Positions 1-64,000 of a DNA stretch of 64,000 bases are shown piece by piece. The notes beneath the pieces were generated by a model. That model ran no database searches, was not told where the DNA came from, and saw nothing but the letters and a program-made list of their open reading frames with translations. Position 1 is the stretch's first letter; each line of letters begins with the position of its first letter. Location of the stretch: positions 26,069-90,068 of the forward strand of contig SDNP01000009.1 in NCBI GenBank assembly GCA_004524445.1. Reading direction: 5' to 3'. The position numbers were made by a program, and so were the translations under genes. The stretch comes from Candidatus Thorarchaeota archaeon (GTDB lineage: Archaea; Asgardarchaeota; Thorarchaeia; Thorarchaeales; Thorarchaeaceae).

Positions 1-425
1 GAACTGCCAACAATGAACAGGGTCAAGCAAGTGTGATAATGGACATGGGCAACGCATATGCTGACAAGGAAGATTGGACTAAAGCTGAAAAGACATTCAA
101 AAACGCCCTCAAAATCTACAAGGAGCTTGATGACAAGGGGGGAATTGCCGATGCATTGTCACTTCTGGGTGATATCGCAGAGATAAATAACAATCAGAAG
201 AAAGCAGCAGAATATTTCACAGAGGCTGCGGAATGCTATCTTGAAGCAGAAATCTACGATATTTCTTTGGAAGTTGTGGAGCGGGCAGAAGCAAAGATGT
301 GGGACATACCGAAGTCTACTCGAAGGCGTCTTCGGAAACGCTGTGATGCAGTGAGGGATACCCTTCCTGAAGATATTGAAGATGAAGATGATGATGACTT
401 CGACGAGGACCTCCTTGATTTCTAG
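1..425 (+). CDS. TPR-repeat protein, 5'-truncated by window edge, acidic C-terminal tail
   Basis: Frame is open back to the window start; TPR-like helices (MGNAYADKEDWTKAEKTFKNALKIY; LGDIAEINNNQKKAAEYF); D/E-rich tail. Confidence 0.75.
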   Translation, partial: TANNEQGQASVIMDMGNAYADKEDWTKAEKTFKNALKIYKELDDKGGIADALSLLGDIAEINNNQKKAAEYFTEAAECYLEAEIYDISLEVVERAEAKMWDIPKSTRRRLRKRCDAVRDTLPEDIEDEDDDDFDEDLLDF

Positions 426-539
426 TCATCCTCAATCAACTACTCACTGTCTAGCCGGATCTCCCACCTACCGTTAATGTCCCACTAGAAAACCCTATTT
501 ACCAAACGGGCTTCTCTCTCACAGGAGCTACGCTGCTGG

Positions 540-3500
540 ATGTCCATCAATAAAAAACTCGTCGTGTTATTGGTCTCTGTTCTTATTGTGGCCGCCACCA
601 ATCTGCCTATCTTGGCTCAGTTCAACGCCACTCAGTTAGAGGGGCATGTCAAGAGGAGTTCCGCCCTAGCAGCTAGTCTAGCCGCAAGTAGCAGTTCAAT
701 ACCGTTGCGGCGAGCCATTTTCGTTGCTGCGGATTCTGAATCCTACTTGGATGAATTTGCATATATGGCAGCAGTTCCTATGTCTATTTTCTATGATTCT
801 GGAACAAAGTATGTATCCCCTTTGCTCTACTCTGATGGCAAGGCTAAGCAGGATAATTTGCTAGAAGATTGGGTGGAATATTTGCAGCCAGATGGAGGCA
901 TATCTCAGGCGATATCCGTTGGAGATATGTCTGCATCAAGAATTACTCAGCTCCAGCGTCAGACGGGTACTCGTGTATATCCACAGATTATTGGGCAGAC
1001 ATCCCATGAGATAGCAGCCAAGCTGGCAGCTAATGACTGGAACGAATCCGATATTGCTGTTATTGCTTTGGCTAAAGATCACTTCGAGATACCGCTCGTT
1101 CAGGCTGAGTCCTCATCTTATGTATTCGAGAATATGCAGTTAGAAACAGAGCGCATTGAAAGAGCAGTGCCCATTGACTCACCTCTTCTCGTCAACTTTG
1201 AACCTCCAGAAGGCGCTGGCTGGATATATGGGGTCTTTAATTGGACCACAAGTGACCCCCTAGTTCATCAACTCAGAGATCCAGCAGGAAGAATCGTTGA
1301 CTACTCCGTTTACAGACAGGCTTTCTTCAAAAGAAATAGTGCATATGTCAGCAATTTGGTGCCTACCCACTTTTGGCTTCCGAAAAATATGGATGGTACA
1401 TGGGAAGTGAAAATTGAGCCGGGTGGCACGCTGATGAACAGCCTACCCATCGATATGACCATCACCTATTATCCTAGTTTCCAGCAAACAATATCAGTGC
1501 CAGCGAATGCAAATTGGCTGAATATTACTGCAGACTGGAGCAATGCTGGCACCATCGTGAACATGGCCCTAATCGATCCTAATGGTAGGATGGTGCAATG
1601 GGAGCCTTCTGAGAGTCTGCTATCGGGGGCTGGTGGGAAGAGTATGGAAATGCCCTATCCTGTGCAAGGAGATTGGAATCTTATCTGTGCATGGATGAAT
1701 CCAACCGATGAAACCAACGCTCTTGGTGTGGATTGGGCTATCAGCACTCTGCCCACGGGAATTGGGGGGTATCTTGAATCTGCATCGAATGGCGCAACAC
1801 TTGCTTCATTGTTGAACGTACCTCTTTTATATGCAAATTCCGATTCACTCCCTGCCATTACCGAATGGGCATTGAGTCGCTTAGGCGTGACGAATACAAT
1901 TCTTGTTGATCCAGCTGGATTGCAGTCTGGGTCTTTGTCAAACGATATCACTGCTCTAGTTAATTTAACCAATCTCAATACATATCCTGCTGTTTCCCAA
2001 ATGATTTCCAGCCTTTCAAACTGCAATGATGTCATTTTGACCCTTCCATTTGCAAATAATAACGAGCTATTCCCTGCAGCTTCTTTATCAGGCGCATTTC
2101 ATGGGGCACCTATCTTCTCTTTGGGCGGAGATGATAACTCGATGACCACACGTGCCGAAGAAACTTGGGCACCGTATTTGATTGGTCCCAATATTGATAT
2201 CTTCGTGACGAGAGGATTCGAAAAACGGATAGAGAATGGATGGTATGATGAACGGATACCGAATATTTATTCCATGTACAATTCGGCTGATTCCTTTGAA
2301 GACTTTCTCACACAGCGAGGTGCATATAACGATTCAGCGAACCAAAATATACTGATCTTATCTCGGACTGAAACGATAAAACCCAGTTTTGACAGATCAC
2401 TTCAGAGTCATTTCATACCTGGTCGCATTCCCGCCGGGACTCCCCAATCAGCAGCCTTCATGATCAATAAGGCTACACTTCATTCATTCATCTTTAGAAT
2501 TGCTGAATCAGCAGATACATCTCTGCTCACTATGTATGCTTACACTGACGGAGATACTTATCTCGATAATTTTGGCAATGCAGTTCAGATACGCCAGTAT
2601 GACGATATCGAAGCCGAATTATCATCTGTAGGATTCAGTATTGAGTCTCATATTGGCGTAAACGAGGTTTTCAATTCACTCAACTCACAAGTTTCTCTAT
2701 GGTCTTTCAGCACCCATGGAACTCTTAGCCAGTACCCTGACGACCCTCCACCGCGTCCTAATGGTCTCGGCGTATTTTCCCTTCGCGACGAGGATGCTCC
2801 TTACGGATTCGAAGTCAGTCTCTCGGAAACTACTGTGGATGATAATTTGGTTAATCCTGTTGTCCACAGCTCTGAGAATGCTCATCATATCACACGAACC
2901 ACTGATGATTTGGCAGCGTCTGTTGATTACTTGGGATCTCCCATTGTTACAACCACCGCATGTCTGCTTGGTGGGACAAAGTTGCCAAGAGTTCTAATGG
3001 AACGTGGAGCAGTTGCGGTGATAGCTGCACCTCGAACTGTATATTTCCAGCCTGCTGGTCTTCTTACTGTATACTTCACACAGGCTCTAGCAAATGGCAA
3101 TTCGACAGGAACTGCGCTGAACTATGCCTTGAGGTCCGTGTCCTACGATTATACTAACATTCAATCCTACACTCCAAGGGATTATGCCAACCAGCAGATT
3201 CTCTTTGGCGATCCATCAATTCTTTTGCTAAATCCAAATACTGTGGACCGAGTGCAGTCCGTTGACCCCAATAATACATTCGGCGCCCATACCCCTAACC
3301 AAGGAGTCCCCTCCATAGCGGCAATTGGGGCAACTTCATATCTCCCGAGCATCTTAGATGATCTTGGTGTTGAACATGAATTCTATATCGAATCAAACCT
3401 CTCCGAGTCTTTGCATCTCTTCAGCTTATTCAAAACAGTAATGATAGAACCTGATATTCTTGATACAATTGACAGCTTCTTCTCCAGCAGAATTGACCTT

Positions 3501-4400
3501 CTAAGAAGCTTTGTCCGCAGGGGTGGAACGCTCGTTGTTCTTGGAGTTGATGGTGAATATTCTTGGATGCCCACTCTTGTTTCATATAGTGTCGATAGCA
3601 GTGGGTCTGAAATAGAAATAGACGATGCAGGACACCCGCTCATGAGTATTCCAAATGATATCGAAGGCGACATTCACTATACCGGCGTCTTCACTCAGCA
3701 CTCCAGCAATCTGTCTATATTGGCAACCGCTGGCATGCATCCGGTAATATTGGCTGGACAGCATGGTTTGGGCAAACTCGCACTAACTACAATCGATGAG
3801 CAGGGCCCATCAAGAATCCAAATCATTGAAAACGCAGTCACATGGAATTCGCAACCATCCATTGTTATAGGTAGCATCCTTAAGAATCAGGAAATAATCT
3901 GGTCTGGGGATCGAGTTACTATTGAAATAGAACTTGTCGACAGAGAGGGAAACCCGATAGAAGGTGCTGAAGTTCACACCTGGATAAATTCCTCGCCCGT
4001 AGCAGTGACAGAATCTGGTAATGGATACTATTCGATTATTCTTAACGAGAATTGGACTTCTTCTAGAACAGGAATTTATGATATTCGGATTCATGCTGCT
4101 CTAAATGGAATGGACACACTTGATGCTACTATTCTTGATTTCATATTTATTCGACCTTTCCCATGGCCTGTAATATTGGGATTAGCTGGAGTTATGGTGG
4201 CAGTTGCTGTAATCTGGGTATATCGAAAGCGTAGAAAAGGCGAACCTATCTTGGAATATAAAGAGTATCAAGACTCGGATAGATGGAAAGAACTTACGCG
4301 GAAAGAAAGAGAGCGCCTCAAGAAGGAAGAAGAGGAAAAAGAGCGTAGACAAAAAGAGGAAGATGAAAAATTCAATCCCAAAGAATTCTTTGGGGTATGA
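540..4400 (+). CDS. Large membrane-anchored surface protein with a clan CD (C25 gingipain-like) peptidase domain
   Basis: Signal peptide; STHG and TTACLLG (His/Cys dyad spacing), RGAVAVIAA, QILFGDP; C-terminal TM helix followed by a charged tail. Confidence 0.6.
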   Translation: MSINKKLVVLLVSVLIVAATNLPILAQFNATQLEGHVKRSSALAASLAASSSSIPLRRAIFVAADSESYLDEFAYMAAVPMSIFYDSGTKYVSPLLYSDGKAKQDNLLEDWVEYLQPDGGISQAISVGDMSASRITQLQRQTGTRVYPQIIGQTSHEIAAKLAANDWNESDIAVIALAKDHFEIPLVQAESSSYVFENMQLETERIERAVPIDSPLLVNFEPPEGAGWIYGVFNWTTSDPLVHQLRDPAGRIVDYSVYRQAFFKRNSAYVSNLVPTHFWLPKNMDGTWEVKIEPGGTLMNSLPIDMTITYYPSFQQTISVPANANWLNITADWSNAGTIVNMALIDPNGRMVQWEPSESLLSGAGGKSMEMPYPVQGDWNLICAWMNPTDETNALGVDWAISTLPTGIGGYLESASNGATLASLLNVPLLYANSDSLPAITEWALSRLGVTNTILVDPAGLQSGSLSNDITALVNLTNLNTYPAVSQMISSLSNCNDVILTLPFANNNELFPAASLSGAFHGAPIFSLGGDDNSMTTRAEETWAPYLIGPNIDIFVTRGFEKRIENGWYDERIPNIYSMYNSADSFEDFLTQRGAYNDSANQNILILSRTETIKPSFDRSLQSHFIPGRIPAGTPQSAAFMINKATLHSFIFRIAESADTSLLTMYAYTDGDTYLDNFGNAVQIRQYDDIEAELSSVGFSIESHIGVNEVFNSLNSQVSLWSFSTHGTLSQYPDDPPPRPNGLGVFSLRDEDAPYGFEVSLSETTVDDNLVNPVVHSSENAHHITRTTDDLAASVDYLGSPIVTTTACLLGGTKLPRVLMERGAVAVIAAPRTVYFQPAGLLTVYFTQALANGNSTGTALNYALRSVSYDYTNIQSYTPRDYANQQILFGDPSILLLNPNTVDRVQSVDPNNTFGAHTPNQGVPSIAAIGATSYLPSILDDLGVEHEFYIESNLSESLHLFSLFKTVMIEPDILDTIDSFFSSRIDLLRSFVRRGGTLVVLGVDGEYSWMPTLVSYSVDSSGSEIEIDDAGHPLMSIPNDIEGDIHYTGVFTQHSSNLSILATAGMHPVILAGQHGLGKLALTTIDEQGPSRIQIIENAVTWNSQPSIVIGSILKNQEIIWSGDRVTIEIELVDREGNPIEGAEVHTWINSSPVAVTESGNGYYSIILNENWTSSRTGIYDIRIHAALNGMDTLDATILDFIFIRPFPWPVILGLAGVMVAVAVIWVYRKRRKGEPILEYKEYQDSDRWKELTRKERERLKKEEEEKERRQKEEDEKFNPKEFFGV

Positions 4401-4504
4401 CTTTGGAATGCGCAATTTTCGAAAGAAAAAGGTGTATTAGCATAACAACATTCAATAGATAACGAGATGGATTGCTTGTTATAAGGCAGAACTGAGGTAA
4501 TGCG

Positions 4505-4867
4505 ATGTCAAGCCGTGTTGATAAGATAAATGCCGCAATTAGAGATTTTGAAACAGTACCGGGAGTCGAAGGGGCTGCGTTGGTGTCGCTCGATGGATTG
4601 ATGATATCCTCTGCCCTTCCTGAGAGCGAGCAGGAGAGAGTGGCTGCAATAAGCGCTGCAATGTTGTCATTGGGAGAGAAGGCGACGAATGAGCTCGACA
4701 GAGGTAACCTCATGGAGATTTATGTGAAGGGCGATAAAGGCTATACACTCATGACTTCAGTTGGAGAAAGTGCCCTTCTATTAGTTCTTGCCAAGGCAGA
4801 CGCACAGCTAGGACTAATCTTTGTTGATATGAAGAGAATGTCAGACAATCTGCTGGATATTCTTTAG
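4505..4867 (+). CDS. Roadblock/LC7 (MglB-like) protein
   Basis: 120 aa; GAALVSLDGLMISS, RVAAISAAMLSLG, LGLIFVDMKR pattern. Confidence 0.9.
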   Translation: MSSRVDKINAAIRDFETVPGVEGAALVSLDGLMISSALPESEQERVAAISAAMLSLGEKATNELDRGNLMEIYVKGDKGYTLMTSVGESALLLVLAKADAQLGLIFVDMKRMSDNLLDIL

Positions 4868-4901
4868 TCAAAACACTGGCTAGTATCACTGCAGACAGAA
4901 A

Positions 4902-6164
4902 TTAAAGCAATTCAAGTATGGCATCTACCACGGCTTTTGCCACTTCGCGTTTTGATGATAAAGGTACCATTCTCTGGGTATCACCTTTGCCAATGATAAT
5001 GACCTGATTAGTATCTCCCTCAAAGGCAACACCTTCTCGGTCCGCATCGTTTGCAACCACCATATCGCAGATGCCTGATTCGATTTTTTCCTTTCCTCTG
5101 GCCACTAATTCCTCATCGGACACTCCTGATTCTACTTTGAATCCTACAATGAGGAGATCTTTACTCAGTTTCCTGGCTTCTTCTATTATTTTGTCGGTAG
5201 GTACTAGCTCGATTGTAAAGGGTTTCCCAGATGGGCGTTTCCGCTCTTCCTTCTTCGAGGGCGTATAATCCAATACTGCTGCTGCTGAGATGAATGCATC
5301 AATCTTGTCTGATTGCAATTTGTCAAGAATTGACTTTTGCATTTCTTGAGACGTTTCAACATTGATTACTTCCGCATTATCTGGCGGCTTCTCCTTCGTT
5401 GGACCTAAAACAATAGTGACCTCCCCACCACGAGAGAGAATTTCTTCAGCTAAGGCGATTCCCATTTTTCCGGTTGATGGGTTTGTGATATACCGGATTT
5501 TGTCCAACCAGCCACGAGTTGGACCTGCGCTCACTAAGAAATATTTTCCCACCAAGTCATTAGGGCCTACCAGAGTGAGAACATGAGATACTATGGCATC
5601 AATACTGGGTATTTTTGCCTTAGCCTCCTCCATCCTTGGAGATATGACCGTAACTCCTATGGCTTTTAGTTTCTTCACATTATCAATTACCGCAGGATGA
5701 TCATACATGCTCTCGTGCATGGCCGGAACCACGACTACTGGAATATGCGCCCCGATGCCTGATGATACGGTTGTAGTGACGGGTGTATCATCTATTCCGT
5801 TGGCCACTTTACCAATCGTATTCGCAGTAGCTGGTGCAACAAGAATAAGATCGACTCTCCCCGAATGCTTTCCGGCTAAGGTGACATGCTCAATCTGTCC
5901 TGTAAGTTCTGTCACCACCGGATTTCCTGTTGCCCACTCCAAAAGATACGGATGAATAATCTGCTGACTGGATGGGCTCATGACACAATGCACTTCTGCG
6001 CCATGCCGCATCAATCTTCTTGCCAAATGAACGGTTTCAACAGCTGCAACACTTCCAGTTACGCATAGAGCAATGGATTTGCCCGCTAGAAGGTTACTAA
6101 TGCTTCCGAGGATGAGTTTCGATGTATGTTGCATGACAGATTCATCTATTTTAGACGAGGACAT
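4902..6164 (-). CDS. coaBC: Bifunctional phosphopantothenoylcysteine decarboxylase/ligase
   Basis: VTGSVAA, APATANTIGK, VPAMHESM, SAGPT, RYITNPSTGKMG, AAAVLDY, VGFKVE, VVAND. Confidence 0.95.
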   Translation of the reverse strand: MSSSKIDESVMQHTSKLILGSISNLLAGKSIALCVTGSVAAVETVHLARRLMRHGAEVHCVMSPSSQQIIHPYLLEWATGNPVVTELTGQIEHVTLAGKHSGRVDLILVAPATANTIGKVANGIDDTPVTTTVSSGIGAHIPVVVVPAMHESMYDHPAVIDNVKKLKAIGVTVISPRMEEAKAKIPSIDAIVSHVLTLVGPNDLVGKYFLVSAGPTRGWLDKIRYITNPSTGKMGIALAEEILSRGGEVTIVLGPTKEKPPDNAEVINVETSQEMQKSILDKLQSDKIDAFISAAAVLDYTPSKKEERKRPSGKPFTIELVPTDKIIEEARKLSKDLLIVGFKVESGVSDEELVARGKEKIESGICDMVVANDADREGVAFEGDTNQVIIIGKGDTQRMVPLSSKREVAKAVVDAILELL

Positions 6165-6295
6165 GCTCGTTCTTAATCTATTCGAATGTGGATGGAAGTG
6201 ATTCCAACATGAATTTGATTCTTTTTACTGAAAATTATACTGGGATGATGCCACAAATCGAGAATCTTGTTGAGCTCTTACACGTACTGCATGCG

Positions 6296-6404
6296 AAAAC
6301 GTAGGTGGGCAAAGAATATATGTTGCATAATCACTCAGCCTTCCCACCGACACCGCACGCCCTAGTCGTTTCGCCGTCGGCCATAGCGTCGCAACAACAA
6401 GGGC
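6296..6404 (-). ncRNA. Candidate structured leader RNA (pseudoknot versus hairpin) upstream of coaBC
   Basis: Hand-folded stems with G-U pairs that work only on the minus strand; see findings. Confidence 0.3.
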
Positions 6405-6493
6405 AGAAATTAACAATGACTCAACCAAAAAGTCTGTAATCCAGAATAGGTGTGAATTGACGTGTCCAGAATTTCTTATCCCCGAGGAGGCAA

Positions 6494-7312
6494 ATGCTAA
6501 CCTTGAGGAGAGAGAAGAAGGCACGATTCGATGCCTATGAAAAGGTGGTTTCGGATTTTGGCACCCCCTCACAGTCTCTTTTTGTTGTAGACGGTGACAA
6601 CGAGGTCGACATTTTCAAACGTGACTTCAACGAGTTTCTGGTTGCTTCAAATAGAATGGAGAAGGACTCTGAAGAGTTACCATATCATATGGTCCGATTT
6701 GGGTACGATGGGGATATGCTAGATGATTTATTCCGATTGACTATCTCAGAAGAGGCAGACAATTTCGAACCAGCGAAGATGGACTCCAATATACTGTTCT
6801 CAAAACAGAGTATATTTCAGAATCTCTACGAAACCATCACCAAGGATAAATTCGCCATCTTTCACATCACCGAGTTTCCCCTTGCATACTATTTTGAGAC
6901 TGCCATAACAGTGGATGTAGAGGATCTCTCTGATGTCATGGATGGTGATGTTCATGATCAGACAATCCATAGGTATCTAAACGACCTCCGCCAACAGGGC
7001 AGTGAAGAACATAGGAAGACATACAGCTTCTTCTATAGAATCAGTACCTCTCTCCTGATGGAGCTTTCTAATGCATTCTTGGTCGTGCCTACTGCTGGTA
7101 TGAACCGCCATATGGTCGTCACCAGTTGGAGAACTCAGACTCTGCTTCTTGGCTTCAGTCCACTGACATGGTCTTCTGGCAGCTTCAAAGTATGGGATCT
7201 CAGCGGACGTGATATTGATGCTCGATGGGCATATCCTGCCCCACCACCGTACGATGATCCTCGCATAAAACAATACACCAGTCTTGTTCCTCTGGGAAAG
7301 CATGACGATTGA
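6494..7312 (+). CDS. Hypothetical protein
   Basis: 272-aa ORF with GAGGAGG RBS-like sequence upstream; no family recognised. Confidence 0.7.
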   Translation: MLTLRREKKARFDAYEKVVSDFGTPSQSLFVVDGDNEVDIFKRDFNEFLVASNRMEKDSEELPYHMVRFGYDGDMLDDLFRLTISEEADNFEPAKMDSNILFSKQSIFQNLYETITKDKFAIFHITEFPLAYYFETAITVDVEDLSDVMDGDVHDQTIHRYLNDLRQQGSEEHRKTYSFFYRISTSLLMELSNAFLVVPTAGMNRHMVVTSWRTQTLLLGFSPLTWSSGSFKVWDLSGRDIDARWAYPAPPPYDDPRIKQYTSLVPLGKHDD

Positions 7313-7391
7313 TAGACGAGTGTCAGAACCATTCATGTATATACATTTTATACTCATATATCCGCGGAAACAAAATCCTATACATATCTTT

Positions 7392-8348
7392 ATGAACGGC
7401 CCTGTTCAGGATGAGTTGACGGAAACATTGAAGCCTTCAGTTGGAACTGCAACAGCATTTGTTCCTGGACACATCACTGGGTTTTTCAAAATCCATGATG
7501 CCAGCAGCAATCTCTTGGAGAGAGGGTCAACAGGTGCTGGATTTTGTATCACAGCGGGAACCGTCACCACTATAGAATTAGTGGAACAAGACGAACATGA
7601 TGTATTAGTGACCTATAATGGTGAGCGCATAAAGGCAGAAATCACAGAAATGGTGGTTGAACGAGTGTCAGAATTATATGGAAAGAGATTCTCAGCTAAG
7701 GTAGAGCATGACTCAGAGCTACCCATAGGTGTCGGGTATGGTGCATCAGGAGCTGGTGCATTGGGTACGGCCCTTGCTATGAACTACATCCTGGATTCTG
7801 AAATGACACCCCAAGTAGCTGCACAATATGCTCATTACGCCGAGGTCGCAAAGCAAGGCGGCCTTGGTGATGTGATTGCTCAGTTCACTGGCGGGATGGA
7901 AATTCGAACACGTCCCGGTGCGCCTGGAATCGGAGAGATTGATCCCTTCAGATGCGAGTCGCCCGTCAGTGTAGTCTTGGCTGGTTCAACTGGTCTGGAG
8001 ACTAAGTCGGTGCTAAGCAATGAGGGATATAGACGCCGGATTAATGAAAGAGGAAGCCAGCTAGTCGGTGGCATGCGAGATAGGCCCACCTGTGAACAAT
8101 TCATTAAGGCTTCAAGAGATTTCGCCCATTTCACGGGTCTCATGAGCGATAGAATAGACGCAGCTCTGTCAGAATTAGATAATGCCAACCTGAAGAATTC
8201 TAGCATGGTGATGTTGGGAGATTCGCTGTTTTGTCTATGTTCGCAGAGCGACGTGGATAGAGCTCGCAATATACTGACTGATTATTGGATGCCCGAGGAG
8301 ATGCTCGTAACAACAATTGCTAACAGGGGAGGAGGTATACTACATTGA
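7392..8348 (+). CDS. Pantoate kinase (GHMP family); start may be TTG at 7416
   Basis: FVPGHITGFF, GSTGAG, LPIGVGYGASGAGALG, GLGDVIAQ, PGAPG; stop overlaps the start of the next gene. Confidence 0.92.
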   Translation: MNGPVQDELTETLKPSVGTATAFVPGHITGFFKIHDASSNLLERGSTGAGFCITAGTVTTIELVEQDEHDVLVTYNGERIKAEITEMVVERVSELYGKRFSAKVEHDSELPIGVGYGASGAGALGTALAMNYILDSEMTPQVAAQYAHYAEVAKQGGLGDVIAQFTGGMEIRTRPGAPGIGEIDPFRCESPVSVVLAGSTGLETKSVLSNEGYRRRINERGSQLVGGMRDRPTCEQFIKASRDFAHFTGLMSDRIDAALSELDNANLKNSSMVMLGDSLFCLCSQSDVDRARNILTDYWMPEEMLVTTIANRGGGILH

Positions 8349-9142
8349 CAGAGATAGAGATTCCATCCGACCACCCCCGAAGAGTATCTCTAGAAACACG
8401 TGAGAGAATAATTGAGGGGCACCAAGATAATATTGTAGCTACTGCAGGTCTGCTAGCTCATGGACGCGGAGAAGCGTTCGATTATCTAATTGGAGAAAAG
8501 ACTAATGACCAAGCTATGAAAGCCATCGATGCAGCAGTGGCGTCTATGCTTTTGGCGGATCACCCAGTGATTAGCGTTAATGGTAATGCGTGTTCCCTGG
8601 TACCAGAAGAGCTTGTGGAATTATCAGAGATTTGTGGAGCGCCACTAGAAATCAATCTTTTCTATTATCGAAAGGAACGTGAGGATGCGATTGTAACGGC
8701 CCTAAAGAAAGCAGGAGCAAAAGAGATTCTTGGCACTATTGAACGACCATCAGAGACTATTCCCGAGCTGAGCAGTAATCGGCGCAAAGTGGACTCTGAT
8801 GGAATAGGCTCTGCAGATTTAGTAGTTGTTCCACTTGAAGATGGAGACCGAACGGAGGCTCTGAAACGAATCGGCAAGTTCGTGGTCACAATTGATTTGA
8901 ATCCTATGAGCCGTACGTCCGTTTATTCCGATATTACTATCGTTGATAACATAGTTCGAGCAATGCCTTTGATGGTTGAACGTTCACGTGATTTGAAACA
9001 CGAACCTAGAGAGAAACTAGAAGCGATAGTCAAGGCTTTTGATAATAGGAAGAATCTAGAAACCGCTATCGAAAGAATTATTGAACACTTAGAAAAGCAA
9101 GCGGCTGGTTTCGCCAACATCACAAAGGAGGAAAATAGATGA
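8345..9142 (+). CDS. 4-phosphopantoate--beta-alanine ligase (phosphopantothenate synthetase)
   Basis: IPSDHPR, AHGRGEAFDYLIGE, PVISVNGN, VPLEDGDR, IDLNP. Confidence 0.95.
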   Translation: MTEIEIPSDHPRRVSLETRERIIEGHQDNIVATAGLLAHGRGEAFDYLIGEKTNDQAMKAIDAAVASMLLADHPVISVNGNACSLVPEELVELSEICGAPLEINLFYYRKEREDAIVTALKKAGAKEILGTIERPSETIPELSSNRRKVDSDGIGSADLVVVPLEDGDRTEALKRIGKFVVTIDLNPMSRTSVYSDITIVDNIVRAMPLMVERSRDLKHEPREKLEAIVKAFDNRKNLETAIERIIEHLEKQAAGFANITKEENR

Positions 9143-10128
9143 ACATTGTCATAATGGGTGCTGGAGCCATAGGAAGCCTATTTGGTGGTATGATGGAGAT
9201 GGCACAGCCTGGTGCTGTAACGCTGATTGCACGTCAGCCCCATGTTGAGGTAATCAAGAAGAACGGACTTCAGATAAAGGGTGTTGTGGGTGAAACTGTG
9301 TTGGATATCAACGCGGAAACAAGTGCCAATGGCATCGCGGAAGCTGACGTTGTTTTCATAACTACAAAAGCATATGATTCAGTTGCAGCTGCACGAAAAA
9401 TAAAGCACTTGATTGATAATGGAGCATATGTTGTAGTTGTTCAGAACGGTCTAGGTACTGAAAACCAGATTGCGAAGGTCCTTGGAAGTAGGAGAGTGCT
9501 CAGAGCAACCACATGTATGGGCGCTATCTTAGAGTCTCCGGGAGTCGTGAATGCGACTGGAGAAGGAATCACAGAAATTGGGTCACACTACCCTGAAAAC
9601 AGTGAACTGATTAAGATGACCGTTGAGCTCATCAATGACGCCAATATCAAAACACGGGGTAGTGAAAATATTGAGGGTGTAGTATGGACCAAGACTATTG
9701 TCAATTGTGGTATAAACCCAATTGGTGCAATCACTGATATGAAGAACGGTGAGGTCTACAGCAGTGCTGTACTGAGAGAACTCGTCATTAAACTAGTGGA
9801 AGAAACCGTTGAAGTTGTAAAGGCACTTGGAATAGAACTAACCACAACCGACCCCATTCGTTATACACTTGGTACAGCAAAAGCAACTGCCAATAATACG
9901 AACTCAATGCTTCAGGACATAAAGGCGCGCAAGAGAACCGAGATTGAAACGATTACTGGGGCAGTGGTTAAAATGGCGCATAAACTCGGTTTGGAAACTC
10001 CAACAAGTGAGGCCGTGTATGCGCTCGTCAAGGCCATTGAAGCGAAATACTTGGAGAACGAAGATGTTCCTGATGAAGATATTACAATGGCGACAGATGA
10101 ACTGATAAAGACACTGTCTACACATTAA
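9139..10128 (+). CDS. panE: 2-dehydropantoate 2-reductase
   Basis: GAGAIGS, TKAYD, QNGLG, WTKTIVN, NSMLQD, TEIETITG. Confidence 0.93.
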   Translation: MNIVIMGAGAIGSLFGGMMEMAQPGAVTLIARQPHVEVIKKNGLQIKGVVGETVLDINAETSANGIAEADVVFITTKAYDSVAAARKIKHLIDNGAYVVVVQNGLGTENQIAKVLGSRRVLRATTCMGAILESPGVVNATGEGITEIGSHYPENSELIKMTVELINDANIKTRGSENIEGVVWTKTIVNCGINPIGAITDMKNGEVYSSAVLRELVIKLVEETVEVVKALGIELTTTDPIRYTLGTAKATANNTNSMLQDIKARKRTEIETITGAVVKMAHKLGLETPTSEAVYALVKAIEAKYLENEDVPDEDITMATDELIKTLSTH

Positions 10129-10798
10129 ACCAGGATTTTGCAGTCTTATAAGACGACATTGCTGACCTCTGAGCATTAGTAAGCATTGGACGCATATGGC
10201 CCGGTAATGCGGTACTGAATTCAATTTTTGTTAGGATTTCTAGGGATTCGACTAGTTGCTGTGGATTTCCAGTTGGAAAATCAACCCTACCAAAGCTCCC
10301 TCCTGCGAATAGCGTATCCCCCGTAAACATCACTCCTTCCTCCTTGAAATAGAAGCAGCAACTTCCCTCAGAGTGCCCCGGAGTATGTATGACTGTTGCC
10401 TGCAATTCACCCAGTTTCAATTCATCTCCATCTCTAAAGGGCCGGTCAATCTTCATCTTTGGAAGCTTAACACCAAAGGTGCTTGATAAGGTCAGTTGCA
10501 TGTCGCCCGCGTTTATGCGATTTGCCTCTCTTTCGTGGAGATGAAGCACAACATCGGTCCTGTCCATTATTGGTGCGACGCCTCCAATATGATCTATATG
10601 ACTGTGTGTAAGAGCAATATCTGTGATATCCTCAATCGAATAGTCCAATGATAGAAGTGCTTTCTCAAGATTTTGCAGATGTGCCCCTGTTCCGGAATCG
10701 ATTAGAACCAGTCTATCTCCCGACTCAATTAAACCAATATTTGAGTCGAAGGTACTACTGACTTGGAGATGAATTCCTTCTGTTATCTGTTGAAACAT
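10118..10798 (-). CDS. MBL-fold metallo-hydrolase (glyoxalase II-like)
   Basis: THSHIDHIGG, TPGHS, FTGDTLF, PGH. Confidence 0.9.
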   Translation of the reverse strand: MFQQITEGIHLQVSSTFDSNIGLIESGDRLVLIDSGTGAHLQNLEKALLSLDYSIEDITDIALTHSHIDHIGGVAPIMDRTDVVLHLHEREANRINAGDMQLTLSSTFGVKLPKMKIDRPFRDGDELKLGELQATVIHTPGHSEGSCCFYFKEEGVMFTGDTLFAGGSFGRVDFPTGNPQQLVESLEILTKIEFSTALPGHMRPMLTNAQRSAMSSYKTAKSWFNV

Positions 10799-10802
10799 TA
10801 AG

Positions 10803-11927
10803 TCACCTCATTTGCTCCATCAGGAGGTCAATATCATCTTTTGTGTTGTAAAAATGCGGGGATACCCGCAATCTTCCATTGCGAACAGAGCAGTGGATAT
10901 TTTCCTTCAGCAAAGAATTATGAAGCATTTCAACATGGGATGGCTTGCAGGATACAATAGGTGAACGGTTTCTTTCTTCAAACCTGTAGTATTCTATGTC
11001 GGATTCATCCAAACATGTTCTAAGATAATCCGACACCTCAAGAGCTGCTTCTTCCCGTTTCCTGGAAGGAATATCTAGCAGCAAATCGAGGGATTTCAGG
11101 AATCCAACATACGCCATCATGGCTGGTGACCCTACCTCGAAGCGTCTGGCATCATCAAGAGGCTTTCTCATAGCATAACCAAAATCCTCCATATTCTTTA
11201 CTCCCCACCATCCAAGATACGCAGGAGTCACTATATCAAGGAGCTCCTTTCTAAGAAAGAGAAATCCAGCTCCGATCGGTCCAATCAACCATTTGGCTGC
11301 TTGAGCTGTTGCGAAATCCACTCCCATTTCTTGAAGGTCTATGTCTTTCCATCCTGCAGCTTGAATTATGTCAACAGCAATGAAGCCGCCCATTTCATGC
11401 ACAGCATCAGCCAGCATTTCTATATTGGGAACATATCCTGAGGAAAATTGAACCAAACTAATTGCCACAACACTTGTATTCTCATCAATAGCATTCAAGA
11501 AATCATCATCAGAAACTGCTCCCTGTTGTGACCTAACTACTTTGAGTTCTATATTGTTTCTTTTTGCAATGTACTGCCAGGGAATATAGTTTGCCGGAAA
11601 TTCAAGGTCACAAATTACGATATTAGAATCTTTGGGGTAATCCAATCCATTTGCAAAGGTATTCAGGCCGGTTGAAGTATTGGGCACGAATCCATACTCT
11701 TCACGAGTTCCGCCTAGTAACTTGGCCAAGTTACTTCTTATTATGTCAAATGTGGCAAGGGTCTTCTCAAAATCCCCTTTAGCCGCTACTCTACTTTGAA
11801 GATATTCTCCTACTGCCTTAACGGTTCTTTGGGGCATGATGCCTGTGGAGGCATTATTGAGATAGACCATTGTATTCAGAGTCGGGAACTCAGTCTTGCG
11901 GAGCTTCTCAACAAACGATGATGTCAT
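10803..11927 (-). CDS. Class V aminotransferase-fold PLP enzyme
   Basis: YLNNAS, LEFPAN, VDIIQAAG, AKWLIGPIGAG, RVSPHFYN. Confidence 0.85.
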   Translation of the reverse strand: MTSSFVEKLRKTEFPTLNTMVYLNNASTGIMPQRTVKAVGEYLQSRVAAKGDFEKTLATFDIIRSNLAKLLGGTREEYGFVPNTSTGLNTFANGLDYPKDSNIVICDLEFPANYIPWQYIAKRNNIELKVVRSQQGAVSDDDFLNAIDENTSVVAISLVQFSSGYVPNIEMLADAVHEMGGFIAVDIIQAAGWKDIDLQEMGVDFATAQAAKWLIGPIGAGFLFLRKELLDIVTPAYLGWWGVKNMEDFGYAMRKPLDDARRFEVGSPAMMAYVGFLKSLDLLLDIPSRKREEAALEVSDYLRTCLDESDIEYYRFEERNRSPIVSCKPSHVEMLHNSLLKENIHCSVRNGRLRVSPHFYNTKDDIDLLMEQMR

Positions 11928-12025
11928 GATATGGCGAACTCAATAAATTGGCTGATAAAGCTCACTGATTACATTCACCTAAAGTTTAAGTCTATCCTAG
12001 CATTTTTGTGTGACTGGAGAGAGGT

Positions 12026-12916
12026 TTGTCCCTATTCCGTAGAATCATTGCCCGACTAAAAGGGAAGAAGGAGGAAAAGGAAGAAAAATCAGAGGACACC
12101 ACGACCTCAGAAACTACGCAGCGAAGAGATATGGACAAACCAAAAAAAGTCGAAAAACCAACCCCAGAATCCAAGGAAGTCCCTGCTAAGGCAGAGCCTC
12201 CGAAAAGGAAAGTGTATGAGGATTCAACTCCTCCCGATGGTAGCATTCTTGCATCATCAGCAAGCTTTAGGGTCAATACTGAAGAAACAAAGAACCTGGC
12301 TGAAGAAGCAAAAATAGGGGAACATTCTACAGCTGAGATGGTTCCAGGATATGCTTTGAAGCGAGATGATCAGGGCAGAATCCACATCAAGATTGTGTTC
12401 TATGGTCCATCTTTATCAGGAAAGACTACAGCCCTTAGATGGTTGTTTTCTCACGTTAGATCTCTATCCAAAGGTAAGCTTGTCGAAATTGCAGACGATT
12501 TGGGACGAACCACTTTCTTTGACTTTGTACCTGTTACAGCTAGCGAGAAAATAGTATTTGATGTCTTCACCGTAGCAGGTCAGAGGAGGCACGCGCGTCA
12601 GAGAATCAATGTCCTTCGCGATGCTGATGGCATAATATTCATGGCTGACTCTCGACCCGAGATGACAAATGAGAATCTGGCGTCTTTGGAAGAGCTAAAG
12701 ATTGCACTGGGGACTGATAGGATAGCTAACATGCCCATTGTTGTTTCATTGAATAAACGTGACCTTCCAAATGCTTTGCCGGTTGACTATATGGTCGATC
12801 TGTTGGATGTTGATGGATACCCTGTCTTTCCCACAATAGCCACCGAAGGCAAGAACCTTCTGAGAATGTTTCAACGCATTCTTAGAGACTCTCTAATCTT
12901 TCGCGTAGGGCTCTAA
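12026..12916 (+). CDS. MglA-like small GTPase with N-terminal amphipathic and low-complexity extension
   Basis: KIVFYGPSLSGKTT, RTTFFDF, TVAGQ, NKRD, IATEG. Confidence 0.85.
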   Translation: MSLFRRIIARLKGKKEEKEEKSEDTTTSETTQRRDMDKPKKVEKPTPESKEVPAKAEPPKRKVYEDSTPPDGSILASSASFRVNTEETKNLAEEAKIGEHSTAEMVPGYALKRDDQGRIHIKIVFYGPSLSGKTTALRWLFSHVRSLSKGKLVEIADDLGRTTFFDFVPVTASEKIVFDVFTVAGQRRHARQRINVLRDADGIIFMADSRPEMTNENLASLEELKIALGTDRIANMPIVVSLNKRDLPNALPVDYMVDLLDVDGYPVFPTIATEGKNLLRMFQRILRDSLIFRVGL

Positions 12917-13656
12917 TCTTGGCTTCTTTCGTTGAGAGGCAATTTTCCCATCTCAAGTTCTTCAATGAGTGTAATGATTTCTTGCTTTGCTTGTTCCATT
13001 ATGGCTTTTCCCTTCTCTGCTGTTGCTTTCGTCGGATCGCCATACGTCGCTTTAGGATAAAGCTCTTCTCTATACCAGGCTGATACAACTCGATATCTGG
13101 TTGCAACTCTAGCCGGGTTTGCGGATTGCATGTCAACCAAGTCGGGCCTAACAAACAGCATTTCAGAGGTTTCGTCCTCTCCTGCATGTCCCATCGGGGT
13201 TTCCACCAGCTCATTTCTTACATCCTTGGCAAGATCCCGCCACCAATTTATTATTATTACTACGCGTTCGCCCTTTTTGGTAGCAAGTCTAGCAGCACTC
13301 TCTAGATGCGGAGTATTCCCGCCATGCCCATTTAGTGCAACTATATACTTGAATCCATGAATGAAGACGCCCTTCATGATATCAGTGTAGAAATCAATGA
13401 GTGTTTTTGGCTGAACGGAAATGGTGCCTTGAAACTGATTGAAAATCCAACTGTCTCCAAATGGAATAGTTGGAAGTACTACCGCTTCTGTATTCTCAGC
13501 TATGTGCTTGGCGAGATGCTCTGGGAGTATGGTATCTGTCCCAAGTGGCAAATGCCTACCATGCGCTTCAAGTGAACCTGTTACAAATACAGCGATATTG
13601 GTATTCTTGCACTCAGACAGGAACTGCCCATGGGTAAATTCGTTCCAAAATGGCAT
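12913..13656 (-). CDS. Creatininase family amidohydrolase
   Basis: GSLEAHGRHLPLGTD, NGHGGN, HAGEDETS; start placed at MPFWNE. Confidence 0.9.
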   Translation of the reverse strand: MPFWNEFTHGQFLSECKNTNIAVFVTGSLEAHGRHLPLGTDTILPEHLAKHIAENTEAVVLPTIPFGDSWIFNQFQGTISVQPKTLIDFYTDIMKGVFIHGFKYIVALNGHGGNTPHLESAARLATKKGERVVIIINWWRDLAKDVRNELVETPMGHAGEDETSEMLFVRPDLVDMQSANPARVATRYRVVSAWYREELYPKATYGDPTKATAEKGKAIMEQAKQEIITLIEELEMGKLPLNERSQD

Positions 13657-13803
13657 TGTTACTCGAATTACATTGCACATCAACTCCAATATTAATCATC
13701 TGCTCAGTATCTGAATGCGAATCTGTATAACCACCGAAAAGGATTAAAGAACACCATAGTAGGGCGGTGCTTAGTATTGGCTACACGGCCTTGCTTTGAT
13801 GAT

Positions 13804-13913
13804 AGCCCCGTGGTGTAGCGGTCCATCATGAGGGGTTCTGGTATCATTGAGCTCTTTTAGCTCTCAGATAGGAACTCCCCTTGACCCAGGTTCAAATCCT
13901 GGCGGGGCTACCA
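13804..13913 (+). tRNA. tRNA-Gln(CTG) with a 34-nt intron at 37/38 (13842-13875) and encoded CCA
   Basis: Acceptor AGCCCCG/CGGGGCT, anticodon stem AGGGG/CCCCT, CTG at 13838-13840, T arm CCAGG-TTCAAAT-CCTGG, bulge-helix-bulge motif. Confidence 0.95.
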
Positions 13914-14042
13914 CTTTCCCCATGTCTGCACTCAGAAAAGATGCCCTCCGCGCGTCTGTCGTCTCTTTTCTTTTTTCGAATAATTTAACCTTTTTAGCGC
14001 AATACTATACATTTAAAGGGATTGATGACCATTAATTAAAGA

Positions 14043-14127
14043 CGACAGTAGACCCGTAATTCAACGGTTTTCTGTTGCTTTGACTGGCGTCCCTCCCGGC
14101 GGCTATCAATGAATACGGGTCCTGTCG
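14043..14127 (+). ncRNA. Candidate small structured RNA (three-way junction)
   Basis: CGACAG-GACCCGT pairs with ACGGGTC-CTGTCG; two internal hairpins; TTTAAAG about 30 nt upstream. Confidence 0.4.
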
Positions 14128-14196
14128 AATTCCTATTCTCAGCAGGACAACCTTCATATCAATGTAGAGCCTCAATTACTATGGAAAGTATGCATC

Positions 14197-14976
14197 ATGG
14201 AAACAGTCGAGCTCGGCTGGGATAAATTTTGGGCCGAACTATTTCGAGTGAAGCATCGTCGTTCGATTCCAGGGATTGAGCATTATGATGAGATGGTTGT
14301 GGATTTTTGTTTAGAAACCCTGAATCTCAAAGAAGGGGACGCGATTCTTGATATTGCATGTGGCGCAGGGGATCATAGTGTTCTTTTCGCAAAGAATGGT
14401 CTTGAAGTAACTGGATTTGACCTGTCACAAACGCTTATCGATGCGGCCACACAGCATGCCCAAGAAGCGAACGTTGATATCAATTTCTATCGTGGAGATA
14501 TGAGAGAGATTAACTTCGTCCAACGGTTTAAAGGTGCTGTTCTACTCAGCCATAGCTTCGGTTTCTTTAACCATGAGGAAAATAAGTTGGTGCTTGAGGG
14601 TAGCTACAACGCTTTGATTGAGGGTGGTAGACTGCTCCTTGATTTGATGAACCCTTACAATCTTCCTAAATTCCAAAAGTCTTGGACTGAGCTTGACGGC
14701 GGCTACCTTCTCAGCGAGCCACATTTTCTTGATGCTCCTGCTGGGGTTCTACGTGGCAGACCTGCTACCTACATTGATGCAGAAGCCTCGAGAATTGTCT
14801 TAGCCAATCAAGACGCACTCGCAAACAACAATATTCGCATGTACACCGCCCTTGAAATTTGTGCCCTTATATCAGAGGTTGGCTTTGAGAAGACTGAACT
14901 CTTTGGGCAGAATAAGCTTCCTCGCTGTCAGTACACTGCGGGATCTGATAGGATGGTTGTCGTTGCCACAAAGTAG
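14197..14976 (+). CDS. Class I SAM-dependent methyltransferase
   Basis: ILDIACGAG, VTGFDLS, GDMRE, SFGFF, GGRLLLD. Confidence 0.9.
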   Translation: METVELGWDKFWAELFRVKHRRSIPGIEHYDEMVVDFCLETLNLKEGDAILDIACGAGDHSVLFAKNGLEVTGFDLSQTLIDAATQHAQEANVDINFYRGDMREINFVQRFKGAVLLSHSFGFFNHEENKLVLEGSYNALIEGGRLLLDLMNPYNLPKFQKSWTELDGGYLLSEPHFLDAPAGVLRGRPATYIDAEASRIVLANQDALANNNIRMYTALEICALISEVGFEKTELFGQNKLPRCQYTAGSDRMVVVATK

Positions 14977-15021
14977 CTCCTCTGACGGAAATCTTTTAAG
15001 AACCTGTTAGACTCGTCGCGC

Positions 15022-15113
15022 ATGCCACCGAACTACTTTCGGTGACCCCGCCGAGTTCTCTCGCGCTAACTCTGGCAGTCCGGGTCAGATTATGGTTATT
15101 ACTCAAAACGAGT
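15022..15113 (+). promoter_or_regulatory. Structured 5' leader of the EF-2 gene with a 7-codon uORF (MPPNYFR)
   Basis: TTTTAAGA at 14994; hairpins at 15026-15044 and 15043-15087; uORF 15022-15045. Confidence 0.4.
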
Positions 15114-15122
15114 GTGAAAAAG

Positions 15123-17336
15123 ATGGTTAAGATTAAGGAGCCTGATGCAATTAAGAGGCTCATCAAGTCAGATAATTACGAACAGAAGCGCATTATTAGC
15201 ATATCTGCGCATATCGATCACGGTAAGACGACAACCACCGACTATTTGATGCGTCGTGCTGGTCTTATGAGTGATGCCGCAGCCGGTCAGGCACTGATGA
15301 CTGACAGCGATGAAGAAGAACAGGAAAGAGGAATCACAATCTTCACCTCCGTTGTCCTCCTGAACTTCGAAATTGACGGCGAAGAGTATCTAGTACAGTT
15401 ATCCGATACCCCCGGTCACTTGTCATTTACCGGCGAGGTTTCACGCGCTCTAAGAGCTAGTGATGGTGTAGTTATTCTAGTAGACGCACTCGAAGGTGTA
15501 ATGACTCAAACTGAAACAAATATCAGATTAGCAGTTGGCGGAGAGGCATGCAAGCCAGTACTATTCGTGAATAAGGTTGACAGACTGATTAACGAGCTGA
15601 AGCTGCCTCCCGAAAAGGTATACGAGAGAATTGACATCATTATTGCAAAAGTGAATGAACTCATCAAAAAAGTTGCGCCAGACGATTTCACGAAGAACTG
15701 GCGAGTCAGCTTCGAACAGGGCAGCGTTGCTATTGGCAGTGCAAAGACTGGATGGGCATTCACCATGGAGACTTTGAAGAAGAATAACATCAAGCCCACA
15801 GTAGTCTTTGAGAAATATAATGAAGGCGATGAGCGGTGGCTTCGAGAGAACCTTCCCCTTGATGATGCTATACTGGAGATGATTGTCAAACATCTTCCAA
15901 ATCCGAAGGAAGCTCAGATCTACAAAATACCACGAATCTGGAAAGGAGACCCTGAGAGTCCAGAAGGAAAAGCATTGCTCAAATGCGATCCTGATGGTCC
16001 ACTCCTCGGAATGATTACCAAAATCTTTGTTGATCCCAAGAGCAAGAGGCCCACTCTAATTGGACGAGTATTTTCAGGCACTCTGCACTCTGGTGAAGAA
16101 ATCAGACTTGTGAATATGAAGCAAACCGCTAGAGTTCGAAGGTTAGGGGTACAAGAAATCACTGACATCCTTCCCATGGAAGAGATACCTGCGGGAAACC
16201 TATTCTCAATATTTGGCTTCATGTGTCCTTCTGGAGAAACTTTTGTGGCTGAAGGTTCCGATATGAAAGGCTTTGAGGCAATAGAATATGTGAGTGAACC
16301 AGTTGTGAGCCGAAGCATAAAGCCTGTCGACCCTCAAGACATTGCCAAACTGGGTGAAGTTGTTCGGAAATGGATTATGGCAGATCCGACAGCCAGATTC
16401 TTCCATGACAAGGAGTCTGGAGAATACCGCTTAGATGGAATCGACCCTCTTCAGATAGAGATTCTTACAAAGCGTATCAATGAGCAAGTGGAAATCAGTG
16501 TATCTGAGCCAATCATTGTCTATCGAGAAAAAATGACTGAGACCGGAGATGAATTCCATACCAAATCACCAAACGGTCACAATAGAATCAAGATGTTTCT
16601 CGAACCTTTGGACGAGAAGACCGTGGAACTGATCAAGAAAAAGAAAGTAACCATAGAGATGCCCGAGCGTGAACGTGCGCAGCTTCTCAGAGATGAAGCA
16701 GGATGGGATGCCAAAGAGGCTCGTAAAATCCTTGATATCTACGAGAATTGCATGTTAGTGGACCAGATGAGTGGTGTACAGCGATTTGACAGGATCGAGC
16801 CTTACGTCAAGAGCACATTCAAGGAATTTGTGGAATCGGGCCCACTGGCTCATGAACCTGTAATGGGCGTGAAGGCAACAATTACAGACGCAACAATTCA
16901 TACAGACCCTGCTCATACGGGCTACAATGAGGTTGCCACAATGACCAGTGCTGCTTTAAACCTGAGCTTTCTAACTGGGCGTCCTGGTCTATATGAGCCT
17001 ATCCTCAATGTGGATATCAAGACTCCAACGGACACTCAGGGTGGAGTTATCAAGGTTCTGACTTCCCACCGTGGACAGATTGTCACGATAGAAGGTGAAG
17101 AAGAGGCGGTTGCGGTCAAGGGCACACTACCCACTGCAGAAACAATAGGCATTGCTGATGAATTCAGAAGTGCAACGGCTGGTAGAAGCTTCTTTGGTTA
17201 CGAATTTAGAGGCTTTGAGGCACTGCCCTCCAATCTTCAAGAAGAGATTATCCTTGAGATACGTGAGCGGAAGGGAATGCCCAGCGAACTACCTACTCTG
17301 GGTTCATGGAGCCGTTGGGTATACAGGCGTACATAG
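15123..17336 (+). CDS. Elongation factor 2 family GTPase, probably the Asgard aEF-2 paralog; alternative GTG start at 15042
   Basis: AHIDHGKTT, RGITI, DTPGH, NKVD, KSPNGHN; diphthamide loop reads DPAHTG; no S12/S7/EF-1a neighbours. Confidence 0.9.
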   Translation: MVKIKEPDAIKRLIKSDNYEQKRIISISAHIDHGKTTTTDYLMRRAGLMSDAAAGQALMTDSDEEEQERGITIFTSVVLLNFEIDGEEYLVQLSDTPGHLSFTGEVSRALRASDGVVILVDALEGVMTQTETNIRLAVGGEACKPVLFVNKVDRLINELKLPPEKVYERIDIIIAKVNELIKKVAPDDFTKNWRVSFEQGSVAIGSAKTGWAFTMETLKKNNIKPTVVFEKYNEGDERWLRENLPLDDAILEMIVKHLPNPKEAQIYKIPRIWKGDPESPEGKALLKCDPDGPLLGMITKIFVDPKSKRPTLIGRVFSGTLHSGEEIRLVNMKQTARVRRLGVQEITDILPMEEIPAGNLFSIFGFMCPSGETFVAEGSDMKGFEAIEYVSEPVVSRSIKPVDPQDIAKLGEVVRKWIMADPTARFFHDKESGEYRLDGIDPLQIEILTKRINEQVEISVSEPIIVYREKMTETGDEFHTKSPNGHNRIKMFLEPLDEKTVELIKKKKVTIEMPERERAQLLRDEAGWDAKEARKILDIYENCMLVDQMSGVQRFDRIEPYVKSTFKEFVESGPLAHEPVMGVKATITDATIHTDPAHTGYNEVATMTSAALNLSFLTGRPGLYEPILNVDIKTPTDTQGGVIKVLTSHRGQIVTIEGEEEAVAVKGTLPTAETIGIADEFRSATAGRSFFGYEFRGFEALPSNLQEEIILEIRERKGMPSELPTLGSWSRWVYRRT

Positions 17337-17431
17337 ATTTTTGTTTGAGTGGCATCCCCTAAAGGATGTCACCTTTCCTCTCTTTTTGGATAGATATAAG
17401 TTATTAGAGCTCTATTGCCCAACTGATTGTC

Positions 17432-18751
17432 ATGGCATTTGATGTAAAGGAAACTCTTGAAGCCCTAGTCTCTTTTGAAACAACAAATACAGATGAGAAG
17501 AAGTCTGGATCCGAGTGCCCCAAGTACATCTTGAGTCGCTTGGAAGATTATGGATTCAGGACCGAGCTTATCGAGTCTGAAGGATATTACAGTGGACTTG
17601 GAGAATTCGGTGAGGGGGAATACTCTGTGCTATTTCTTGCACATTTTGATGTAGTTCCTGTAAGTGACAACTGGGAATACCCAGCTTTTGAAGTCACCTA
17701 CGACAGCAACAGGGCATATGGAAGAGGAACTTGTGATGATAAAGGGAATATTGTATCGCTGCTCAACATGGCAAAAATGATCAGTGAAGGCGAACCGAGC
17801 TGTATCACAATGATTGGTGTTACTGGTGATGAAGAGATTGGAGGGCGGAATGGCGCATACGTTCTGCAGAAGAAGCTGCTTCATGAGGATCGTTTTCCTG
17901 ACTATGTGATTATCGCAGATGGCCTGAATCAAGATATAATCAACCGGCGGCGTAACATTCTTCCGACAATATTCAGAACCAAGAAGAAAAAAGCGACCAT
18001 TATGGGAACTAGGGACACCCTGCGTTTTGAAACGGAAACATTCGGAACTGATACTAGACATTCAGCATATCTAAGATTAGGCGTAGATAGGCATGCCATG
18101 CTCGCCGCATCAAAATACATGGATTTACACTCTGATTTACTAGTGACAAATGTACGAGGCGCCTTTGTTAAATCAAATGTTGTCCCCGATTGGGTGGAGA
18201 TGGATATCATTGAGCCCACGGATGATGGTGAAGAATGTGAATATGATGGAAACTTGACCAATCTCATGAGAGAGCTGCTAACAATAGCAAGTACCAGCTT
18301 TCCTACTCGCCTCTCGGATAAGGGAACCATAATCAATCCGAACATCCTCGAAGACCGTCGTGATTCATGGAAACTACATTGCGACATACGAGCCATGACT
18401 AATGATGCTGAAGAGGTGAAAGAGTCCTTTGAAAGAAATCTGAAGGATAGAGTGAATCTCGAAGAACTTAAGGTTCATGCTGGAATGGGCTATGTTGATT
18501 CAGATCCCTCTTCAAAGCTTATAGGGACTGCCCGGAAGGTACTAGAGGAATTGTCAATACCATATGCAATCGTTGAAGGCTTTGGCGCATCGGACTCAAG
18601 ATATTTTGCAGGACATGGCTCCGATGTATTTGATTTTGGCCCAAGAGGCGATAATTTGCATGGGCCCAATGAATGGGTGTGGCTTCCTTCACTCGATGAG
18701 AATGCCCGTTTCTATCACCAATTGGTAAAGAAAATTGCTGATAGTGAATGA
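17432..18751 (+). CDS. M20 family metallopeptidase (ArgE/DapE-like)
   Basis: AHFDVVP, GRGTCDDKG, DEEIGG, GASDSRY, NLHGPNE. Confidence 0.9.
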   Translation: MAFDVKETLEALVSFETTNTDEKKSGSECPKYILSRLEDYGFRTELIESEGYYSGLGEFGEGEYSVLFLAHFDVVPVSDNWEYPAFEVTYDSNRAYGRGTCDDKGNIVSLLNMAKMISEGEPSCITMIGVTGDEEIGGRNGAYVLQKKLLHEDRFPDYVIIADGLNQDIINRRRNILPTIFRTKKKKATIMGTRDTLRFETETFGTDTRHSAYLRLGVDRHAMLAASKYMDLHSDLLVTNVRGAFVKSNVVPDWVEMDIIEPTDDGEECEYDGNLTNLMRELLTIASTSFPTRLSDKGTIINPNILEDRRDSWKLHCDIRAMTNDAEEVKESFERNLKDRVNLEELKVHAGMGYVDSDPSSKLIGTARKVLEELSIPYAIVEGFGASDSRYFAGHGSDVFDFGPRGDNLHGPNEWVWLPSLDENARFYHQLVKKIADSE

Positions 18752-18757
18752 TATTCC

Positions 18758-21700
18758 TTACAATGGTGACATTCCGACTTTTATCTCAAGGTCATCTATT
18801 TCCCAAGTCTTAACATGGTCGTACTGACCCCATTTTGGCTCTTCTTCAGGACCTACTAGATTTGTGGACTCTGACCGAGTTTCATTTGACAGATACCCCT
18901 CATACATTTGTGCAAGCTGGAGGGAATCCTCATCCGAAAACTGAACGAGCAGGTCGATGTTTTTGTCGACGTCCAGATCCAGCTCTTTTCTCATGACCTG
19001 CACTCTTCTCGTTACATCTCTAACAAGGCCTTCTGCTTCAAGGTCCTGTGTTCTTGTGAGGTCCACGTATACCTCACCTATTCTGCTTTCTGCCCGGCTA
19101 AGGTATTTTGGTAATGTTTCTTCAAATTCCACATCATCAACTTCAATCTTGAGGTTGTCTTCACCAACTCTGAGGGATGCCTCTCCCTTCTGCAAGTCAG
19201 TTCTCAACTTGTTAGCATCTGTTTCTTGAAGCACTTTTACTAGGTCCTTCATCTTATCCTTATACTTCGGACCAAGTGTTTGATAGTTTGGCTTTATACT
19301 CAAATCGAGGAATTGAGAAACAACATCTGAATCTAGTACTTCGAATTGACGTGTATTCAAATCCTCGAGGAGCAGCCCCCTCAATGAGAGCGCTCTTTGT
19401 CCAACTTCATCACTTGCTGGTATTAACATAACCTTGGCAACTGGATGACGAAGCTTTACACCTTTCTTATTCCTAGCATGACTTGATGCAGAACGCAACT
19501 CTTGAAGCACATGAAACGCTGCCTCTATTTCTGAATCAAATAGTGAATCAGAAACTTGGGGCATCTCCGTCATATTGATGGATTCGAAATTTCTGGCAGT
19601 GAAGCGGTCCAAGAAGTGTTGGTACAAATATTCGCCTAAGAAGGGAGTGAATATATTCAAGCAACGAAGGATAGTATCCATCGCGTAAAACAATGCGTCA
19701 TATGCCATAATTTTCTTTGGATTGTTCGCATCGAGCCAGACCCTTTTCTTCACTAGAGGGAGGTAGACCCGGCTAAGGTCTTCTGAGATGAATTCTAACA
19801 GAACTCTTCCTGCTAGGTGCCAGAGATACTTGTCCATATGCTTGTGAAACTCTTTGAGGACACTCTGCACACGGGATAGAAGCCACTTGTCTTCCATTTC
19901 CGCCTTGTCCAAGTTGTCCAGCATGCGCTTTTCGTCATACTTGAACTCATCCAATTCCATGTATGTTTCGGCAAAGAGCACAACATTCCAGAGAATGTCA
20001 AGATTCCTTCTAGTCAGTTCTATCTGTTTTTTGCTGAAATTGGTTCTTGTCCACGAAGCTGAACGTGTAAGCATATACATTCGGAATGGATCTGCACCCA
20101 AGTCCTCGAATGCATCTTTAGCCCAGACGACATTACCTTTTGACTTGCTCATTTTTCCTCCATCTTCATCCAATACATGCTCTTGACTTACGCACGCCTT
20201 GAATGCAACATCCCCATGAAGAAGAACAGAAGTGTACAAAAGACTGTAGAACCAACCTCGAGATTGATCAACCGCTTCGGTGATGAAGTCAAATGGAAAT
20301 ATCTCTTCGAATAATCTTGGGTCCTTCAGGTAATGTAGACTGGCTGTGTGTGCCATTCCCGAATCCAACCAGCAGTCCAAGACAAACTCTTCACGATACA
20401 TTTTCCCATCGCATTTTGTACATCGCAGAACAACCTCGTCAACCCAAGGTCTGTGCATTTCAAATTCATCTGGAAATTCTATTGCTCGTTCCCTCAGCTC
20501 CTCGCGACTTCCTATGACTATCTCTTCATCGCAATCTTCACAGACCCAGACCGGTAGTGGTGAACCCCATATTCGAGAGCGAGATATACACCAGTCATCT
20601 GCATTTGCGACCCAGTCTCCGAATCTGCCAGTACCAGCCCATTCGGGGGTCCAGTCAACTGACATATTCTTCTCTACCAGCTTTTCTCTCACTCCCTCCA
20701 TTTTGAGGAACCATTGAGTGGCGTCTGCAAGGTAGATTAAGGGTGAGTCGCATCGCCAACAGTGAGGATACTCGTGTTCTATAGTTTCTTTATGAACCAA
20801 GAGACCTTTGTCTGCTAGAATCTTAGGCACCATCTCATTTGTATCAAAGACGAACTTTCCTTCAAACATAGGGACTTCGTCAGTGAATCTTCCCTTGCTG
20901 GTGACTGGATTCAAGACTGGAACCCCGAATTCCTTGCCCACCTCAAAGTCATCTGGGCCGAACCCTGGCGCGGTATGGACCAAGCCTGTACCCTCTTCTA
21001 CAGTCACGTGAATTCCAGTTACTACTGCATGCATGAATTTCTCATTATGTTCTTGATGGAAAGGAACTTCTTGTTTGAATGGATGAACGTATTTCCATCC
21101 AAGCATCTCCTTGCCCTTTATTCGCTCTTCGAATTCATAATCTTCAATTCCAGCCTTCGCCATGACGGTTTCAACTAGATCCTCTACTATCCACCAGAAC
21201 TCATCCCCCACTTTCAGTTTCACGTACGTGTAGTCGGGATGAACAGATACGAGTTCATTCGAGAGGAGTGTAAAGGGCGTTGTAGTCCATATTACCAGAT
21301 ATTCATTTTTCTTGTCTTGCCTTCTGAACTTCACATAGATGGATGGATCCTCTTTTGTTTGATACCCCTGTGACACCTCATGTCCAGATAGTGCTGTTTC
21401 ACATCTCGGACATATTGGATTCACTCTGTAGCCTCTTCCAAGGAGTCCCTGCTCACTTGCTAGCTTTAGAAAATGCCAGACATGTTCAATATAATCATCT
21501 CTTCTTGTCTGATATGCGGTTTCATAATCTAACCACAGACCTAATCGGACTGAATCTTCCACCCATCTCTCCAGATAGAAGTCGACTAGTTCCTTACACT
21601 TCTTCACGAAGGTTTCAAGACCGATTTCTGACTCTATCTCTCCCTTCTCAGCCAAGCCCTCATTCTTTTCCACTTCGAGCTCTACTGGAAGCCCTTGCAT

Positions 21701-21955
21701 ATCCCAACCGCCCCTTCTCCATACATTGTATCCTTTCATTGTCATGTACCGAAGCTGGGCATCTTTCATAGCTCTTCCGCGGGCATGACCTACATGCATG
21801 AAACCATTTGTTGTGGGTGGGCCTTCCAAGAAGTTCCATCTTGGTCCGTCTTTTCTCATCTCCACAGTTTTCTCTTTGATATCATTTTCCGCCCAGAAAT
21901 CTAGTATCTCATCTTCAACGAGTTGCGGATTGTATCTCTTTGGGAGTGGGCTCAT
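18758..21955 (-). CDS. ileS: Isoleucine--tRNA ligase
   Basis: EGPPTTNG, HVGH, WTTTPFTL, GTGLVH, DWCISRSRIWG, KMSKS; start placed at MSPLPK after GAGGAG. Confidence 0.96.
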   Translation of the reverse strand: MSPLPKRYNPQLVEDEILDFWAENDIKEKTVEMRKDGPRWNFLEGPPTTNGFMHVGHARGRAMKDAQLRYMTMKGYNVWRRGGWDMQGLPVELEVEKNEGLAEKGEIESEIGLETFVKKCKELVDFYLERWVEDSVRLGLWLDYETAYQTRRDDYIEHVWHFLKLASEQGLLGRGYRVNPICPRCETALSGHEVSQGYQTKEDPSIYVKFRRQDKKNEYLVIWTTTPFTLLSNELVSVHPDYTYVKLKVGDEFWWIVEDLVETVMAKAGIEDYEFEERIKGKEMLGWKYVHPFKQEVPFHQEHNEKFMHAVVTGIHVTVEEGTGLVHTAPGFGPDDFEVGKEFGVPVLNPVTSKGRFTDEVPMFEGKFVFDTNEMVPKILADKGLLVHKETIEHEYPHCWRCDSPLIYLADATQWFLKMEGVREKLVEKNMSVDWTPEWAGTGRFGDWVANADDWCISRSRIWGSPLPVWVCEDCDEEIVIGSREELRERAIEFPDEFEMHRPWVDEVVLRCTKCDGKMYREEFVLDCWLDSGMAHTASLHYLKDPRLFEEIFPFDFITEAVDQSRGWFYSLLYTSVLLHGDVAFKACVSQEHVLDEDGGKMSKSKGNVVWAKDAFEDLGADPFRMYMLTRSASWTRTNFSKKQIELTRRNLDILWNVVLFAETYMELDEFKYDEKRMLDNLDKAEMEDKWLLSRVQSVLKEFHKHMDKYLWHLAGRVLLEFISEDLSRVYLPLVKKRVWLDANNPKKIMAYDALFYAMDTILRCLNIFTPFLGEYLYQHFLDRFTARNFESINMTEMPQVSDSLFDSEIEAAFHVLQELRSASSHARNKKGVKLRHPVAKVMLIPASDEVGQRALSLRGLLLEDLNTRQFEVLDSDVVSQFLDLSIKPNYQTLGPKYKDKMKDLVKVLQETDANKLRTDLQKGEASLRVGEDNLKIEVDDVEFEETLPKYLSRAESRIGEVYVDLTRTQDLEAEGLVRDVTRRVQVMRKELDLDVDKNIDLLVQFSDEDSLQLAQMYEGYLSNETRSESTNLVGPEEEPKWGQYDHVKTWEIDDLEIKVGMSPL

Positions 21956-22258
21956 TCTATTCTCCTCTCTGTTTTGTTGGCACTGAAATTCAAATATGGC
22001 AGAAGTAGTCTGCTCGTCCCCAAGTTTGAGAGAAGCATATACCAATCACTAGTTGAAAGGCCAATATTATTGGCTAATTTGGCAATCCATCCTTTACTCT
22101 CCTTGTGGACTACTCGTTATGTCAAGCGTTCTGGTTAAAAATCTTAGGCTAAGCATAATTGACCACTCTTATACTGATCCGTTTGAATAAGTGCAACCAA
22201 CACTTAATTGTCAGCCACCTGAAAATCATATGCATTGAACATCGTACGGTGATTACAA

Positions 22259-22933
22259 TTGTCGCGTCTTGAAGAACAATCATTGGATAAGCTTGCTGAC
22301 ATTATCTACAATATCCTTTGGCAGGATTTGCTTGAGGTCTGGCGAATAGTACATGCGAAGATGGAAGAGGAAGGAACAGAGGCAGTCCGTTCTGCTTTTA
22401 GTGACGCCCAAGAACGTTTTCTCAAAGGGCCATTTGAAGATTATCTGGAAGTCAGATGGGGGATGAACCTATGTGTTCATTGTAATGATAATAATGTTGA
22501 GAAGAATGGAATTGCCTATGTGGATGAGGATGGGGATGGACTAGAATTCAATCAATGCCTGAACTGCCAAATAGGAATAATTTACAACATTAAATTTGCA
22601 AAGGCTGTTTTCGAAACCTATACTATTGGATTGGGTGGTCGGGACGAGTTCAATGGCATGTCGATTTTCTGGAATGCCATCGTACCCAAATCACTAGAAA
22701 AATTTCTCCCGTCATATGAGATAATAAAGAATGGACAGTGGATTGGTACTGTTTCCTTGGACAACTCAGGGAGTACGAAATTCTTGCCTTTCAAAAATAT
22801 GAAACATGGTATTGAGAGGGACGCAGACGCACCTTGGATAGAAGATATCCCGGATGATGTTGCACAAGCTCTAGACGATTTCAAAGAAAAGGCGAAGGAA
22901 CATATCGAAGTCGCAATGATATTGGCTGAGTAA
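22259..22933 (+). CDS. Hypothetical protein with two CxxC pairs (possible Zn ribbon)
   Basis: CVHC and CLNC; TTG start after GGTGA. Confidence 0.65.
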   Translation: MSRLEEQSLDKLADIIYNILWQDLLEVWRIVHAKMEEEGTEAVRSAFSDAQERFLKGPFEDYLEVRWGMNLCVHCNDNNVEKNGIAYVDEDGDGLEFNQCLNCQIGIIYNIKFAKAVFETYTIGLGGRDEFNGMSIFWNAIVPKSLEKFLPSYEIIKNGQWIGTVSLDNSGSTKFLPFKNMKHGIERDADAPWIEDIPDDVAQALDDFKEKAKEHIEVAMILAE

Positions 22934-22949
22934 ATGGGGGGGGAACGGC

Positions 22950-23270
22950 ATGGATTCAGACGAGAAGTTGGTGAGAGACCGTATACCCGAACTGATCGAA
23001 AATGATGGGCAGAAGCCTAAATATAGACGTGCCAGCGGTGAAGAGCTGGACTATCTTCTGCGGGCGAAAATAGTGGAAGAATCAAAAGAGCTTCTTGAAT
23101 CGGGCGATACAGAAGAACTTGTTGATATCTTGGAGGTTATTGAAGCTCTGCTTCGGCTCCGCAATGTGGACTCAGCATTCTTGGAGATTCAAAAACACGC
23201 CAAGCGTCTGGCCCGTGGTGCATTCGAGAAGGGATATGTTCTCTCTTTGGATAGTCTCGATAATCATTGA
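22950..23270 (+). CDS. MazG-like/all-alpha nucleoside triphosphate pyrophosphohydrolase
   Basis: KLVRDRIP, KIVEE..E, EELVDILEV, RGAFEKG. Confidence 0.88.
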   Translation: MDSDEKLVRDRIPELIENDGQKPKYRRASGEELDYLLRAKIVEESKELLESGDTEELVDILEVIEALLRLRNVDSAFLEIQKHAKRLARGAFEKGYVLSLDSLDNH

Positions 23271-23385
23271 CTCCCTATTCATACTCTGAATGCTCGGATA
23301 AAGATTATATTGCTTCAAACGAGGCGACATACATCAATACCACCCTGTTCAGTGGTGGTTACATTTTCATGGGAGATCAATACTA

Positions 23386-25032
23386 ATGGAAATAGAAAAC
23401 GTTGAGCCAGTACCTGGCAAGGAGATTCATCATGAGGATGGCGGTGATCTTTCCCGCTACCATGTTGAGAAACATGAGGTAAGAGAACTTCCTTACAATA
23501 CTAAATCAATTTGTCCGGAGTGTCTCCTAGTGGATGATGAGGTTCATGTCATCGATGCCACTTTGTATGAAGAAGACGGCAAAGTAATGTATAAGAAAAA
23601 ATGCGACAAGCATGGTAAATTCCTTGATATCTATTGGGGCGATGCCGACATGTTTAGGACGGCACAGCAATGGTGGTATAAGACCGTTGGACTAGATAAT
23701 CCCCGGACTGAAACAGTAGACGGATGTCCAAATGATTGCGGACAATGCCCAGAACATAAATCGCATACAGCTCTTGCACTGCTGGACGTCACAAACAGGT
23801 GCAACCTTCGTTGCCCGATATGTTTTGCACATGCAGCTGAGTCTGGAACTGTCTATGAACCGGAACCAGAAGAAGTTCTTGAAATGATGCGAAATCTTCG
23901 CAGCAATCTTCCTGTTCCAGCCCCGGCTCTACAGTTTGCTGGGGGTGAACCAACTGTGTCCAAACATTTGCCCCAATATATCCGTTGGGCCAAGGAATTG
24001 GGCTTTAAACACGTGCAAATAGCCAGCAACGCAATCCGAATCGGAAAAAGCAAGCAGTATACCCAGGAGCTTCTTGATGCTGGTCTATCAACTATTTACA
24101 TGCAGTTTGATGGTGTCACTCCTGAGCCATACATTGAAGCCCGGGGAACAAACCTTCTTCCCTTGAAGGAGCAAGCCATACAGAATTGTCGCGAAGTTGG
24201 ACTGGATTCACTCGTACTTGTTCCGACCGTCGTACGTGGCGTCAACCACGATCAACTGGGTTCCATTATAGAATATGCTGTGGAGAATTATGATGTTATC
24301 CGTTGTGTCAATTTCCAGCCTGTGAGCATTACTGGTCGTATTGATTATGATGCTAGAACCGACATGAGGATTACAATCCCCGATTGCATACATCTCATAG
24401 AGGAACAAACCAATGGTACGATTCCAGCCACAGAATGGTATCCTGTACCAGCTATGATGCCAGTGGGTAGAGCTCTTGGAATGATGAAGGGTACTCCTCA
24501 GTTAGAGCTTAGTGCACATTTTGCATGCGGGATGTCTACATTTCTCTACATCAATGATGATGGTTCTTATGAACCCATCACGAACCTGATTGATGTGGAC
24601 AAATTCATCCAGCTTCTTGAGGACATTGCTAACCTTTATGCTGATGAGAAAATGGCCGCCAGCAAACGGGCGAAAGCCAAGTTAGCTGCGGGAATCAGAC
24701 ACATCAAGCGTAAGGGCATCATGAAAGACCTGTTGTCAGCTTTCCTGAGGCGGGGTGACTATAGCTCGCTTTCCAAGTTCATGGAACGCGTTATTATGAT
24801 TGGCATGATGCACTTCCAGGATCCCTACAACTTCGACTTGGAACGAGTACAACACTGTGATATCAACTACTCTGTTCCTGATGGCAGAATTATCCCATTC
24901 TGCACAATGAACACTATCCACCGTTCGCGAGTTGAGAAGAAGTTCAGCATGCCAATAGAAGACTGGCGTGGAAGACACAAGCCTGACAAGGTTGAGGAAG
25001 AGAGCATTTCTAAACCCTACAAAGGCGATTAA
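23386..25032 (+). CDS. tes: Tetraether lipid synthase (radical SAM, GDGT macrocycle forming)
   Basis: SICPEC...CDKHG, CPNDCGQCPEH, CNLRCPIC, HFACG, FQDPYNFDLERVQHC...RIIPFC. Confidence 0.88.
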   Translation: MEIENVEPVPGKEIHHEDGGDLSRYHVEKHEVRELPYNTKSICPECLLVDDEVHVIDATLYEEDGKVMYKKKCDKHGKFLDIYWGDADMFRTAQQWWYKTVGLDNPRTETVDGCPNDCGQCPEHKSHTALALLDVTNRCNLRCPICFAHAAESGTVYEPEPEEVLEMMRNLRSNLPVPAPALQFAGGEPTVSKHLPQYIRWAKELGFKHVQIASNAIRIGKSKQYTQELLDAGLSTIYMQFDGVTPEPYIEARGTNLLPLKEQAIQNCREVGLDSLVLVPTVVRGVNHDQLGSIIEYAVENYDVIRCVNFQPVSITGRIDYDARTDMRITIPDCIHLIEEQTNGTIPATEWYPVPAMMPVGRALGMMKGTPQLELSAHFACGMSTFLYINDDGSYEPITNLIDVDKFIQLLEDIANLYADEKMAASKRAKAKLAAGIRHIKRKGIMKDLLSAFLRRGDYSSLSKFMERVIMIGMMHFQDPYNFDLERVQHCDINYSVPDGRIIPFCTMNTIHRSRVEKKFSMPIEDWRGRHKPDKVEEESISKPYKGD

Positions 25033-25042
25033 TACATAGATT

Positions 25043-25103
25043 AGTGAGAGTCCGCTGAATTGCCCGGACCTCCTCACTTCTCTGTTTAATATTTTCATCT
25101 TTT
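25043..25103 (+). terminator. Hairpin plus T-rich tract after tes
   Basis: AGTGAG..TCCG/CGGA..CTCACT followed by T-rich sequence. Confidence 0.5.
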
Positions 25104-25305
25104 ATCTTTGGCAGGTTTAACCTGAGAATATGCCACGATATCTGGGTTTCTTAAAAATGAAATCTGGAGCCTTTTCTTTGTTGTTTTGTAAGAGATGGGA
25201 GGAAAAGAACTTAGATGCGCCCTAACATTAAACCCAAGTTAAGTTTTTTAAAGCGTCTACGACCTCAAAGAAAACCTTAATAAGAAGTACCACAAACGTG
25301 AGAGT

Positions 25306-25452
25306 GTCGAGTGGTAGCCAATGAGGGAAACGGGGCTACGACTATGATGCAAACGAACATTGGCGGGTACGTGGGCTAGTTTTTCGTTACATGCCCTCAA
25401 TTACGAAACTCCCCCCTCCTACCACGATTTCCCACGTCCCGCCACCTTCTTC
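25306..25452 (+). ncRNA. Candidate structured RNA with loop-loop complementarity and its own promoter
   Basis: BRE/TATA-like GAAAACCTTAATAAG at 25270; 14-bp stem 25361-25375/25431-25444; loops TGAGGG and CCCTCA. Confidence 0.45.
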
Positions 25453-25526
25453 TACACAGCATTATCTGACCAAGCGACGTCTTTAAAGTGGGTCTTTTTT
25501 TGTATATTCTGTTGGAGATACTCTGC

Positions 25527-27560
25527 TTGAACGACCAGTTGCCCTATCTTGATGAAACGTTAAGCATTGAAGAGCGATTGCAAGACCTACTTTCTCGCTT
25601 GACCCTTAAGGAGAAATTCTCCCTTCTTAGCAGTCAAGGTCGCCACCGAATCTATGTCACAAAGGGAATAAAGCGGCTACAAATTCCCCCTTTCAAGGTG
25701 ACTGATGGCCCGTTAGGGGTTGCACGACACTCAAGCTGGTTCAAGAAGAACACAAGATTTCCCGCCACAATCTCTTTAGCAGCCTCGTGGAATAGAGGTC
25801 TCGCGCATAGTGTTGGAACTGCAATGGGACAGGAAGTACGGGCATGTGGGCGGCATGCTCTCCTTGCACCAGGAATCAACATCCATAGAACTCCCCTCTG
25901 CGGAAGAACATTCGAATACTTCAGTGAAGACCCGTTTCTCACAAAGGAATTAGCTGTGCAATTTGTCAAAGGTGTACAGAGTCAGGAAATTGCTGCATGT
26001 GCAAAACACTATGCGGCGAACAATCAGGAAATCGACCGAAAGACGATGAGTGCTGAGATAGATGAACGAACATTACATGAGATCTATCTCCGGGCATTCA
26101 GAGCATTGGCAAGAGACGCAGAAGTTTGGTCTTTCATGACTTGCTATAATATGGTAAATGGTGTCTATGGTGCAGAACATGAATACCTGATTAGAGATGT
26201 TCTGATTGACAAATGGGAATTTGATGGTATGGTCATGACTGACTGGTTAGCGACTGGCGGAATAGAGGATACAGGATCCTGCGTAGATGCAGGACTCACA
26301 CTTGAGATGCCCTTCCCCGCAAAATACAAGGTAAGCTCTCTTGAGAAAGCCTTCGAAGAGGACAAGTTCACCGAGGATTCATTGAATGACTTAGTCATCA
26401 GAAATCTACGGACTATGATTCGAACAAGAGCACTCGACCAGGATGAATTTGTACCTTCAGGAGCTCGAAATACACCCGAGCACCAGGATCTCGCACGACA
26501 TGCAGCTGAAGAGGGAATGGTTCTACTAAAGAACAAAGGAGATCTTCTTCCTCTGAACATTGAACATGTAGATCGCATTGCATTACTAGGGCCGAATCTA
26601 AAGAAGAAGTTTGGCAGGTTCCTTTATGGTGGATCATCAGCAGTAGTCCCACCATATGAGATAACTCCACTTGAAGGAATGAAGAACAAGTGCGGCGATA
26701 CGGTCAGAGTAGTCCACGATCCCGCTAAAGCTGATGTGGCTGTTCTCTTCATGGGCCTTGACCACAGCAGAGGCATGGACTCAGAAACTTACGATAGAAG
26801 CTCATTACACTTACCAGAGAAACAAATCGACCTAATTCTAGAAACCACGGCTCAGAATGAAAATACGATTGTCGTTTTAATTGCTGGAAGTCCCATCGCT
26901 ATGGATCCATGGTTGGATGAGGTGTCCGCGGTTCTCAATGCATGGTATGCAGGAATGGAGGCGGGAACTGCCATCGCTAATATCCTCTTTGGAGATATCA
27001 ACCCGTCTGGACGGCTACCAATCACATTTCCGAGGAATCTCTCTGATTCTCCAGCGCATCATTCAGGAGATCCTCGAAATTATCCTGGTGATAAAGAGAA
27101 AAAGGTATACTATGAAGAGGGCATTTTCGTTGGTTACCGGTGGTTTGACAAGAAGAGAATTGAACCGCTATTCCCATTCGGCTACGGGCTTTCGTACACC
27201 ACATTTGATCTCGAATCAGTGAAAACCAAGCAGAATATCCTCGTTTCATCGGATGAAGATATAATCCTTGAATTGCAGTTGAGAAACACTGGGGCGACAT
27301 CAGGTTCCGAGGTTATTCAAATTTACTCACGAGATTTGGATTCCTCTGTTGAGCGCCCCGTGAGGGAATTGGTCGGGTTTGAGAAGATATTCCTTAGACC
27401 AAATGAAGCCAAGCAAGTTTCTCTTAAGATCGGCGCTGAGGAGCTTGCCTTCTATGACACCAATATCCATGACTGGACAATAGAACCCGGGGATTTTATG
27501 CTGGAGATTGGACAATCTTCAAAACATATTCTGGCAAGGACCGAAATCAGCTATGGATAG
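25527..27560 (+). CDS. Glycoside hydrolase family 3 (beta-glucosidase-like), no signal peptide
   Basis: TDGPLG, GRTFEYFSEDP, KHYAAN, MTDW, YEEGIFVGYRW, FPFGYGLSY, C-terminal Fn3-like domain; TTG start after GGAGA. Confidence 0.93.
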   Translation: MNDQLPYLDETLSIEERLQDLLSRLTLKEKFSLLSSQGRHRIYVTKGIKRLQIPPFKVTDGPLGVARHSSWFKKNTRFPATISLAASWNRGLAHSVGTAMGQEVRACGRHALLAPGINIHRTPLCGRTFEYFSEDPFLTKELAVQFVKGVQSQEIAACAKHYAANNQEIDRKTMSAEIDERTLHEIYLRAFRALARDAEVWSFMTCYNMVNGVYGAEHEYLIRDVLIDKWEFDGMVMTDWLATGGIEDTGSCVDAGLTLEMPFPAKYKVSSLEKAFEEDKFTEDSLNDLVIRNLRTMIRTRALDQDEFVPSGARNTPEHQDLARHAAEEGMVLLKNKGDLLPLNIEHVDRIALLGPNLKKKFGRFLYGGSSAVVPPYEITPLEGMKNKCGDTVRVVHDPAKADVAVLFMGLDHSRGMDSETYDRSSLHLPEKQIDLILETTAQNENTIVVLIAGSPIAMDPWLDEVSAVLNAWYAGMEAGTAIANILFGDINPSGRLPITFPRNLSDSPAHHSGDPRNYPGDKEKKVYYEEGIFVGYRWFDKKRIEPLFPFGYGLSYTTFDLESVKTKQNILVSSDEDIILELQLRNTGATSGSEVIQIYSRDLDSSVERPVRELVGFEKIFLRPNEAKQVSLKIGAEELAFYDTNIHDWTIEPGDFMLEIGQSSKHILARTEISYG

Positions 27561-27589
27561 AAAATCGAGATAGATTATTTGTTTCTCAA

Positions 27590-28492
27590 TCAATCTCTAT
27601 GCAATGCAAATTCACAACTCTTATTTCCCATAGCTCTGCATGAAGTTTCTTCCACAGAGATGCTAGGATTTCTCAATACCCCTTCAATAAACCCACTGAA
27701 AAAGTGACAAATGGGTCTATTGGCAGTCTTGCCGCGGCATACTGGGCATAACACGATATCATAGACTTCTTTATCACTGTCAAACTTCGTCACAGAGATT
27801 TCGTTCAACAAGTCTAGGAGCTCACTCTGTTGTATTACGAGCTTATCTTTGTACTCTGCCTTTGCAATCCGGTATCCAGCATATCTGCCAATGGTTCTAG
27901 CAACCAGGTCTTCAAGTTCTGGTTGATTTCCGAAGTAATTGTTCAGTTCTCTAACCAGTTTTATTGTATCCTCCGGGAAGTTTTGGATTATATCAAGTCC
28001 TAAATTCAAAACCATATAGAGCTGAGAGAGGGGAATGACCGAAGGTAGAAACTGAATAATCTCCGGATAATCGTTTCTAATCCTCATAAGGTGGTTATAC
28101 AGATCACGAATATTCGATTTGAAACGCTGATACCTCTCTCCTCGCACATACGCTTCTTCTTTCTGAAGGTGTCCTTCAAACTCCTGGAAGAACTGATTTT
28201 CAATTTGCTTTACCAGAATCTTAGCGAATTGATCGTACTCCTGTTTCTCCACGTGAACGACAAAGAGAACAGGGTCTCTGGAGCTGTAGACCAAGAGCCC
28301 ATTACCGGATTCTATTGCTTTCAGTTCTTCATGACCTAATTCTTTTACGAGATTATTAATGGCGCTTGTGAAGCCTCCAAATAATTCCTCAAATGATTGT
28401 CGATTATCCCTTGCAGACCCATCCAAATTAACACTTACAAGTGGAATTCCAGCCAAATGGACGATATATACAGTCCTTACAATACCATTCAT
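27590..28492 (-). CDS. Longin-like domain fused to a C-terminal V4R domain
   Basis: N-terminal VYIVHLAGIPL, LFGGFTSAI, VLFVVHV; C-terminal CPVC, ICHFFSGFIEG, VEETSCRAMGNKSCEF. Confidence 0.75.
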   Translation of the reverse strand: MNGIVRTVYIVHLAGIPLVSVNLDGSARDNRQSFEELFGGFTSAINNLVKELGHEELKAIESGNGLLVYSSRDPVLFVVHVEKQEYDQFAKILVKQIENQFFQEFEGHLQKEEAYVRGERYQRFKSNIRDLYNHLMRIRNDYPEIIQFLPSVIPLSQLYMVLNLGLDIIQNFPEDTIKLVRELNNYFGNQPELEDLVARTIGRYAGYRIAKAEYKDKLVIQQSELLDLLNEISVTKFDSDKEVYDIVLCPVCRGKTANRPICHFFSGFIEGVLRNPSISVEETSCRAMGNKSCEFALHRD

Positions 28493-28863
28493 CTGCTTTC
28501 TTCTCCAAAAAGACGTCGTGAGAAGTCGTAAAATTGACCGAAGGCAATGACGAGTAGGAATATGCTGATTAGAAACAACCAAAGTCTGGTTGGCTTCCAG
28601 ATATAATCATAAAACTCTCCCGGAGTGAACCAAAACCACTCATCAAATGCATCCATTGCAGAGCTTATGATTCCAAAAACCGAAGAAACGAGCAACGGAT
28701 AGAAAGTTCTCTTTCTTTCAATCATTGGATATCTTCTTGCTGCATATATGATCACAACAAGTAGCAGCATGAATGCAAACACTGTAAACAAATCCAAAAA
28801 TGCCTTCACAATCTCTAAAATGCCGCTGGGAGGATGAAACTCGAAGGTAACTCCTTGCATCAA
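28489..28863 (-). CDS. Small 3-TM membrane protein
   Basis: Three hydrophobic segments; ATGA overlap with the downstream gene. Confidence 0.75.
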   Translation of the reverse strand: MMQGVTFEFHPPSGILEIVKAFLDLFTVFAFMLLLVVIIYAARRYPMIERKRTFYPLLVSSVFGIISSAMDAFDEWFWFTPGEFYDYIWKPTRLWLFLISIFLLVIAFGQFYDFSRRLFGEESR

Positions 28864-29205
28864 TTATAACCCCCATTGCTTTGCGCCATAGTCGGCAATC
28901 CGATATACCCCATAGGCGAATAGAAGCAGTCCTATCACGAATGTCGAACCATCAAAAAGATTGAGAACATCAACGAGCGAATCATCGAATTGCAGCGTAT
29001 CCAAGGCATCGAAAATTGCATGAAACATCAGGAGTGCAATGCCTGCCACAATAGACGTCCAACCCTCTGAGGTGATTCGTGGGTGCTTCTTTCTGATTTT
29101 GTATGCAAACAATGTGGCTACAAAAAGGCCTAGGGCTATCAAAGACTCCATGCTAATCAGGAACAGATCCTCTGGGTCTAAAAGGCCTATCTGCATGGCA
29201 AGCAC
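28864..29205 (-). CDS. Small 3-TM membrane protein, apparent paralog of the adjacent gene
   Basis: Three hydrophobic segments; shares KKHPRI/RRYPMI and DALD/DAFD motifs. Confidence 0.75.
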   Translation of the reverse strand: MLAMQIGLLDPEDLFLISMESLIALGLFVATLFAYKIRKKHPRITSEGWTSIVAGIALLMFHAIFDALDTLQFDDSLVDVLNLFDGSTFVIGLLLFAYGVYRIADYGAKQWGL

Positions 29206-29364
29206 TGAATATCAACTATTAGAAGCGGGAATTAAATCTTCCTGAGGAGAATAAGGAAATTAGTGACATGCAATCCTTGCTCTATGAGGTAACGAATACC
29301 TATTGATTGCTACGAGAGAAAATCCTTTCTTATGCTGGCTTATTTTTCGGAGGGTGAACAGACC

Positions 29365-30159
29365 ATGGACCTAGAATACTTCTCAGACGAGGAGTATCAC
29401 CGAGCCTTTATTGACTTCGGTGGAGTCCGAGAAGAAATTGCTCGTCTTTTATTCCATAGCCTTGGGATGAATACAGAAATAATCCTAGATATTCCTGCTG
29501 GCCATGGCTACCTTTCCTTTGAAGTTGCGAAACGATTCAAACAGAGTCGTGTCTTGGGTATAGGCCTCCCAAATGATTGCACCGCGTATCTGAGAATTCG
29601 GAATCAAAACAAATTCTCGCCTTTCTATGATAGAGTCGATTTCACTGCCTGTGATGCAACGAGATTGGCTTTGCCTGCTGGCTCTTGTGATTTAATAGTT
29701 AACTTCCTTGGACTCGAAGATATAAGGATGACAAGGGGTGAAACCGGAGTACTTCAGACACTATCCGAGTTCGCTAGAGTGCTAAGAGGCGGTGCAATAC
29801 TTGAGCTTACTATCGCAGAATATGGCGATACACCTGAGGAGGAAATTGCCAAATCTGTTTGGGAGAGCATAGGATTGAATGCTGTTTTCCAGCCTATCAA
29901 CTTCTATAGTGATAAGCTGAACGAACTTGATTTTAAGCTGACAAAGAAGAGAAAAATGTTGTATCCGAAAAAGATGAAAGCTAACCAGGCGAGAGAAGAG
30001 ATTGAGTTTGCTTGTTTGAATGCCCCCAAGATATACAAGTCATTCGGCGTGAATTCAGTTTCATTTGATGAGATATGGTCCGAGTTCGGTTCTCTGATTG
30101 AAACACACGGAATGGCATACTGGTCAAAATTGTGGGTATTAATTTTTCAGAAGGTATGA
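29365..30159 (+). CDS. Class I SAM-dependent methyltransferase
   Basis: ILDIPAGHG, CDATRL, CDLIV, RVLRGG; start after GGAGGGTGA. Confidence 0.8.
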   Translation: MDLEYFSDEEYHRAFIDFGGVREEIARLLFHSLGMNTEIILDIPAGHGYLSFEVAKRFKQSRVLGIGLPNDCTAYLRIRNQNKFSPFYDRVDFTACDATRLALPAGSCDLIVNFLGLEDIRMTRGETGVLQTLSEFARVLRGGAILELTIAEYGDTPEEEIAKSVWESIGLNAVFQPINFYSDKLNELDFKLTKKRKMLYPKKMKANQAREEIEFACLNAPKIYKSFGVNSVSFDEIWSEFGSLIETHGMAYWSKLWVLIFQKV

Positions 30160-30265
30160 TAGGACGAAAGTCTGTTCTTCTGATCATGCCAAATAAGGAG
30201 GCAAGATGTTACCCATGCAATTCTTAATTAGCAGTGCTACCTTATTCTCGGCGAGTTGCGATAGA

Positions 30266-31180
30266 ATGTTACGTAAGAACGAACTGAATTTCCTTCAAGT
30301 GGATGCTTTCACAGATACCCGTTTTGGGGGAAATCCCGCTATTGTTGTGTTAGATGCTGACTCTCTTGATGATGAACAGATGTATATGATTGCAGAAGAG
30401 ATGAGCTCACGGGAAACTGTCTTTGTTTGTAAATCATCTGTCGCTGACTTCTGTTTTCGATTTCTCACGTCAAAGGGTGAAATTGACTTTTCAGGACATT
30501 CTGCAATTGCTGCCTTTCATGCACTAGTTGAGGAGGGCAAAGCAGAAGTGGTATACGATGTGACAATGCTCTCATTGGAAACCAAATCTGGGGTTCTGCA
30601 GGTTGAGATCGTGAAGAATGAAACCACCCGCACCCATGAAGTCCAAATAACTCATTCACGACCCGAGTTCATGAACACTTATGATACTAAAGCATATGCG
30701 GAGGCGCTCGGACTCAATCTTGTCGATATAATGTCTTTGTATCCTATACAGACAGTGAGTACTGGGACTCCTCATTTGGTTATCCCATTGATGAGTCTTG
30801 ATGCCTTAGAACGGGTCAAACCGAACTTGGATTTGATTGAGAGTTTATCCGCTGATGGTGACTATGACTCAATCATTGCATTCACGAAAGAAACGCATGA
30901 AGTAACTTCTGATGCGCATCTCAAACACTTTGCTCCTGCGCTTGGTGTTGCCGAAGAGCCGGCATCGGGGGTTGCTTCAGGATGTTTGGGAAGCTATCTT
31001 ATTCGGCATGGTATTATTGACTCTACAAATCGTGTTTCAACTATTGTTCTAGAGCAAGGATACCATCTGGGCCGTCCAAGTAAGGTGATAGTGGAAGTAA
31101 TCGGAGATAGAGAGGGAATCGAACAAGTCAAAGTGAGCGGCACAGCAGTCACTGTGATGAAAGGTGAAATATACATCTAG
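30266..31180 (+). CDS. PhzF family isomerase
   Basis: QVDAFT..FGGNPA, ETVF, SGHS, STGTPH, EQG..GRPS. Confidence 0.9.
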   Translation: MLRKNELNFLQVDAFTDTRFGGNPAIVVLDADSLDDEQMYMIAEEMSSRETVFVCKSSVADFCFRFLTSKGEIDFSGHSAIAAFHALVEEGKAEVVYDVTMLSLETKSGVLQVEIVKNETTRTHEVQITHSRPEFMNTYDTKAYAEALGLNLVDIMSLYPIQTVSTGTPHLVIPLMSLDALERVKPNLDLIESLSADGDYDSIIAFTKETHEVTSDAHLKHFAPALGVAEEPASGVASGCLGSYLIRHGIIDSTNRVSTIVLEQGYHLGRPSKVIVEVIGDREGIEQVKVSGTAVTVMKGEIYI

Positions 31181-31339
31181 TTTGATTTCATGTCCCCTGA
31201 TTGAAAATATGACTCATATGAGAGCATTTTACTTGTTTTGATAGTTCCATGTAATAGTCGTTAATTCATGAAATGATTTTCGACAGATTCAGAAACTCTA
31301 AAAAAGGTGTTTGAGGGTGCCAGCTGCGGAAGATGCTTG

Positions 31340-32419
31340 ATGAATGAGTACAAGGCAATTATAGCAGAGGAGCAGAAGAGAGTTAACGACGCTTTGGTGA
31401 AGTATCTAGATTCAAAAATTGAACAAGTAAGTCGATTAGGAGATTGGCACACAAAGTACTATGCCAATATCAAGGAGTATATCATGCGCGGGGGAAAACG
31501 GCTTCGTCCTATTCTTGTGGCAGTAGGCTATAAATGCATACGAAAAGAAGTAGACATTCAGCATCTCTATCGCGCAGCGTGTTCCGTAGAAATCTTGCAT
31601 AACGGATCACTCCTCCATGATGATTTAATCGACCATGATGAATCTAGACGTGGAGGCAAGACATTCCATGCCACCTATCGAGACTGGTATAAGACCAGAT
31701 CTAACAACATGGAAAAGGCTCAAGACTTCGGAATGACCATGGCTATTCTTGGTGGTGATTCTCTCCTCAATATGGGATCAGAAGCGATAAGCGACTCGCA
31801 CCTGGAACCTGAGATTGCAGTCAAATGTCAGAAGCTCTACCAGACCGCATTCCAATATCTGGCTGATGGTGTGATGCTGGAGATGACAATGGTGAATCAA
31901 CAGGACACACCTCCGGAAACCTATCTAGAAATGGTCGCCATGAAAACAGCTGTCCTGTTCGAAAAGGCGTTATTAATGGGTGCAACTCTGGCTGGTGCTA
32001 CTGAGGTGCAATTGAATGCCTTGCAGGAGTATGGTATCAAAGTTGGGCAAGCTTTTCAGATGCAAGATGATATCTTAGGGACTTTTGGCGACGAAGAAAT
32101 CACTGGCAAACCAGCAGACGGGGATATTCGTGAAGGAAAGAAAACGATGCTGGTCATCTTAGCTTACAAAAACGCAAATGAAAAGCAGCGAAACTTGCTT
32201 GATAATCTTCTAGGCAAAGAAGGCATGGATCATGAAGAAGTAGAACAGGTTCGACAGGTATTCCGTGATACAGGTGCTCTAGAAGAAACTGAGGGTTTCA
32301 TGATGGATTTGCTCAGAAAAGGTCAGAGTGCCTTGGAAGCAGCAGTTCCTCCATTTACTCAAAGATACAAACACTTCCTTCTCAATCTTTCGCAGTTTCT
32401 CGTAGAGAGGCAGTATTAA
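31340..32419 (+). CDS. Polyprenyl diphosphate synthase (GGPP synthase-like)
   Basis: GGKRLRP, LLHDDLID..RRG, KTA, FQMQDD, DIREGKKT. Confidence 0.92.
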   Translation: MNEYKAIIAEEQKRVNDALVKYLDSKIEQVSRLGDWHTKYYANIKEYIMRGGKRLRPILVAVGYKCIRKEVDIQHLYRAACSVEILHNGSLLHDDLIDHDESRRGGKTFHATYRDWYKTRSNNMEKAQDFGMTMAILGGDSLLNMGSEAISDSHLEPEIAVKCQKLYQTAFQYLADGVMLEMTMVNQQDTPPETYLEMVAMKTAVLFEKALLMGATLAGATEVQLNALQEYGIKVGQAFQMQDDILGTFGDEEITGKPADGDIREGKKTMLVILAYKNANEKQRNLLDNLLGKEGMDHEEVEQVRQVFRDTGALEETEGFMMDLLRKGQSALEAAVPPFTQRYKHFLLNLSQFLVERQY

Positions 32420-32447
32420 ACATAAAATATCACTGGTCGATTTTCTA

Positions 32448-33044
32448 TCAACTCGCTGCATACCTACTCTCAATCAGGTGAAGACTAAGAAGAAGAAGAT
32501 CTTCTCCTTCAGCATCAAGTAGCCTTCTCATGGGCTTGAGTAATTCAGGGGCATCTTGCTCCAAATACTCAATAAATTTGGAACTGGACCTCGATAGGGC
32601 TTTGCGCATCTCTCTAGCATGAAGGATTATTGTTTCGTTTGCCTTTGCCTGGCCAGCATATTCAGTGAGTAAAAGATGATCCATGAGTTTCACAATTTCC
32701 TCTGCAATTTTACTCGATTCGCTTACCATTCCCTCGTCAGCCTTTCTACCCTGTCCATATTTTGACCTGACAAATTCGAGAATTGGCTTGTGCCTATCGA
32801 TATCCTCATCGTATGGCTCTTTCTCTAGTTCACTTGCATCAATATCTCTCTTCCAACACACCTTTCCATGTAGATATGCCTTGGAGATGTATCCCTTCTT
32901 CTCCATGTCCTGTAAATGCTCTTGGAATATGTCTCTCGTTATTAACGAGCCACGAGCAGAAAGCAGTAGATACTTGTGAAAGAGGGTTTCCTCGAATTCT
33001 ATCAAAGCCGTACCAAAGGCGCGTAGGATATCTCTCTCCAACAT
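32448..33044 (-). CDS. Hypothetical protein, possible N-terminal winged helix
   Basis: FQEHLQDMEKKGYI followed by a short beta hairpin. Confidence 0.55.
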   Translation of the reverse strand: MLERDILRAFGTALIEFEETLFHKYLLLSARGSLITRDIFQEHLQDMEKKGYISKAYLHGKVCWKRDIDASELEKEPYDEDIDRHKPILEFVRSKYGQGRKADEGMVSESSKIAEEIVKLMDHLLLTEYAGQAKANETIILHAREMRKALSRSSSKFIEYLEQDAPELLKPMRRLLDAEGEDLLLLSLHLIESRYAAS

Positions 33045-33181
33045 CTCTATTTTCCCACTCAGAGGTCTCTTTTATCATTAAATCAATGCTTAATGTCAAC
33101 TAACTACTTACGTATTTGATAATAAGAACATTGGCAGGCTAGACCCATTCCATAAAGAGTCCGTAGAATCTTTCTACGGTA

Positions 33182-33210
33182 AGAAGAAAAAAGGCGGCAA
33201 AAAGCCGCCT
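33182..33210 (-). terminator. Hairpin plus U-tract terminator
   Basis: Minus strand AGGCGGC-TTTTT-GCCGCCT followed by TTTTTCTT, 6 nt after the stop codon. Confidence 0.75.
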
Positions 33211-33216
33211 AGCTAA

Positions 33217-35118
33217 CTATCTTCTCCTAAGCAGAATTATCACAACAAGGACAATTACTACGGCGGCAATGCCAATTCCGAGAAAAATCAGCATTGTTGG
33301 GTCGAGTACTAGAGCAGTATCAGTGGTGCCTGTACCAGCTCCCCATGAGATATCAAAATATGCTCTGACTGCAGTATTGCCATTGGCATCCGTTGCAATA
33401 ATGCTAAACGTGAGATTTCCGCTAGTCACATCTGGAATCTCCACTGAGTACTCATCGCCCATGGCAGACATATCCAGTTCAACACTAGTTGAGTCTGTGG
33501 TATAATTGAGCCTCACGGACTCTATTCCATATGGGTCTGTAACCCCTGCAGATATGGTGACGGTGTTTCCTTCACCTGGGTTTTCGGGTGTCCAACTAAC
33601 ATCCTTAATCCGTGGACCAATCTCATCTTCGTTGCTGATATTCTCGATAGACCTATTTGTTGTCGACCAATCAATGAAATTCTCTAAGAGCTGAATATTG
33701 CTAAAGATAGCAGTCTTCCCATAGTCAAAGTTGCTGAAGAAAGTGGTACCGGCAACAAGTAACCGCAAATCACCAATTTCCTCGACTGCAACCAAGGGGA
33801 TTTGATTACCATATACTCCATCATCCGTATCATCATAGATGACTTCTGGAGCGGGAGCTACCTGATCTGTCTGATATGCACTCTCTTCTCCATAGACAAT
33901 TGGTAATGTGGGATTTTCATCAATGAAGTAAAGGGAAGTCGGTGAGAACAATGTTAATGCTGATACACCATATGTCAAATCGTTTGTATCCTGAGGTTCT
34001 GGAATATCATAAATGTCATTGTACCAGAGTTGGTAGGTCCCGAGCATGTAGACATTATCGTCATTTATTCTTATGTCTGAACCAATTGCGTTCAGTATTT
34101 GATTTGGTCTTGCGTTGTCAACATATTCAGAGAAATCTCCTCTGGCAGTCAGAATCATAGACTTATTTCCGGTCGATGCCCAGTTTGAGATGGCAGTCAA
34201 TTCTGATGAAGTATATTCATCAAGTGCGCAGGTTGCAATGAACAGGTCCACATCAGAAAGGTCCTCGGTAGTAAATGATGTTGTTTGCTTTCTAAGCTCA
34301 TAGTGATTGCGTTCGAGTGTCTGTTCAATAGATGAAAGCTGATCCTCGCCTTGATAGTCGATGTAGTCATTCGTATGAGCATAGTCGATTAATGCCACAT
34401 GATCATATGTTATGGTAATATCTGGAGCTGAAATGGAATCTGTTATGGTATAGAAAAGAGAGAGAACCCCATCTACGGCCTTGAAGAGGCAGTTCTCCGT
34501 TATTTCTTTGACCTCCGGATCATCTAAGGCTCGCGAATCCTCATCATCATAGTGCGCAACTATTGTATCATAGAATTGATGAGAATACTCTGCATTCTCA
34601 ATGACAAGGTCAGTCACATTTTCAACAATAGATTCGGTTGGGTCATCAATCTCAAGTGAGCCAAGATTCTCATTTATGTCCTTTTCATAGCCGGAGTGCC
34701 CTGGCCAATAATCGTCAGTGTGCACCGGAATACACGGGTCCGAAAAGTAGTGAGTCAGTACTCCTGCAGCGAAGAAACCATCTTCCCAGTTTCCTGCAGT
34801 GAAGTTATCTCTGGTAAATTCAAACCACTCAGCTGCAGCCCATGGTGCATTGTAATCCCCTGTTTCCGGATAGTAGAGATGATTTTCCCAATCTTGCCAT
34901 ACTTGGTCCGGCGTTGTTGATCCAGTGATGAGTTCAGGCAAGTAATATTGAAACGCCTCCAACCAGCTGGAGTTCGATATGGCATTGACTGCGGTGTCAA
35001 CAATGTACATGTGGGTGGTCAATCCCCACGCACTGGCTGGCTGAGCACTTGGCAGAGTTATTGTCATTGGCACAAATGATAGCAACAAAACACAGAGAAG
35101 GACCTTGGATCTTTTCAT
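33217..35118 (-). CDS. Membrane-anchored zinc-dependent phospholipase C/P1-nuclease-family protein with DUF4350/GIFT-like and Ig-like domains
   Basis: Signal peptide ASA|WGLTTH; PD, ENH, HYFSD, PVH, HSGYE Zn ligands; LIDYAH domain; C-terminal TM followed by RRR. Confidence 0.75.
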   Translation of the reverse strand: MKRSKVLLCVLLLSFVPMTITLPSAQPASAWGLTTHMYIVDTAVNAISNSSWLEAFQYYLPELITGSTTPDQVWQDWENHLYYPETGDYNAPWAAAEWFEFTRDNFTAGNWEDGFFAAGVLTHYFSDPCIPVHTDDYWPGHSGYEKDINENLGSLEIDDPTESIVENVTDLVIENAEYSHQFYDTIVAHYDDEDSRALDDPEVKEITENCLFKAVDGVLSLFYTITDSISAPDITITYDHVALIDYAHTNDYIDYQGEDQLSSIEQTLERNHYELRKQTTSFTTEDLSDVDLFIATCALDEYTSSELTAISNWASTGNKSMILTARGDFSEYVDNARPNQILNAIGSDIRINDDNVYMLGTYQLWYNDIYDIPEPQDTNDLTYGVSALTLFSPTSLYFIDENPTLPIVYGEESAYQTDQVAPAPEVIYDDTDDGVYGNQIPLVAVEEIGDLRLLVAGTTFFSNFDYGKTAIFSNIQLLENFIDWSTTNRSIENISNEDEIGPRIKDVSWTPENPGEGNTVTISAGVTDPYGIESVRLNYTTDSTSVELDMSAMGDEYSVEIPDVTSGNLTFSIIATDANGNTAVRAYFDISWGAGTGTTDTALVLDPTMLIFLGIGIAAVVIVLVVIILLRRR

Positions 35119-35157
35119 ATTGGAACAAGGATAATATTGCCACAAATAAACTGTACG

Positions 35158-35201
35158 GAAAAAAATTAGAATGAAGTAGCGGGCAAAAACCCGACTACTT
35201 C
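35158..35201 (-). terminator. Intra-operon hairpin plus U-tract
   Basis: Minus strand GAAGTAG-T-CGGG-TTTTTG-CCCG-CTACTTC followed by a T-run. Confidence 0.6.
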
Positions 35202-35210
35202 GAATTTGAA

Positions 35211-36233
35211 TTATTTCCTTCTCATGACGGCTATAATGATGATTACAACCACAACAGCACCAATAGCTCCGATAGCAATTATCAGAGTCATGTCTTGGGC
35301 CTGTGCTTGGTTCATGCCAAAGTCAATAGCCTGTGGGACTATCCTCTCTGACAGCTCAACACCATAGTATTCGGATTCGAACATCGGTCGGTAGTCACCG
35401 TAGGGTGATGCTCCAGACACAATGATTACGTTGTCGCCAGTTTCACCAGCGTTAATCTCGATGGTTGCTGCGACAAATGAACCTGTGTCTCCCTCATCAT
35501 GTACATAGCCATCAATCAGGTCTGCGTTTACGATGGTTGCATCCTCGGAGTAGTAGAGGAATGGATACACATTAGCAATCTCTTCTGTTTCCAGCGCAAC
35601 GGGGTCAACTCCAACACCAGGGGTATCGGAGTCACTACCATAAAGGCAGGTTGGTCCGTGCATAAGGACTGCATCAACACCCTCCACAATGGGGGCGACG
35701 AATGGGTCATCGCTGGTAACAGTGGCAACGGGTCGATAGCCAGCTCCAGCATTAGACTCGGGGTCTTCTACTGAGAGTGGTTCTCCGTACACATGTGAAC
35801 CCAACGGCTCTAGAATGGCTGACATGTTATCAAAGATGTACTGATTGCCACCATAATCTGAATCATAAGCGATCCAGACGAATTTTCTTCCATCTGCATA
35901 CCAATCTTCGATCGCAGATATCTCGCTACTTGTATATCCGTTGCTAGTTCCATACATGGATCCTGCAACAAATCCAACTGCGCCATCCAGCACGCTTGAG
36001 TTGATCCCACCCTTGGCCCACACAACAGTGTAGCCCAAGTCGGTCAGGTTATTGGCCAACCATAAGTCGGTTGTATTGATCAAGTTGCTATTTTCTTGAC
36101 CATGTGAATAGTCAAAGACTATTGTACCTGTACCTGCAGCCTTTACGGGGGCAGGACCAATCAGAAGCGCAGCCATTAGAGCAGTTAAAATGCCTAATGT
36201 GAAGGCACGTCTTGCTAAAAGCTTGTTTGTCAT
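35211..36233 (-). CDS. Membrane-anchored surface protein with DUF4350/GIFT-like domain
   Basis: Signal peptide, IVFDYSHGQ, C-terminal TM followed by RRK; start after GGAGG. Confidence 0.7.
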   Translation of the reverse strand: MTNKLLARRAFTLGILTALMAALLIGPAPVKAAGTGTIVFDYSHGQENSNLINTTDLWLANNLTDLGYTVVWAKGGINSSVLDGAVGFVAGSMYGTSNGYTSSEISAIEDWYADGRKFVWIAYDSDYGGNQYIFDNMSAILEPLGSHVYGEPLSVEDPESNAGAGYRPVATVTSDDPFVAPIVEGVDAVLMHGPTCLYGSDSDTPGVGVDPVALETEEIANVYPFLYYSEDATIVNADLIDGYVHDEGDTGSFVAATIEINAGETGDNVIIVSGASPYGDYRPMFESEYYGVELSERIVPQAIDFGMNQAQAQDMTLIIAIGAIGAVVVVIIIIAVMRRK

Positions 36234-36534
36234 CTGATCAGATTCCTCCTTCTCAATAACTCTGAGAAGATACTTCCCAGTCGGTATTGCCATGATAAAA
36301 CCTTTTCGCGTGATGTGTTCCTAAAATGGGCATAATCGACGAATATGGATTAAAAAATCGTCAAAACGTGCTTGGTTTGCATATTTATTGAGTAAGAAAT
36401 TTGGGGCACAATTGATTCAGATATTCCCTGTTTGGTAAACCTTAATTACTGGAAGTTAGTCATCTATTTATTGGATGAATGATTGAAACTGGAGCAAGCT
36501 TTTGCTTCAGTTATTATGAGAGAGGATAATACGA

Positions 36535-37989
36535 ATGAGCGAATTTGAATCAGGCCGAAATACGAGAACGATTCTTCTTGCAGTTGTTGTAATCGTTGTT
36601 GTTGTCGCTGGTGGAATTATTGGCTTCTTATTCTTAGGAGGTCAGGGACCAACTGACACCACAACAGACACCGAACCTAGTGGTGACCGAATAACCATCC
36701 TTACCAGACACGATGTGGCTATTCATAATGTCTTCGAACCACTATTCTTAGAGAGTGATTTCGCACAGGATAATGGAATTACAGATATTCTGTGGAAGAC
36801 CCCCTCTGCTGAGTTCTGGGATGATCTAATTGATAGGGGAGAGATCGATGTCGCTTGGGGTGGAGGTCCGACCATCTTTGATCAACTGATGAGAGATGAA
36901 AGACTGGCCACGCTTGACAGTGAACTCATGCAGGAAGTAGCAGGCCGTGTACCGGATCAGATTGCGGGCGCGAACATGAAGCGGAATGACACTTCTGGCG
37001 ACCTCAAATGGATGGCTGCCGCAATCTCTACATTTGGCTTTACGGTCAATCATCAATTTTTAGATGAATATGAGCTACCTACACCTAACAAATGGACTGA
37101 CCTAGCAGATGCAACTTATGGCAGTCTGCTTCCAACAATACCCACCATTGCAATGGGCAATGCTCCGGATACAACCTCAAACACTAGAATCTATGAGATT
37201 ATCACGCAAGGTCTCGGTTGGGATACAGGCTGGCAGACCATGGCACGAATGGCTGGAAGCGCAAATATCTACAGCGGCTCTGTTGAAACACAAGCAGCTT
37301 CAGAGAATGGAGACGTAGGTGTTTCCATGTCGATTGACTTCTATGGATATCTCACCCAGTACAGAAACCCTGACTGTGAATACATCATTCCAGAAGGTCA
37401 AACAATTGTCAATGGAGATCCTATTGCCATTCCGCATAATGCTCCAAATCATGAGTATGCTGAAGGTTTTCTCGACTTCGTTCTTTCCTGCGAGGGTCAA
37501 GCCCTTTGGTTGGACCCATCCATCCGTCGAATGCCTATTCTTGAATGTGCATTTTGGGAACCGGCTGCTGAAGATGCACAGGACTTGTATGCAGTATACA
37601 ATCAGACTGTAGATACTGTGGGCATTGACTTCAATGATACCTTGTCGTTGCAGATTAACGCAGCATTCACTCGTTACTTTGAAGCTGTATTCACACAAGC
37701 GCATACCGAACTAGTAGACACATGGAATCTCTTGGTGACCTCCTATCTAGACGGTGATATCAGCGAGTCCCAGTTTGAAAGCTTCGCAGCAATGATGGGT
37801 ACTCCAGTGACTATTGTGGACCCCAATACAAGTGAAGACGAGAAATTCACTGCAGAGTATGCAGTAGAAATCAACGAACAGATGATCTACGACAGTGATT
37901 TCGCTTCTACTATGCAATCACTATGGACCGCTGCTGCAAAAGCACAGTATCAAGATGTCTATAACCAGGTTTCAGCATTGTTGATGTAA
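36535..37989 (+). CDS. ABC transporter substrate-binding protein (Fe3+/thiamine/sugar-phosphate family)
   Basis: N-terminal TM, DVAWGGG, P..WTDL, IDFYG, NGDPIAI, FLDFVLS.EGQ. Confidence 0.85.
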   Translation: MSEFESGRNTRTILLAVVVIVVVVAGGIIGFLFLGGQGPTDTTTDTEPSGDRITILTRHDVAIHNVFEPLFLESDFAQDNGITDILWKTPSAEFWDDLIDRGEIDVAWGGGPTIFDQLMRDERLATLDSELMQEVAGRVPDQIAGANMKRNDTSGDLKWMAAAISTFGFTVNHQFLDEYELPTPNKWTDLADATYGSLLPTIPTIAMGNAPDTTSNTRIYEIITQGLGWDTGWQTMARMAGSANIYSGSVETQAASENGDVGVSMSIDFYGYLTQYRNPDCEYIIPEGQTIVNGDPIAIPHNAPNHEYAEGFLDFVLSCEGQALWLDPSIRRMPILECAFWEPAAEDAQDLYAVYNQTVDTVGIDFNDTLSLQINAAFTRYFEAVFTQAHTELVDTWNLLVTSYLDGDISESQFESFAAMMGTPVTIVDPNTSEDEKFTAEYAVEINEQMIYDSDFASTMQSLWTAAAKAQYQDVYNQVSALLM

Positions 37990-38005
37990 AGGGAGAATTG
38001 AGGAA

Positions 38006-40090
38006 TTGCCAGAAGATGCCACTGAAGAATCCGCTCAGATAATCCAAGAAGAAGCAGAGCTGGTCCCTGATGAACCCGTTGACAATATAGTCAATGCGCT
38101 TCGGGCAGTACCTAGAAGAATTGGCTCGCGACTAGCGAGTCCTTTCTATTCTCTGGGCGGGTGGCTTAAGAGAAGAGGATCTGGCGCCAGAGGTTTTCTT
38201 TCAAACCCAACCAGAAACACCCGTCAGTGGATTCAGAATACGAATGCATCTCTCAGAGCGGGCATAGCTAGGCTCAGGCATGAAATGGATTCTCTTTCTT
38301 GGGTGCAGCTGATTGCCGTTTTGGTCGCTTTCGGTCTTTTTCTCATAGCCCCTCTTCTAAGTGTAGTCGGTTTTTCGTTTACTGATCCAAATACTGGGCT
38401 TCCTTCCTTACACCATTTCATTAATCTGTTCAATGATTCCAACTTCTGGCCCTGGCAGTATGATCCTAATACTGGGGACTGGATTTCCTATGTTAATCTG
38501 GAAACAATACAATTTGGCGGAGACCTCATGGTCATTCGTGGCTGGGACTTTGGTGCAGTATTAAACTCCATATACGTGGCCATATTTACCACTGCCTTTT
38601 CGGTGCTCTTGGGGGTCTTCCTGGCATTCATTATTGCAAGATATGATTTTCCAGGAAAAAGCATTGTCAGGACTGTCTTGATATTTCCAATCTTGGCGAC
38701 GCCTTTTGTTGGTGCCATCGGTATCAAGACTTTCATGGGCCGCGCTGGCTTCTTCAATAATCTTTTCTACACAGCACTTGGCTGGTTACCATACCGGATT
38801 GAATTGCGCGGTCTTGCAGCAATAATCTTTGTACAATCTCTCTCTCTATTCTCCCTTGTATATCTGAATGCATACTCTTCTTTCATGTCAATTGACCCCT
38901 CTCTTGAGGAACAAGCAGAAAATTTGGGAGCTACAGGTTTCAAGTTGTTTAGGTCCGTAACTCTTCCACTAGCCATGCCTGGAATCCAAGCCGGAGCTAT
39001 CCTAACCTTCATTCTTAGCATAGAGGACCTCGGCACTCCAATTGTCTTCTTTCAGCATCAACAAGCCCAGAAGACTTTAGCATATCAGGTCTTTGACAGT
39101 ATTGCAACACAATCGGGTACTATTGACCCAGCTGGCCCGGCCATAGGGATGATTTTGCTTGTATTTGCAGTTGTAGGATTCCTCACGATTAGAAAATACG
39201 CAGCTCTTCGTTCCTATGAATCAGGGACAAAAGGTGGACAATGGAATCCTCGAACCAGAAAATTGAACCGGAGAACAACACTGTTGCTTTACGCTGTGGT
39301 TTTACCTTTGCTGTTCCTCGCACTTATACCACAAATTAGCGTTATCATCCTTTCTTTTGCAGGCTCTTGGTCCACGAATTCAATTCTCCCTGATACTTGG
39401 ACATTGAGTAACTATGATGTCTTGTGGGCATACCCCGATGTCACTACATCGATTTCGAATACACTCCTTTATGGTCTCTTAGCTACAATTTTCATTGTGT
39501 TACTAGGAACTAGTGCGGCATATATTATCGCGAGAAGGAATATACCTGGAAAGACAGCTTTGGATCTTCTTGTGACATCCCCAATTGCTCTGCCTGGAAT
39601 TGTAATTGCAACTGGGTATTTTACGTTATTTTATGGTACGCCATTGTTTCCGTCCGAAGGTCCTTGGCTTTTGATAACAATATCATATGCAATACGAAAG
39701 TTTCCGTTCACAGTTAGAGCAGCATATGCAGGCCTACTATCTACTCCCGTCATTCTTGAAGAAGCATCAATGAATGTAGGCGCAGATAGAAACAAGACAT
39801 TTGCTAGAATAACAATGCCCTTGATTGGTGTGAGTGTCTTGGCAGGATCATTGCTCTCATTCACTTATTCCGTTAGTGAAGTGAGTACGAGTCTCATTCT
39901 TGGAAGCGTTGGAAGAGAACAGGCGCCAATGACCTTCTGGACAAAGGAGGTTCTAGAGGGAACGGGGGTGTACGGTGGTGCGTTTAGCGCCGCGACACTG
40001 GGTGTCTTGATGATGGCATTACAGATGGTGGTTATCACCATTACAAATCGAATACTAGGCTCTCGGTCATCTGCCATCACAGGAATTTGA
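38006..40090 (+). CDS. ABC transporter permease (two fused TM domains, FbpB-like)
   Basis: Two EAA loops: LEEQAENLGA and LEEASMNVGA. Confidence 0.9.
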   Translation: MPEDATEESAQIIQEEAELVPDEPVDNIVNALRAVPRRIGSRLASPFYSLGGWLKRRGSGARGFLSNPTRNTRQWIQNTNASLRAGIARLRHEMDSLSWVQLIAVLVAFGLFLIAPLLSVVGFSFTDPNTGLPSLHHFINLFNDSNFWPWQYDPNTGDWISYVNLETIQFGGDLMVIRGWDFGAVLNSIYVAIFTTAFSVLLGVFLAFIIARYDFPGKSIVRTVLIFPILATPFVGAIGIKTFMGRAGFFNNLFYTALGWLPYRIELRGLAAIIFVQSLSLFSLVYLNAYSSFMSIDPSLEEQAENLGATGFKLFRSVTLPLAMPGIQAGAILTFILSIEDLGTPIVFFQHQQAQKTLAYQVFDSIATQSGTIDPAGPAIGMILLVFAVVGFLTIRKYAALRSYESGTKGGQWNPRTRKLNRRTTLLLYAVVLPLLFLALIPQISVIILSFAGSWSTNSILPDTWTLSNYDVLWAYPDVTTSISNTLLYGLLATIFIVLLGTSAAYIIARRNIPGKTALDLLVTSPIALPGIVIATGYFTLFYGTPLFPSEGPWLLITISYAIRKFPFTVRAAYAGLLSTPVILEEASMNVGADRNKTFARITMPLIGVSVLAGSLLSFTYSVSEVSTSLILGSVGREQAPMTFWTKEVLEGTGVYGGAFSAATLGVLMMALQMVVITITNRILGSRSSAITGI

Positions 40091-40099
40091 GGTGACGAC

Positions 40100-41260
40100 A
40101 TGGTAGAAATAAAACTTGAAAATCTAAGAAAAACGTTTGGCAAAATAGTTGCAACTGACGAGGTAACTATGACACTTAGAGAAGGCGAACTCTCAACTCT
40201 ACTTGGCCCAAGTGGTTGCGGAAAGACTACACTTCTGCGTCTAATTGCAGGATTCTATCGCCCTGACCGTGGAAGGATATTCTTTGACGAGGACGATGTG
40301 ACAAAAGTTCCTCCCCATAAGAGAAATACTGGAATGGTCTTCCAGAACTACGCACTATGGCCTCACATGAATGTTTACGATAACATTGCCTACGGGTTGA
40401 AGATAAAACGTGTCGACGGCATGAAATATACCAAAGCTGCAATTGAGAAGAGAGTTCAAGCTGCGATTGACTTGGTACATTTGGAAGGCTTAGGCGACCG
40501 TCATGTTCATCAACTGTCAGGAGGGCAACAGCAGAGGGTTTCACTTGCACGCGCTCTGGTTATTGAACCTGACGTACTTCTCTTAGACGAACCACTATCC
40601 AATCTCGATGCCAAACTCCGAACAGAGATGCGTGAGGAGATCATACGAATTCAGAAGGAGCTATCCATCACAACCGTCTATGTTACTCATGATCAACACG
40701 AGGCTCTCAGTATATCTGATCGAGTTGCAGTGATGGAACATGGATATATACAACAATTCGGTACTCCGAGAGAGATTTATCAACATCCTCAGACTATCTT
40801 TGTTGCAGACTTCATTGGTCAGTGTACATTCATCGAAGGTAGTATCAATAACCTCGGGAAGTACATCCAGGTGCAGATACCGGATGGTCAGGTTATCGCT
40901 GGCAAGACAACTATTGAAGAATATCCATTCGAAGAAGGCGAATCTGTGAAATGTGCTATTAGACCAGAAGATCTCCATCTGGAGAGAACTGACCCGCGTG
41001 ATAATGAGATAATAGGGACTATCAACCGTACTATATATATCGGAAATGCGCTGGAAGTTTACTTCTCAATTGGGGATATCTCCGCTCAAGCCCTTCTCGA
41101 TCCCGATTTGAAATTTGAGTCTGGCGAAGAAATTCATCTTTTTGCCCCCCGACCTGAAGTTATGATACTTCCTCTCGGCGGAGTAGAAGCACTGAGAAAG
41201 GTTCCGGGTCACCCTCTTGCAGAAGCAGCAGCTCCAACTACTGCGAAATCGAGTGCCTAA
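40100..41260 (+). CDS. ABC transporter ATP-binding protein (PotA/FbpC-like)
   Basis: GPSGCGKT, FQNYALWPHM, LSGGQQQR, LLDEP, VTHDQ, TOBE region. Confidence 0.95.
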   Translation: MVEIKLENLRKTFGKIVATDEVTMTLREGELSTLLGPSGCGKTTLLRLIAGFYRPDRGRIFFDEDDVTKVPPHKRNTGMVFQNYALWPHMNVYDNIAYGLKIKRVDGMKYTKAAIEKRVQAAIDLVHLEGLGDRHVHQLSGGQQQRVSLARALVIEPDVLLLDEPLSNLDAKLRTEMREEIIRIQKELSITTVYVTHDQHEALSISDRVAVMEHGYIQQFGTPREIYQHPQTIFVADFIGQCTFIEGSINNLGKYIQVQIPDGQVIAGKTTIEEYPFEEGESVKCAIRPEDLHLERTDPRDNEIIGTINRTIYIGNALEVYFSIGDISAQALLDPDLKFESGEEIHLFAPRPEVMILPLGGVEALRKVPGHPLAEAAAPTTAKSSA

Positions 41261-43277
41261 TCGTAACCGCCACACCACGGTTGAACGCAATCATTTCGAA
41301 ACCTGAGAGTAGTGTACGTCCCGTCGCGATTAGGGTTTCCTCTTCATCTAGAACGAGGACTTCTTCAGCCGCATGCAACTTAGGATCTACCTGCTTCACA
41401 AATTTAGCAAGTGCTGATTTTCCTTCTGCGACGAACTCCGATGCCTCTTGTGTCATGACTACCATGTATTTCTCCTTCAATCCCATTTTGGCAAGTTCAA
41501 CTCCCCCTTCATAGGTTGGAGTAAGTAATCCGGTAGTCGGGACCAGTGTGAATAGAATTTCTCCGTTTCTTCTGATATGACGGATTTTTCCCGTACTTCT
41601 AGATAGCTCGATTTCAACTTCGTTTTGTTCAAGAAACTCAGCTGCATCTATTTGCCATTGATATTTGAACAGGAACTGGAGCTTTCTTCTGCTCCAATTG
41701 AATGAACCTCCGGTACCCAATAATTGAATCAACTCTTCTTGATTCTCAATGATATCCATTTCATAGTCTTTTTTGGTTGTGGTGAGAATCGAGTTGACTG
41801 GTGTCTTTCTTGTCAGCCATCGAATCCTTTTTGCTGTAATAGACGCAAGAAATTCTTCCAGACGTGAGGTTGCAGTATGTAAGGTATCTCGGTCAAGGTG
41901 TCGTGGGAATATGCATTGCTGCACCGGATGGACATGCTCTAATTCCCAAGGAACCGCTCCAATCGGAGTCAAAAAGACCAATAGATTCTCTTCTGGTGGT
42001 GTTGATGCAACTACGTCAGCCACATCACATGCAGCATCAGCAAAAGGACGATCGCCATGATGTGGAAAGATTACTAGCTGTTCGGTACTGAGTCCTCTGT
42101 ATGTCGAAATCATCTGGCGACTAAAGCTTTCAATTGCTGGATATTTTGTTGTCTCATTTCCGCTATACAATATGGCCCCGCTGGTACTTCGATTATCCCA
42201 CCTATAGAATTCCTCATAGCCATTCAGCATCCTCATTAAGGCATCATATAGGGTGGGATGTCCTCTCGCTCTCCGTGCCACAAGCTCCATCAATGTTCCA
42301 TCGCTGATTGCCTGTCTGACCCGCCTAATCTCTGCACCGCTGATGTACAGATTATGCTTCATTAACTGAAGGCTTGTTTCTTGTTTTGGCATGCTCTTGA
42401 GTTCTTTCGCTGAGTACTCTGAACATACCGGACAACTGCAAGGGAGTTCACGCAGCGATTCCAGATGGACTGTCCCTTTTGGCAGCATCATTCTTCCAGC
42501 TTCAGCGAATTTCGCATAGGATGCAGAATCAAAGAAATCGCAGCCCATCATGGCTGCTTGAGCAAAAAACATGGGATGGCCACATCCGAAGAGATGAACC
42601 GGACGATTTGGGGGTAGATGCCTTTTCACGGCATAGAGTATGTCCATAATCTCTGCGTATCTGTAACTCTCCATTAGAGGAACGACTCCACCAACTGGAT
42701 GAATGTCAAAGTCCAGCTTTGCCATTTCTTTAGCTGAATATTCCCGTAGGTCCGGATATATCCCGCCTTGGATGGTTCCAGCGAGCATCATATTGCCCTT
42801 CTCAGGTGCCGATATCTTGGCCCTCTGAAGAGAAGTTTCAACATCTGAGTGAACCTGCTCCCTTCCCACGTTGGGAGCTGAGAAGACATCTAGGATTGTT
42901 CCGATATCGGATTGAATCTTTTTTTGAAAGTCTACAATCTCTAAAGGGTCAATCTCTATTTCTGGGAGGCCATGAAAATACATCTGAAATGTGCCTGAAT
43001 CGGTCATGACTGGACCATCAAACCCAATTAACCCATGAACACCATCAGAAACAGCCTTCTCCCTAAAACTTTCATGCGATCTTATGATGTAGGAGTTGGT
43101 AATGACCATCTGAAATCCGAAATCATCTTTTAGCTGTTGTGGGGTGACAGCAGTTTTAGCAGGATGAACAACTGGCATCAGTAGCGGAGTGGTAACAGTC
43201 CCATGATCTGAACTGAATTCCCCTATTCTCGCCATGCCATCTTTTGTACGAGTTTCAAAGCTGCCCATCTTCATCAA
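41238..43277 (-). CDS. tgtA: Archaeosine tRNA-guanine(15) transglycosylase
   Basis: TPLLMPV, MTDSG, HLFGCGHP, FDSASY, CSCPVC Zn site, C-terminal PUA domain. Confidence 0.93.
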   Translation of the reverse strand: MMKMGSFETRTKDGMARIGEFSSDHGTVTTPLLMPVVHPAKTAVTPQQLKDDFGFQMVITNSYIIRSHESFREKAVSDGVHGLIGFDGPVMTDSGTFQMYFHGLPEIEIDPLEIVDFQKKIQSDIGTILDVFSAPNVGREQVHSDVETSLQRAKISAPEKGNMMLAGTIQGGIYPDLREYSAKEMAKLDFDIHPVGGVVPLMESYRYAEIMDILYAVKRHLPPNRPVHLFGCGHPMFFAQAAMMGCDFFDSASYAKFAEAGRMMLPKGTVHLESLRELPCSCPVCSEYSAKELKSMPKQETSLQLMKHNLYISGAEIRRVRQAISDGTLMELVARRARGHPTLYDALMRMLNGYEEFYRWDNRSTSGAILYSGNETTKYPAIESFSRQMISTYRGLSTEQLVIFPHHGDRPFADAACDVADVVASTPPEENLLVFLTPIGAVPWELEHVHPVQQCIFPRHLDRDTLHTATSRLEEFLASITAKRIRWLTRKTPVNSILTTTKKDYEMDIIENQEELIQLLGTGGSFNWSRRKLQFLFKYQWQIDAAEFLEQNEVEIELSRSTGKIRHIRRNGEILFTLVPTTGLLTPTYEGGVELAKMGLKEKYMVVMTQEASEFVAEGKSALAKFVKQVDPKLHAAEEVLVLDEEETLIATGRTLLSGFEMIAFNRGVAVTIRHSISQ

Positions 43278-43380
43278 CTACTAGATTCTTACATGGCTTC
43301 GCCAAGAACCTTTCCGTTATGGCCAAGATATGTTCGTACATATTAAACTCTATAAGGTCAGCAAAGTGGATTAGAATGAA

Positions 43381-44670
43381 ATGCAACAGCTTCGTACTCT
43401 GCTGATTCAGCGAAGAAGACACTATGAACCCAATTTGTTATCCGAATTTGAGGCACTCGCTGCCACAGCTAATTACAACGTCATTGGCACATTTGATATA
43501 GTGGGTCGACCAAAGGGCAGATTTGGCATTTCAACTGGCAAGGTTGAGGAGATCAAGACGTGGATTGAATTGAATCGACCAGATATTGTGCTCTTTTCTC
43601 CCACACTGAAGTCTAGCCAATTATTCCGATTAATGGAGGAGTGGGAGCTTGAGGTCAGAGACCGAACACAGCTCATTCTGGAAATATTCGAAAAACATGC
43701 ACGAACACCTCAAGCAAAGCTACAGATAGAAAAGGCTCGATTGAATTACGAATTACCATTCCAGCGTCACCAGTTACGTATTCGATTGCAGGCAGAGCAT
43801 ACCGGTGACAGACCTACGGCCCATCAAGTTGGGATTGGAGAAGATCTGTTAACCAAGAAACTCTCAGAGCTTCGCAAGAGGATTGCTCTGATCAACGATA
43901 AGCTGGACAAGATTTCCGATGTCCAATCTCTAAAGAAAAAGAAGCGGCAAGCAGAAGGATTCACTGAAATCGCACTCGCTGGTTACACAAATGCTGGCAA
44001 GAGCACCCTTCATAGAACTCTGACAGGTTCTCAGGTGGAAGTGGCTGACCAGCTTTTCACAACCCTGTCCACAAAGACTGCCGAAATATCCATGAAGGGT
44101 AGAGAGGCAGTGCTATCCGATTCAGTTGGTTTCATTAGCAATCTTCCCACCTCGTTGTTGGAGGCTTTCAATACCACTCTAATGGAGATAACTGATGCTG
44201 ATCTGGTTCTGCTTGTTGTAGATGGCTCAGACCACCCGAGTGAGATGCGTCGGAAAATTCAAACATGTCTAACCACGTTTACTGAGATTGGTGCCAACGG
44301 AATTCCGGTTATAGGAGTTTTGAATAAGATTGACTTGTTAGCAGATTACAATATTCGAGAGCAATTAGAGATTATGGAAGAGATGATTGGTCCTGCAGTC
44401 CCTGTGTCAGCAAGGACTGGCGAAAATGTCGGTGAATTGACTCAAATTATAGAAGATGCACTGCCATCCCTTCAGCGCTATCGTCTGAACCTACCCTATG
44501 GTAGCGAGTCAATGTCCATTGTATCGTGGTTGTTTGAATCGGGTCACGTTGCTGAACGCGAATTCAATGAACACTCCATTAGGGTGGAGGCTGAACTGAC
44601 GAAGGAGAAAGCACAGCAGCTCATGAATAGGCTGGATGACCAATCAATTCACGAAGTTGATGATGAGTGA
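43381..44670 (+). CDS. hflX: Ribosome-associated GTPase HflX
   Basis: DRTQLILEIF..HA, AKLQIE, GYTNAGKST, LFTTL, DSVGFI, NKID. Confidence 0.93.
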   Translation: MQQLRTLLIQRRRHYEPNLLSEFEALAATANYNVIGTFDIVGRPKGRFGISTGKVEEIKTWIELNRPDIVLFSPTLKSSQLFRLMEEWELEVRDRTQLILEIFEKHARTPQAKLQIEKARLNYELPFQRHQLRIRLQAEHTGDRPTAHQVGIGEDLLTKKLSELRKRIALINDKLDKISDVQSLKKKKRQAEGFTEIALAGYTNAGKSTLHRTLTGSQVEVADQLFTTLSTKTAEISMKGREAVLSDSVGFISNLPTSLLEAFNTTLMEITDADLVLLVVDGSDHPSEMRRKIQTCLTTFTEIGANGIPVIGVLNKIDLLADYNIREQLEIMEEMIGPAVPVSARTGENVGELTQIIEDALPSLQRYRLNLPYGSESMSIVSWLFESGHVAEREFNEHSIRVEAELTKEKAQQLMNRLDDQSIHEVDDE

Positions 44671-44737
44671 TATGGCTGGCCCATAACAATATCTTTTAGT
44701 CCTTACATGAAAATATCACAAGAGAGATGTTAGCCCT

Positions 44738-45394
44738 ATGATAGTCATGGACCTCAAGACACCAGAAGAGATACTTGACATGCTAGAGGGATATAACAAG
44801 ATTGTTCTCTTTGGTGACTCAGGATGTGCACAGCTTTGCGATGTGGGTGGCATTCTGCAGCTTGAAGATATGACTGATTTTCTTGAGGAAAATGGAAAGC
44901 AGGTTCTGGGGTACATTTTTGTGGAGGGCGGCATTTGTGATGTCAATGCAGTCAGTCGAGATATAAATGAACACTCAGAGATGATTGAAGAGGCTGATGC
45001 ATTCCTTATTCAGGCATGTGGGGTTGCTACTCAGATAACCACTGAATTGGTACCGGATAAGGAATCCTTTCCGGCAACAAATTCAACTTTTCTCGGAAAG
45101 ATGCCAGAACGGTTTCAGCATGAAGAAACCTGCGCGCTCTGTGGAAACTGCATTCTTCATTTGACAGGAGGAATCTGTCCAATTGCGCGATGCTCAAAGG
45201 GAATTCTTAATGGCCCGTGCGGTGGATCCATGGATGGGAAATGTGAACGTGATGATGAAACCGATTGTGTTTGGCAGCTAATATATGAACGTCTTAAGAA
45301 ATTGGGCAAGCTTGAGAATCTCAAGACGATATGGGAGATAAAGGATTGGAGTTTATCCCAAGGGCCCCGTTCTTTGACTCATGAGGAATTCTAG
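44738..45394 (+). CDS. metV: Methylenetetrahydrofolate reductase small Fe-S subunit
   Basis: GCAQLC, ACGV, CALCGNC, GGICPIARCSKGILNGPCGG, CVWQLIYERL. Confidence 0.88.
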   Translation: MIVMDLKTPEEILDMLEGYNKIVLFGDSGCAQLCDVGGILQLEDMTDFLEENGKQVLGYIFVEGGICDVNAVSRDINEHSEMIEEADAFLIQACGVATQITTELVPDKESFPATNSTFLGKMPERFQHEETCALCGNCILHLTGGICPIARCSKGILNGPCGGSMDGKCERDDETDCVWQLIYERLKKLGKLENLKTIWEIKDWSLSQGPRSLTHEEF

Positions 45395-45483
45395 CTCAAC
45401 TGATAAATCACGCTCCCTCTCCAAAGACATATGTATATGATTTGATTTCTGAGTGTAAAGAACATCGAATGGAGTTATCTGAT

Positions 45484-46416
45484 ATGACCAAGTCCCATCT
45501 TCGTACCATTCTCAATTCGGGTGATTTTGTCGTCTCAGGCGAGATTACGCCTCCCCATGGTAGCGACAAGAATTTGCTTTTGGAGCGGTTGAGCTTGGTC
45601 AAAGGCTATTGTGATGCAATTAATGTCACTGATAACGTTCGTGGCATTCCTACATTGAGCAGTCTTGTTGCTACATATCTGATTAAGCAAACCGGTCAAG
45701 AGCCAGTGATGCAGATGTCAGCAAGAGACCGCAATCGAATTCTCTTCGAAAGCGAGTTATATGGCGCTCACGCACTGGAGATTCCGAATGTTCTTTTTGT
45801 CACAGGTGATCACTCGACACTTGGCTCTCATCCTCAGACTAAGATGGTCTATGATGTTGACTCTATTCAAGCATTGGCTCTCGCTAAGCATCTTATGACA
45901 GGTCATGATTTTGCGGGTGATGAGCTGGAGGGAACACCTCAGTTCTATTTGGGGTCAACATTCAATCCCTATGCCGATCCCATGGAGATGCAAGTGCTAA
46001 GGACTCATAAGAAGCAAGAGGCTGGCGCAGAGTTCTTTCAGACTCAGGCAATATTTGATCCCGGGCGTTTCCGTGATTTCATCAAGGAACTTGGAACAAT
46101 CAAGGCAAAGATACTTGGCGGGATTATTCCCCTCAAAGGCCCTCGCATGGCACGTTTCATGAATCGTCGTATTCCAGGCATAAAAATTCCTGAGAGCATG
46201 ATTGAGCGTCTAGAACAAGCTGGAGAGGGCCTTAAAGGAAAGGAAAAAATCAAATCTGTGAGGGGCGAGGGTCTCTCAATCGCGCTAGAAACCATCGAAG
46301 CTATTAAGAAGACCCAAGGTGTAGATGGAATCCATATAATGGGGATTGGTTGGGAAGAAAGCATCCCAGAGTTGGTCGAACGCTCTGACCTATATCCGCG
46401 ACCAAGAGGAGACTAA
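45484..46416 (+). CDS. metF: Methylenetetrahydrofolate reductase
   Basis: EITPP, INVTDN, RDRNR, TGDH, GAEFFQTQ, GIHIM; start codon uncertain (45469 or 45484). Confidence 0.92.
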   Translation: MTKSHLRTILNSGDFVVSGEITPPHGSDKNLLLERLSLVKGYCDAINVTDNVRGIPTLSSLVATYLIKQTGQEPVMQMSARDRNRILFESELYGAHALEIPNVLFVTGDHSTLGSHPQTKMVYDVDSIQALALAKHLMTGHDFAGDELEGTPQFYLGSTFNPYADPMEMQVLRTHKKQEAGAEFFQTQAIFDPGRFRDFIKELGTIKAKILGGIIPLKGPRMARFMNRRIPGIKIPESMIERLEQAGEGLKGKEKIKSVRGEGLSIALETIEAIKKTQGVDGIHIMGIGWEESIPELVERSDLYPRPRGD

Positions 46417-46420
46417 ACAT

Positions 46421-47338
46421 ATGTTTGTATTCAAAAAGGAACAGCAGACCTTCGATTTCGGAGGAGTAACTATAGGTGGAAACCCTGGTGAGTTTCCTAC
46501 AGTCATGATTGGAGGCCTATTCTTCAAGTCTCAAGAGGTGGTCGAGGACGTGAAGAAGGGACTATTCAAGAAGGATTTGGCTAAGGAATGGGTCGACCTT
46601 GGAGTCCATATGAGTGATGAAACAGGTCATCCTCTCGTTATCCAAATATATGGAAGGACACCTGAGGCAATGGAGCGTCACATCTCATGGCTTGCAGATA
46701 ATTTCGACGGTCCTTTCATGTTTGAATCTACAATTTCTGCGGCTAGATTGAGAGGAATAGAATATTGTAGCGAAGCCGGACTTGAGGATCGGGCAATATA
46801 CAACAGCCTGAATCTCTCAACCAAAGATGCCGAAAAGAGTCTTCTCCAAGAAAAATCAATAGACAAGGCTGTTGTCTTAGGATGGTCTCCAAGAGCCACC
46901 AGTTTGAATGATAGAATGGAAACCATCACAGACATGATTGATGAAGCCAAGACACTTGGTATAACAAAGATGTTGATTGACCCAGCCACAATGCCTGTGG
47001 GTGCAGGATATGGGCTGGACTACCGTACTATTCTCACCATAAAGTCTGAATTGGGACTACCGACATGCCTGGGGCCTCATAATGCCCCTTCGGCTTGGAA
47101 GTTCCTAAGACGACCCGAGCTCAATACGCGAAGGACCCACTTAGCAGCAATAGTGGCATCTACTGCAGTAGCCCAGGTACTTGCCACAGACTGCATCATG
47201 TATGGCTCCATGAGACGAACAAAAGAGGTGTTTGCTGCCACATCATTGGTTGCAAATGCAATCGCCTCCGCTGCCGCCGAAGCAAACAGAACTTTAGGAC
47301 GGGAAGGAGAGTTGTTTGAACCTCCCACCTTTGAGTAG
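46421..47338 (+). CDS. mtrH: Pterin-binding methyltransferase MtrH-like (copy 1, divergent)
   Basis: MFVFKKEQ, IGGNPGEFPT, RAIYNS, LIDPA, HNAPSAW, MYG. Confidence 0.85.
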   Translation: MFVFKKEQQTFDFGGVTIGGNPGEFPTVMIGGLFFKSQEVVEDVKKGLFKKDLAKEWVDLGVHMSDETGHPLVIQIYGRTPEAMERHISWLADNFDGPFMFESTISAARLRGIEYCSEAGLEDRAIYNSLNLSTKDAEKSLLQEKSIDKAVVLGWSPRATSLNDRMETITDMIDEAKTLGITKMLIDPATMPVGAGYGLDYRTILTIKSELGLPTCLGPHNAPSAWKFLRRPELNTRRTHLAAIVASTAVAQVLATDCIMYGSMRRTKEVFAATSLVANAIASAAAEANRTLGREGELFEPPTFE

Positions 47339-47348
47339 GTGATGCACA

Positions 47349-48044
47349 ATGAGCAAAGATAGCAAATCACAATCTTGGCCTCCTGTCCCCGGTGACTTTG
47401 AAGTGGGAAACCCAGAGAAGAGCGTAGCAGTATGTACGCTGGGAAAGAAAATCAAAGTGGACGCTGACTACTGCATAATTGGCACTTGTAAAACAGAGAA
47501 CATCGGTATTGAACGTGTAGTAGTAAATGTCATTTCAAATCCTAATATTCGGTGCCTGATTCTATGCGGTCCGGAGGTGCCCGGACATCATACAGGGTCT
47601 TCTTTACGAAGTCTATACCATGATGGGGTAGATGAAACAAACAGGAAGATTTTGGGCGCTAAGGGGGCCATTCCATACATAGAAAACATACCACTCGAAG
47701 CTGTGGAGCGATTTAGGGAGCAAGTCTCTCTAGTAGACTTGATGAATGAATCAGACCCCAAGAAGATTACCGCAGCGGTGACAAAGGCAGAGGGAGAAAA
47801 TCCCGGACCCTTCGCAGATGGGCCAATGTGGGTGGATTTTGGAACAGGCAAGAAATCATCAACTGTCACCATCTTGTCAGGAGCAGTATCACTGATTCCT
47901 GAGTATAATTTCTCATTCAATCCTGCAACTGGATTAGTCGATGAAATTTCAAGCCACGCCAAAGTAGCACTTCACCCAAGCACCATTATTGTTGACATGA
48001 AAAATAACGAGAACGGGACTATTCTTGTAGGGAAGGAGATCTGA
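47349..48044 (+). CDS. mtrA: MtrA/MtxA-like corrinoid protein without a TM anchor
   Basis: WPPVPGDF, KTENIGIE, NPNIR, GPEVPGHHTG (cobalt-ligand His), IPYIEN. Confidence 0.9.
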   Translation: MSKDSKSQSWPPVPGDFEVGNPEKSVAVCTLGKKIKVDADYCIIGTCKTENIGIERVVVNVISNPNIRCLILCGPEVPGHHTGSSLRSLYHDGVDETNRKILGAKGAIPYIENIPLEAVERFREQVSLVDLMNESDPKKITAAVTKAEGENPGPFADGPMWVDFGTGKKSSTVTILSGAVSLIPEYNFSFNPATGLVDEISSHAKVALHPSTIIVDMKNNENGTILVGKEI

Positions 48045-48048
48045 TATC

Positions 48049-48984
48049 ATGTTTGTCTTCGAGAAAGAGCAGTATATCTACAATATTGGTAACACGCGGA
48101 TTGGTGGAACGAGAGGAGAGAATCCGACTGTCCTCGCTGGAACAATTTTCTATAGCGAACACAAAATAGTGGAGAATCCCAAGACCGGTGTGTTCAATCA
48201 GGAAAAGGCTGAAGAACTGATCAACGCACAAGATGAAATGTCTGAAGCTACCGGTATTCCCTCATTAGTGCATATTTTTTCTGAGTCAGAGAGAGCTATC
48301 CGCAAATACATAGACTTTGTAGCAGGTATCACAGACGCCCCTATCATAATCGACTCAACTAATGCCTCAGTGCGCATAATCGGACTCGAGCACGCTGAAG
48401 AAGTAGGAGTTCAGGACCGTTGCATCTACAACAGCATCAACCTTTCAATCACAGATGAGGAATTGCAGAGACTCAAGGATATACAGCATGAATGTGCGAT
48501 AGTACTGGCATTCAATCCACAGGACCCCAGCATATCAGGAAAACGAGCTGTCTTGGAGAACGGCATTGGTGAACTCGACAAAGGACTGCTTAGCCTATCT
48601 GAAGAACTGGGTGTGACTAAGCCGCTTATCGATACCGCAGTCACCGCCATGGGTGCTGGTGCGGGATCTGCGGCAGCTTTTACTTTCGTGTCAAAAATTC
48701 TCTATGGTCATCCCGTGGGGTCTGGAATTCATAATGGGCCTTCATCATGGTCATGGCTTAAGAAGTTCAAGAAGAAAAATCGTATGGCCTACAAGTCATG
48801 TGATGTTGCCTCTAGTCTGATTGTTCAGGTTCTGGGTGCTGACTATATCTTATATGGTCCAATTAGCAGTGCTCCTGAAGTCTTTCCAATCGTTGCAATG
48901 GGTGAGGTCTTTGCCGCCGAAGCGGCAAAACAGGAGTTCGGGCTTGAGCCAGTAGATGGTCATCCCTTCACAAAGCTATTGTAG
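48049..48984 (+). CDS. mtrH: Pterin-binding methyltransferase MtrH-like (copy 2)
   Basis: MFVFEKEQ, GENPTVLAGTIFY, IIDST, IYNSIN, LIDTA, GIHN, LYGPI. Confidence 0.9.
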   Translation: MFVFEKEQYIYNIGNTRIGGTRGENPTVLAGTIFYSEHKIVENPKTGVFNQEKAEELINAQDEMSEATGIPSLVHIFSESERAIRKYIDFVAGITDAPIIIDSTNASVRIIGLEHAEEVGVQDRCIYNSINLSITDEELQRLKDIQHECAIVLAFNPQDPSISGKRAVLENGIGELDKGLLSLSEELGVTKPLIDTAVTAMGAGAGSAAAFTFVSKILYGHPVGSGIHNGPSSWSWLKKFKKKNRMAYKSCDVASSLIVQVLGADYILYGPISSAPEVFPIVAMGEVFAAEAAKQEFGLEPVDGHPFTKLL

Positions 48985-48994
48985 GTGATGCCTT

Positions 48995-50410
48995 TTGGTG
49001 GCATCCAATTACCATCGAGTCCGACCGAGGAGTCTTGGTATCAGTTCTCTACGAATGGGTGCGTACTTCACTGTCGCCTCAGTAGAGCTGGGTAATACAA
49101 CGACGAAATGCATTATCTGTTCCACTAATCTCAAGACGGCTGAGATTTTTGAGATTGCCAAGGAAGTCCGGATGACCCGCACAGTACGAGCTCCAGAGGA
49201 TGGTGAGAAAGTATTCGGGAAAACTCTTACTGGGGTGTTTCTCACTAGGGACTCTGTTTCTGAACTAATCGAGGACATCCTGCTGTCTGCTCTCACAAAA
49301 GCTGGATTAGATATGGAACGAGATCTCCATTTTGTGGTTCGCTCCACCGGTGTTACTGCGGGATTTGCTGAACCTCATGAAGTTGATGCAATGGTGAGAG
49401 CATTGGCTGATGGATGCATCAAGGCTGGCGTACCCCCCAATCGAATGACTGCTGCACTTTCCCCTGAGAATCTTCCTCCCGGACTACAGGAATTTACTTG
49501 GCTGAAAAGAGTATATTTTGATGGTGCCGTTGCTAGTTGTCTTCCCCCTCCCACAACCACCCTTGTTGCCAATGAAATGGAGGGTGAATTAGTAACCGCA
49601 GGAATGAAGGGCGCTGCAAAAAGCACAAAGGCAGACTTCCGCAACCCCGTCATGACATTAGATTTCGGAACTACTTTGGCTGGACGGATAACTGATGACG
49701 AATTCCCCTACTGCAACACTATTGGCTCTTTCGTGGGTCTGGCAGGAGCTATACCTGATGCTATCGCCAGGGGCTCTGGTTTAGTGGATCAAAAAGAGGG
49801 AACGGCATTAGAATTACCCTTGATCGGTTCAGAGAGTAAGGTAAGTGACACGGTGATCGACCGGATTCATAAGGCAATCAGTGTTGAAATAGTGAAAGGC
49901 GACTGTGATCGATATGGAACAGTGCCAGTTAATGTGAATGCTGCACATGAATCCAGCGTGACGATGATTGGTGTTGATGTGGGGTCAAATGGTTCGAAGC
50001 TCTCCCTACTTGAAGAAATTGGCAAACAAATAACCGATGAATATGGTCCTACTCATTTGAAACCTGTACTAGATGAAGTTCAGGTTCACCTAGTTCAGAG
50101 GATTTTGACTCTTGCTGAAAAACAAAAACTCCTTTTGCCGCACACTGCACTAGGTGTCACAGGTCGTGCAATAACGACCGGGAATAAGCCGCAGATTCTC
50201 TCGAATAGTTTGAGGCTAAGCGATGGGAGGTTATGGACGAGTGAACATATTCTCTTGATTGTTGATGATGGTCTTGCTTTGGGCGCAGCTGTGGCTGCCA
50301 GATGCATGAATTCAATGGGTACTAGGCACAATCCAATGGGGGGCAGACAAGGTGACAGATGCATCATGGCGGAGAGAGAAAAAATGCAGCGAAACAGGTC
50401 TGATACATGA
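48995..50410 (+). CDS. Methanogenesis marker protein 14 (DUF2114), ASKHA-fold ATPase-like
   Basis: VASVELGNTTTKCI, FVVRSTGV, FDGAV, ANEMEGEL, DFRNP, DFGTTLAG, DDGLALGAA, ARCMNS. Confidence 0.85.
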   Translation: MVASNYHRVRPRSLGISSLRMGAYFTVASVELGNTTTKCIICSTNLKTAEIFEIAKEVRMTRTVRAPEDGEKVFGKTLTGVFLTRDSVSELIEDILLSALTKAGLDMERDLHFVVRSTGVTAGFAEPHEVDAMVRALADGCIKAGVPPNRMTAALSPENLPPGLQEFTWLKRVYFDGAVASCLPPPTTTLVANEMEGELVTAGMKGAAKSTKADFRNPVMTLDFGTTLAGRITDDEFPYCNTIGSFVGLAGAIPDAIARGSGLVDQKEGTALELPLIGSESKVSDTVIDRIHKAISVEIVKGDCDRYGTVPVNVNAAHESSVTMIGVDVGSNGSKLSLLEEIGKQITDEYGPTHLKPVLDEVQVHLVQRILTLAEKQKLLLPHTALGVTGRAITTGNKPQILSNSLRLSDGRLWTSEHILLIVDDGLALGAAVAARCMNSMGTRHNPMGGRQGDRCIMAEREKMQRNRSDT

Positions 50411-50456
50411 TTAGGAGCGTTTATCTCTACTTAAGACACAACAAAGCGAGATTCTT

Positions 50457-51239
50457 ATGATTGTCCAGCCAATTAAGACTCGAACCATAAGCGAGGACGA
50501 TAACTTTCTTGATGTTCTGTTTGAGGGACTTGAGAAAACCGGTTTCTCTATTGAAAACGGAGATATTCTTGGTATAGCTGAAACGCCGTTGGGTACAACA
50601 GAAGGGCGTGTTTTCAAACTCTCCGACATCACTCCAAGTAGGCGTGCACTTGAATTGGCATCAAGGCATGATTTGATACCCGAGGTTGCTGAGCTTGTTC
50701 TGCAGGAAGCTGATGAGATACTGGGAGGAATCCCCCATGTTCTTCTGACCATCAAGAACAACACCCTCATGGCAAATGCTGGCGTAGACAAATCTAACGT
50801 CCCTCCGGGCTACGCGTCACTTCTTCCCGTTGACTCAAAGAGTAGTGCTAATCGTGTTCGTAAAGAAGTATACGAACGAACAGGAAAACGGATTGGCGTA
50901 ATCATAATCGATAGCAGAACCCAGCCATTGCGATTGGGCAATATAGGAATGGCACTTGCAGTGTCTGGCTTTCATCCGGTTGTAGACGAGCGAGGAAAAC
51001 ACGACCTATTCGGAAACGAAATGAGAATCACGAGGAGAGCAGTGGCTGATAATCTGGCATCTGCCTGCACAGCTGTCATGGGCGAGTCCAGCGAGTCAAT
51101 TCCTGCCGCTATAATTAGAAACGCACCAGTTGAGCTCTCAGAAGAATCCTATGACTCATCCGTTATGTGGATTAGTCCTCAGGAATGTATGTACATGGCA
51201 ATCTTTGAACAATGGCGTAGGGGTTGTGGAGGAAACTAG
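50457..51239 (+). CDS. cofE: Coenzyme F420-0:L-glutamate ligase family
   Basis: ANAGVDKSN, IIDSRTQPLRLG, DLFG, AVADNLAS, MGES.E..P. Confidence 0.88.
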   Translation: MIVQPIKTRTISEDDNFLDVLFEGLEKTGFSIENGDILGIAETPLGTTEGRVFKLSDITPSRRALELASRHDLIPEVAELVLQEADEILGGIPHVLLTIKNNTLMANAGVDKSNVPPGYASLLPVDSKSSANRVRKEVYERTGKRIGVIIIDSRTQPLRLGNIGMALAVSGFHPVVDERGKHDLFGNEMRITRRAVADNLASACTAVMGESSESIPAAIIRNAPVELSEESYDSSVMWISPQECMYMAIFEQWRRGCGGN

Positions 51240-51369
51240 ACTATCAACACATGGTAGATCTTCTAGGCCAGGCGCGTGCTGCCGTCCCGAGTCCGTGCTC
51301 GAAAGAAAGAAAAGGGGAACTCATATCTCGATAACTACAGAGCATTCATCAAAAGCAGGGATTGATTAC

Positions 51370-52701
51370 TTGAGCGAAAAGGTTGTTCTGATCGATGCAT
51401 CAGTAGCAGGAGCATCAGGGGATATGATTCTATCTGCCCTAATTGATATCTTGCAGGATGATGACGCCGTTGTCCCAGTTGCAGCGAGTCTTCTCATATA
51501 CGATCCAGCTGTTCGCGTTCAAGTCTTCGAGAAAACCTTGGATGATATCTCTGGAAAACACCTTGAGATCGCCAAAGATGATAGTGTCAGATTCGATCCA
51601 TCCTCTCTCCGTGAGATAATCACTGTCCTTTCTGAAGAGCTCGAGCTTTCGCCTAAAGGAAAGAAGCTAGCCAAGGAAGCTCTTGAGCAAATCTTTAGAG
51701 CCGAATCCAGAGCTCATGATACTCCTATAGAGGAATTGCATCTTCACGAAACCGGCTCAATTGACACAATCCTTGACATTGCCGGTACGATGTATCTCTT
51801 GGAGAAAGCGGAGCTATTGGAAGACGCCCGTTTATTGTGTACAAGTGTGGCTGTTGGCAGCGGTACCATAGAAACTGAACATGGGGAGCTTGAAGTACCA
51901 GTCCCTGCAGTGGCTGAAATCATCGTTGAACACGAGATGCCCTTCCACAAGGGTGATGCAAAAACTGAAACACTGACCCCTACGGGCGCTGCGATATTGG
52001 CGACACTCGCCGAAGGCTATGTAGAGTCAAGAGATGCTTTTGAAGAAGAACAGAGAGGAAATGGATTCGGTAGTCGTGAGCTAGGCGATATTCCCAATGT
52101 TTTATCTATTTCAGTTGGAAAATTAGAGGAAAAACCACCAGAAGTCCAACCTGAGGAAACACCAACGGAAAAGGAGCCTCAAACCGAGAGGCAACCAACC
52201 AAGATAGAGGAGATGCCCATGGAAATAGGAAAATGGAATCAAGATGAAGTGATTGTTATCGAGGCCAATGTTGACGATGTTGACGGTGAAGTCCTTGGTA
52301 ATATGATCGATACCCTCATGTCCGACGGCATGGCACTTGATGTTGTCATTATCCCCGCATATGGGAAGAAAAACAGACCCTGCTATGTCGTCAAGGTGAT
52401 ATCTCCAATCAATCGGCTGGATAATATTGCAGAGATATTGATTAAAAATATTGGAACACTAGGCATTCGATATACTACATGGTCTAGGTTAAAGGCTCAG
52501 CGTGAAACCATCGTTACTCGGCTTGAAATCGATGGTGAACAGTACATGGTTCGCGTTAAGCTCTCCCGCGGTCCGGATGGCAGTATTGTCAACATCAAAC
52601 CTGAGGTAGATGACATAGTTACAGTATCACAGGCTACTGGCATACCAATACGAGAATTGAAACCCAGAGTAATTCTTCAGGCTCATGCAGTCACTGAATA
52701 A
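51370..52701 (+). CDS. larC: Nickel pincer cofactor nickel-insertion protein
   Basis: AGASGDMIL, HLHETGSID, HG.L.VP.PA, TPTGAAIL, EANVDD, KKNRP, TLGIR, KPE.DD; TTG start inferred. Confidence 0.9.
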   Translation: MSEKVVLIDASVAGASGDMILSALIDILQDDDAVVPVAASLLIYDPAVRVQVFEKTLDDISGKHLEIAKDDSVRFDPSSLREIITVLSEELELSPKGKKLAKEALEQIFRAESRAHDTPIEELHLHETGSIDTILDIAGTMYLLEKAELLEDARLLCTSVAVGSGTIETEHGELEVPVPAVAEIIVEHEMPFHKGDAKTETLTPTGAAILATLAEGYVESRDAFEEEQRGNGFGSRELGDIPNVLSISVGKLEEKPPEVQPEETPTEKEPQTERQPTKIEEMPMEIGKWNQDEVIVIEANVDDVDGEVLGNMIDTLMSDGMALDVVIIPAYGKKNRPCYVVKVISPINRLDNIAEILIKNIGTLGIRYTTWSRLKAQRETIVTRLEIDGEQYMVRVKLSRGPDGSIVNIKPEVDDIVTVSQATGIPIRELKPRVILQAHAVTE

Positions 52702-54967
52702 AGGGTTTTAGAGAGGGAAGTTGTTTTTCATCAAGCGATAAAGCATTGAGATACTTTGCGGGTATAAGATTTTCAAATGCCCTTTTACAGAGCTCCTCGT
52801 AGGCATCTGAGTCATAAGTTGCAGAATCATCAAGTAGCTCTACTGCTTTCGCGCGTCTTAGAGGATTAGGTGATTTTGTGTCTGTCAAGATATACCGCAC
52901 TTTTTGACCTGCATGTATTTCTCTTCCTGACTCTACTAGTTGCTTTGCCACCATTGCTGCCCGTGAGGTTGTCTGGTACTCGTAGGGTTCACGCGTGAGT
53001 CTTGAGTGTAGTACAAGATCTCGTAGGTCCACATCTTCTTCCCTGAGTTTTGCTGAGAACTCTTTACAAACCGAATATGCTTTGGGAATCCTCTCAAGAA
53101 ACCCTTCCTTGTCCCTTCCCTTTGCAAGTATCTTTATCATTTCCGACTGGCAGTCGCCGACATACAGACAGGTATCTCGTCGCCGGGTTTCTATTCCTCG
53201 AGTTTTGATTGCCCCATTCTGATATACACCGTAGTAGCGGTTCAGGGGTGCAATGGAGGGATGAAGTCTGGATGAAGGAATTACCATCCAACGATATACT
53301 CCCTTCAAGGACATATCGATGTCAACTGCTTTGCTTACTCTTCTACAAAACTCTTGTACATGGTCAAAGTCAATCTCGTTTTCGGTTTTCACCCATAGAG
53401 AATCCACGATTCCATGTACGGTCTGAAACCCCATCTCTTGACCTATCTCCTGGGTCTTGAGCAGTACTTCACGAGCAAGTGCACAGACCGCAGTGTGCGC
53501 CTCGACACGCCCAAATTTCGCATTTTTGAACCCCAGGTACCCAAAACAAGAAACAAGCACTCCCTTCAGAGTGTTTTGCATTATCGCGTATTTCTCGGTG
53601 TCCTCCCCCTCTGCTATCAAACGTTTGAATTCGTTTCGTTTACGAACCACTAGTTCGAGCGACTTTGCAATGAGACCTCTTTTGCGATTACATAGACGGA
53701 AATTAAGTTCGGGGACTTCAATACAATATTTGTAGTCATAGGGGCAGTCCATTCGCATGCAGATTGTTTCGGGACTAATATTTCGAGTCACCATTAGTGT
53801 AGGGTACATAGAGGAGAAGTCTACCTCTGCAACGTGTTCGTAGATATCCGGTCTTGGTTGAAAGATAAGGCCCCCTCTGTCAATGTTTGCAAGTTCGTTT
53901 ATTGACTTGAGAAACTCGGGATTTCTCTTCACTGGTGGAATGAGCACGTCCATCTGGTGGGCTGTATAGAACTGAACTGAGGCGTTGACGCTACCAATAG
54001 ACATCCGTGCTACTCGTTGAGGTGGAGCAAAGGCCAGTCGACACCCTTCAATAACACCCTCGATTCCTGAAGGCCCACGGAACTTGCTGTCAGACCTGTC
54101 AATGTGGATTCTGCCATTGAACATCACTTGGTTGCCAGATCTATACACAATCTGATTATACTGCCAAAACGACGTTGGTTCGCGATAGGTCACATTCAGT
54201 GGGGTGCTATCTCTTGAGAAAACGAGTTCTACCTCATTTACCTTTGCTCTCAGTGTCAGATACCGGAACACATGGTCATCCCCTCCTCGACTGACAATGA
54301 TGTCTGGATCGATGGTATCAATAGCATTCTGAAGTGATAGGAGGGTCTCTTTCTCGGTCCGTTCTCTCAATTTGATGATTCTCCCCTGATGATAGACTTC
54401 GATGTGACTGATTGGATCTTCTAGGCGTGGAAATACTCGTCCAGATGCGACGTATACCTCAATCCCTATCTCCTCCAGATCTGGAATGTCATATTCGGCA
54501 TCTTCTCGGTTATCAAGGCACTTGAGTGCTGTAACTCTCTCTCCCTCGGACTCGAACTCTATTCTCCCGAAAGCAAAGATCTCCTCAGTCAAAAAGAACT
54601 GCTGGACTGGACCGATTTCTGCATGATAGACCACAGCGTCAGGTAATTTCTCTAGGTCCCTTGCAACTTCTCTTTGTTGTCCGACATCAGTGAAGACTCG
54701 TAAGACACGAGATTTCTCTTCATCATACACACTGGTATACTTCCGGACTATATCCACTCCTGCCACATGAGAATGTTCTCGTATTGTGTGAAACAATCGT
54801 TGGTCTGTCCACTCTTCAGCATCTAGAAGGCTGGTATGCACAAAGAGTGCTGGCTTGAATTTGTCATAGACGTACCCCTGCGTCCTTCCGTTCCTCTTGA
54901 TCCAGAGAATCAATGCTTCTCTGTCATGGTCTACGTTTGCATCGAGGAGCCATCCCTGTTTCTTCAT
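52691..54967 (-). CDS. polB2: Family B DNA polymerase, PolB2 group
   Basis: DFSSMYP, K..LVSCFGYLG, motif C HGIVDS, RGIE.RR; degenerate exonuclease motif. Confidence 0.88.
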   Translation of the reverse strand: MKKQGWLLDANVDHDREALILWIKRNGRTQGYVYDKFKPALFVHTSLLDAEEWTDQRLFHTIREHSHVAGVDIVRKYTSVYDEEKSRVLRVFTDVGQQREVARDLEKLPDAVVYHAEIGPVQQFFLTEEIFAFGRIEFESEGERVTALKCLDNREDAEYDIPDLEEIGIEVYVASGRVFPRLEDPISHIEVYHQGRIIKLRERTEKETLLSLQNAIDTIDPDIIVSRGGDDHVFRYLTLRAKVNEVELVFSRDSTPLNVTYREPTSFWQYNQIVYRSGNQVMFNGRIHIDRSDSKFRGPSGIEGVIEGCRLAFAPPQRVARMSIGSVNASVQFYTAHQMDVLIPPVKRNPEFLKSINELANIDRGGLIFQPRPDIYEHVAEVDFSSMYPTLMVTRNISPETICMRMDCPYDYKYCIEVPELNFRLCNRKRGLIAKSLELVVRKRNEFKRLIAEGEDTEKYAIMQNTLKGVLVSCFGYLGFKNAKFGRVEAHTAVCALAREVLLKTQEIGQEMGFQTVHGIVDSLWVKTENEIDFDHVQEFCRRVSKAVDIDMSLKGVYRWMVIPSSRLHPSIAPLNRYYGVYQNGAIKTRGIETRRRDTCLYVGDCQSEMIKILAKGRDKEGFLERIPKAYSVCKEFSAKLREEDVDLRDLVLHSRLTREPYEYQTTSRAAMVAKQLVESGREIHAGQKVRYILTDTKSPNPLRRAKAVELLDDSATYDSDAYEELCKRAFENLIPAKYLNALSLDEKQLPSLKPFIQ

Positions 54968-54970
54968 CTA

Positions 54971-55234
54971 TCACTCCTCTGCGTTTTTCAACTCTTCAAG
55001 TTGAAGTCGTAGTTGTTCTATCTCTTCAAGTAGTCCGATTATGGAGGCAACAAGAACCACTTCTGTGGTGCGGGGTGTGACCATCATGGTTCCTGCATCT
55101 GCGCATGCTCTTGCATAGTCAAACATCCGTTGTAGTTGCTCTCTCTGTGAGACCTTTAACGTACGTGAGAATGCCTTCCAACGACTCTCTTCCTTGTCCA
55201 CTGCATCACGAAAGGTTCTGGCAGTTCTTCCCAT
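54971..55234 (-). CDS. Small PolB2-associated protein (arCOG07300-like)
   Basis: MGRT..TFR, W..F.R.L pattern; 3 nt upstream of polB2. Confidence 0.75.
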   Translation of the reverse strand: MGRTARTFRDAVDKEESRWKAFSRTLKVSQREQLQRMFDYARACADAGTMMVTPRTTEVVLVASIIGLLEEIEQLRLQLEELKNAEE

Positions 55235-55442
55235 GTCTGACTCATCCGGTGTCTTGCGTAGCAGGTGGCAGCGCCCTGACGGGGAAGGAGTATGTCATCT
55301 GAATAGTTGTTACATTTCTTCCTGCTAAACTTCTATTTGGCAGAACGAGAAGGTCAGAGGGACTTCACTGAAAGTAAACTCACTCGGTTATTCTGTTCAA
55401 ATTTATAAGAAGTACCAAACCAGTCGAATTAGAGGAGTATTT

Positions 55443-56147
55443 TTGAAAGAGCATATCCGGATCTTGGCTATTCTCTCTCTGATAGCAACAATCGGACTAG
55501 GTGGGGTAATCGTGCTTCTTCCAAGCACTGGAAGTCAATTCGAGTACAACGAAGATCTCGCCTATAATCAGTTGGCAATCATTGACGATACGAATGGAAC
55601 TCTCTCCTCCTTCTATTCACACTATCTTGAAATCCAGGGCGATGGCAGATTCAACCTCACCCTTCCGGCTTGGACCAATGTTGCGAATATTTACCTCAAT
55701 GCTACTGCGTATGAATTATCTGCTGATGTCGTGGTTTAAATTGACCTCTTGAGTAATCACGAGAGTCTTGCTAATCTTACGTGGGGAGCAAATCTGAAAA
55801 TGATTCACGAAAATGGGAGTATTGGATACGAATTACCCCTTCGCAGATATCTTGTGAGTGGAGGCATCGGATACTCAACGGGACGACACTTGGGTCTGCA
55901 ATCAAATAGCACGACTATCGAGAAATACAATCTTTCGTGGATGGGAGTCTCTTTAGAGTCCATGTTCCATGCGGAGTGTAATTCTAGTTATACGATTTAA
56001 TATGGGGTACTCTTTGATGTAACGATTACTCATGAACATGCCATTCCAACCGATGTTTCTTTACCCGTTCTCGCCTTCTTAGGACTGGGGATTTTCTCAA
56101 CAGGCATGCTTGCTGCTGAAGTATTTCTCATGAATCCTGATGACTAG
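55443..56147 (+). pseudogene. Membrane protein gene interrupted by two in-frame TAA codons
   Basis: One frame of 235 codons with N- and C-terminal TM helices; TAA at 55737-55739 and 55998-56000. Confidence 0.7.
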
Positions 56148-56249
56148 CTTTCAACGATTTGGCATGAAGAATAGATGAATTGCTTCACGAGTCCATGATC
56201 ATTGTGTTCTTTTTGGGACCACGTATGGGGTTGTTTTCATCTTCTCATA

Positions 56250-56534
56250 TCAGAAGTTCTTATCTTGCTTTCTGAGTTCTTCTTGGCGGATGTGTACCTT
56301 ACCGGAATGCACGGCACAACTCACGCAATAATAGGAAGTCATTCGCCGCCTTTGAATGAAAGCACCCTGTTTTTGCAGTTCTTTTGCCATTTGAGGCTCC
56401 ACTAGGGAACTGTATTTTGTGTATTTCTTTGCTTTATCTGCGGGGACCAAACGACCACATCTGGAACATTGCACGCTCCCCTTCTTACCAGCGCCGCCCT
56501 TTGAGCGCCCGCCGGATTTTCTTTTTTTCGTCAA
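56250..56534 (-). CDS. rps26e: Ribosomal protein eS26
   Basis: TKKRKSGGR, VQCSRCGRLVP.DKA, YCVSCAVH; TTG start. Confidence 0.95.
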   Translation of the reverse strand: MTKKRKSGGRSKGGAGKKGSVQCSRCGRLVPADKAKKYTKYSSLVEPQMAKELQKQGAFIQRRRMTSYYCVSCAVHSGKVHIRQEELRKQDKNF

Positions 56535-56791
56535 ATTATTGCTTCCTCGCGATTTTGTTGGAAACGCTGCACTTCTCAGAATTCTTCATCTTAAAGGGTT
56601 ATTGTTTGGTTTCAAGTTCCAAAGTGTTTCTCTTAATGAACAAAACCAAGACATTCTTTGAGTTGGCTCTATATCTTGAGATATCAATCCCCAACTATTT
56701 ACTAGACGACTGGTCATTCACCAAATGTGTGGAGATTAACAAAAGAACGCTTTTATTCAACAAACGCTAGATGTAATATTGGTGTGAAGCT

Positions 56792-58618
56792 TTGAGGGGC
56801 GAAATACTTCAGCTAAGTGTTCTTTTGTTGCTTCTTTCAGCAAGCATTTCTCACTATCACATCATAGATTATCAGGTTTCTGAGAGCCTTTATTCCGGGC
56901 CATATCTCGATAGCATTCGTTACACATTCATAGAAGGTGAGGATCAGTTATTTCTAGCAATCACGGATAACGAGATTGACATGATTGGTGATTCAATAGA
57001 TCCCAATTTTGTCATCCCTCTAGAAGATTCTTCCATAGAGGTGAGCAAGCGGTATAGAAATGGCTATGGATATATGGCACTAAATTGCGAGAAGTACCCA
57101 TTCAACATTTCTGAATTCAGGCAGGCGATAGCCTATGCAATTGACAAGGAATTGATTTGCGATGACATATGGGATGGTTTGGCGTCGCCGCATGATTCGC
57201 TCTTGCCTAGAAACAACCCATTCTCAATCGAAGGTAGTGCACCAATTTCGTATTATGAAGATAATAACGAGAGTGCCATAACCATTTTTGATTCATTGGG
57301 CTTTCTTGATACGGATTCAGATGGATTTCGAGAGCTTCCAAATGGAAGTGAGTTTGATGTTCGGATTGATTATGCATCGACATCGAATATGGCAGCTGAA
57401 ATATGCCAGCTGTTCGAGCAAACTCTCCAGAGTCTGGATATTAATGCCACTGCAATCCCTTACGATTGGTACATATATCCCACAGAATACCCAGAGTACT
57501 TCGAAGACTTTGACATGGTTTTCGCAAGTCGCAACTTCCCATCCTTCGATTTGAGATGGATGAAGTATCCGAACCCAGCTGTTAGCCCAGTTTTTGGAAT
57601 CAATGTAAGCTGGTCCAACTCATCCTACGACGAATGGGCAAATCAGCTTACCTCTTCGGTGACATATACGGAGGTCGAAGATGCTGCCGCAGAGATGCAG
57701 AAGATATGGTTGGAAGAATGCCCTCTCATAATCTGCTACCAAAACCATATTTTCCATGCTCATAGAACTGACAGATTCACAGGTTTCGTCAATGATGCTT
57801 TGAGTGGGATTCCAGATTTCTGGACGAATTACAGGGTGCGGCTGAACTTGAAACCTTTGGGACAACAAGGCGGAACTCTTCGATGGGGTCTGCCCTTAGA
57901 ACCTGATACATTCAATCCTCTGGTCAGCTCTTCACAGTATACTTGGGACATTCTTGATATGCTCTATGACAGCTTGATGAAGAGGTCTCCTTCTGGCAAC
58001 ACTATTCCCTGGTTGGCAGCCAATTATACCTTTACTACTTTTGAGGACAATCAGGCTATTCCGGAAGGTCATTGCCAAATAGCTTTCGATATTCTTGATA
58101 ATGCCACCTGGTCAAACGGCGATCCTCTCACAGCCGAAGATATCAGAGACTCGTTGCTACATTATCGAAATTCGTACTATTTCGATGGAACCCCTCTGAT
58201 GCCCGAGCTTCAGCCATTGGTTGCTGCATATACCCTCGCCACAAATCAGCTCGTCTTGGAATTCAATACAACTTCATACTGGCACTTATACACAGTAGGT
58301 TACAAGCCAATTCTGCATAGTTTATCCTTACAGCAACTAGGGCTGGAGGATTGGCATGATTGGAAACCAGCCCCCCAGGCGGATGAATATGTCACTTCTG
58401 GTCCTTTTGTTGTGGACGAATTCGTGCCGGGAGAGTACATTCTGCTTATCCGGAATCCTTCCTATTTCTATCAACCGGCCCTCAATGATACGGCTTCAAA
58501 TGATTCCTCAGGATTCTTCGGCATATCAAGCCTGCAACAATTGGCTATATTTGGCACCTTAGCCACAGTAACGATTGCCGCAGTTGTCATCATAATCCGT
58601 AGAAAGGAAGATTCATAG
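56792..58618 (+). CDS. ABC transporter peptide-binding protein (family 5), C-terminally anchored, no adjacent permease
   Basis: FRQAIAYAIDK, DSDGFRE, TFNP, LYDSL, WSNGDPLTAEDI, SGPF, RNP.Y. Confidence 0.88.
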   Translation: MRGEILQLSVLLLLLSASISHYHIIDYQVSESLYSGPYLDSIRYTFIEGEDQLFLAITDNEIDMIGDSIDPNFVIPLEDSSIEVSKRYRNGYGYMALNCEKYPFNISEFRQAIAYAIDKELICDDIWDGLASPHDSLLPRNNPFSIEGSAPISYYEDNNESAITIFDSLGFLDTDSDGFRELPNGSEFDVRIDYASTSNMAAEICQLFEQTLQSLDINATAIPYDWYIYPTEYPEYFEDFDMVFASRNFPSFDLRWMKYPNPAVSPVFGINVSWSNSSYDEWANQLTSSVTYTEVEDAAAEMQKIWLEECPLIICYQNHIFHAHRTDRFTGFVNDALSGIPDFWTNYRVRLNLKPLGQQGGTLRWGLPLEPDTFNPLVSSSQYTWDILDMLYDSLMKRSPSGNTIPWLAANYTFTTFEDNQAIPEGHCQIAFDILDNATWSNGDPLTAEDIRDSLLHYRNSYYFDGTPLMPELQPLVAAYTLATNQLVLEFNTTSYWHLYTVGYKPILHSLSLQQLGLEDWHDWKPAPQADEYVTSGPFVVDEFVPGEYILLIRNPSYFYQPALNDTASNDSSGFFGISSLQQLAIFGTLATVTIAAVVIIIRRKEDS

Positions 58619-58643
58619 TTTGAGGTGGTTCCACAATTGTCGT

Positions 58644-59342
58644 CTACTGAAACTGCCGGCTTATCATGTCAGCAACCGTTTCCTGTGGCAAAATCTCCCG
58701 TGATACAATCTGAAGGGTTTCATCTTGAAAGATGCCATCTCGAACTATCTCTTCTCCAGCCTTTATGGTGGCTTGAATGATGTCAGTTAAGTCCATACCC
58801 TGCTTCATCAACATTGGCAGTGCCCAGGCATATGGTCGTACGACCGCCCCCACAAATTCTCGCTGCATATTCTTTGCCATCGCCCTCACATGGGCTATCA
58901 AGGGGTCAAAATTGTCTAATTCCGCGAATCCACACACAGAAACCAACACAATCTTTCCATTGGGAATGGAGTGTCGAGGCGGATGTCTACAGTGGCCATT
59001 GATTATCTCAACTTTCCCTCTCATCAGGGGAATCATACGATCCAGCATAGTCTTCATAATACCGGTCATGCCATCAACATAGACTGGAGTGCCCAATACG
59101 ATGGTCTCGGTATCCTTCACCCGGTCATAAATAGGCCCCATGTCATCATCTTGAATACATTCACCTGGAGTGCCTATCCAGCAGTTGAAGCAACCGGTAC
59201 AGGGCTCGATGTCCAACTTGTGCACGTATATGACTTCTACCTCTGCGCCGGCATTCTTTGCCCCCTCCAAGAAGTACTCCATGAAACCAGCAGTGGCTCC
59301 CTGCTCCATGTTCGGGCTCCCATTGAATGCTAAAATCTTCAT
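58644..59342 (-). CDS. Flavodoxin family / iron-sulfur flavoprotein
   Basis: NGSP, CTGCFNC...C..DD, TPVY, K..LDR. Confidence 0.9.
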   Translation of the reverse strand: MKILAFNGSPNMEQGATAGFMEYFLEGAKNAGAEVEVIYVHKLDIEPCTGCFNCWIGTPGECIQDDDMGPIYDRVKDTETIVLGTPVYVDGMTGIMKTMLDRMIPLMRGKVEIINGHCRHPPRHSIPNGKIVLVSVCGFAELDNFDPLIAHVRAMAKNMQREFVGAVVRPYAWALPMLMKQGMDLTDIIQATIKAGEEIVRDGIFQDETLQIVSREILPQETVADMISRQFQ

Positions 59343-59473
59343 GCATTACCCATGAGAAGGCTTACTCATCAAGTTACCGCCCCAATTAAAGAGAGGAGAA
59401 CTGACGAAGAACTTTAATAACTGTGAACAACCCCCAACATGCTAAGCGCTGCCAACTCATAGGTGGAAATACA

Positions 59474-60040
59474 ATGGTTACAGCCCTGTTTAAGATAGTT
59501 CTCATGGGCGACGGCTCGGTAGGCAAGACCAGTCTGAGGCGTACGTACATGGGTGAAGGCTTCAAGGCTCAGTATATGATCACTATCGGTGCTGATTTTG
59601 CAGTCAAGAAGATGCAGTTGGAAGGCGGGCACGACGTCAGCATTCAGATTTGGGACCTGGCAGGTCAGGAGCATTTCAAGAGCGTTAGGTCAACATTCTA
59701 CAAAGGGGCACAGGGTGCACTTGCGGTCTACTCCACAGTTGAGAGGCAGTCATACGAGAACATCAAGAACTGGTTGGACGAGTGCTGGACAAATGCAGGG
59801 AAGAAAATTCCCATAGTTCTTATTGGTAATAAAATCGATCTTAGACAGCAGTTCGAGGACAATCCAGCCATGAGACAGACAATTGTTACCACTGAGGAGG
59901 GGCAGCGGCTGGCTGATGATATAGCATCAAACGGCGTGCATACGTCATTCATCGAAACGTCTGCTAAAACCGGTGAAAATGTTGAAGCATCCTTTCTGGA
60001 GCTAGCAATAAAGATTCTTGAGGCTGGCGGCTTGGCCTAA
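59474..60040 (+). CDS. Rab-like small GTPase
   Basis: GDGSVGKTS, TIGADF, IWDLAGQ, FYKGA, GNKID, ETSAK. Confidence 0.93.
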   Translation: MVTALFKIVLMGDGSVGKTSLRRTYMGEGFKAQYMITIGADFAVKKMQLEGGHDVSIQIWDLAGQEHFKSVRSTFYKGAQGALAVYSTVERQSYENIKNWLDECWTNAGKKIPIVLIGNKIDLRQQFEDNPAMRQTIVTTEEGQRLADDIASNGVHTSFIETSAKTGENVEASFLELAIKILEAGGLA

Positions 60041-60131
60041 TCGAGATTTCTGCTCCTTTGAGTCTGTCTTCATAATGTTTTTAGATGCACCCAAATCAGT
60101 CAGTACTAGTATTGATTCTGCGGTGACTTGG

Positions 60132-61259
60132 ATGGAAGACAATCAACTGTCATTGTTCTTACAGAGAAAGACATTGAAGCCCGAGGCTAAGCATGGTGAC
60201 GAGATTACAAGACGCTTCTCAATGAACAAAGTTGGCAGGATGTTTGCTGCCGCCATGCAAGATAGGACCATCCGTCTCTATGATGCCAAGACATGCGACG
60301 AGATGCAACGTGTACAGGATGAACATCTAACAACAGCCATTGACTTCAGTCCCCGCGGAGATATTGTAGCAACAGGAAGTGTGGGTCGCCTTGTCAAACT
60401 CTGGGATATCAAATCGGGGGATTTGATGGGTACTATGGAAGGGCATGACTATCCCGTTCTCTCCCTCTCCTTCTCGCCTGATGGAGATAAATTGGTCTCC
60501 GGGAGCGGAGACACCACACTGCGAATTTGGAATGTTGATAATCAAAGATTCATTCGAGAGATGAAAGGACACACGCTCTATGTTGTGAGTTGTGATTGGG
60601 ACCCTGTAGGAGACCGAATTGTCTCATCATCAATCGATTCGACTATTCGCGAGTGGAATGCATCTAGTGGTGAATTGCTTGCCGAACATGAAGATCACCG
60701 GACCGCTGTTCATCAGGTCCTATTCAATAAGGATGGTTCACTCTTGGCGTCTGGCTCCTCGGACCACAGCATCATTCTTTGGAACACAGATGGTGAACTC
60801 TCTCCTATGGAAACGCTCATGGGACATAATGAGGAAGTACGTGCCATCTCATTCAGCAATAATGGAAAGTACTTGGCCTCTGGATCTAGCGACAAAGAAC
60901 TCTATGTGTGGTCGGTAGATGACTATAGCATTCAAGGTCAAGCGAGGACCGCGGGGGAAATTGATGGATTGGAGTGGTATCCAAATGAGCTTGCCTTCAT
61001 CAGTTCTGATGGGACCGGTGCGATTCTTCGCTGGGATGTACGTGAACTTGAAGCCATGTTGAGTCCGTTTCAGAATCTGCTTGATGAAATCAAGGCAAAT
61101 GAGGACGAGAGCAAAAAGACTGAATTCATTGAACGCTTCAAGGAGATACAATCACAGTATGATGAAGAAACATTGAGAGACAAGCGACTCTTCTACATTA
61201 TGTGGCAGTGTAAGAGAGAATTAGGCTTACTAAAAGGGAAGATTCGAAAAAGACGATAA
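60132..61259 (+). CDS. WD40 beta-propeller protein with C-terminal helical domain
   Basis: Repeats such as GH..PVLSLSFSPDGDKLVSGSGDTTLRIWN; start after GCGGTGA. Confidence 0.92.
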   Translation: MEDNQLSLFLQRKTLKPEAKHGDEITRRFSMNKVGRMFAAAMQDRTIRLYDAKTCDEMQRVQDEHLTTAIDFSPRGDIVATGSVGRLVKLWDIKSGDLMGTMEGHDYPVLSLSFSPDGDKLVSGSGDTTLRIWNVDNQRFIREMKGHTLYVVSCDWDPVGDRIVSSSIDSTIREWNASSGELLAEHEDHRTAVHQVLFNKDGSLLASGSSDHSIILWNTDGELSPMETLMGHNEEVRAISFSNNGKYLASGSSDKELYVWSVDDYSIQGQARTAGEIDGLEWYPNELAFISSDGTGAILRWDVRELEAMLSPFQNLLDEIKANEDESKKTEFIERFKEIQSQYDEETLRDKRLFYIMWQCKRELGLLKGKIRKRR

Positions 61260-61295
61260 TTGTCCGTGACCTCAGAAAGGAGTCGATATCAGAGT

Positions 61296-61829
61296 CTAAT
61301 CTACTTGGACTGATTCCACCATGACTTCACAAAGATTCGTGTAGGCATCTTCTACATTCTTTCCCGTAAGGGCACTTGATTCAACATAGATGTGATCGTG
61401 CTTTTCTGCCCACTCTTTCCCTTCTTCGGTTGTGACGACCCGGCTCTCTTCCAGATCGACTTTGTTTGCCACAACTATCAGGGGGATCTCGCGTCCGAGG
61501 TTCTTGAAGCACTCATCCTTCCAGTTTTTGATATTGAGAAATGTTCTTCTCCTGGTCACATCATATACAAGAAGCCCGCCTCTGGCACCCCTATAGAACC
61601 CCTGCCTTACTACTTCAAATCTTGGCTGTCCCGCCAGATCCCATACCTGCAGAGTCACCGTTGCGTCCCTTTCGGGCATCTCGACTTTCTTAATGGCAAA
61701 ATCAGACCCAATGGTCCGCTTGTAGTCGGATTGGAAATGTTGTTGTGTGAATCGAACAGTAAGTGCGGTCTTTCCGACAGCACCATCGCCCAACATGACA
61801 ATCTTGAAGCGGTATTCAGCTGACATCAC
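61296..61829 (-). CDS. Rab-like small GTPase
   Basis: GDGAVGKT, TIGSDF, VWDLAGQ, FYRGA, LVYDVT, NKVD, ESSAL. Confidence 0.93.
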   Translation of the reverse strand: MMSAEYRFKIVMLGDGAVGKTALTVRFTQQHFQSDYKRTIGSDFAIKKVEMPERDATVTLQVWDLAGQPRFEVVRQGFYRGARGGLLVYDVTRRRTFLNIKNWKDECFKNLGREIPLIVVANKVDLEESRVVTTEEGKEWAEKHDHIYVESSALTGKNVEDAYTNLCEVMVESVQVD

Positions 61830-62004
61830 AAGACACTTCCTGTTGCCTGAGGGTATAGAGAAGACCTATTAAAATATCGTATGGCAAATGGCGTTCTGTT
61901 GGAGGAATCAAGTTGAAACTTTCATAAAACCTAATAAGTTCCAGACCTATACTGGACTATTGAAATCACGACTTATACAGCAAGAAAATGGGGGGTTTCA
62001 AGAA

Positions 62005-62856
62005 ATGGCGGTTGCGGCTCCGAGCTATGGTCTATTCACGGCGATTGTTCTGTTTCTTATCTTTTCGCTTTATTTCAATCCATGGAATAGAAAGCTCAGA
62101 AACCCTCGAAACTCTCTGCTACTGATAATCGTGACAACGTCGTTAGCAATTCCGCTTCAAGTCTGGTACAACTATGATGTGGCTGCATATAATACAGGTT
62201 CGACCTATTTGTCGAATCTCTACGTAAATGCTTCACTATTGCCGGGTGAGAAATATGAAATACACCACGTGTCAAACTGGTATGCAGAGCGGGGGGCTCT
62301 CCTGGAAATATCAAATGAATCGCAAGGCATCATATTCTACCTAGTTGACGAGAATATACGAGGTACACGTTTCAACGAATTTCGTCTGAACGAATCTATG
62401 TTTGGATTCGACTATCCCCATGCTTGGTTTGGATTCAAACTACCCTATTATCGTACATCCCTCTTTCAAATAGCAAACTGGACGGTTTGTTTCTCCAATC
62501 CACTTGCGAATGAGACAATTCCTCTAAAACTCCGTGGAGTATGGATAGAGGACTCAGGAAATCTCGCAAGTTGGAGTGTATATCATCCACGTACACAACC
62601 TGTTGTCGCTCTGTTATGTCTGTGGATATTCGTTCCATTGATACTAATGGCGACCAATAGTGTCAGTATACATCAATTGGTTGAGAATCTACGTTTATTG
62701 ATACCCGCCATGCTTCTGGTTGTGATTTACTTGCTTCTTTCTCTTCCATTTATCAGTAGTATCATTTTCTTTGATTTGTACCTCGTCTTTCCATTGCCAA
62801 TCGTTTCTCTGGTTCTATACTACGTCATCAAGAAACAAGAAGATACAACCCAGTGA
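62005..62856 (+). CDS. Hypothetical multi-pass membrane protein
   Basis: Two N-terminal TM helices, a soluble domain with NxS/T sequons, three C-terminal TM helices. Confidence 0.7.
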   Translation: MAVAAPSYGLFTAIVLFLIFSLYFNPWNRKLRNPRNSLLLIIVTTSLAIPLQVWYNYDVAAYNTGSTYLSNLYVNASLLPGEKYEIHHVSNWYAERGALLEISNESQGIIFYLVDENIRGTRFNEFRLNESMFGFDYPHAWFGFKLPYYRTSLFQIANWTVCFSNPLANETIPLKLRGVWIEDSGNLASWSVYHPRTQPVVALLCLWIFVPLILMATNSVSIHQLVENLRLLIPAMLLVVIYLLLSLPFISSIIFFDLYLVFPLPIVSLVLYYVIKKQEDTTQ

Positions 62857-63071
62857 ATTAGATTATCGAATCGAAGAAGGATTGTTACAAAACAAAATCA
62901 CTTGGCAAGACGGAAACTCAAATACTGCATCGAGGATTCTCGGGCATTCACCGATTTAGGTAGTCCTGAGGGCTCGACGACTAGTCTTAGTCAAGAACGA
63001 TTGATTACACTATCATTTAATAGGGATATGGGATTTCTTTCTATTGTTGCACAATTCTGGAGTGAAAGCGA

Positions 63072-63458
63072 ATGGAACGACCTGATTACAGCACCCTTGC
63101 ATCAATCTTGGAAGAGATGAACAAGGAGGGCGAATTCACCGCCTCTGTACTTGCTAGAGATGACGGGCTACTTATGGCATCTGCTGCCTCGCCAAAGACA
63201 AATCGAGAGGTCATTGCTGCGATGTCTGGGTTTGTTGCCTCAACAGTGGAACGAATGCGCGACGAGTTGGGTCTCGGTCAACTAAGGGATATATCTGTCC
63301 GCTGCTCAATGGGCAAGGCTGTATTCAAAAAGATTGCATCACAGGGGGAACAAGCACTCCTTATTGCGGCTATCATGCCAAGAAATGTTCGGTATCATCT
63401 TCGACCTATCGGCAAGGCTGCAACCAGAATCAGGCATGTCCTTGGATATTCTGATTAG
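63072..63458 (+). CDS. Roadblock/LC7 protein
   Basis: SVLARDDGLLMAS, VIAAMSG, ELGLG. Confidence 0.85.
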   Translation: MERPDYSTLASILEEMNKEGEFTASVLARDDGLLMASAASPKTNREVIAAMSGFVASTVERMRDELGLGQLRDISVRCSMGKAVFKKIASQGEQALLIAAIMPRNVRYHLRPIGKAATRIRHVLGYSD

Positions 63459-63550
63459 CTATCATTGGTACGGTTCATGCATGCAAAAAGATTCAAGTGA
63501 TATAGTCATATAGTAATTCTACGCTTATTTCGGTCCAGGAGTGCGCTGTA

Positions 63551-63877
63551 TTGGCAAAAGGGGACAAAGACACCTCAAAAGATGACGACAACAATGCTGT
63601 TGAGATTGTCTTCTTCAAGTCTGATTCGTGTGCCTTCTGTCCGAGAGCTGAAGAAGTGATAACGGATATGATGGAGGATTTTGGAGAGTCCGCCCTGAAA
63701 CTAACGATTATCAACGTATCTGAGAATCCAGAGACCGCAGAAGACTATGGAGTCTTCGCCTTGCCAACCACCATGATTGGCGGAGTGTCAGTGACAGGTA
63801 TTCCAGAACCAGAGATATTGATGAAGATGATTCTTGGTTCTAAGATCTCCAGCAGAAGAGGTGTATTCAGTGAGTGA
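63551..63877 (+). CDS. Thioredoxin-fold protein (CAFC)
   Basis: [32 protein letters not shown]. Confidence 0.85.
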
Positions 63878-64000
63878 ATTTGAAATCGAACGCATAAAGA
63901 CAGGCATCACGGGCCTTGATGATTTGATTGAAGGTGGATTTCCCCGTGGCGACATTATTCTGGTTGCAGGGAAGGCAGGAACCGGAAAGACGATCTTCGC
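63870..64000 (+). CDS. KaiC/RecA-superfamily ATPase, 3'-truncated by window edge
   Basis: Not in the ORF track; GTG start translates to [43 protein letters not shown] (Walker A). Confidence 0.85.

Follow-up and report, generated by a model that had tools for sequence, protein, structure and literature searches.

Three consecutive genes on the minus strand, TM-A, TM-B and longin-V4R, form the locus described here. They lie in a window of 64,000 nucleotides, the whole stretch of DNA that was analysed, taken from an assembly of 2.79 Mb in 64 contigs that is 90% complete. TM-B follows TM-A with zero gap, and the ATG start of longin-V4R overlaps the TGA stop of the upstream TM-B gene as ATGA (gaagaaagcagATGa). 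The frame at 27590-28492 is a genuine open reading frame on the minus strand, with a product of 300 residues followed by the stop codon. A longer reading of 330 residues from a TTG at 28582 was rejected because the N-termini of 36 homologues align on the ATG at 28492; the extension also runs into TM-B. Full-length relatives of about 300 residues (n = 40) are 44-90% identical to the window protein and, where named, come mostly from Candidatus Thorarchaeota, on which basis the window is assigned to a Thorarchaeota-like Asgard archaeon; full-length relatives labelled Heimdall or Hodarchaeales are 38-40% identical. The coordinates of all features are collected in the table.

Features of the longin-V4R locus, with positions counted in the window
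Feature	Position	Strand	Evidence
TM-A, 110-113 aa, three hydrophobic segments	28864..29205	-	start GTG 29205 or ATG 29196; zero gap to TM-B; 58 Asgard-labelled clusters
TM-B, 124 aa, three hydrophobic segments	28489..28863	-	stop overlaps longin-V4R start; 65 Asgard-labelled clusters; without Pfam family
longin-V4R gene, third and last of the cassette	27590..28492	-	ORF, ATGA overlap, 40 full-length homologues, AF2 pLDDT 84
Longin domain, residues 1-141 (β1 β2 α1 β3 β4 β5 α2 α3), at fold level	28070..28492	-	DSSP order on the model, structural Z, sub-threshold profiles
Pro-rich connector, residues 142-154 (P143, P150, P154)	28031..28069	-	conserved prolines; between two aligned structural ranges
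V4R/Bet3-fold domain, residues 155-300	27593..28030	-	Pfam V4R 52.2 bits; structural Z; predicted docking surface 173-181, 230-234, 247-254
Cys cluster C249-x2-C252 ... C262 ... C285 ... C293, putative Zn site	27614..27748	-	family conservation; alignment to Thor-TRAPPC3 and MJ1460

The same cassette was found in six homologue-derived loci with unrelated flanks, drawn from Thor-, 'Loki'-, Heimdall- and Hodarchaeales-labelled assemblies. In 41 further Asgard loci the three genes were found side by side on every contig of sufficient length, except at one locus (L038), which showed no TM gene. Across 400 surveyed genomes of the phylum, longin-V4R occurred in 40, TM-B in 46 and both in 37. In the nine genomes initially scored as 'TM-B only', TM-B is adjoined by a divergent longin-V4R, and these divergent copies match the family profile over both domains. 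The module is accessory rather than core because its distribution is patchy, covering about 46 of the 400 genomes, 14 of the 85 in the family to which the window belongs and 2 of the 135 in the largest one. Its carriers include genomes labelled Hodarchaeales and, in other Asgard families, genomes that consist of a single contig.

Two folds in the soluble protein

The AF2 model of longin-V4R, built from the family alignment, reached a pLDDT of 84 and a pTM of 0.80. DSSP analysis of this model assigned the segments E5-12, E17-22, H34-51, E58-62, E65-72, E75-81, H84-109 and H118-141, so that residues 5-141 follow the β-β-α-β-β-β-α-α order of the longin topology. The N-domain model has no N-terminal helix, the element with which a roadblock fold would begin. 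Helix α1 of the longin (residues 27-60) is poorly modelled, with pLDDT values of 49-62. By VIA alignment, the N-domain matched the Sec22b longin with a Z of 14.3 (rmsd 2.7 Å over 119 residues), followed by VAMP7 (Z 13.9), the SRX domain of SRalpha (Z 13.2), synbindin/TRAPPC4 (Z 12.6) and sedlin (Z 11.7). A Foldseek search with the AF2 model returned the Sec22b longin first (E 6e-4, TM 0.71 on the target) and then Bet3, MJ1460 and Thor-TRAPPC3. In a scan of 48,161 representative chains, carried out independently of Foldseek, the top 50 consisted exclusively of longin or V4R/Bet3 chains, and all N-domain matches among these 50 were longins; the roadblock proteins MglB and MglC gave a Z of 7.8. 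The longin call, originally made by eye, is thereby borne out by topology and by structural similarity.

At the sequence level, no longin-type Pfam profile exceeded its gathering score in any of the 37 family members, and the window protein lacked even a sub-threshold match. Sub-threshold matches were seen for Fuz_longin_1 in 13 of the 37 members (best 0.0016), for Longin in six and for SRP-alpha_N in three. Since these profiles stay sub-threshold, the assignment of residues 1-141 as a longin holds, for the modelled structure, at the fold level only. A Pfam MetOD1 match at residues 80-136 of the window protein was judged spurious, as MetOD1 overlies the V4R region in relatives. The 'helical linker' of the preliminary description turned out to be composed mostly of helices that do exist but belong to the two domains, namely α2 and α3 of the longin (residues 84-141) and the N-terminal helices of the V4R domain (residues 155-232). 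The true connector comprises only about 12 residues (142-154); it is Pro-rich and conserved, with P143, P150 and P154 invariant or nearly so in the family alignment.

In the AF2 model, residues 155-300 form four helices followed by a β-β-α-β-β unit. The Pfam V4R profile (PF02830) matched residues 244-298 with an E of 6.5e-14 and 52.2 bits against a cut-off of 31, and was matched by all 37 family members. Structurally, the V4R and Bet3 families tie against this domain, with VIA alignment Z values of 12.6 for MopR, 12.4 for PoxR, 11.8 and 11.6 for Bet3 (2cfh and 1wc8, respectively) and 11.7 for Thor-TRAPPC3 (7yh3). The shared ancestry of V4R and Bet3 is established (PMC2253512). The profiles separate the two families: the window protein showed no match to Pfam TRAPP (PF04051) at E ≤ 1 and only five of the 37 family members matched it at all (best E 0.014), whereas a TRAPPC3-like protein of the same genome scores 38.9 bits with this profile. 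In hhalign comparisons the C-domain aligned with the stand-alone V4R protein of the same genome at 95.7% (E 9e-9) and with its TRAPPC3-like protein at 55% (E 1e-4). By profile, the C-domain is thus a V4R rather than a Bet3/TRAPP domain. Searches with the whole protein were less specific. The family profile gave only non-significant matches against PDB sequences (MJ1460, E 0.037; Thor-TRAPPC3, E 0.62), and an ESM Atlas fold search with the whole longin-V4R model returned no informative family. Taken together, the AF2 model and the structural alignments agree with the earlier statement that both TRAPP core fold types, longin and V4R/Bet3, reside in one chain.

The Cys-bearing nature of the V4R domain was also recognized correctly, as five cysteines are conserved in the family alignments, with C249, C262, C285 and C293 invariant and C252 nearly so. 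C249, C252, C262 and C293 align with cysteines of Thor-TRAPPC3 (7YH2), and C285 together with C293 aligns with the V4R Cys pair of MJ1460. Thor-TRAPPC3 binds Zn via four Cys (PMC10933270), and by relation to this protein the C249/C252/C262/C285/C293 cluster can be considered a putative Zn site. The window protein carries no Cys in residues 1-248, all five lying within 249-293. In Bet3, an acylated Cys in the helical half lines a lipid channel; the window protein, with its first Cys at residue 249, lacks such a Bet3-like acyl-Cys.

Membrane partners and the predicted complex

The best functional clue is that two membrane proteins, both conserved and translationally coupled, accompany longin-V4R, a feature absent from the preliminary description. 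Neither the TM-A nor the TM-B family matched any entry in Pfam or NCBIfam, and an ESM Atlas search with TM-B gave no informative family. Each protein has three hydrophobic segments, and according to the positive-inside rule the charge distribution predicts an N-out/C-in orientation. The loop between TM1 and TM2 is basic, and conserved acidic and aromatic motifs are located at the outer ends of TM2 and TM3, where H62, D66, D69 and D85 of TM-A and D71, D74 and E75 of TM-B are invariant. In the six fetched loci the TM proteins are 39-66% identical to those of the window and are conserved at least as well as the soluble protein. Sequence-cluster searches retrieved 58 TM-A and 65 TM-B clusters; those with a name were all Asgard and their locus tags were mutually adjacent. 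The TM-A profile cross-matches TM-B reading frames at 1e-5 to 3e-8, and the two proteins share the layout (K/R)x(H/Y)P ... DxxD. Based on these HMM cross-matches and the common motif layout, TM-A and TM-B are likely paralogues; a direct hhalign comparison, with four sequences for each, gave a probability of only 9%. A protein of 223 residues (P0213) was considered as a TM-A/TM-B fusion, but was dropped as it corresponds to TM-B with an acidic tail.

For the prediction of a complex, TM-A, TM-B and longin-V4R were each supplied as their own alignment. The resulting model gave an ipSAE of 0.66, compared to 0.02 for the best of three controls. Solved complexes attain this mark in 58 of 80 cases and mismatched pairs in 2 of 110, counts that are only a rough guide here because the job involved three chains and custom alignments. 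The runs agreed in at least 88% of the contacts and the partners had a pLDDT of at least 77. Predicted contacts on the V4R side are residues 173-178, 181, 230-234, 247-248, 250 and 253-254, which face residues 46-50 and 117-122 of TM-B and 110-112 of TM-A. The longin domain makes zero contacts with the TM pair in the model and stays free.

Contact conservation and membrane sidedness served as checks outside model building. At least 90% conservation was found for 8 of the 17 V4R contact residues compared to 47 of all 300 residues (hypergeometric p 0.0016), and the conserved contacts include P173, T176, I177, R181, E231, S233, P250 and R253. Among the TM-B residues in contact, P46 and R117 are invariant. 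The positive-inside rule places every TM contact on the predicted cytoplasmic side, as a soluble partner that has neither signal peptide nor TM segment requires. The complex model supports binding between TM-A, TM-B and longin-V4R, but does not show it. We know of no similar solved complex.

Function of the module

The reading that we favour, and that we consider rather probable, is that longin-V4R is the soluble subunit, on the cytoplasmic side, of an Asgard-specific membrane module composed of three proteins. TM-A and TM-B would be inserted N-out/C-in, and the V4R domain is predicted to dock on the basic TM1-TM2 loop and the C-terminal tail of TM-B as well as on the C-terminal tail of TM-A, an arrangement in which the longin would remain unbound at the membrane surface. 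The sensing of a small ligand or state may fall to the V4R domain, whose cysteines would form a structural Zn site; this domain would be coupled to the TM pair, whose conserved Asp, Glu and aromatic motifs on the outer face would take up a cation or an external ligand. The output, or an assembly platform, could then be provided by the longin domain. It may homodimerise, as in the published model of the Heimdall longin-TRAPPC3 fusion, and may engage a Ras-like GTPase in some lineages. The ligand, the metal and the oligomeric state given here for longin-V4R are inferred from its relatives. Both 'sensor' and 'channel or transporter' roles for the TM pair stay candidates, since the TM proteins match no known family.

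It is possible, though in our view unlikely, that the TM pair is itself the active part, a small cation or solute channel or transporter for which longin-V4R would be the cytoplasmic gating or regulatory subunit, responding to a ligand, to redox state or to Zn, with the longin serving only for dimerisation. Each membrane protein has invariant carboxylates where its TM2 and TM3 end on the outer side, which would suit such a role, as would the stronger conservation of the TM proteins relative to the soluble subunit. In PoxR, MopR and DmpR the V4R domain serves to sense a ligand, and there is a weak NCBIfam match to MsvR, a protein in which the V4R cysteines are redox-sensitive. Searches of Pfam, NCBIfam and the ESM Atlas, however, yielded no similarity to transporter families, and a total of six TM helices with short loops is small for a transporter. 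Moreover, a role confined to gating leaves the complete longin fold found in every lineage unexplained.

A GTPase-centred explanation, which we consider distinctly unlikely, takes the fused longin and Bet3-like folds to be an exchange factor or direct regulator of Rab/Ras-like GTPases and sees in their fusion a record of the ancestral association of longin and Bet3 in the TRAPP core. In its favour, the two core folds are present, and longin and roadblock dimers are GTPase platforms (PMC10933270). Against it, the C-domain is a V4R and not a Pfam TRAPP domain, and its helical half lacks a Cys where Bet3 has its palmitoyl-Cys. The longin ties with SNARE and SRX longins and not with those of TRAPP (Z 14.3 versus 12.6-10.8). 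The genome also has separate TRAPPC3-like genes, which are located elsewhere and clustered with HTH proteins.

The gene neighbourhood bears on the same question. The two Rab-like GTPases named in the preliminary description are genuine Ras-family genes (59423-60040 on the plus strand, E 1e-48; 61296-61829 on the minus strand, E 1e-52), but they are 31 kb distant from longin-V4R in a genome that encodes about 23 Ras-family proteins. No Ras-like gene was present within about 8 kb of the module in the window, in 14 further loci of the same family, or in the families f8, f11, f13, f21, f22 and f2. At seven loci of three divergent families, on the other hand, a Ras-family gene lies at most about 3 kb from the module. 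In f27 (two genomes), Ras, a 269-residue helical protein and longin-V4R follow one another on the same strand, the last with a 4-nt overlap. In f17, one genome has an N-terminally extended Ras immediately upstream of the cassette and another has Ras 3 kb off, and in f30 (three genomes) the Ras gene is a convergent neighbour. The outer flanks of the 41 loci contained no Ras match. At the genome-wide Ras density of these genomes, only one gene per 63-240 kb, we estimate that about 0.7 lineages would show such a neighbour by chance, compared to the three seen; because the lineages are few and related genomes are non-independent, we take this excess as at most suggestive of a link to GTPases. In the most far-reaching version, which we likewise consider distinctly unlikely, a longin platform anchored in the archaeal membrane and gated by a ligand would recruit or activate a Ras/Rab-like GTPase there, and the fusion would preserve the ancestral association behind the longin-Bet3 core of TRAPP.

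Finally, it is very improbable that, by analogy with the palmitate channel of Bet3, the V4R pocket, which the TM pair would hold at the membrane, extracts or carries a lipid or isoprenoid: the Bet3-fold similarity (Z 11.8), the predicted docking at the membrane surface and the ligand binding or transport proposed by Tran et al. for the cavities of Thor-TRAPPC3 (PMC10933270) would be in line with this, but the Bet3-like acylation position has no Cys and no lipid-metabolism genes are conserved beside the module in the six homologous loci.

Returning to the three-protein membrane module, its interest stems from TRAPP, a key activator of Rab in eukaryotic trafficking, of which longin platforms and Bet3-type subunits are the building blocks, and from the presence of these parts in Asgard archaea. 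What would otherwise be a 'eukaryote-like domain' becomes a defined, predicted three-protein complex that is open to expression, mutation and assay, and the Ras-like genes beside the module in three lineages name the first GTPases to try. Should the complex instead turn out to be a sensor or transporter regulator, it would be a warning not to equate longin and V4R genes of Asgard archaea with trafficking machinery.

Relation to known systems

The closest comparison in architecture is the Heimdall longin-TRAPPC3 fusion published by Tran, Akil, Senju & Robinson in 2024 with an AF2 homodimer model (Supplementary Fig. 10g, PMC10933270), which these authors interpret as indicating that longin, TRAPPC3 and GTPases interact functionally. 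The domain order is the same as in the window protein, a longin followed by a TRAPPC3/V4R fold. The window protein is the Thorarchaeota-type member, likened to the Heimdall fusion by architecture. Since that fusion is published, neither the architecture nor the 'Rosetta stone' argument is new; the link to TRAPP origins drawn in the preliminary description stands insofar as both folds are fused, but the idea already existed for the Heimdall protein and the C-domain is a V4R rather than a Pfam TRAPP domain. The published account concerns a single sequence, in one sentence and one supplementary panel, and covers neither membrane partners nor distribution (PMC10933270), and our literature search found no paper mentioning the TM partners or the distribution of the family. 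What is new here is the conserved membrane partners and the specific docking surface predicted for them.

Thor-TRAPPC3 (7YH2, 7YH3) and Bet3/TRAPPC3 have their fold in common with the C-domain (Z 11.7 and 11.8, respectively), and the CxxC...C...C cysteines of Thor-TRAPPC3 align with those of the window protein. The window protein differs from them in having no Pfam TRAPP match and an hhalign probability of 55%, in its extra C285 and in a helical half that contains no Cys. Whereas these proteins are stand-alone dimers, the V4R domain described here is fused to a longin and is predicted to be docked on TM proteins. With the V4R proteins PoxR, MopR, DmpR and MJ1460 (PF02830), the likeness consists of a Pfam V4R match above the cut-off, Z values of 12.6 and 12.4 and a C285/C293 pair as in MJ1460. 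Compared to these prokaryotic sensors, the window protein has no AAA+ or HTH output, carries an additional CxxC, and its predicted partners are membrane proteins.

The N-domain has its topology in common with the longins of Sec22b, VAMP7, SRalpha (SRX), TRAPPC4 (synbindin), TRAPPC2 (sedlin) and Fuzzy/Mon1, aligning over 108-132 residues at 2.3-3.4 Å with Z values of 11.7-14.3. Unlike these, it shows only sub-threshold sequence similarity, has no SNARE motif, GTPase or DENN context and fits no single longin subfamily. By function, an analogy may be drawn with Ragulator, in which a roadblock platform is held on the membrane by LAMTOR1. The likeness is that of a roadblock/longin-type platform tethered by a dedicated anchor; in the module described here, however, the anchor would be a pair of three-TM proteins, predicted to be bound through the V4R domain.

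Variants of the cassette and its flanks

In the window, the cassette encoding the two small membrane proteins TM-A and TM-B and, last, the longin-V4R protein has a methyltransferase gene and then a PhzF-family gene beside it. A similar methyltransferase was again found near the module in two other loci (L005 and L007), and PhzF in a further one (L010); this recurrence looks like weak residual synteny. Longin-V4R is single-copy in the window's genome; some Thorarchaeota-like genomes carry a paralogous second copy, LV2, just upstream of the cassette, with the gene order LV2, sometimes one intervening gene, then TM-A, TM-B and LV1. The predicted docking residues, which contact TM-A and TM-B in the three-chain complex model, are retained in LV2.

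The TM-B matches of three genomes contained one in-frame stop each, which could reflect decay, sequencing error or a match overrunning the gene end. A 223-aa TM-B relative, P0213, carries an extremely acidic C-terminal tail of about 120 residues.

Coordinates of the genes and matches discussed (L, fetched loci; G, genomes, G000 being that of the window; C, contigs)
Feature	Location	Strand	E value
Methyltransferase, class I (Methyltransf_25), divergent from cassette	window 29332-30159	+	
PhzF-family protein	window 30206-31180	+	
Ras-family small GTPase	window 59423-60040	+	1e-48
Ras-family small GTPase	window 61296-61829	-	1e-52
LV2	L017:3412-4449; L022:7920-8864; L055:515-1435; also L006:3276-4181		
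TM-B match, in-frame TGA	G073:C27:26521-26880		
TM-B match, in-frame TAA	G016:C1:3005563-3005919		
TM-B match, in-frame TAA	G165:C175:14242-14580		
All-helical protein, 269 aa, between Ras and longin-V4R	L015:5287-6096	-	
Ras protein, N-terminal extension (about 180 aa, unassigned)	L045:9993-11051	-	
V4R and TRAPPC3-like cluster	G000 C10, about 7400-12400 (L011:4392-8399)		
Longin-like protein, 427 aa	G000 C48, L002:661-1944	-	
Longin-like protein, 303 aa, adjoining	G000 C48, L002:2015-2926	-	
Third longin-like protein of G000	C57, L004:967-1800	-	
Stand-alone longin-like ORF, 195 aa	L023:14180-14764	-	

Ras-family genes

The two Ras-family genes of the window lie on opposite strands, 1.3 kb apart and 31 kb from longin-V4R; about 23 Ras-family matches were found in the genome. 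In the GTPase-linked lineages, divergent families with a Ras-family gene within ~3 kb of the module, the cassette is enlarged by extra parts (L015, L045).

V4R and longin-like proteins outside the cassette

Elsewhere in the window's genome, contig C10 carries a cluster in which a 183-aa stand-alone V4R protein is accompanied by two TRAPPC3-like proteins: one of 157 aa scores 38.9 bits against PF04051, the other, of 168 aa, a weaker 26.8 bits. Because wHTH/MarR-like proteins are interspersed among these genes, the arrangement hints at a role in regulation rather than in trafficking.

In one genome of the window's own family, the stand-alone longin-like ORF, about 5 kb from the module, matches the N-domain profile of longin-V4R at 6.6e-7. 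In the two adjoining C48 proteins, longin-like N-termini, with sub-threshold matches to Fuz_longin_1, Longin and Robl_LC7, are combined with winged-helix hints at the C-termini, HTH_NPRL3 among them, an architecture that recalls NPRL2/3 of GATOR1.

What the first reader, a model, noticed from the sequence alone, without database searches (positions are those of the whole stretch)
44738..51239. Candidate soluble corrinoid methyl relay: metV-metF-mtrH-mtrA-mtrH-marker 14-cofE
Seen: seven co-directional genes, with gaps of only 4-10 nt from metF through marker 14. MtrA keeps its cobalt-ligand His but has no TM anchor, it is flanked by two different MtrH genes, and mtrB-G and mcr are absent from the window. 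Known: MetVF interconverts methylene- and methyl-H4folate in acetogens, and MtrH transfers methyl groups between a pterin and the MtrA corrinoid. Inference: methyl-H4F to MtrH to Co-MtrA to the second MtrH to H4MPT (or the reverse), bridging folate and methanopterin C1 pools without Na+ pumping. Isolated mtrA/mtrH and mtxAH genes are known, but I do not know of this full arrangement being characterised.
Basis: partly seen in the sequence, partly recalled or inferred. Interest (0 to 1): 0.9.

Follow-up and report, generated by a model that had tools for sequence, protein, structure and literature searches.

The report
Soluble Mtr-derived methyl-transfer operon, Thorarchaeia
A Thorarchaeota (Asgard) genome carries a conserved, membrane-free remnant of the methanogens' vitamin-B12 methyl-transfer machine, in which two different methyltransferases flank one cobalt carrier next to a methylene-pterin reductase; it may pass methyl groups between the folate and methanopterin pools, but that is not shown.

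Summary
Gaps from metF to marker 14 are 4-10 nt. The genome is a Thorarchaeote with no McrA, MtrD or MtrE. H1-A-H2-marker 14 occurs in all 16 genera of the family. metF is single-copy and nearly always directly upstream.

The genome encodes both a full H4MPT branch (Fwd to Mer) and a folate branch (Fhs, FolD, MetVF), so a folate/H4MPT methyl relay is possible. In support, H1 is a Thorarchaeia-specific clade with invariant changes in the pterin pocket, whereas H2 keeps the canonical residues. Against it, H1 nests among canonical H4MPT-type MtrH proteins, canonical MtrH is a homodimer (so H1/H2 could be a same-carrier heterodimer), and two genomes keep the trio without MetF.

New leads: marker 14 has an ASKHA ATPase fold with four conserved cysteines, and the cofE is a paralogue in a family that lacks FolC.

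Thorarchaeial MtrAH plus marker 14 is already published (Adam et al. 2022). The scan also found this operon earlier in at least 13 other genomes, with the same verdict.

The parts
44738..45394 (+). metV: the Cys-rich small subunit of MetFV-type methylene-pterin reductase.
   Evidence: PF12225/DUF5981, 117 bits. It lies directly upstream of metF in 10 of 20 related loci, is separated from it by a 2-5 kb insert in 3, and is not found in 4.
45442..46416 (+). metF: MTHFR-family reductase. The start is TTG 45442 or ATG 45469.
   Evidence: PF02219, 108 bits. It is single-copy in 75 of 86 family genomes and its coordinates fall next to the MtrA hits. It lies directly upstream of mtrH1 in 17 of the 19 loci that reach that far.
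46421..47338 (+). mtrH1: a divergent, Thorarchaeia-specific MtrH-family pterin methyltransferase.
   Evidence: PF02007, 252 bits; TIGR01114 is below its cut-off. Only one full-length 50%-identity cluster exists in 1.8 billion representatives, and the next hits are 36% identical. It is monophyletic (support 100) on a long stem. G32, E103 and the lost K242/K243 patch are invariant; Q75, N129, D196, H229 and N230 are kept.
47349..48044 (+). mtrA: a soluble corrinoid carrier. Residues 1-160 form the cobamide domain, H80 is the cobalt ligand, and a beta-rich C-terminal tail replaces the membrane helix.
   Evidence: PF04208, 195 bits. PDB 5laa/8q3v alignments. No TM segment. In the AF2 model pLDDT is above 90 for residues 11-160 and 48-66 for the tail. 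The tail is conserved over its full length in 78 of 85 family genomes.
48049..48984 (+). mtrH2: a canonical-type MtrH.
   Evidence: TIGR01114, 396 bits, above its cut-off. 266 bits to M. mazei MtrH 9qtp. Sister to the methanogen MtrH clade. T32, D103, N129, D196, H229, N230 and the basic tail patch are kept.
48995..50410 (+). Methanogenesis marker 14 (DUF2114; m26 of Adam et al.): an ASKHA-fold putative ATPase.
   Evidence: TIGR03285, 580 bits. AF2 model with pLDDT 76.7. VIA Z is 15-17 to many ASKHA ATPases, including the benzoyl-CoA-reductase ATPase subunit 9gai_C and the HgdC-type activator 4eht; RACo 3zyy also appears in Foldseek. Phosphate and adenosine motifs and four Cys are invariant. 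It has the same phyletic pattern as the trio.
50457..51239 (+). cofE-like gamma-glutamyl ligase paralogue.
   Evidence: PF01996, 233 bits. TIGR01916 scores 191.6 (cut-off 180.65), against 247 for a second copy at G000:C7:20710-21354. In G310 it lies between mtrH2 and marker 14. FolC is absent from 86 of 86 family genomes.

Best explanation
This is a conserved Thorarchaeial operon for a membrane-free, Mtr-derived corrinoid methyltransferase.

Shown: all parts are present and intact, the order is conserved, membrane Mtr and Mcr are absent, and both H4MPT- and folate-dependent C1 enzymes are present.

Inferred mechanism, step by step:
1. MetVF interconverts methylene- and methyl-H4folate.
2. MtrH1, the remodelled Thorarchaeia-specific paralogue translationally coupled to metF, moves the methyl group between methyl-H4folate and the Co(I) cobamide on soluble MtrA.
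3. Canonical MtrH2 moves it between methyl-Co(III)-MtrA and H4MPT.

The net reaction would be CH3-H4F + H4MPT <-> H4F + CH3-H4MPT, with no Na+ pumping. H1 and H2 probably form the heterodimeric counterpart of the canonical MtrH homodimer, with MtrA tethered through its beta-rich tail.

Marker 14 is proposed to be the ATP-dependent (possibly Fe-S) factor that returns oxidised Co(II)-MtrA to Co(I). The cofE paralogue is proposed to glutamylate a pterin cofactor, possibly folate. The physiological direction and purpose are open.
For: - Anatomy and tight coupling.
- No McrA, MtrE or MtrD.
- The trio plus marker 14 occurs in all 16 genera of the family and in one further family (G310), and nowhere else among about 314 other Asgard genomes.
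- The block moves as a unit: it is inverted relative to its flanks in G324.
- The whole block was lost together with metVF in the single-contig genome G369, leaving a 36-residue marker-14 stub.
- metF is single-copy and adjacent.
- Both carriers' enzymes coexist: Fhs in 80 of 86 genomes, Mch in 80 of 86, FolD in 5 of 5, and an Fwd-Ftr-Mch-Mtd-Mer cluster in this genome.
- Mer and MetF co-occur in 35 of 86 genomes, so MetF is not simply replacing Mer.
- H1 keeps the catalytic pterin residues but has invariant T32G and D103E and has lost the basic patch proposed to bind the H4MPT tail. H2 keeps all of these (residue roles from PMC12774963).
- No MetE or MetH-type homocysteine domain is present to consume methyl-H4F, which leaves MtrH1 as the only evident consumer.
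- The cluster-linked CofE paralogue and the family-wide lack of FolC give the cluster a folate flavour. A CofE homologue is known to replace FolC (PMC1971073).
Against: - H1 lies inside the well-supported clade that holds the canonical H4MPT-type MtrH. It shares that clade's Q75 and H229 rather than the D75 and S229 of folate-using MtgA, and the G32/E103 combination has no precedent in any enzyme of known specificity.
- Canonical MtrH is a homodimer (PMC12774963), so two paralogues need not mean two carriers.
- Archaeal MetF of the ANME-1/Asgard type has been proposed to act on H4MPT (PMC9012536).
- G320 and G324 keep an intact H1-A-H2-marker 14 block with no MTHFR anywhere in the genome. G324 also lacks a true Mer and CODH/ACS.
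- This genome has no CODH/ACS and no Mcr, so joining two complete C1 branches at the methyl level has no obvious pay-off.
- There is no biochemical or expression evidence.
Confidence: 0.4

Rival explanations
1. Same-carrier soluble Mtr remnant. MtrH1 and MtrH2 form a heterodimer descended from the canonical MtrH homodimer, and both (or only one) use H4MPT. MetVF works on methylene-H4MPT alongside or instead of Mer. CH3-Co-MtrA then hands the methyl group to an unidentified acceptor, such as a thiol like CoM or another corrinoid system, or receives it from one.
For: - MtrH is a homodimer with two opposed active sites in the M. mazei complex (PMC12774963).
- H1 and H2 both fall in the canonical clade.
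- The ANME-1/Asgard-type MetF has been proposed to use H4MPT.
- The trio persists without MetF in G320 and G324.
- Published readings treat Thorarchaeial MtrAH as a generic methyltransferase feeding the Wood-Ljungdahl pathway (PMC9635834).
Against: - No MtrE, the CoM-methylating subunit, and no ComA for CoM synthesis in five genomes.
- MetF coexists with a true Mer in 35 genomes.
- The invariant pocket remodelling of H1 would be unexplained.
- No acceptor enzyme is encoded in the operon.
Confidence: 0.3
2. Split, MetH-like methionine synthase. MetVF makes methyl-H4F, an MtrH loads MtrA, and methyl-Co-MtrA donates to homocysteine through an unrecognised enzyme. Marker 14 would replace the AdoMet-dependent reactivation domain.
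For: - No MetE (PF01717) and no homocysteine S-methyltransferase domain (PF02574) in five genomes between 86 and 98% complete.
- metF is classically linked to methionine synthesis.
- The methyl donor for archaeal methionine synthesis is thought to be an unidentified corrinoid protein (stated in PMC9012536).
Against: - No homocysteine-binding component is present in or near the operon.
- Both MtrH copies keep their pterin-binding residues, so neither looks repurposed.
- A biosynthetic role would hardly need two MtrH proteins.
- The organisms may simply import methionine.
Confidence: 0.12
3. Entry port for methylated substrates. MtrA is methylated by an unlinked substrate-specific methyltransferase, and the MtrH proteins pass the methyl group into one or both pterin pools for oxidation or, where CODH/ACS exists, for acetyl-CoA synthesis.
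For: - This is the general hypothesis for MtrAH in non-methanogens (PMC9635834, PMC8407382).
- The genome has a separate MtrH3 next to a B12-binding corrinoid protein, which shows methylotrophic capacity.
Against: - That role is already covered by MtrH3 with its own corrinoid protein.
- No MT1-type gene is in the operon.
- The conserved link is to MetF, not to a substrate methyltransferase.
Confidence: 0.1
4. A decaying, functionless remnant of ancestral methanogenesis.
For: - Occasional frameshift-like breaks: mtrH1 in G317 and mtrH2 in G338.
- Loss of the block in G369.
Against: - Intact reading frames in almost all of 78 genomes across 16 genera at 50-70% identity.
- Catalytic residues and the cobalt-ligand His are invariant, and translational coupling is retained.
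Confidence: 0.03

Closest known systems
Thorarchaeial 'canonical MtrAH' plus marker m26 (DUF2114), described as methanogenesis remnants by Adam et al. 2022 (Sci Adv, PMC9635834)
   Same: It is the same lineage and the same mtrA, canonical mtrH and DUF2114 genes, with no other Mtr subunits. The authors note that m26 is tied to Mtr by distribution, phylogeny and synteny.
   Different: That paper does not mention MetF: the term occurs 0 times in the main text and supplement. In the text I could search it also does not mention a second, divergent MtrH upstream of MtrA, the cofE paralogue, or a two-carrier reading.
Energy-conserving Mtr complex MtrABCDEFGH of methanogens (PDB 9QTS M. mazei, 8Q3V M. 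marburgensis)
   Same: It has a homologous MtrA cobamide domain with a His ligand, a homologous MtrH with the same pterin residues, and marker 14 co-distributed with it.
   Different: Here there are no MtrB-G subunits, no MtrA membrane helix, no CoM-methylating MtrE and therefore no Na+ pumping. There are two non-identical MtrH proteins instead of a homodimer, and the operon is fused to metVF.
MtxXAH of Methanosarcinales and stand-alone soluble MtrAH pairs (Methanomassiliicoccales 'MALP', Bathyarchaeia, Sifarchaeia/Jordarchaeia, the Atabey-/Freyarchaeia MtrAH fusion)
   Same: These also pair a soluble MtrA-like corrinoid protein with an MtrH-like methyltransferase of unknown physiological role. 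A folate-using MtrH was proposed for MALP (PMC6147122).
   Different: Those systems have one MtrH per MtrA, or a fusion, and have no marker 14 and no MetVF link. There is no MtxX here. The H-A-H layout was seen only in Thorarchaeia and G310.
MtgABC / MtaABC-type three-component corrinoid methyltransferases (MtgA of D. hafniense, PDB 6SK4)
   Same: MtgA is an MtrH-family methylcobamide:H4F methyltransferase. The logic of two half-reactions around one corrinoid carrier is the same.
   Different: The carrier there is a B12-binding-domain protein (PF02310), not MtrA, and the first methyltransferase is substrate-specific rather than a second pterin enzyme. MtgA is only about 30% identical to H1 and H2 and lies outside their clade.
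MetFV-type methylene-H4F reductases of acetogens, and the ANME-1/uncultured-archaea MetFV
   Same: MetF and MetV are adjacent. Chadwick et al. report that Asgard MetF groups with the ANME-1 type.
   Different: There are no Hdr/Mvh or RnfC2 partner genes nearby. Unlike ANME-1, these genomes keep Fhs, FolD and often Mer. The carrier specificity is untested.
ASKHA-fold reactivators of B12 and radical enzymes (RACo, RamA, DdrA/PduG, HgdC/BcrAD 'archerases')
   Same: Marker 14 has the ASKHA fold with intact nucleotide motifs and conserved cysteines, and it is genetically tied to a corrinoid protein.
   Different: There is no sequence-family membership: only DUF2114 is hit, even at E<=10. The structural matches are generic to the superfamily (Z 13-17 for many unrelated ASKHA proteins). 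No activity has been shown.

Membership tests
Mtr complex (N5-methyl-H4MPT:CoM methyltransferase) | MtrA cobamide domain with a His lower ligand | tested here: met
   PF04208, 195 bits. H80 aligns with His84 of 8q3v and is invariant in 18 orthologues.
Mtr complex (N5-methyl-H4MPT:CoM methyltransferase) | C-terminal transmembrane helix of MtrA | tested here: not met
   The maximum 19-residue hydropathy is 1.24 and lies inside the core domain. The tail is polar and beta-rich.
Mtr complex (N5-methyl-H4MPT:CoM methyltransferase) | Membrane subunits MtrB-G, including the CoM-methylating, Na+-binding MtrE | tested here: not met
   PF04206 (MtrE) and PF04207 (MtrD) gave no match in G000 or four relatives, while the controls matched. 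MtrB, C, F and G were not searched.
Mtr complex (N5-methyl-H4MPT:CoM methyltransferase) | MtrH with the conserved pterin residues D103, N129, D196 and N230 | tested here: met
   H2 has all four. H1 has E103 with the other three.
Thorarchaeial MtrAH + m26 remnant (Adam et al. 2022) | Thorarchaeial genome with canonical-type MtrA and MtrH, adjacent DUF2114, and no Mcr | tested here: met
   Source names read 'Candidatus Thorarchaeota'. H2 is sister to methanogen MtrH. Marker 14 lies 10 nt downstream. There is no McrA.
MtxXAH | Phosphotransacetylase-like MtxX gene in the cluster | tested here: not met
   None of the seven genes or their flanks (hflX, larC) belongs to that family. The rest of the genome was not searched.
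MetFV-type methylene-H4F reductase | MTHFR-family MetF next to DUF5981/MetV | tested here: met
   PF02219 and PF12225 lie in adjacent genes.
MetFV-type methylene-H4F reductase | Acts on H4folate rather than H4MPT | not testable with these tools
   The only indications are indirect: Fhs and FolD are present, and MetF coexists with Mer in 35 genomes.
Three-component corrinoid methyltransferase (MT1-CoP-MT2) | B12-binding-domain corrinoid protein (PF02310) and a substrate-specific MT1 | tested here: not met
   The carrier has the MtrA fold and both transferases are MtrH-family. A true system of this kind lies elsewhere, with MtrH3 at G000:C9.
RACo/RamA-type reductive activators of corrinoid proteins (for marker 14) | ASKHA ATPase domain | tested here: met
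   AF2 model. Z is 15-17 to ASKHA proteins. RACo 3zyy appears at Foldseek E 3e-6. The nucleotide motifs are invariant.
RACo/RamA-type reductive activators of corrinoid proteins (for marker 14) | Fe-S cluster domain and sequence-family membership | tested here: inconclusive
   Four conserved Cys (C19, C121, C417, C436) are present but form no recognisable cluster motif. No Pfam hit other than DUF2114 appears at E<=10.
CofE (F420-0:gamma-glutamyl ligase) | Score above the TIGR01916 cut-off | tested here: met
   It scores 191.6 against a cut-off of 180.65, but a second paralogue in the genome scores 247.
CofE-like folate glutamyl ligase (TIGR04132 / Chlamydia CT611 type) | Score above the TIGR04132 cut-off | tested here: not met
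   It scores 103.6 against a cut-off of 350, and the G310 copy scores 138. This fails the membership test only. The functional idea rests on FolC being absent from 86 of 86 genomes.

The most novel reading that the evidence does not exclude
The operon encodes the first known enzyme system that exchanges methyl groups directly between tetrahydrofolate and tetrahydromethanopterin. It would do so through a heterodimer of two differently specialised MtrH proteins and a soluble MtrA. Marker 14 would be the long-sought ATP-dependent reductive activator of the Mtr cobamide, and therefore of Mtr in all methanogens.
Probability: 0.2. Interest if true: 0.85.

Novelty: new variant of a known kind. Interest (0 to 1): 0.6.

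Why it matters
There are three reasons.

1. If the two MtrH proteins have different carrier specificities, this would be a direct methyl-level link between the bacterial-type (folate) and archaeal-type (methanopterin) C1 pathways. That bears on how Asgard archaea run hybrid Wood-Ljungdahl or C1 metabolism.

2. Marker 14 is conserved in all Mtr-containing methanogens and has no known function. ATP-dependent reductive activation of Mtr was described biochemically decades ago (from my own knowledge: Kengen et al. 1988) without a gene being assigned. A four-protein soluble system is a far easier place to test this than the 650-kDa membrane complex.

3. The family has folate enzymes but no FolC. 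The operon-linked CofE paralogue is a concrete candidate for the missing ligase.

Tried and rejected
- Complex prediction of MtrA with marker 14 gave no verdict. The score was 0.08 against a mark of 0.32 and no controls were run. This is not evidence either way.
- Fold searches for marker 14 returned only superfamily-level ASKHA matches and picked out no specific relative. Pfam at E<=10 gave nothing beyond DUF2114.
- I looked for a folate-type signature in MtrH1 by comparing it with MtgA (6sj8) and with 119 family members. Position 25 (F/Y/N) proved uninformative, and H1's G32/E103 pair has no counterpart of known specificity.
- Cluster-name look-ups of the nearest non-Thorarchaeial MtrH clusters gave mostly generic names. 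Their contexts showed single MtrH genes or MtrA-MtrH pairs, never H-A-H.
- 'MetF as a Mer replacement' is rejected as the sole explanation, because 35 genomes have both.
- 'Feeds CODH/ACS' is rejected as the general role, because CdhD is confined to 5 of 16 genera and is absent from this genome.
- 'Methylates CoM' is disfavoured, because there is no MtrE and no ComA. Alternative CoM biosynthesis routes were not searched.
- PDB sequence searches for MetF and MetV found only distant relatives or none.

Full report
**Observation.**
- metV: PF12225.
- metF: PF02219.
- mtrH1: a divergent MtrH. PF02007 gives 252 bits, but the equivalog model TIGR01114 gives 247.6, below its cut-off of 271.4.
- mtrA: PF04208.
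- mtrH2: a canonical MtrH. TIGR01114 gives 396 bits.
- Methanogenesis marker 14: TIGR03285/DUF2114, 580 bits.
- A CofE-family ligase.

From the metF stop to the marker-14 start the gaps are 4, 10, 4 and 10 nt, each preceded by a GGAG or GGTGAT ribosome-binding site. Longer AT-rich spacers precede metV, metF and cofE.

MtrA has no transmembrane segment. It keeps the cobalt-ligand histidine, which aligns with His84 of the M. marburgensis protein and is invariant in 18 orthologues. In an AlphaFold model the cobamide domain is confident (pLDDT above 90). Residues 165-231 form a low-confidence, beta-rich tail in place of the membrane helix.

**Organism and genome background.** Database names for the marker-14 orthologues identify the lineage as Thorarchaeota, in agreement with earlier scan notes. 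The assembly is 90% complete.
- It has no McrA, MtrE or MtrD.
- It has one MtrA and three MtrH genes. The third MtrH sits beside a B12-binding-domain corrinoid protein and a ferredoxin-like protein on another contig, which is a conventional corrinoid methyltransferase set.
- It encodes a complete H4MPT methyl branch in one cluster: Mer, Mtd, Mch, Ftr and Fwd subunits.
- It also encodes the folate enzymes Fhs and FolD.
- It has no CODH/ACS: CdhD is absent.

**Conservation.**
- The anchorless MtrA type, matched over its full length including the tail, is present in 78 of 85 other genomes of the family and in every one of its 16 genera. Elsewhere in the phylum only the N-terminal domain matches, inside roughly 500-residue fusions.
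- In 20 loci from 14 genera the order tgtA(-) / hflX, metV, metF, mtrH1, mtrA, mtrH2, marker 14, cofE, larC recurs.
- mtrH1-mtrA-mtrH2 is invariant. Marker 14 follows in all 19 loci that extend that far. metF is directly upstream in 17 of the 19 loci that reach it.
- MTHFR is single-copy in 75 of 86 genomes and lies at this locus.
- Because the flanks are also collinear, plain synteny within one family is weak evidence of linkage. Three events are more telling:
  - In G324 the H1-A-H2-marker 14 block is inverted as a unit relative to its flanks.
  - In the single-contig genome G369 the block and metVF are gone from the genome. Only a 36-residue marker-14 stub remains, next to cofE and larC.
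  - In G310, from a different family, the trio recurs, followed by cofE and then marker 14.
- Marker 14 has exactly the distribution of the trio: 79 of 85 family genomes plus G310, and none of about 314 other Asgard genomes.

**The two MtrH proteins.**
- They share 35% identity.
- Against 1.8 billion cluster representatives, MtrH1 has a single full-length relative cluster (66% identity). After that the score drops from 460 to 188 bits, where canonical methanogen MtrH appears.
- In a 119-sequence tree, ThorH1 is monophyletic (support 100) on a long stem, and ThorH2 is monophyletic (99) and sister to methanogen MtrH. Both lie inside one supported clade (99) that excludes MtrH3 and most other family members.
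- So H1 is not a bacterial folate-type import. It is a fast-evolved or ancient paralogue of the canonical type.
- I mapped the pterin-site residues named for M. mazei MtrH (PMC12774963) onto the alignment. H2 keeps T32, D103, N129, D196, H229, N230 and the basic R239/K242/K243 patch that those authors propose binds the H4MPT tail. All twelve ThorH1-clade sequences in the alignment keep Q75 (E75 in one), N129, D196, H229 and N230, but have G32 and E103 and lack K242/K243.
- The pocket is therefore conserved but remodelled. This argues against a dead subunit and for altered substrate recognition.
- It is not a folate signature. Folate-using MtgA has S32, D75, D103 and S229, and nothing of known specificity shares H1's combination.

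**Does the relay make sense?**

*For:*
- Both carriers' enzymes coexist family-wide: Fhs in 80 of 86 genomes and Mch in 80 of 86.
- MetF coexists with a true Mer in 35 genomes, so it is not simply a Mer substitute as proposed for ANME-1.
- No MetE or MetH-type homocysteine domain exists to use methyl-H4F. That leaves the translationally coupled MtrH1 as its only visible consumer.

*Against:*
- Canonical MtrH is a homodimer with opposed active sites, so an H1/H2 heterodimer on one carrier explains the two genes.
- G320 and G324 keep the block with no MTHFR. G324 also lacks a true Mer and CODH/ACS.
- CODH/ACS occurs in only 5 of 16 genera. In this genome a methyl-level bridge would merely join two complete branches, with no Mcr or ACS sink.

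I therefore rate the relay as the single most likely reading at about 0.4, and the same-carrier remnant at about 0.3.

**Marker 14.** The AlphaFold model (pLDDT 76.7) has an ASKHA fold.
- The best VIA matches (Z 15-17) include ATP-driven electron activators: the benzoyl-CoA-reductase ATPase subunit 9gai_C and the HgdC-type activator 4eht. They also include many unrelated kinases and Kae1.
- The B12-enzyme reactivase DdrA scores Z 13, and RACo appears in Foldseek.
- The phosphate-1, phosphate-2 and adenosine motifs are invariant. Four cysteines are also invariant, and they are conserved in the distant G310 and metagenomic homologues. Two of the cysteines lie in a strongly conserved but poorly modelled C-terminal loop.
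- A non-Thorarchaeial contig also has mtrH followed by marker 14.
- Adam et al. already tied this marker (their m26) to Mtr.
- A role in ATP-dependent maintenance of the MtrA cobamide is a reasoned inference and has not been shown. I found no paper that characterises the protein.

**The cofE gene.**
- Each genome checked has at least two CofE-family genes.
- The copy on contig C7 is the better CofE (TIGR01916, 247 bits). The operon copy scores 191.6 and scores relatively higher on the folate-linked CofE-like model TIGR04132: 103.6 against 72.7, and 138 for the G310 copy. All of these are far below that model's cut-off.
- FolC is absent from all 86 family genomes.
- A chlamydial CofE homologue complements an E. 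coli folC mutant (PMC1971073).
- The operon copy is therefore a candidate pterin or folate glutamyl ligase. Its retention in G369 after the block was lost suggests a general cofactor role rather than one specific to the module.

**Comparison with what is known.**
- Soluble MtrAH pairs and fusions in non-methanogens are widely reported, with speculative roles.
- Thorarchaeial canonical MtrAH plus DUF2114 is explicitly published (PMC9635834).
- In the library available to me I found no description of the second divergent MtrH, the fixed MetVF link, the cofE paralogue or the two-carrier proposal.
- This scan has met the same operon in at least 13 other genomes. Four follow-ups reached the same verdict: observation confirmed, interpretation partly supported.
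- I class it as a new variant of a known kind.

**Limits.**
- The complex prediction gave no verdict.
- Absences rest on profile searches of incomplete MAGs.
- The tree is unrooted, uses a quick search, and has mostly unnamed representatives.
- Carrier specificity cannot be read from sequence.

Noticed in passing
G000:C9:63990-69141 (L062:3990-9141): A third MtrH (302 aa) sits next to a B12-binding-domain corrinoid protein (216 aa), a protein with two 4Fe-4S motifs (287 aa) and a 707-aa protein with no Pfam match. This looks like a conventional corrinoid methyltransferase set whose substrate-specific component may be the unassigned protein.
   Followed up: partly
G000:C9:50133-58919 (L061:6133-14919): A compact H4MPT methyl-branch cluster holds Mer, Mtd, Mch, an FwdC-like protein, Ftr, an FwdB-like protein and an FwdA-like protein. 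An FdhD gene and an acetyl-CoA synthetase gene lie upstream. The genome has neither Mcr nor CODH/ACS.
   Followed up: partly
G000, G386, G313, G320, G324 (whole genomes): No MetE (PF01717) and no homocysteine S-methyltransferase domain (PF02574) is found in five Thorarchaeial genomes between 86 and 98% complete. Either they are methionine auxotrophs or their methionine synthase is of an unrecognised kind.
   Followed up: no
G000:C7:20710-21354 (L074:6639-7484, - strand): A second, better-scoring CofE paralogue lies next to topoisomerase VI subunit B. FolC is absent from all 86 genomes of the family, although Fhs and FolD are present.
   Followed up: partly
G369:C1:476195-476302 (L072:8195-8302): A 36-residue C-terminal stub of marker 14 remains beside cofE and larC in a single-contig genome that has lost metVF, mtrH1, mtrA and mtrH2. 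It is the scar of a deletion or rearrangement.
   Followed up: partly
L040, L044, L048, L052 (G343, G367, G315, G317): In the four loci without a detectable metV, the MetF is markedly more divergent from the window's (43-54% identity, against 56-88% elsewhere). This may reflect a different MetF subtype or a replacement.
   Followed up: no
window 51130-52701; L064:2921-4156: A LarC-type nickel-insertion gene follows the operon throughout the family. A LarC-like gene also lies about 2 kb from a stand-alone MtrH in an unrelated methanogen-like metagenome contig. This may be coincidence.
   Followed up: no
L071:1851-4048: A metagenome contig from outside the Thorarchaeial clusters carries a canonical-type mtrH (49% identical to H2) followed directly by a marker-14 homologue (48%), with no mtrA upstream.
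   Followed up: no
window 60018-61259, 52691-54967 and 33217-35145: Other window genes include a 413-aa WD40 beta-propeller protein with strong matches to eukaryote-type propeller families, a family-B DNA polymerase, and a 642-aa protein with a zinc-dependent phospholipase C domain.
   Followed up: no
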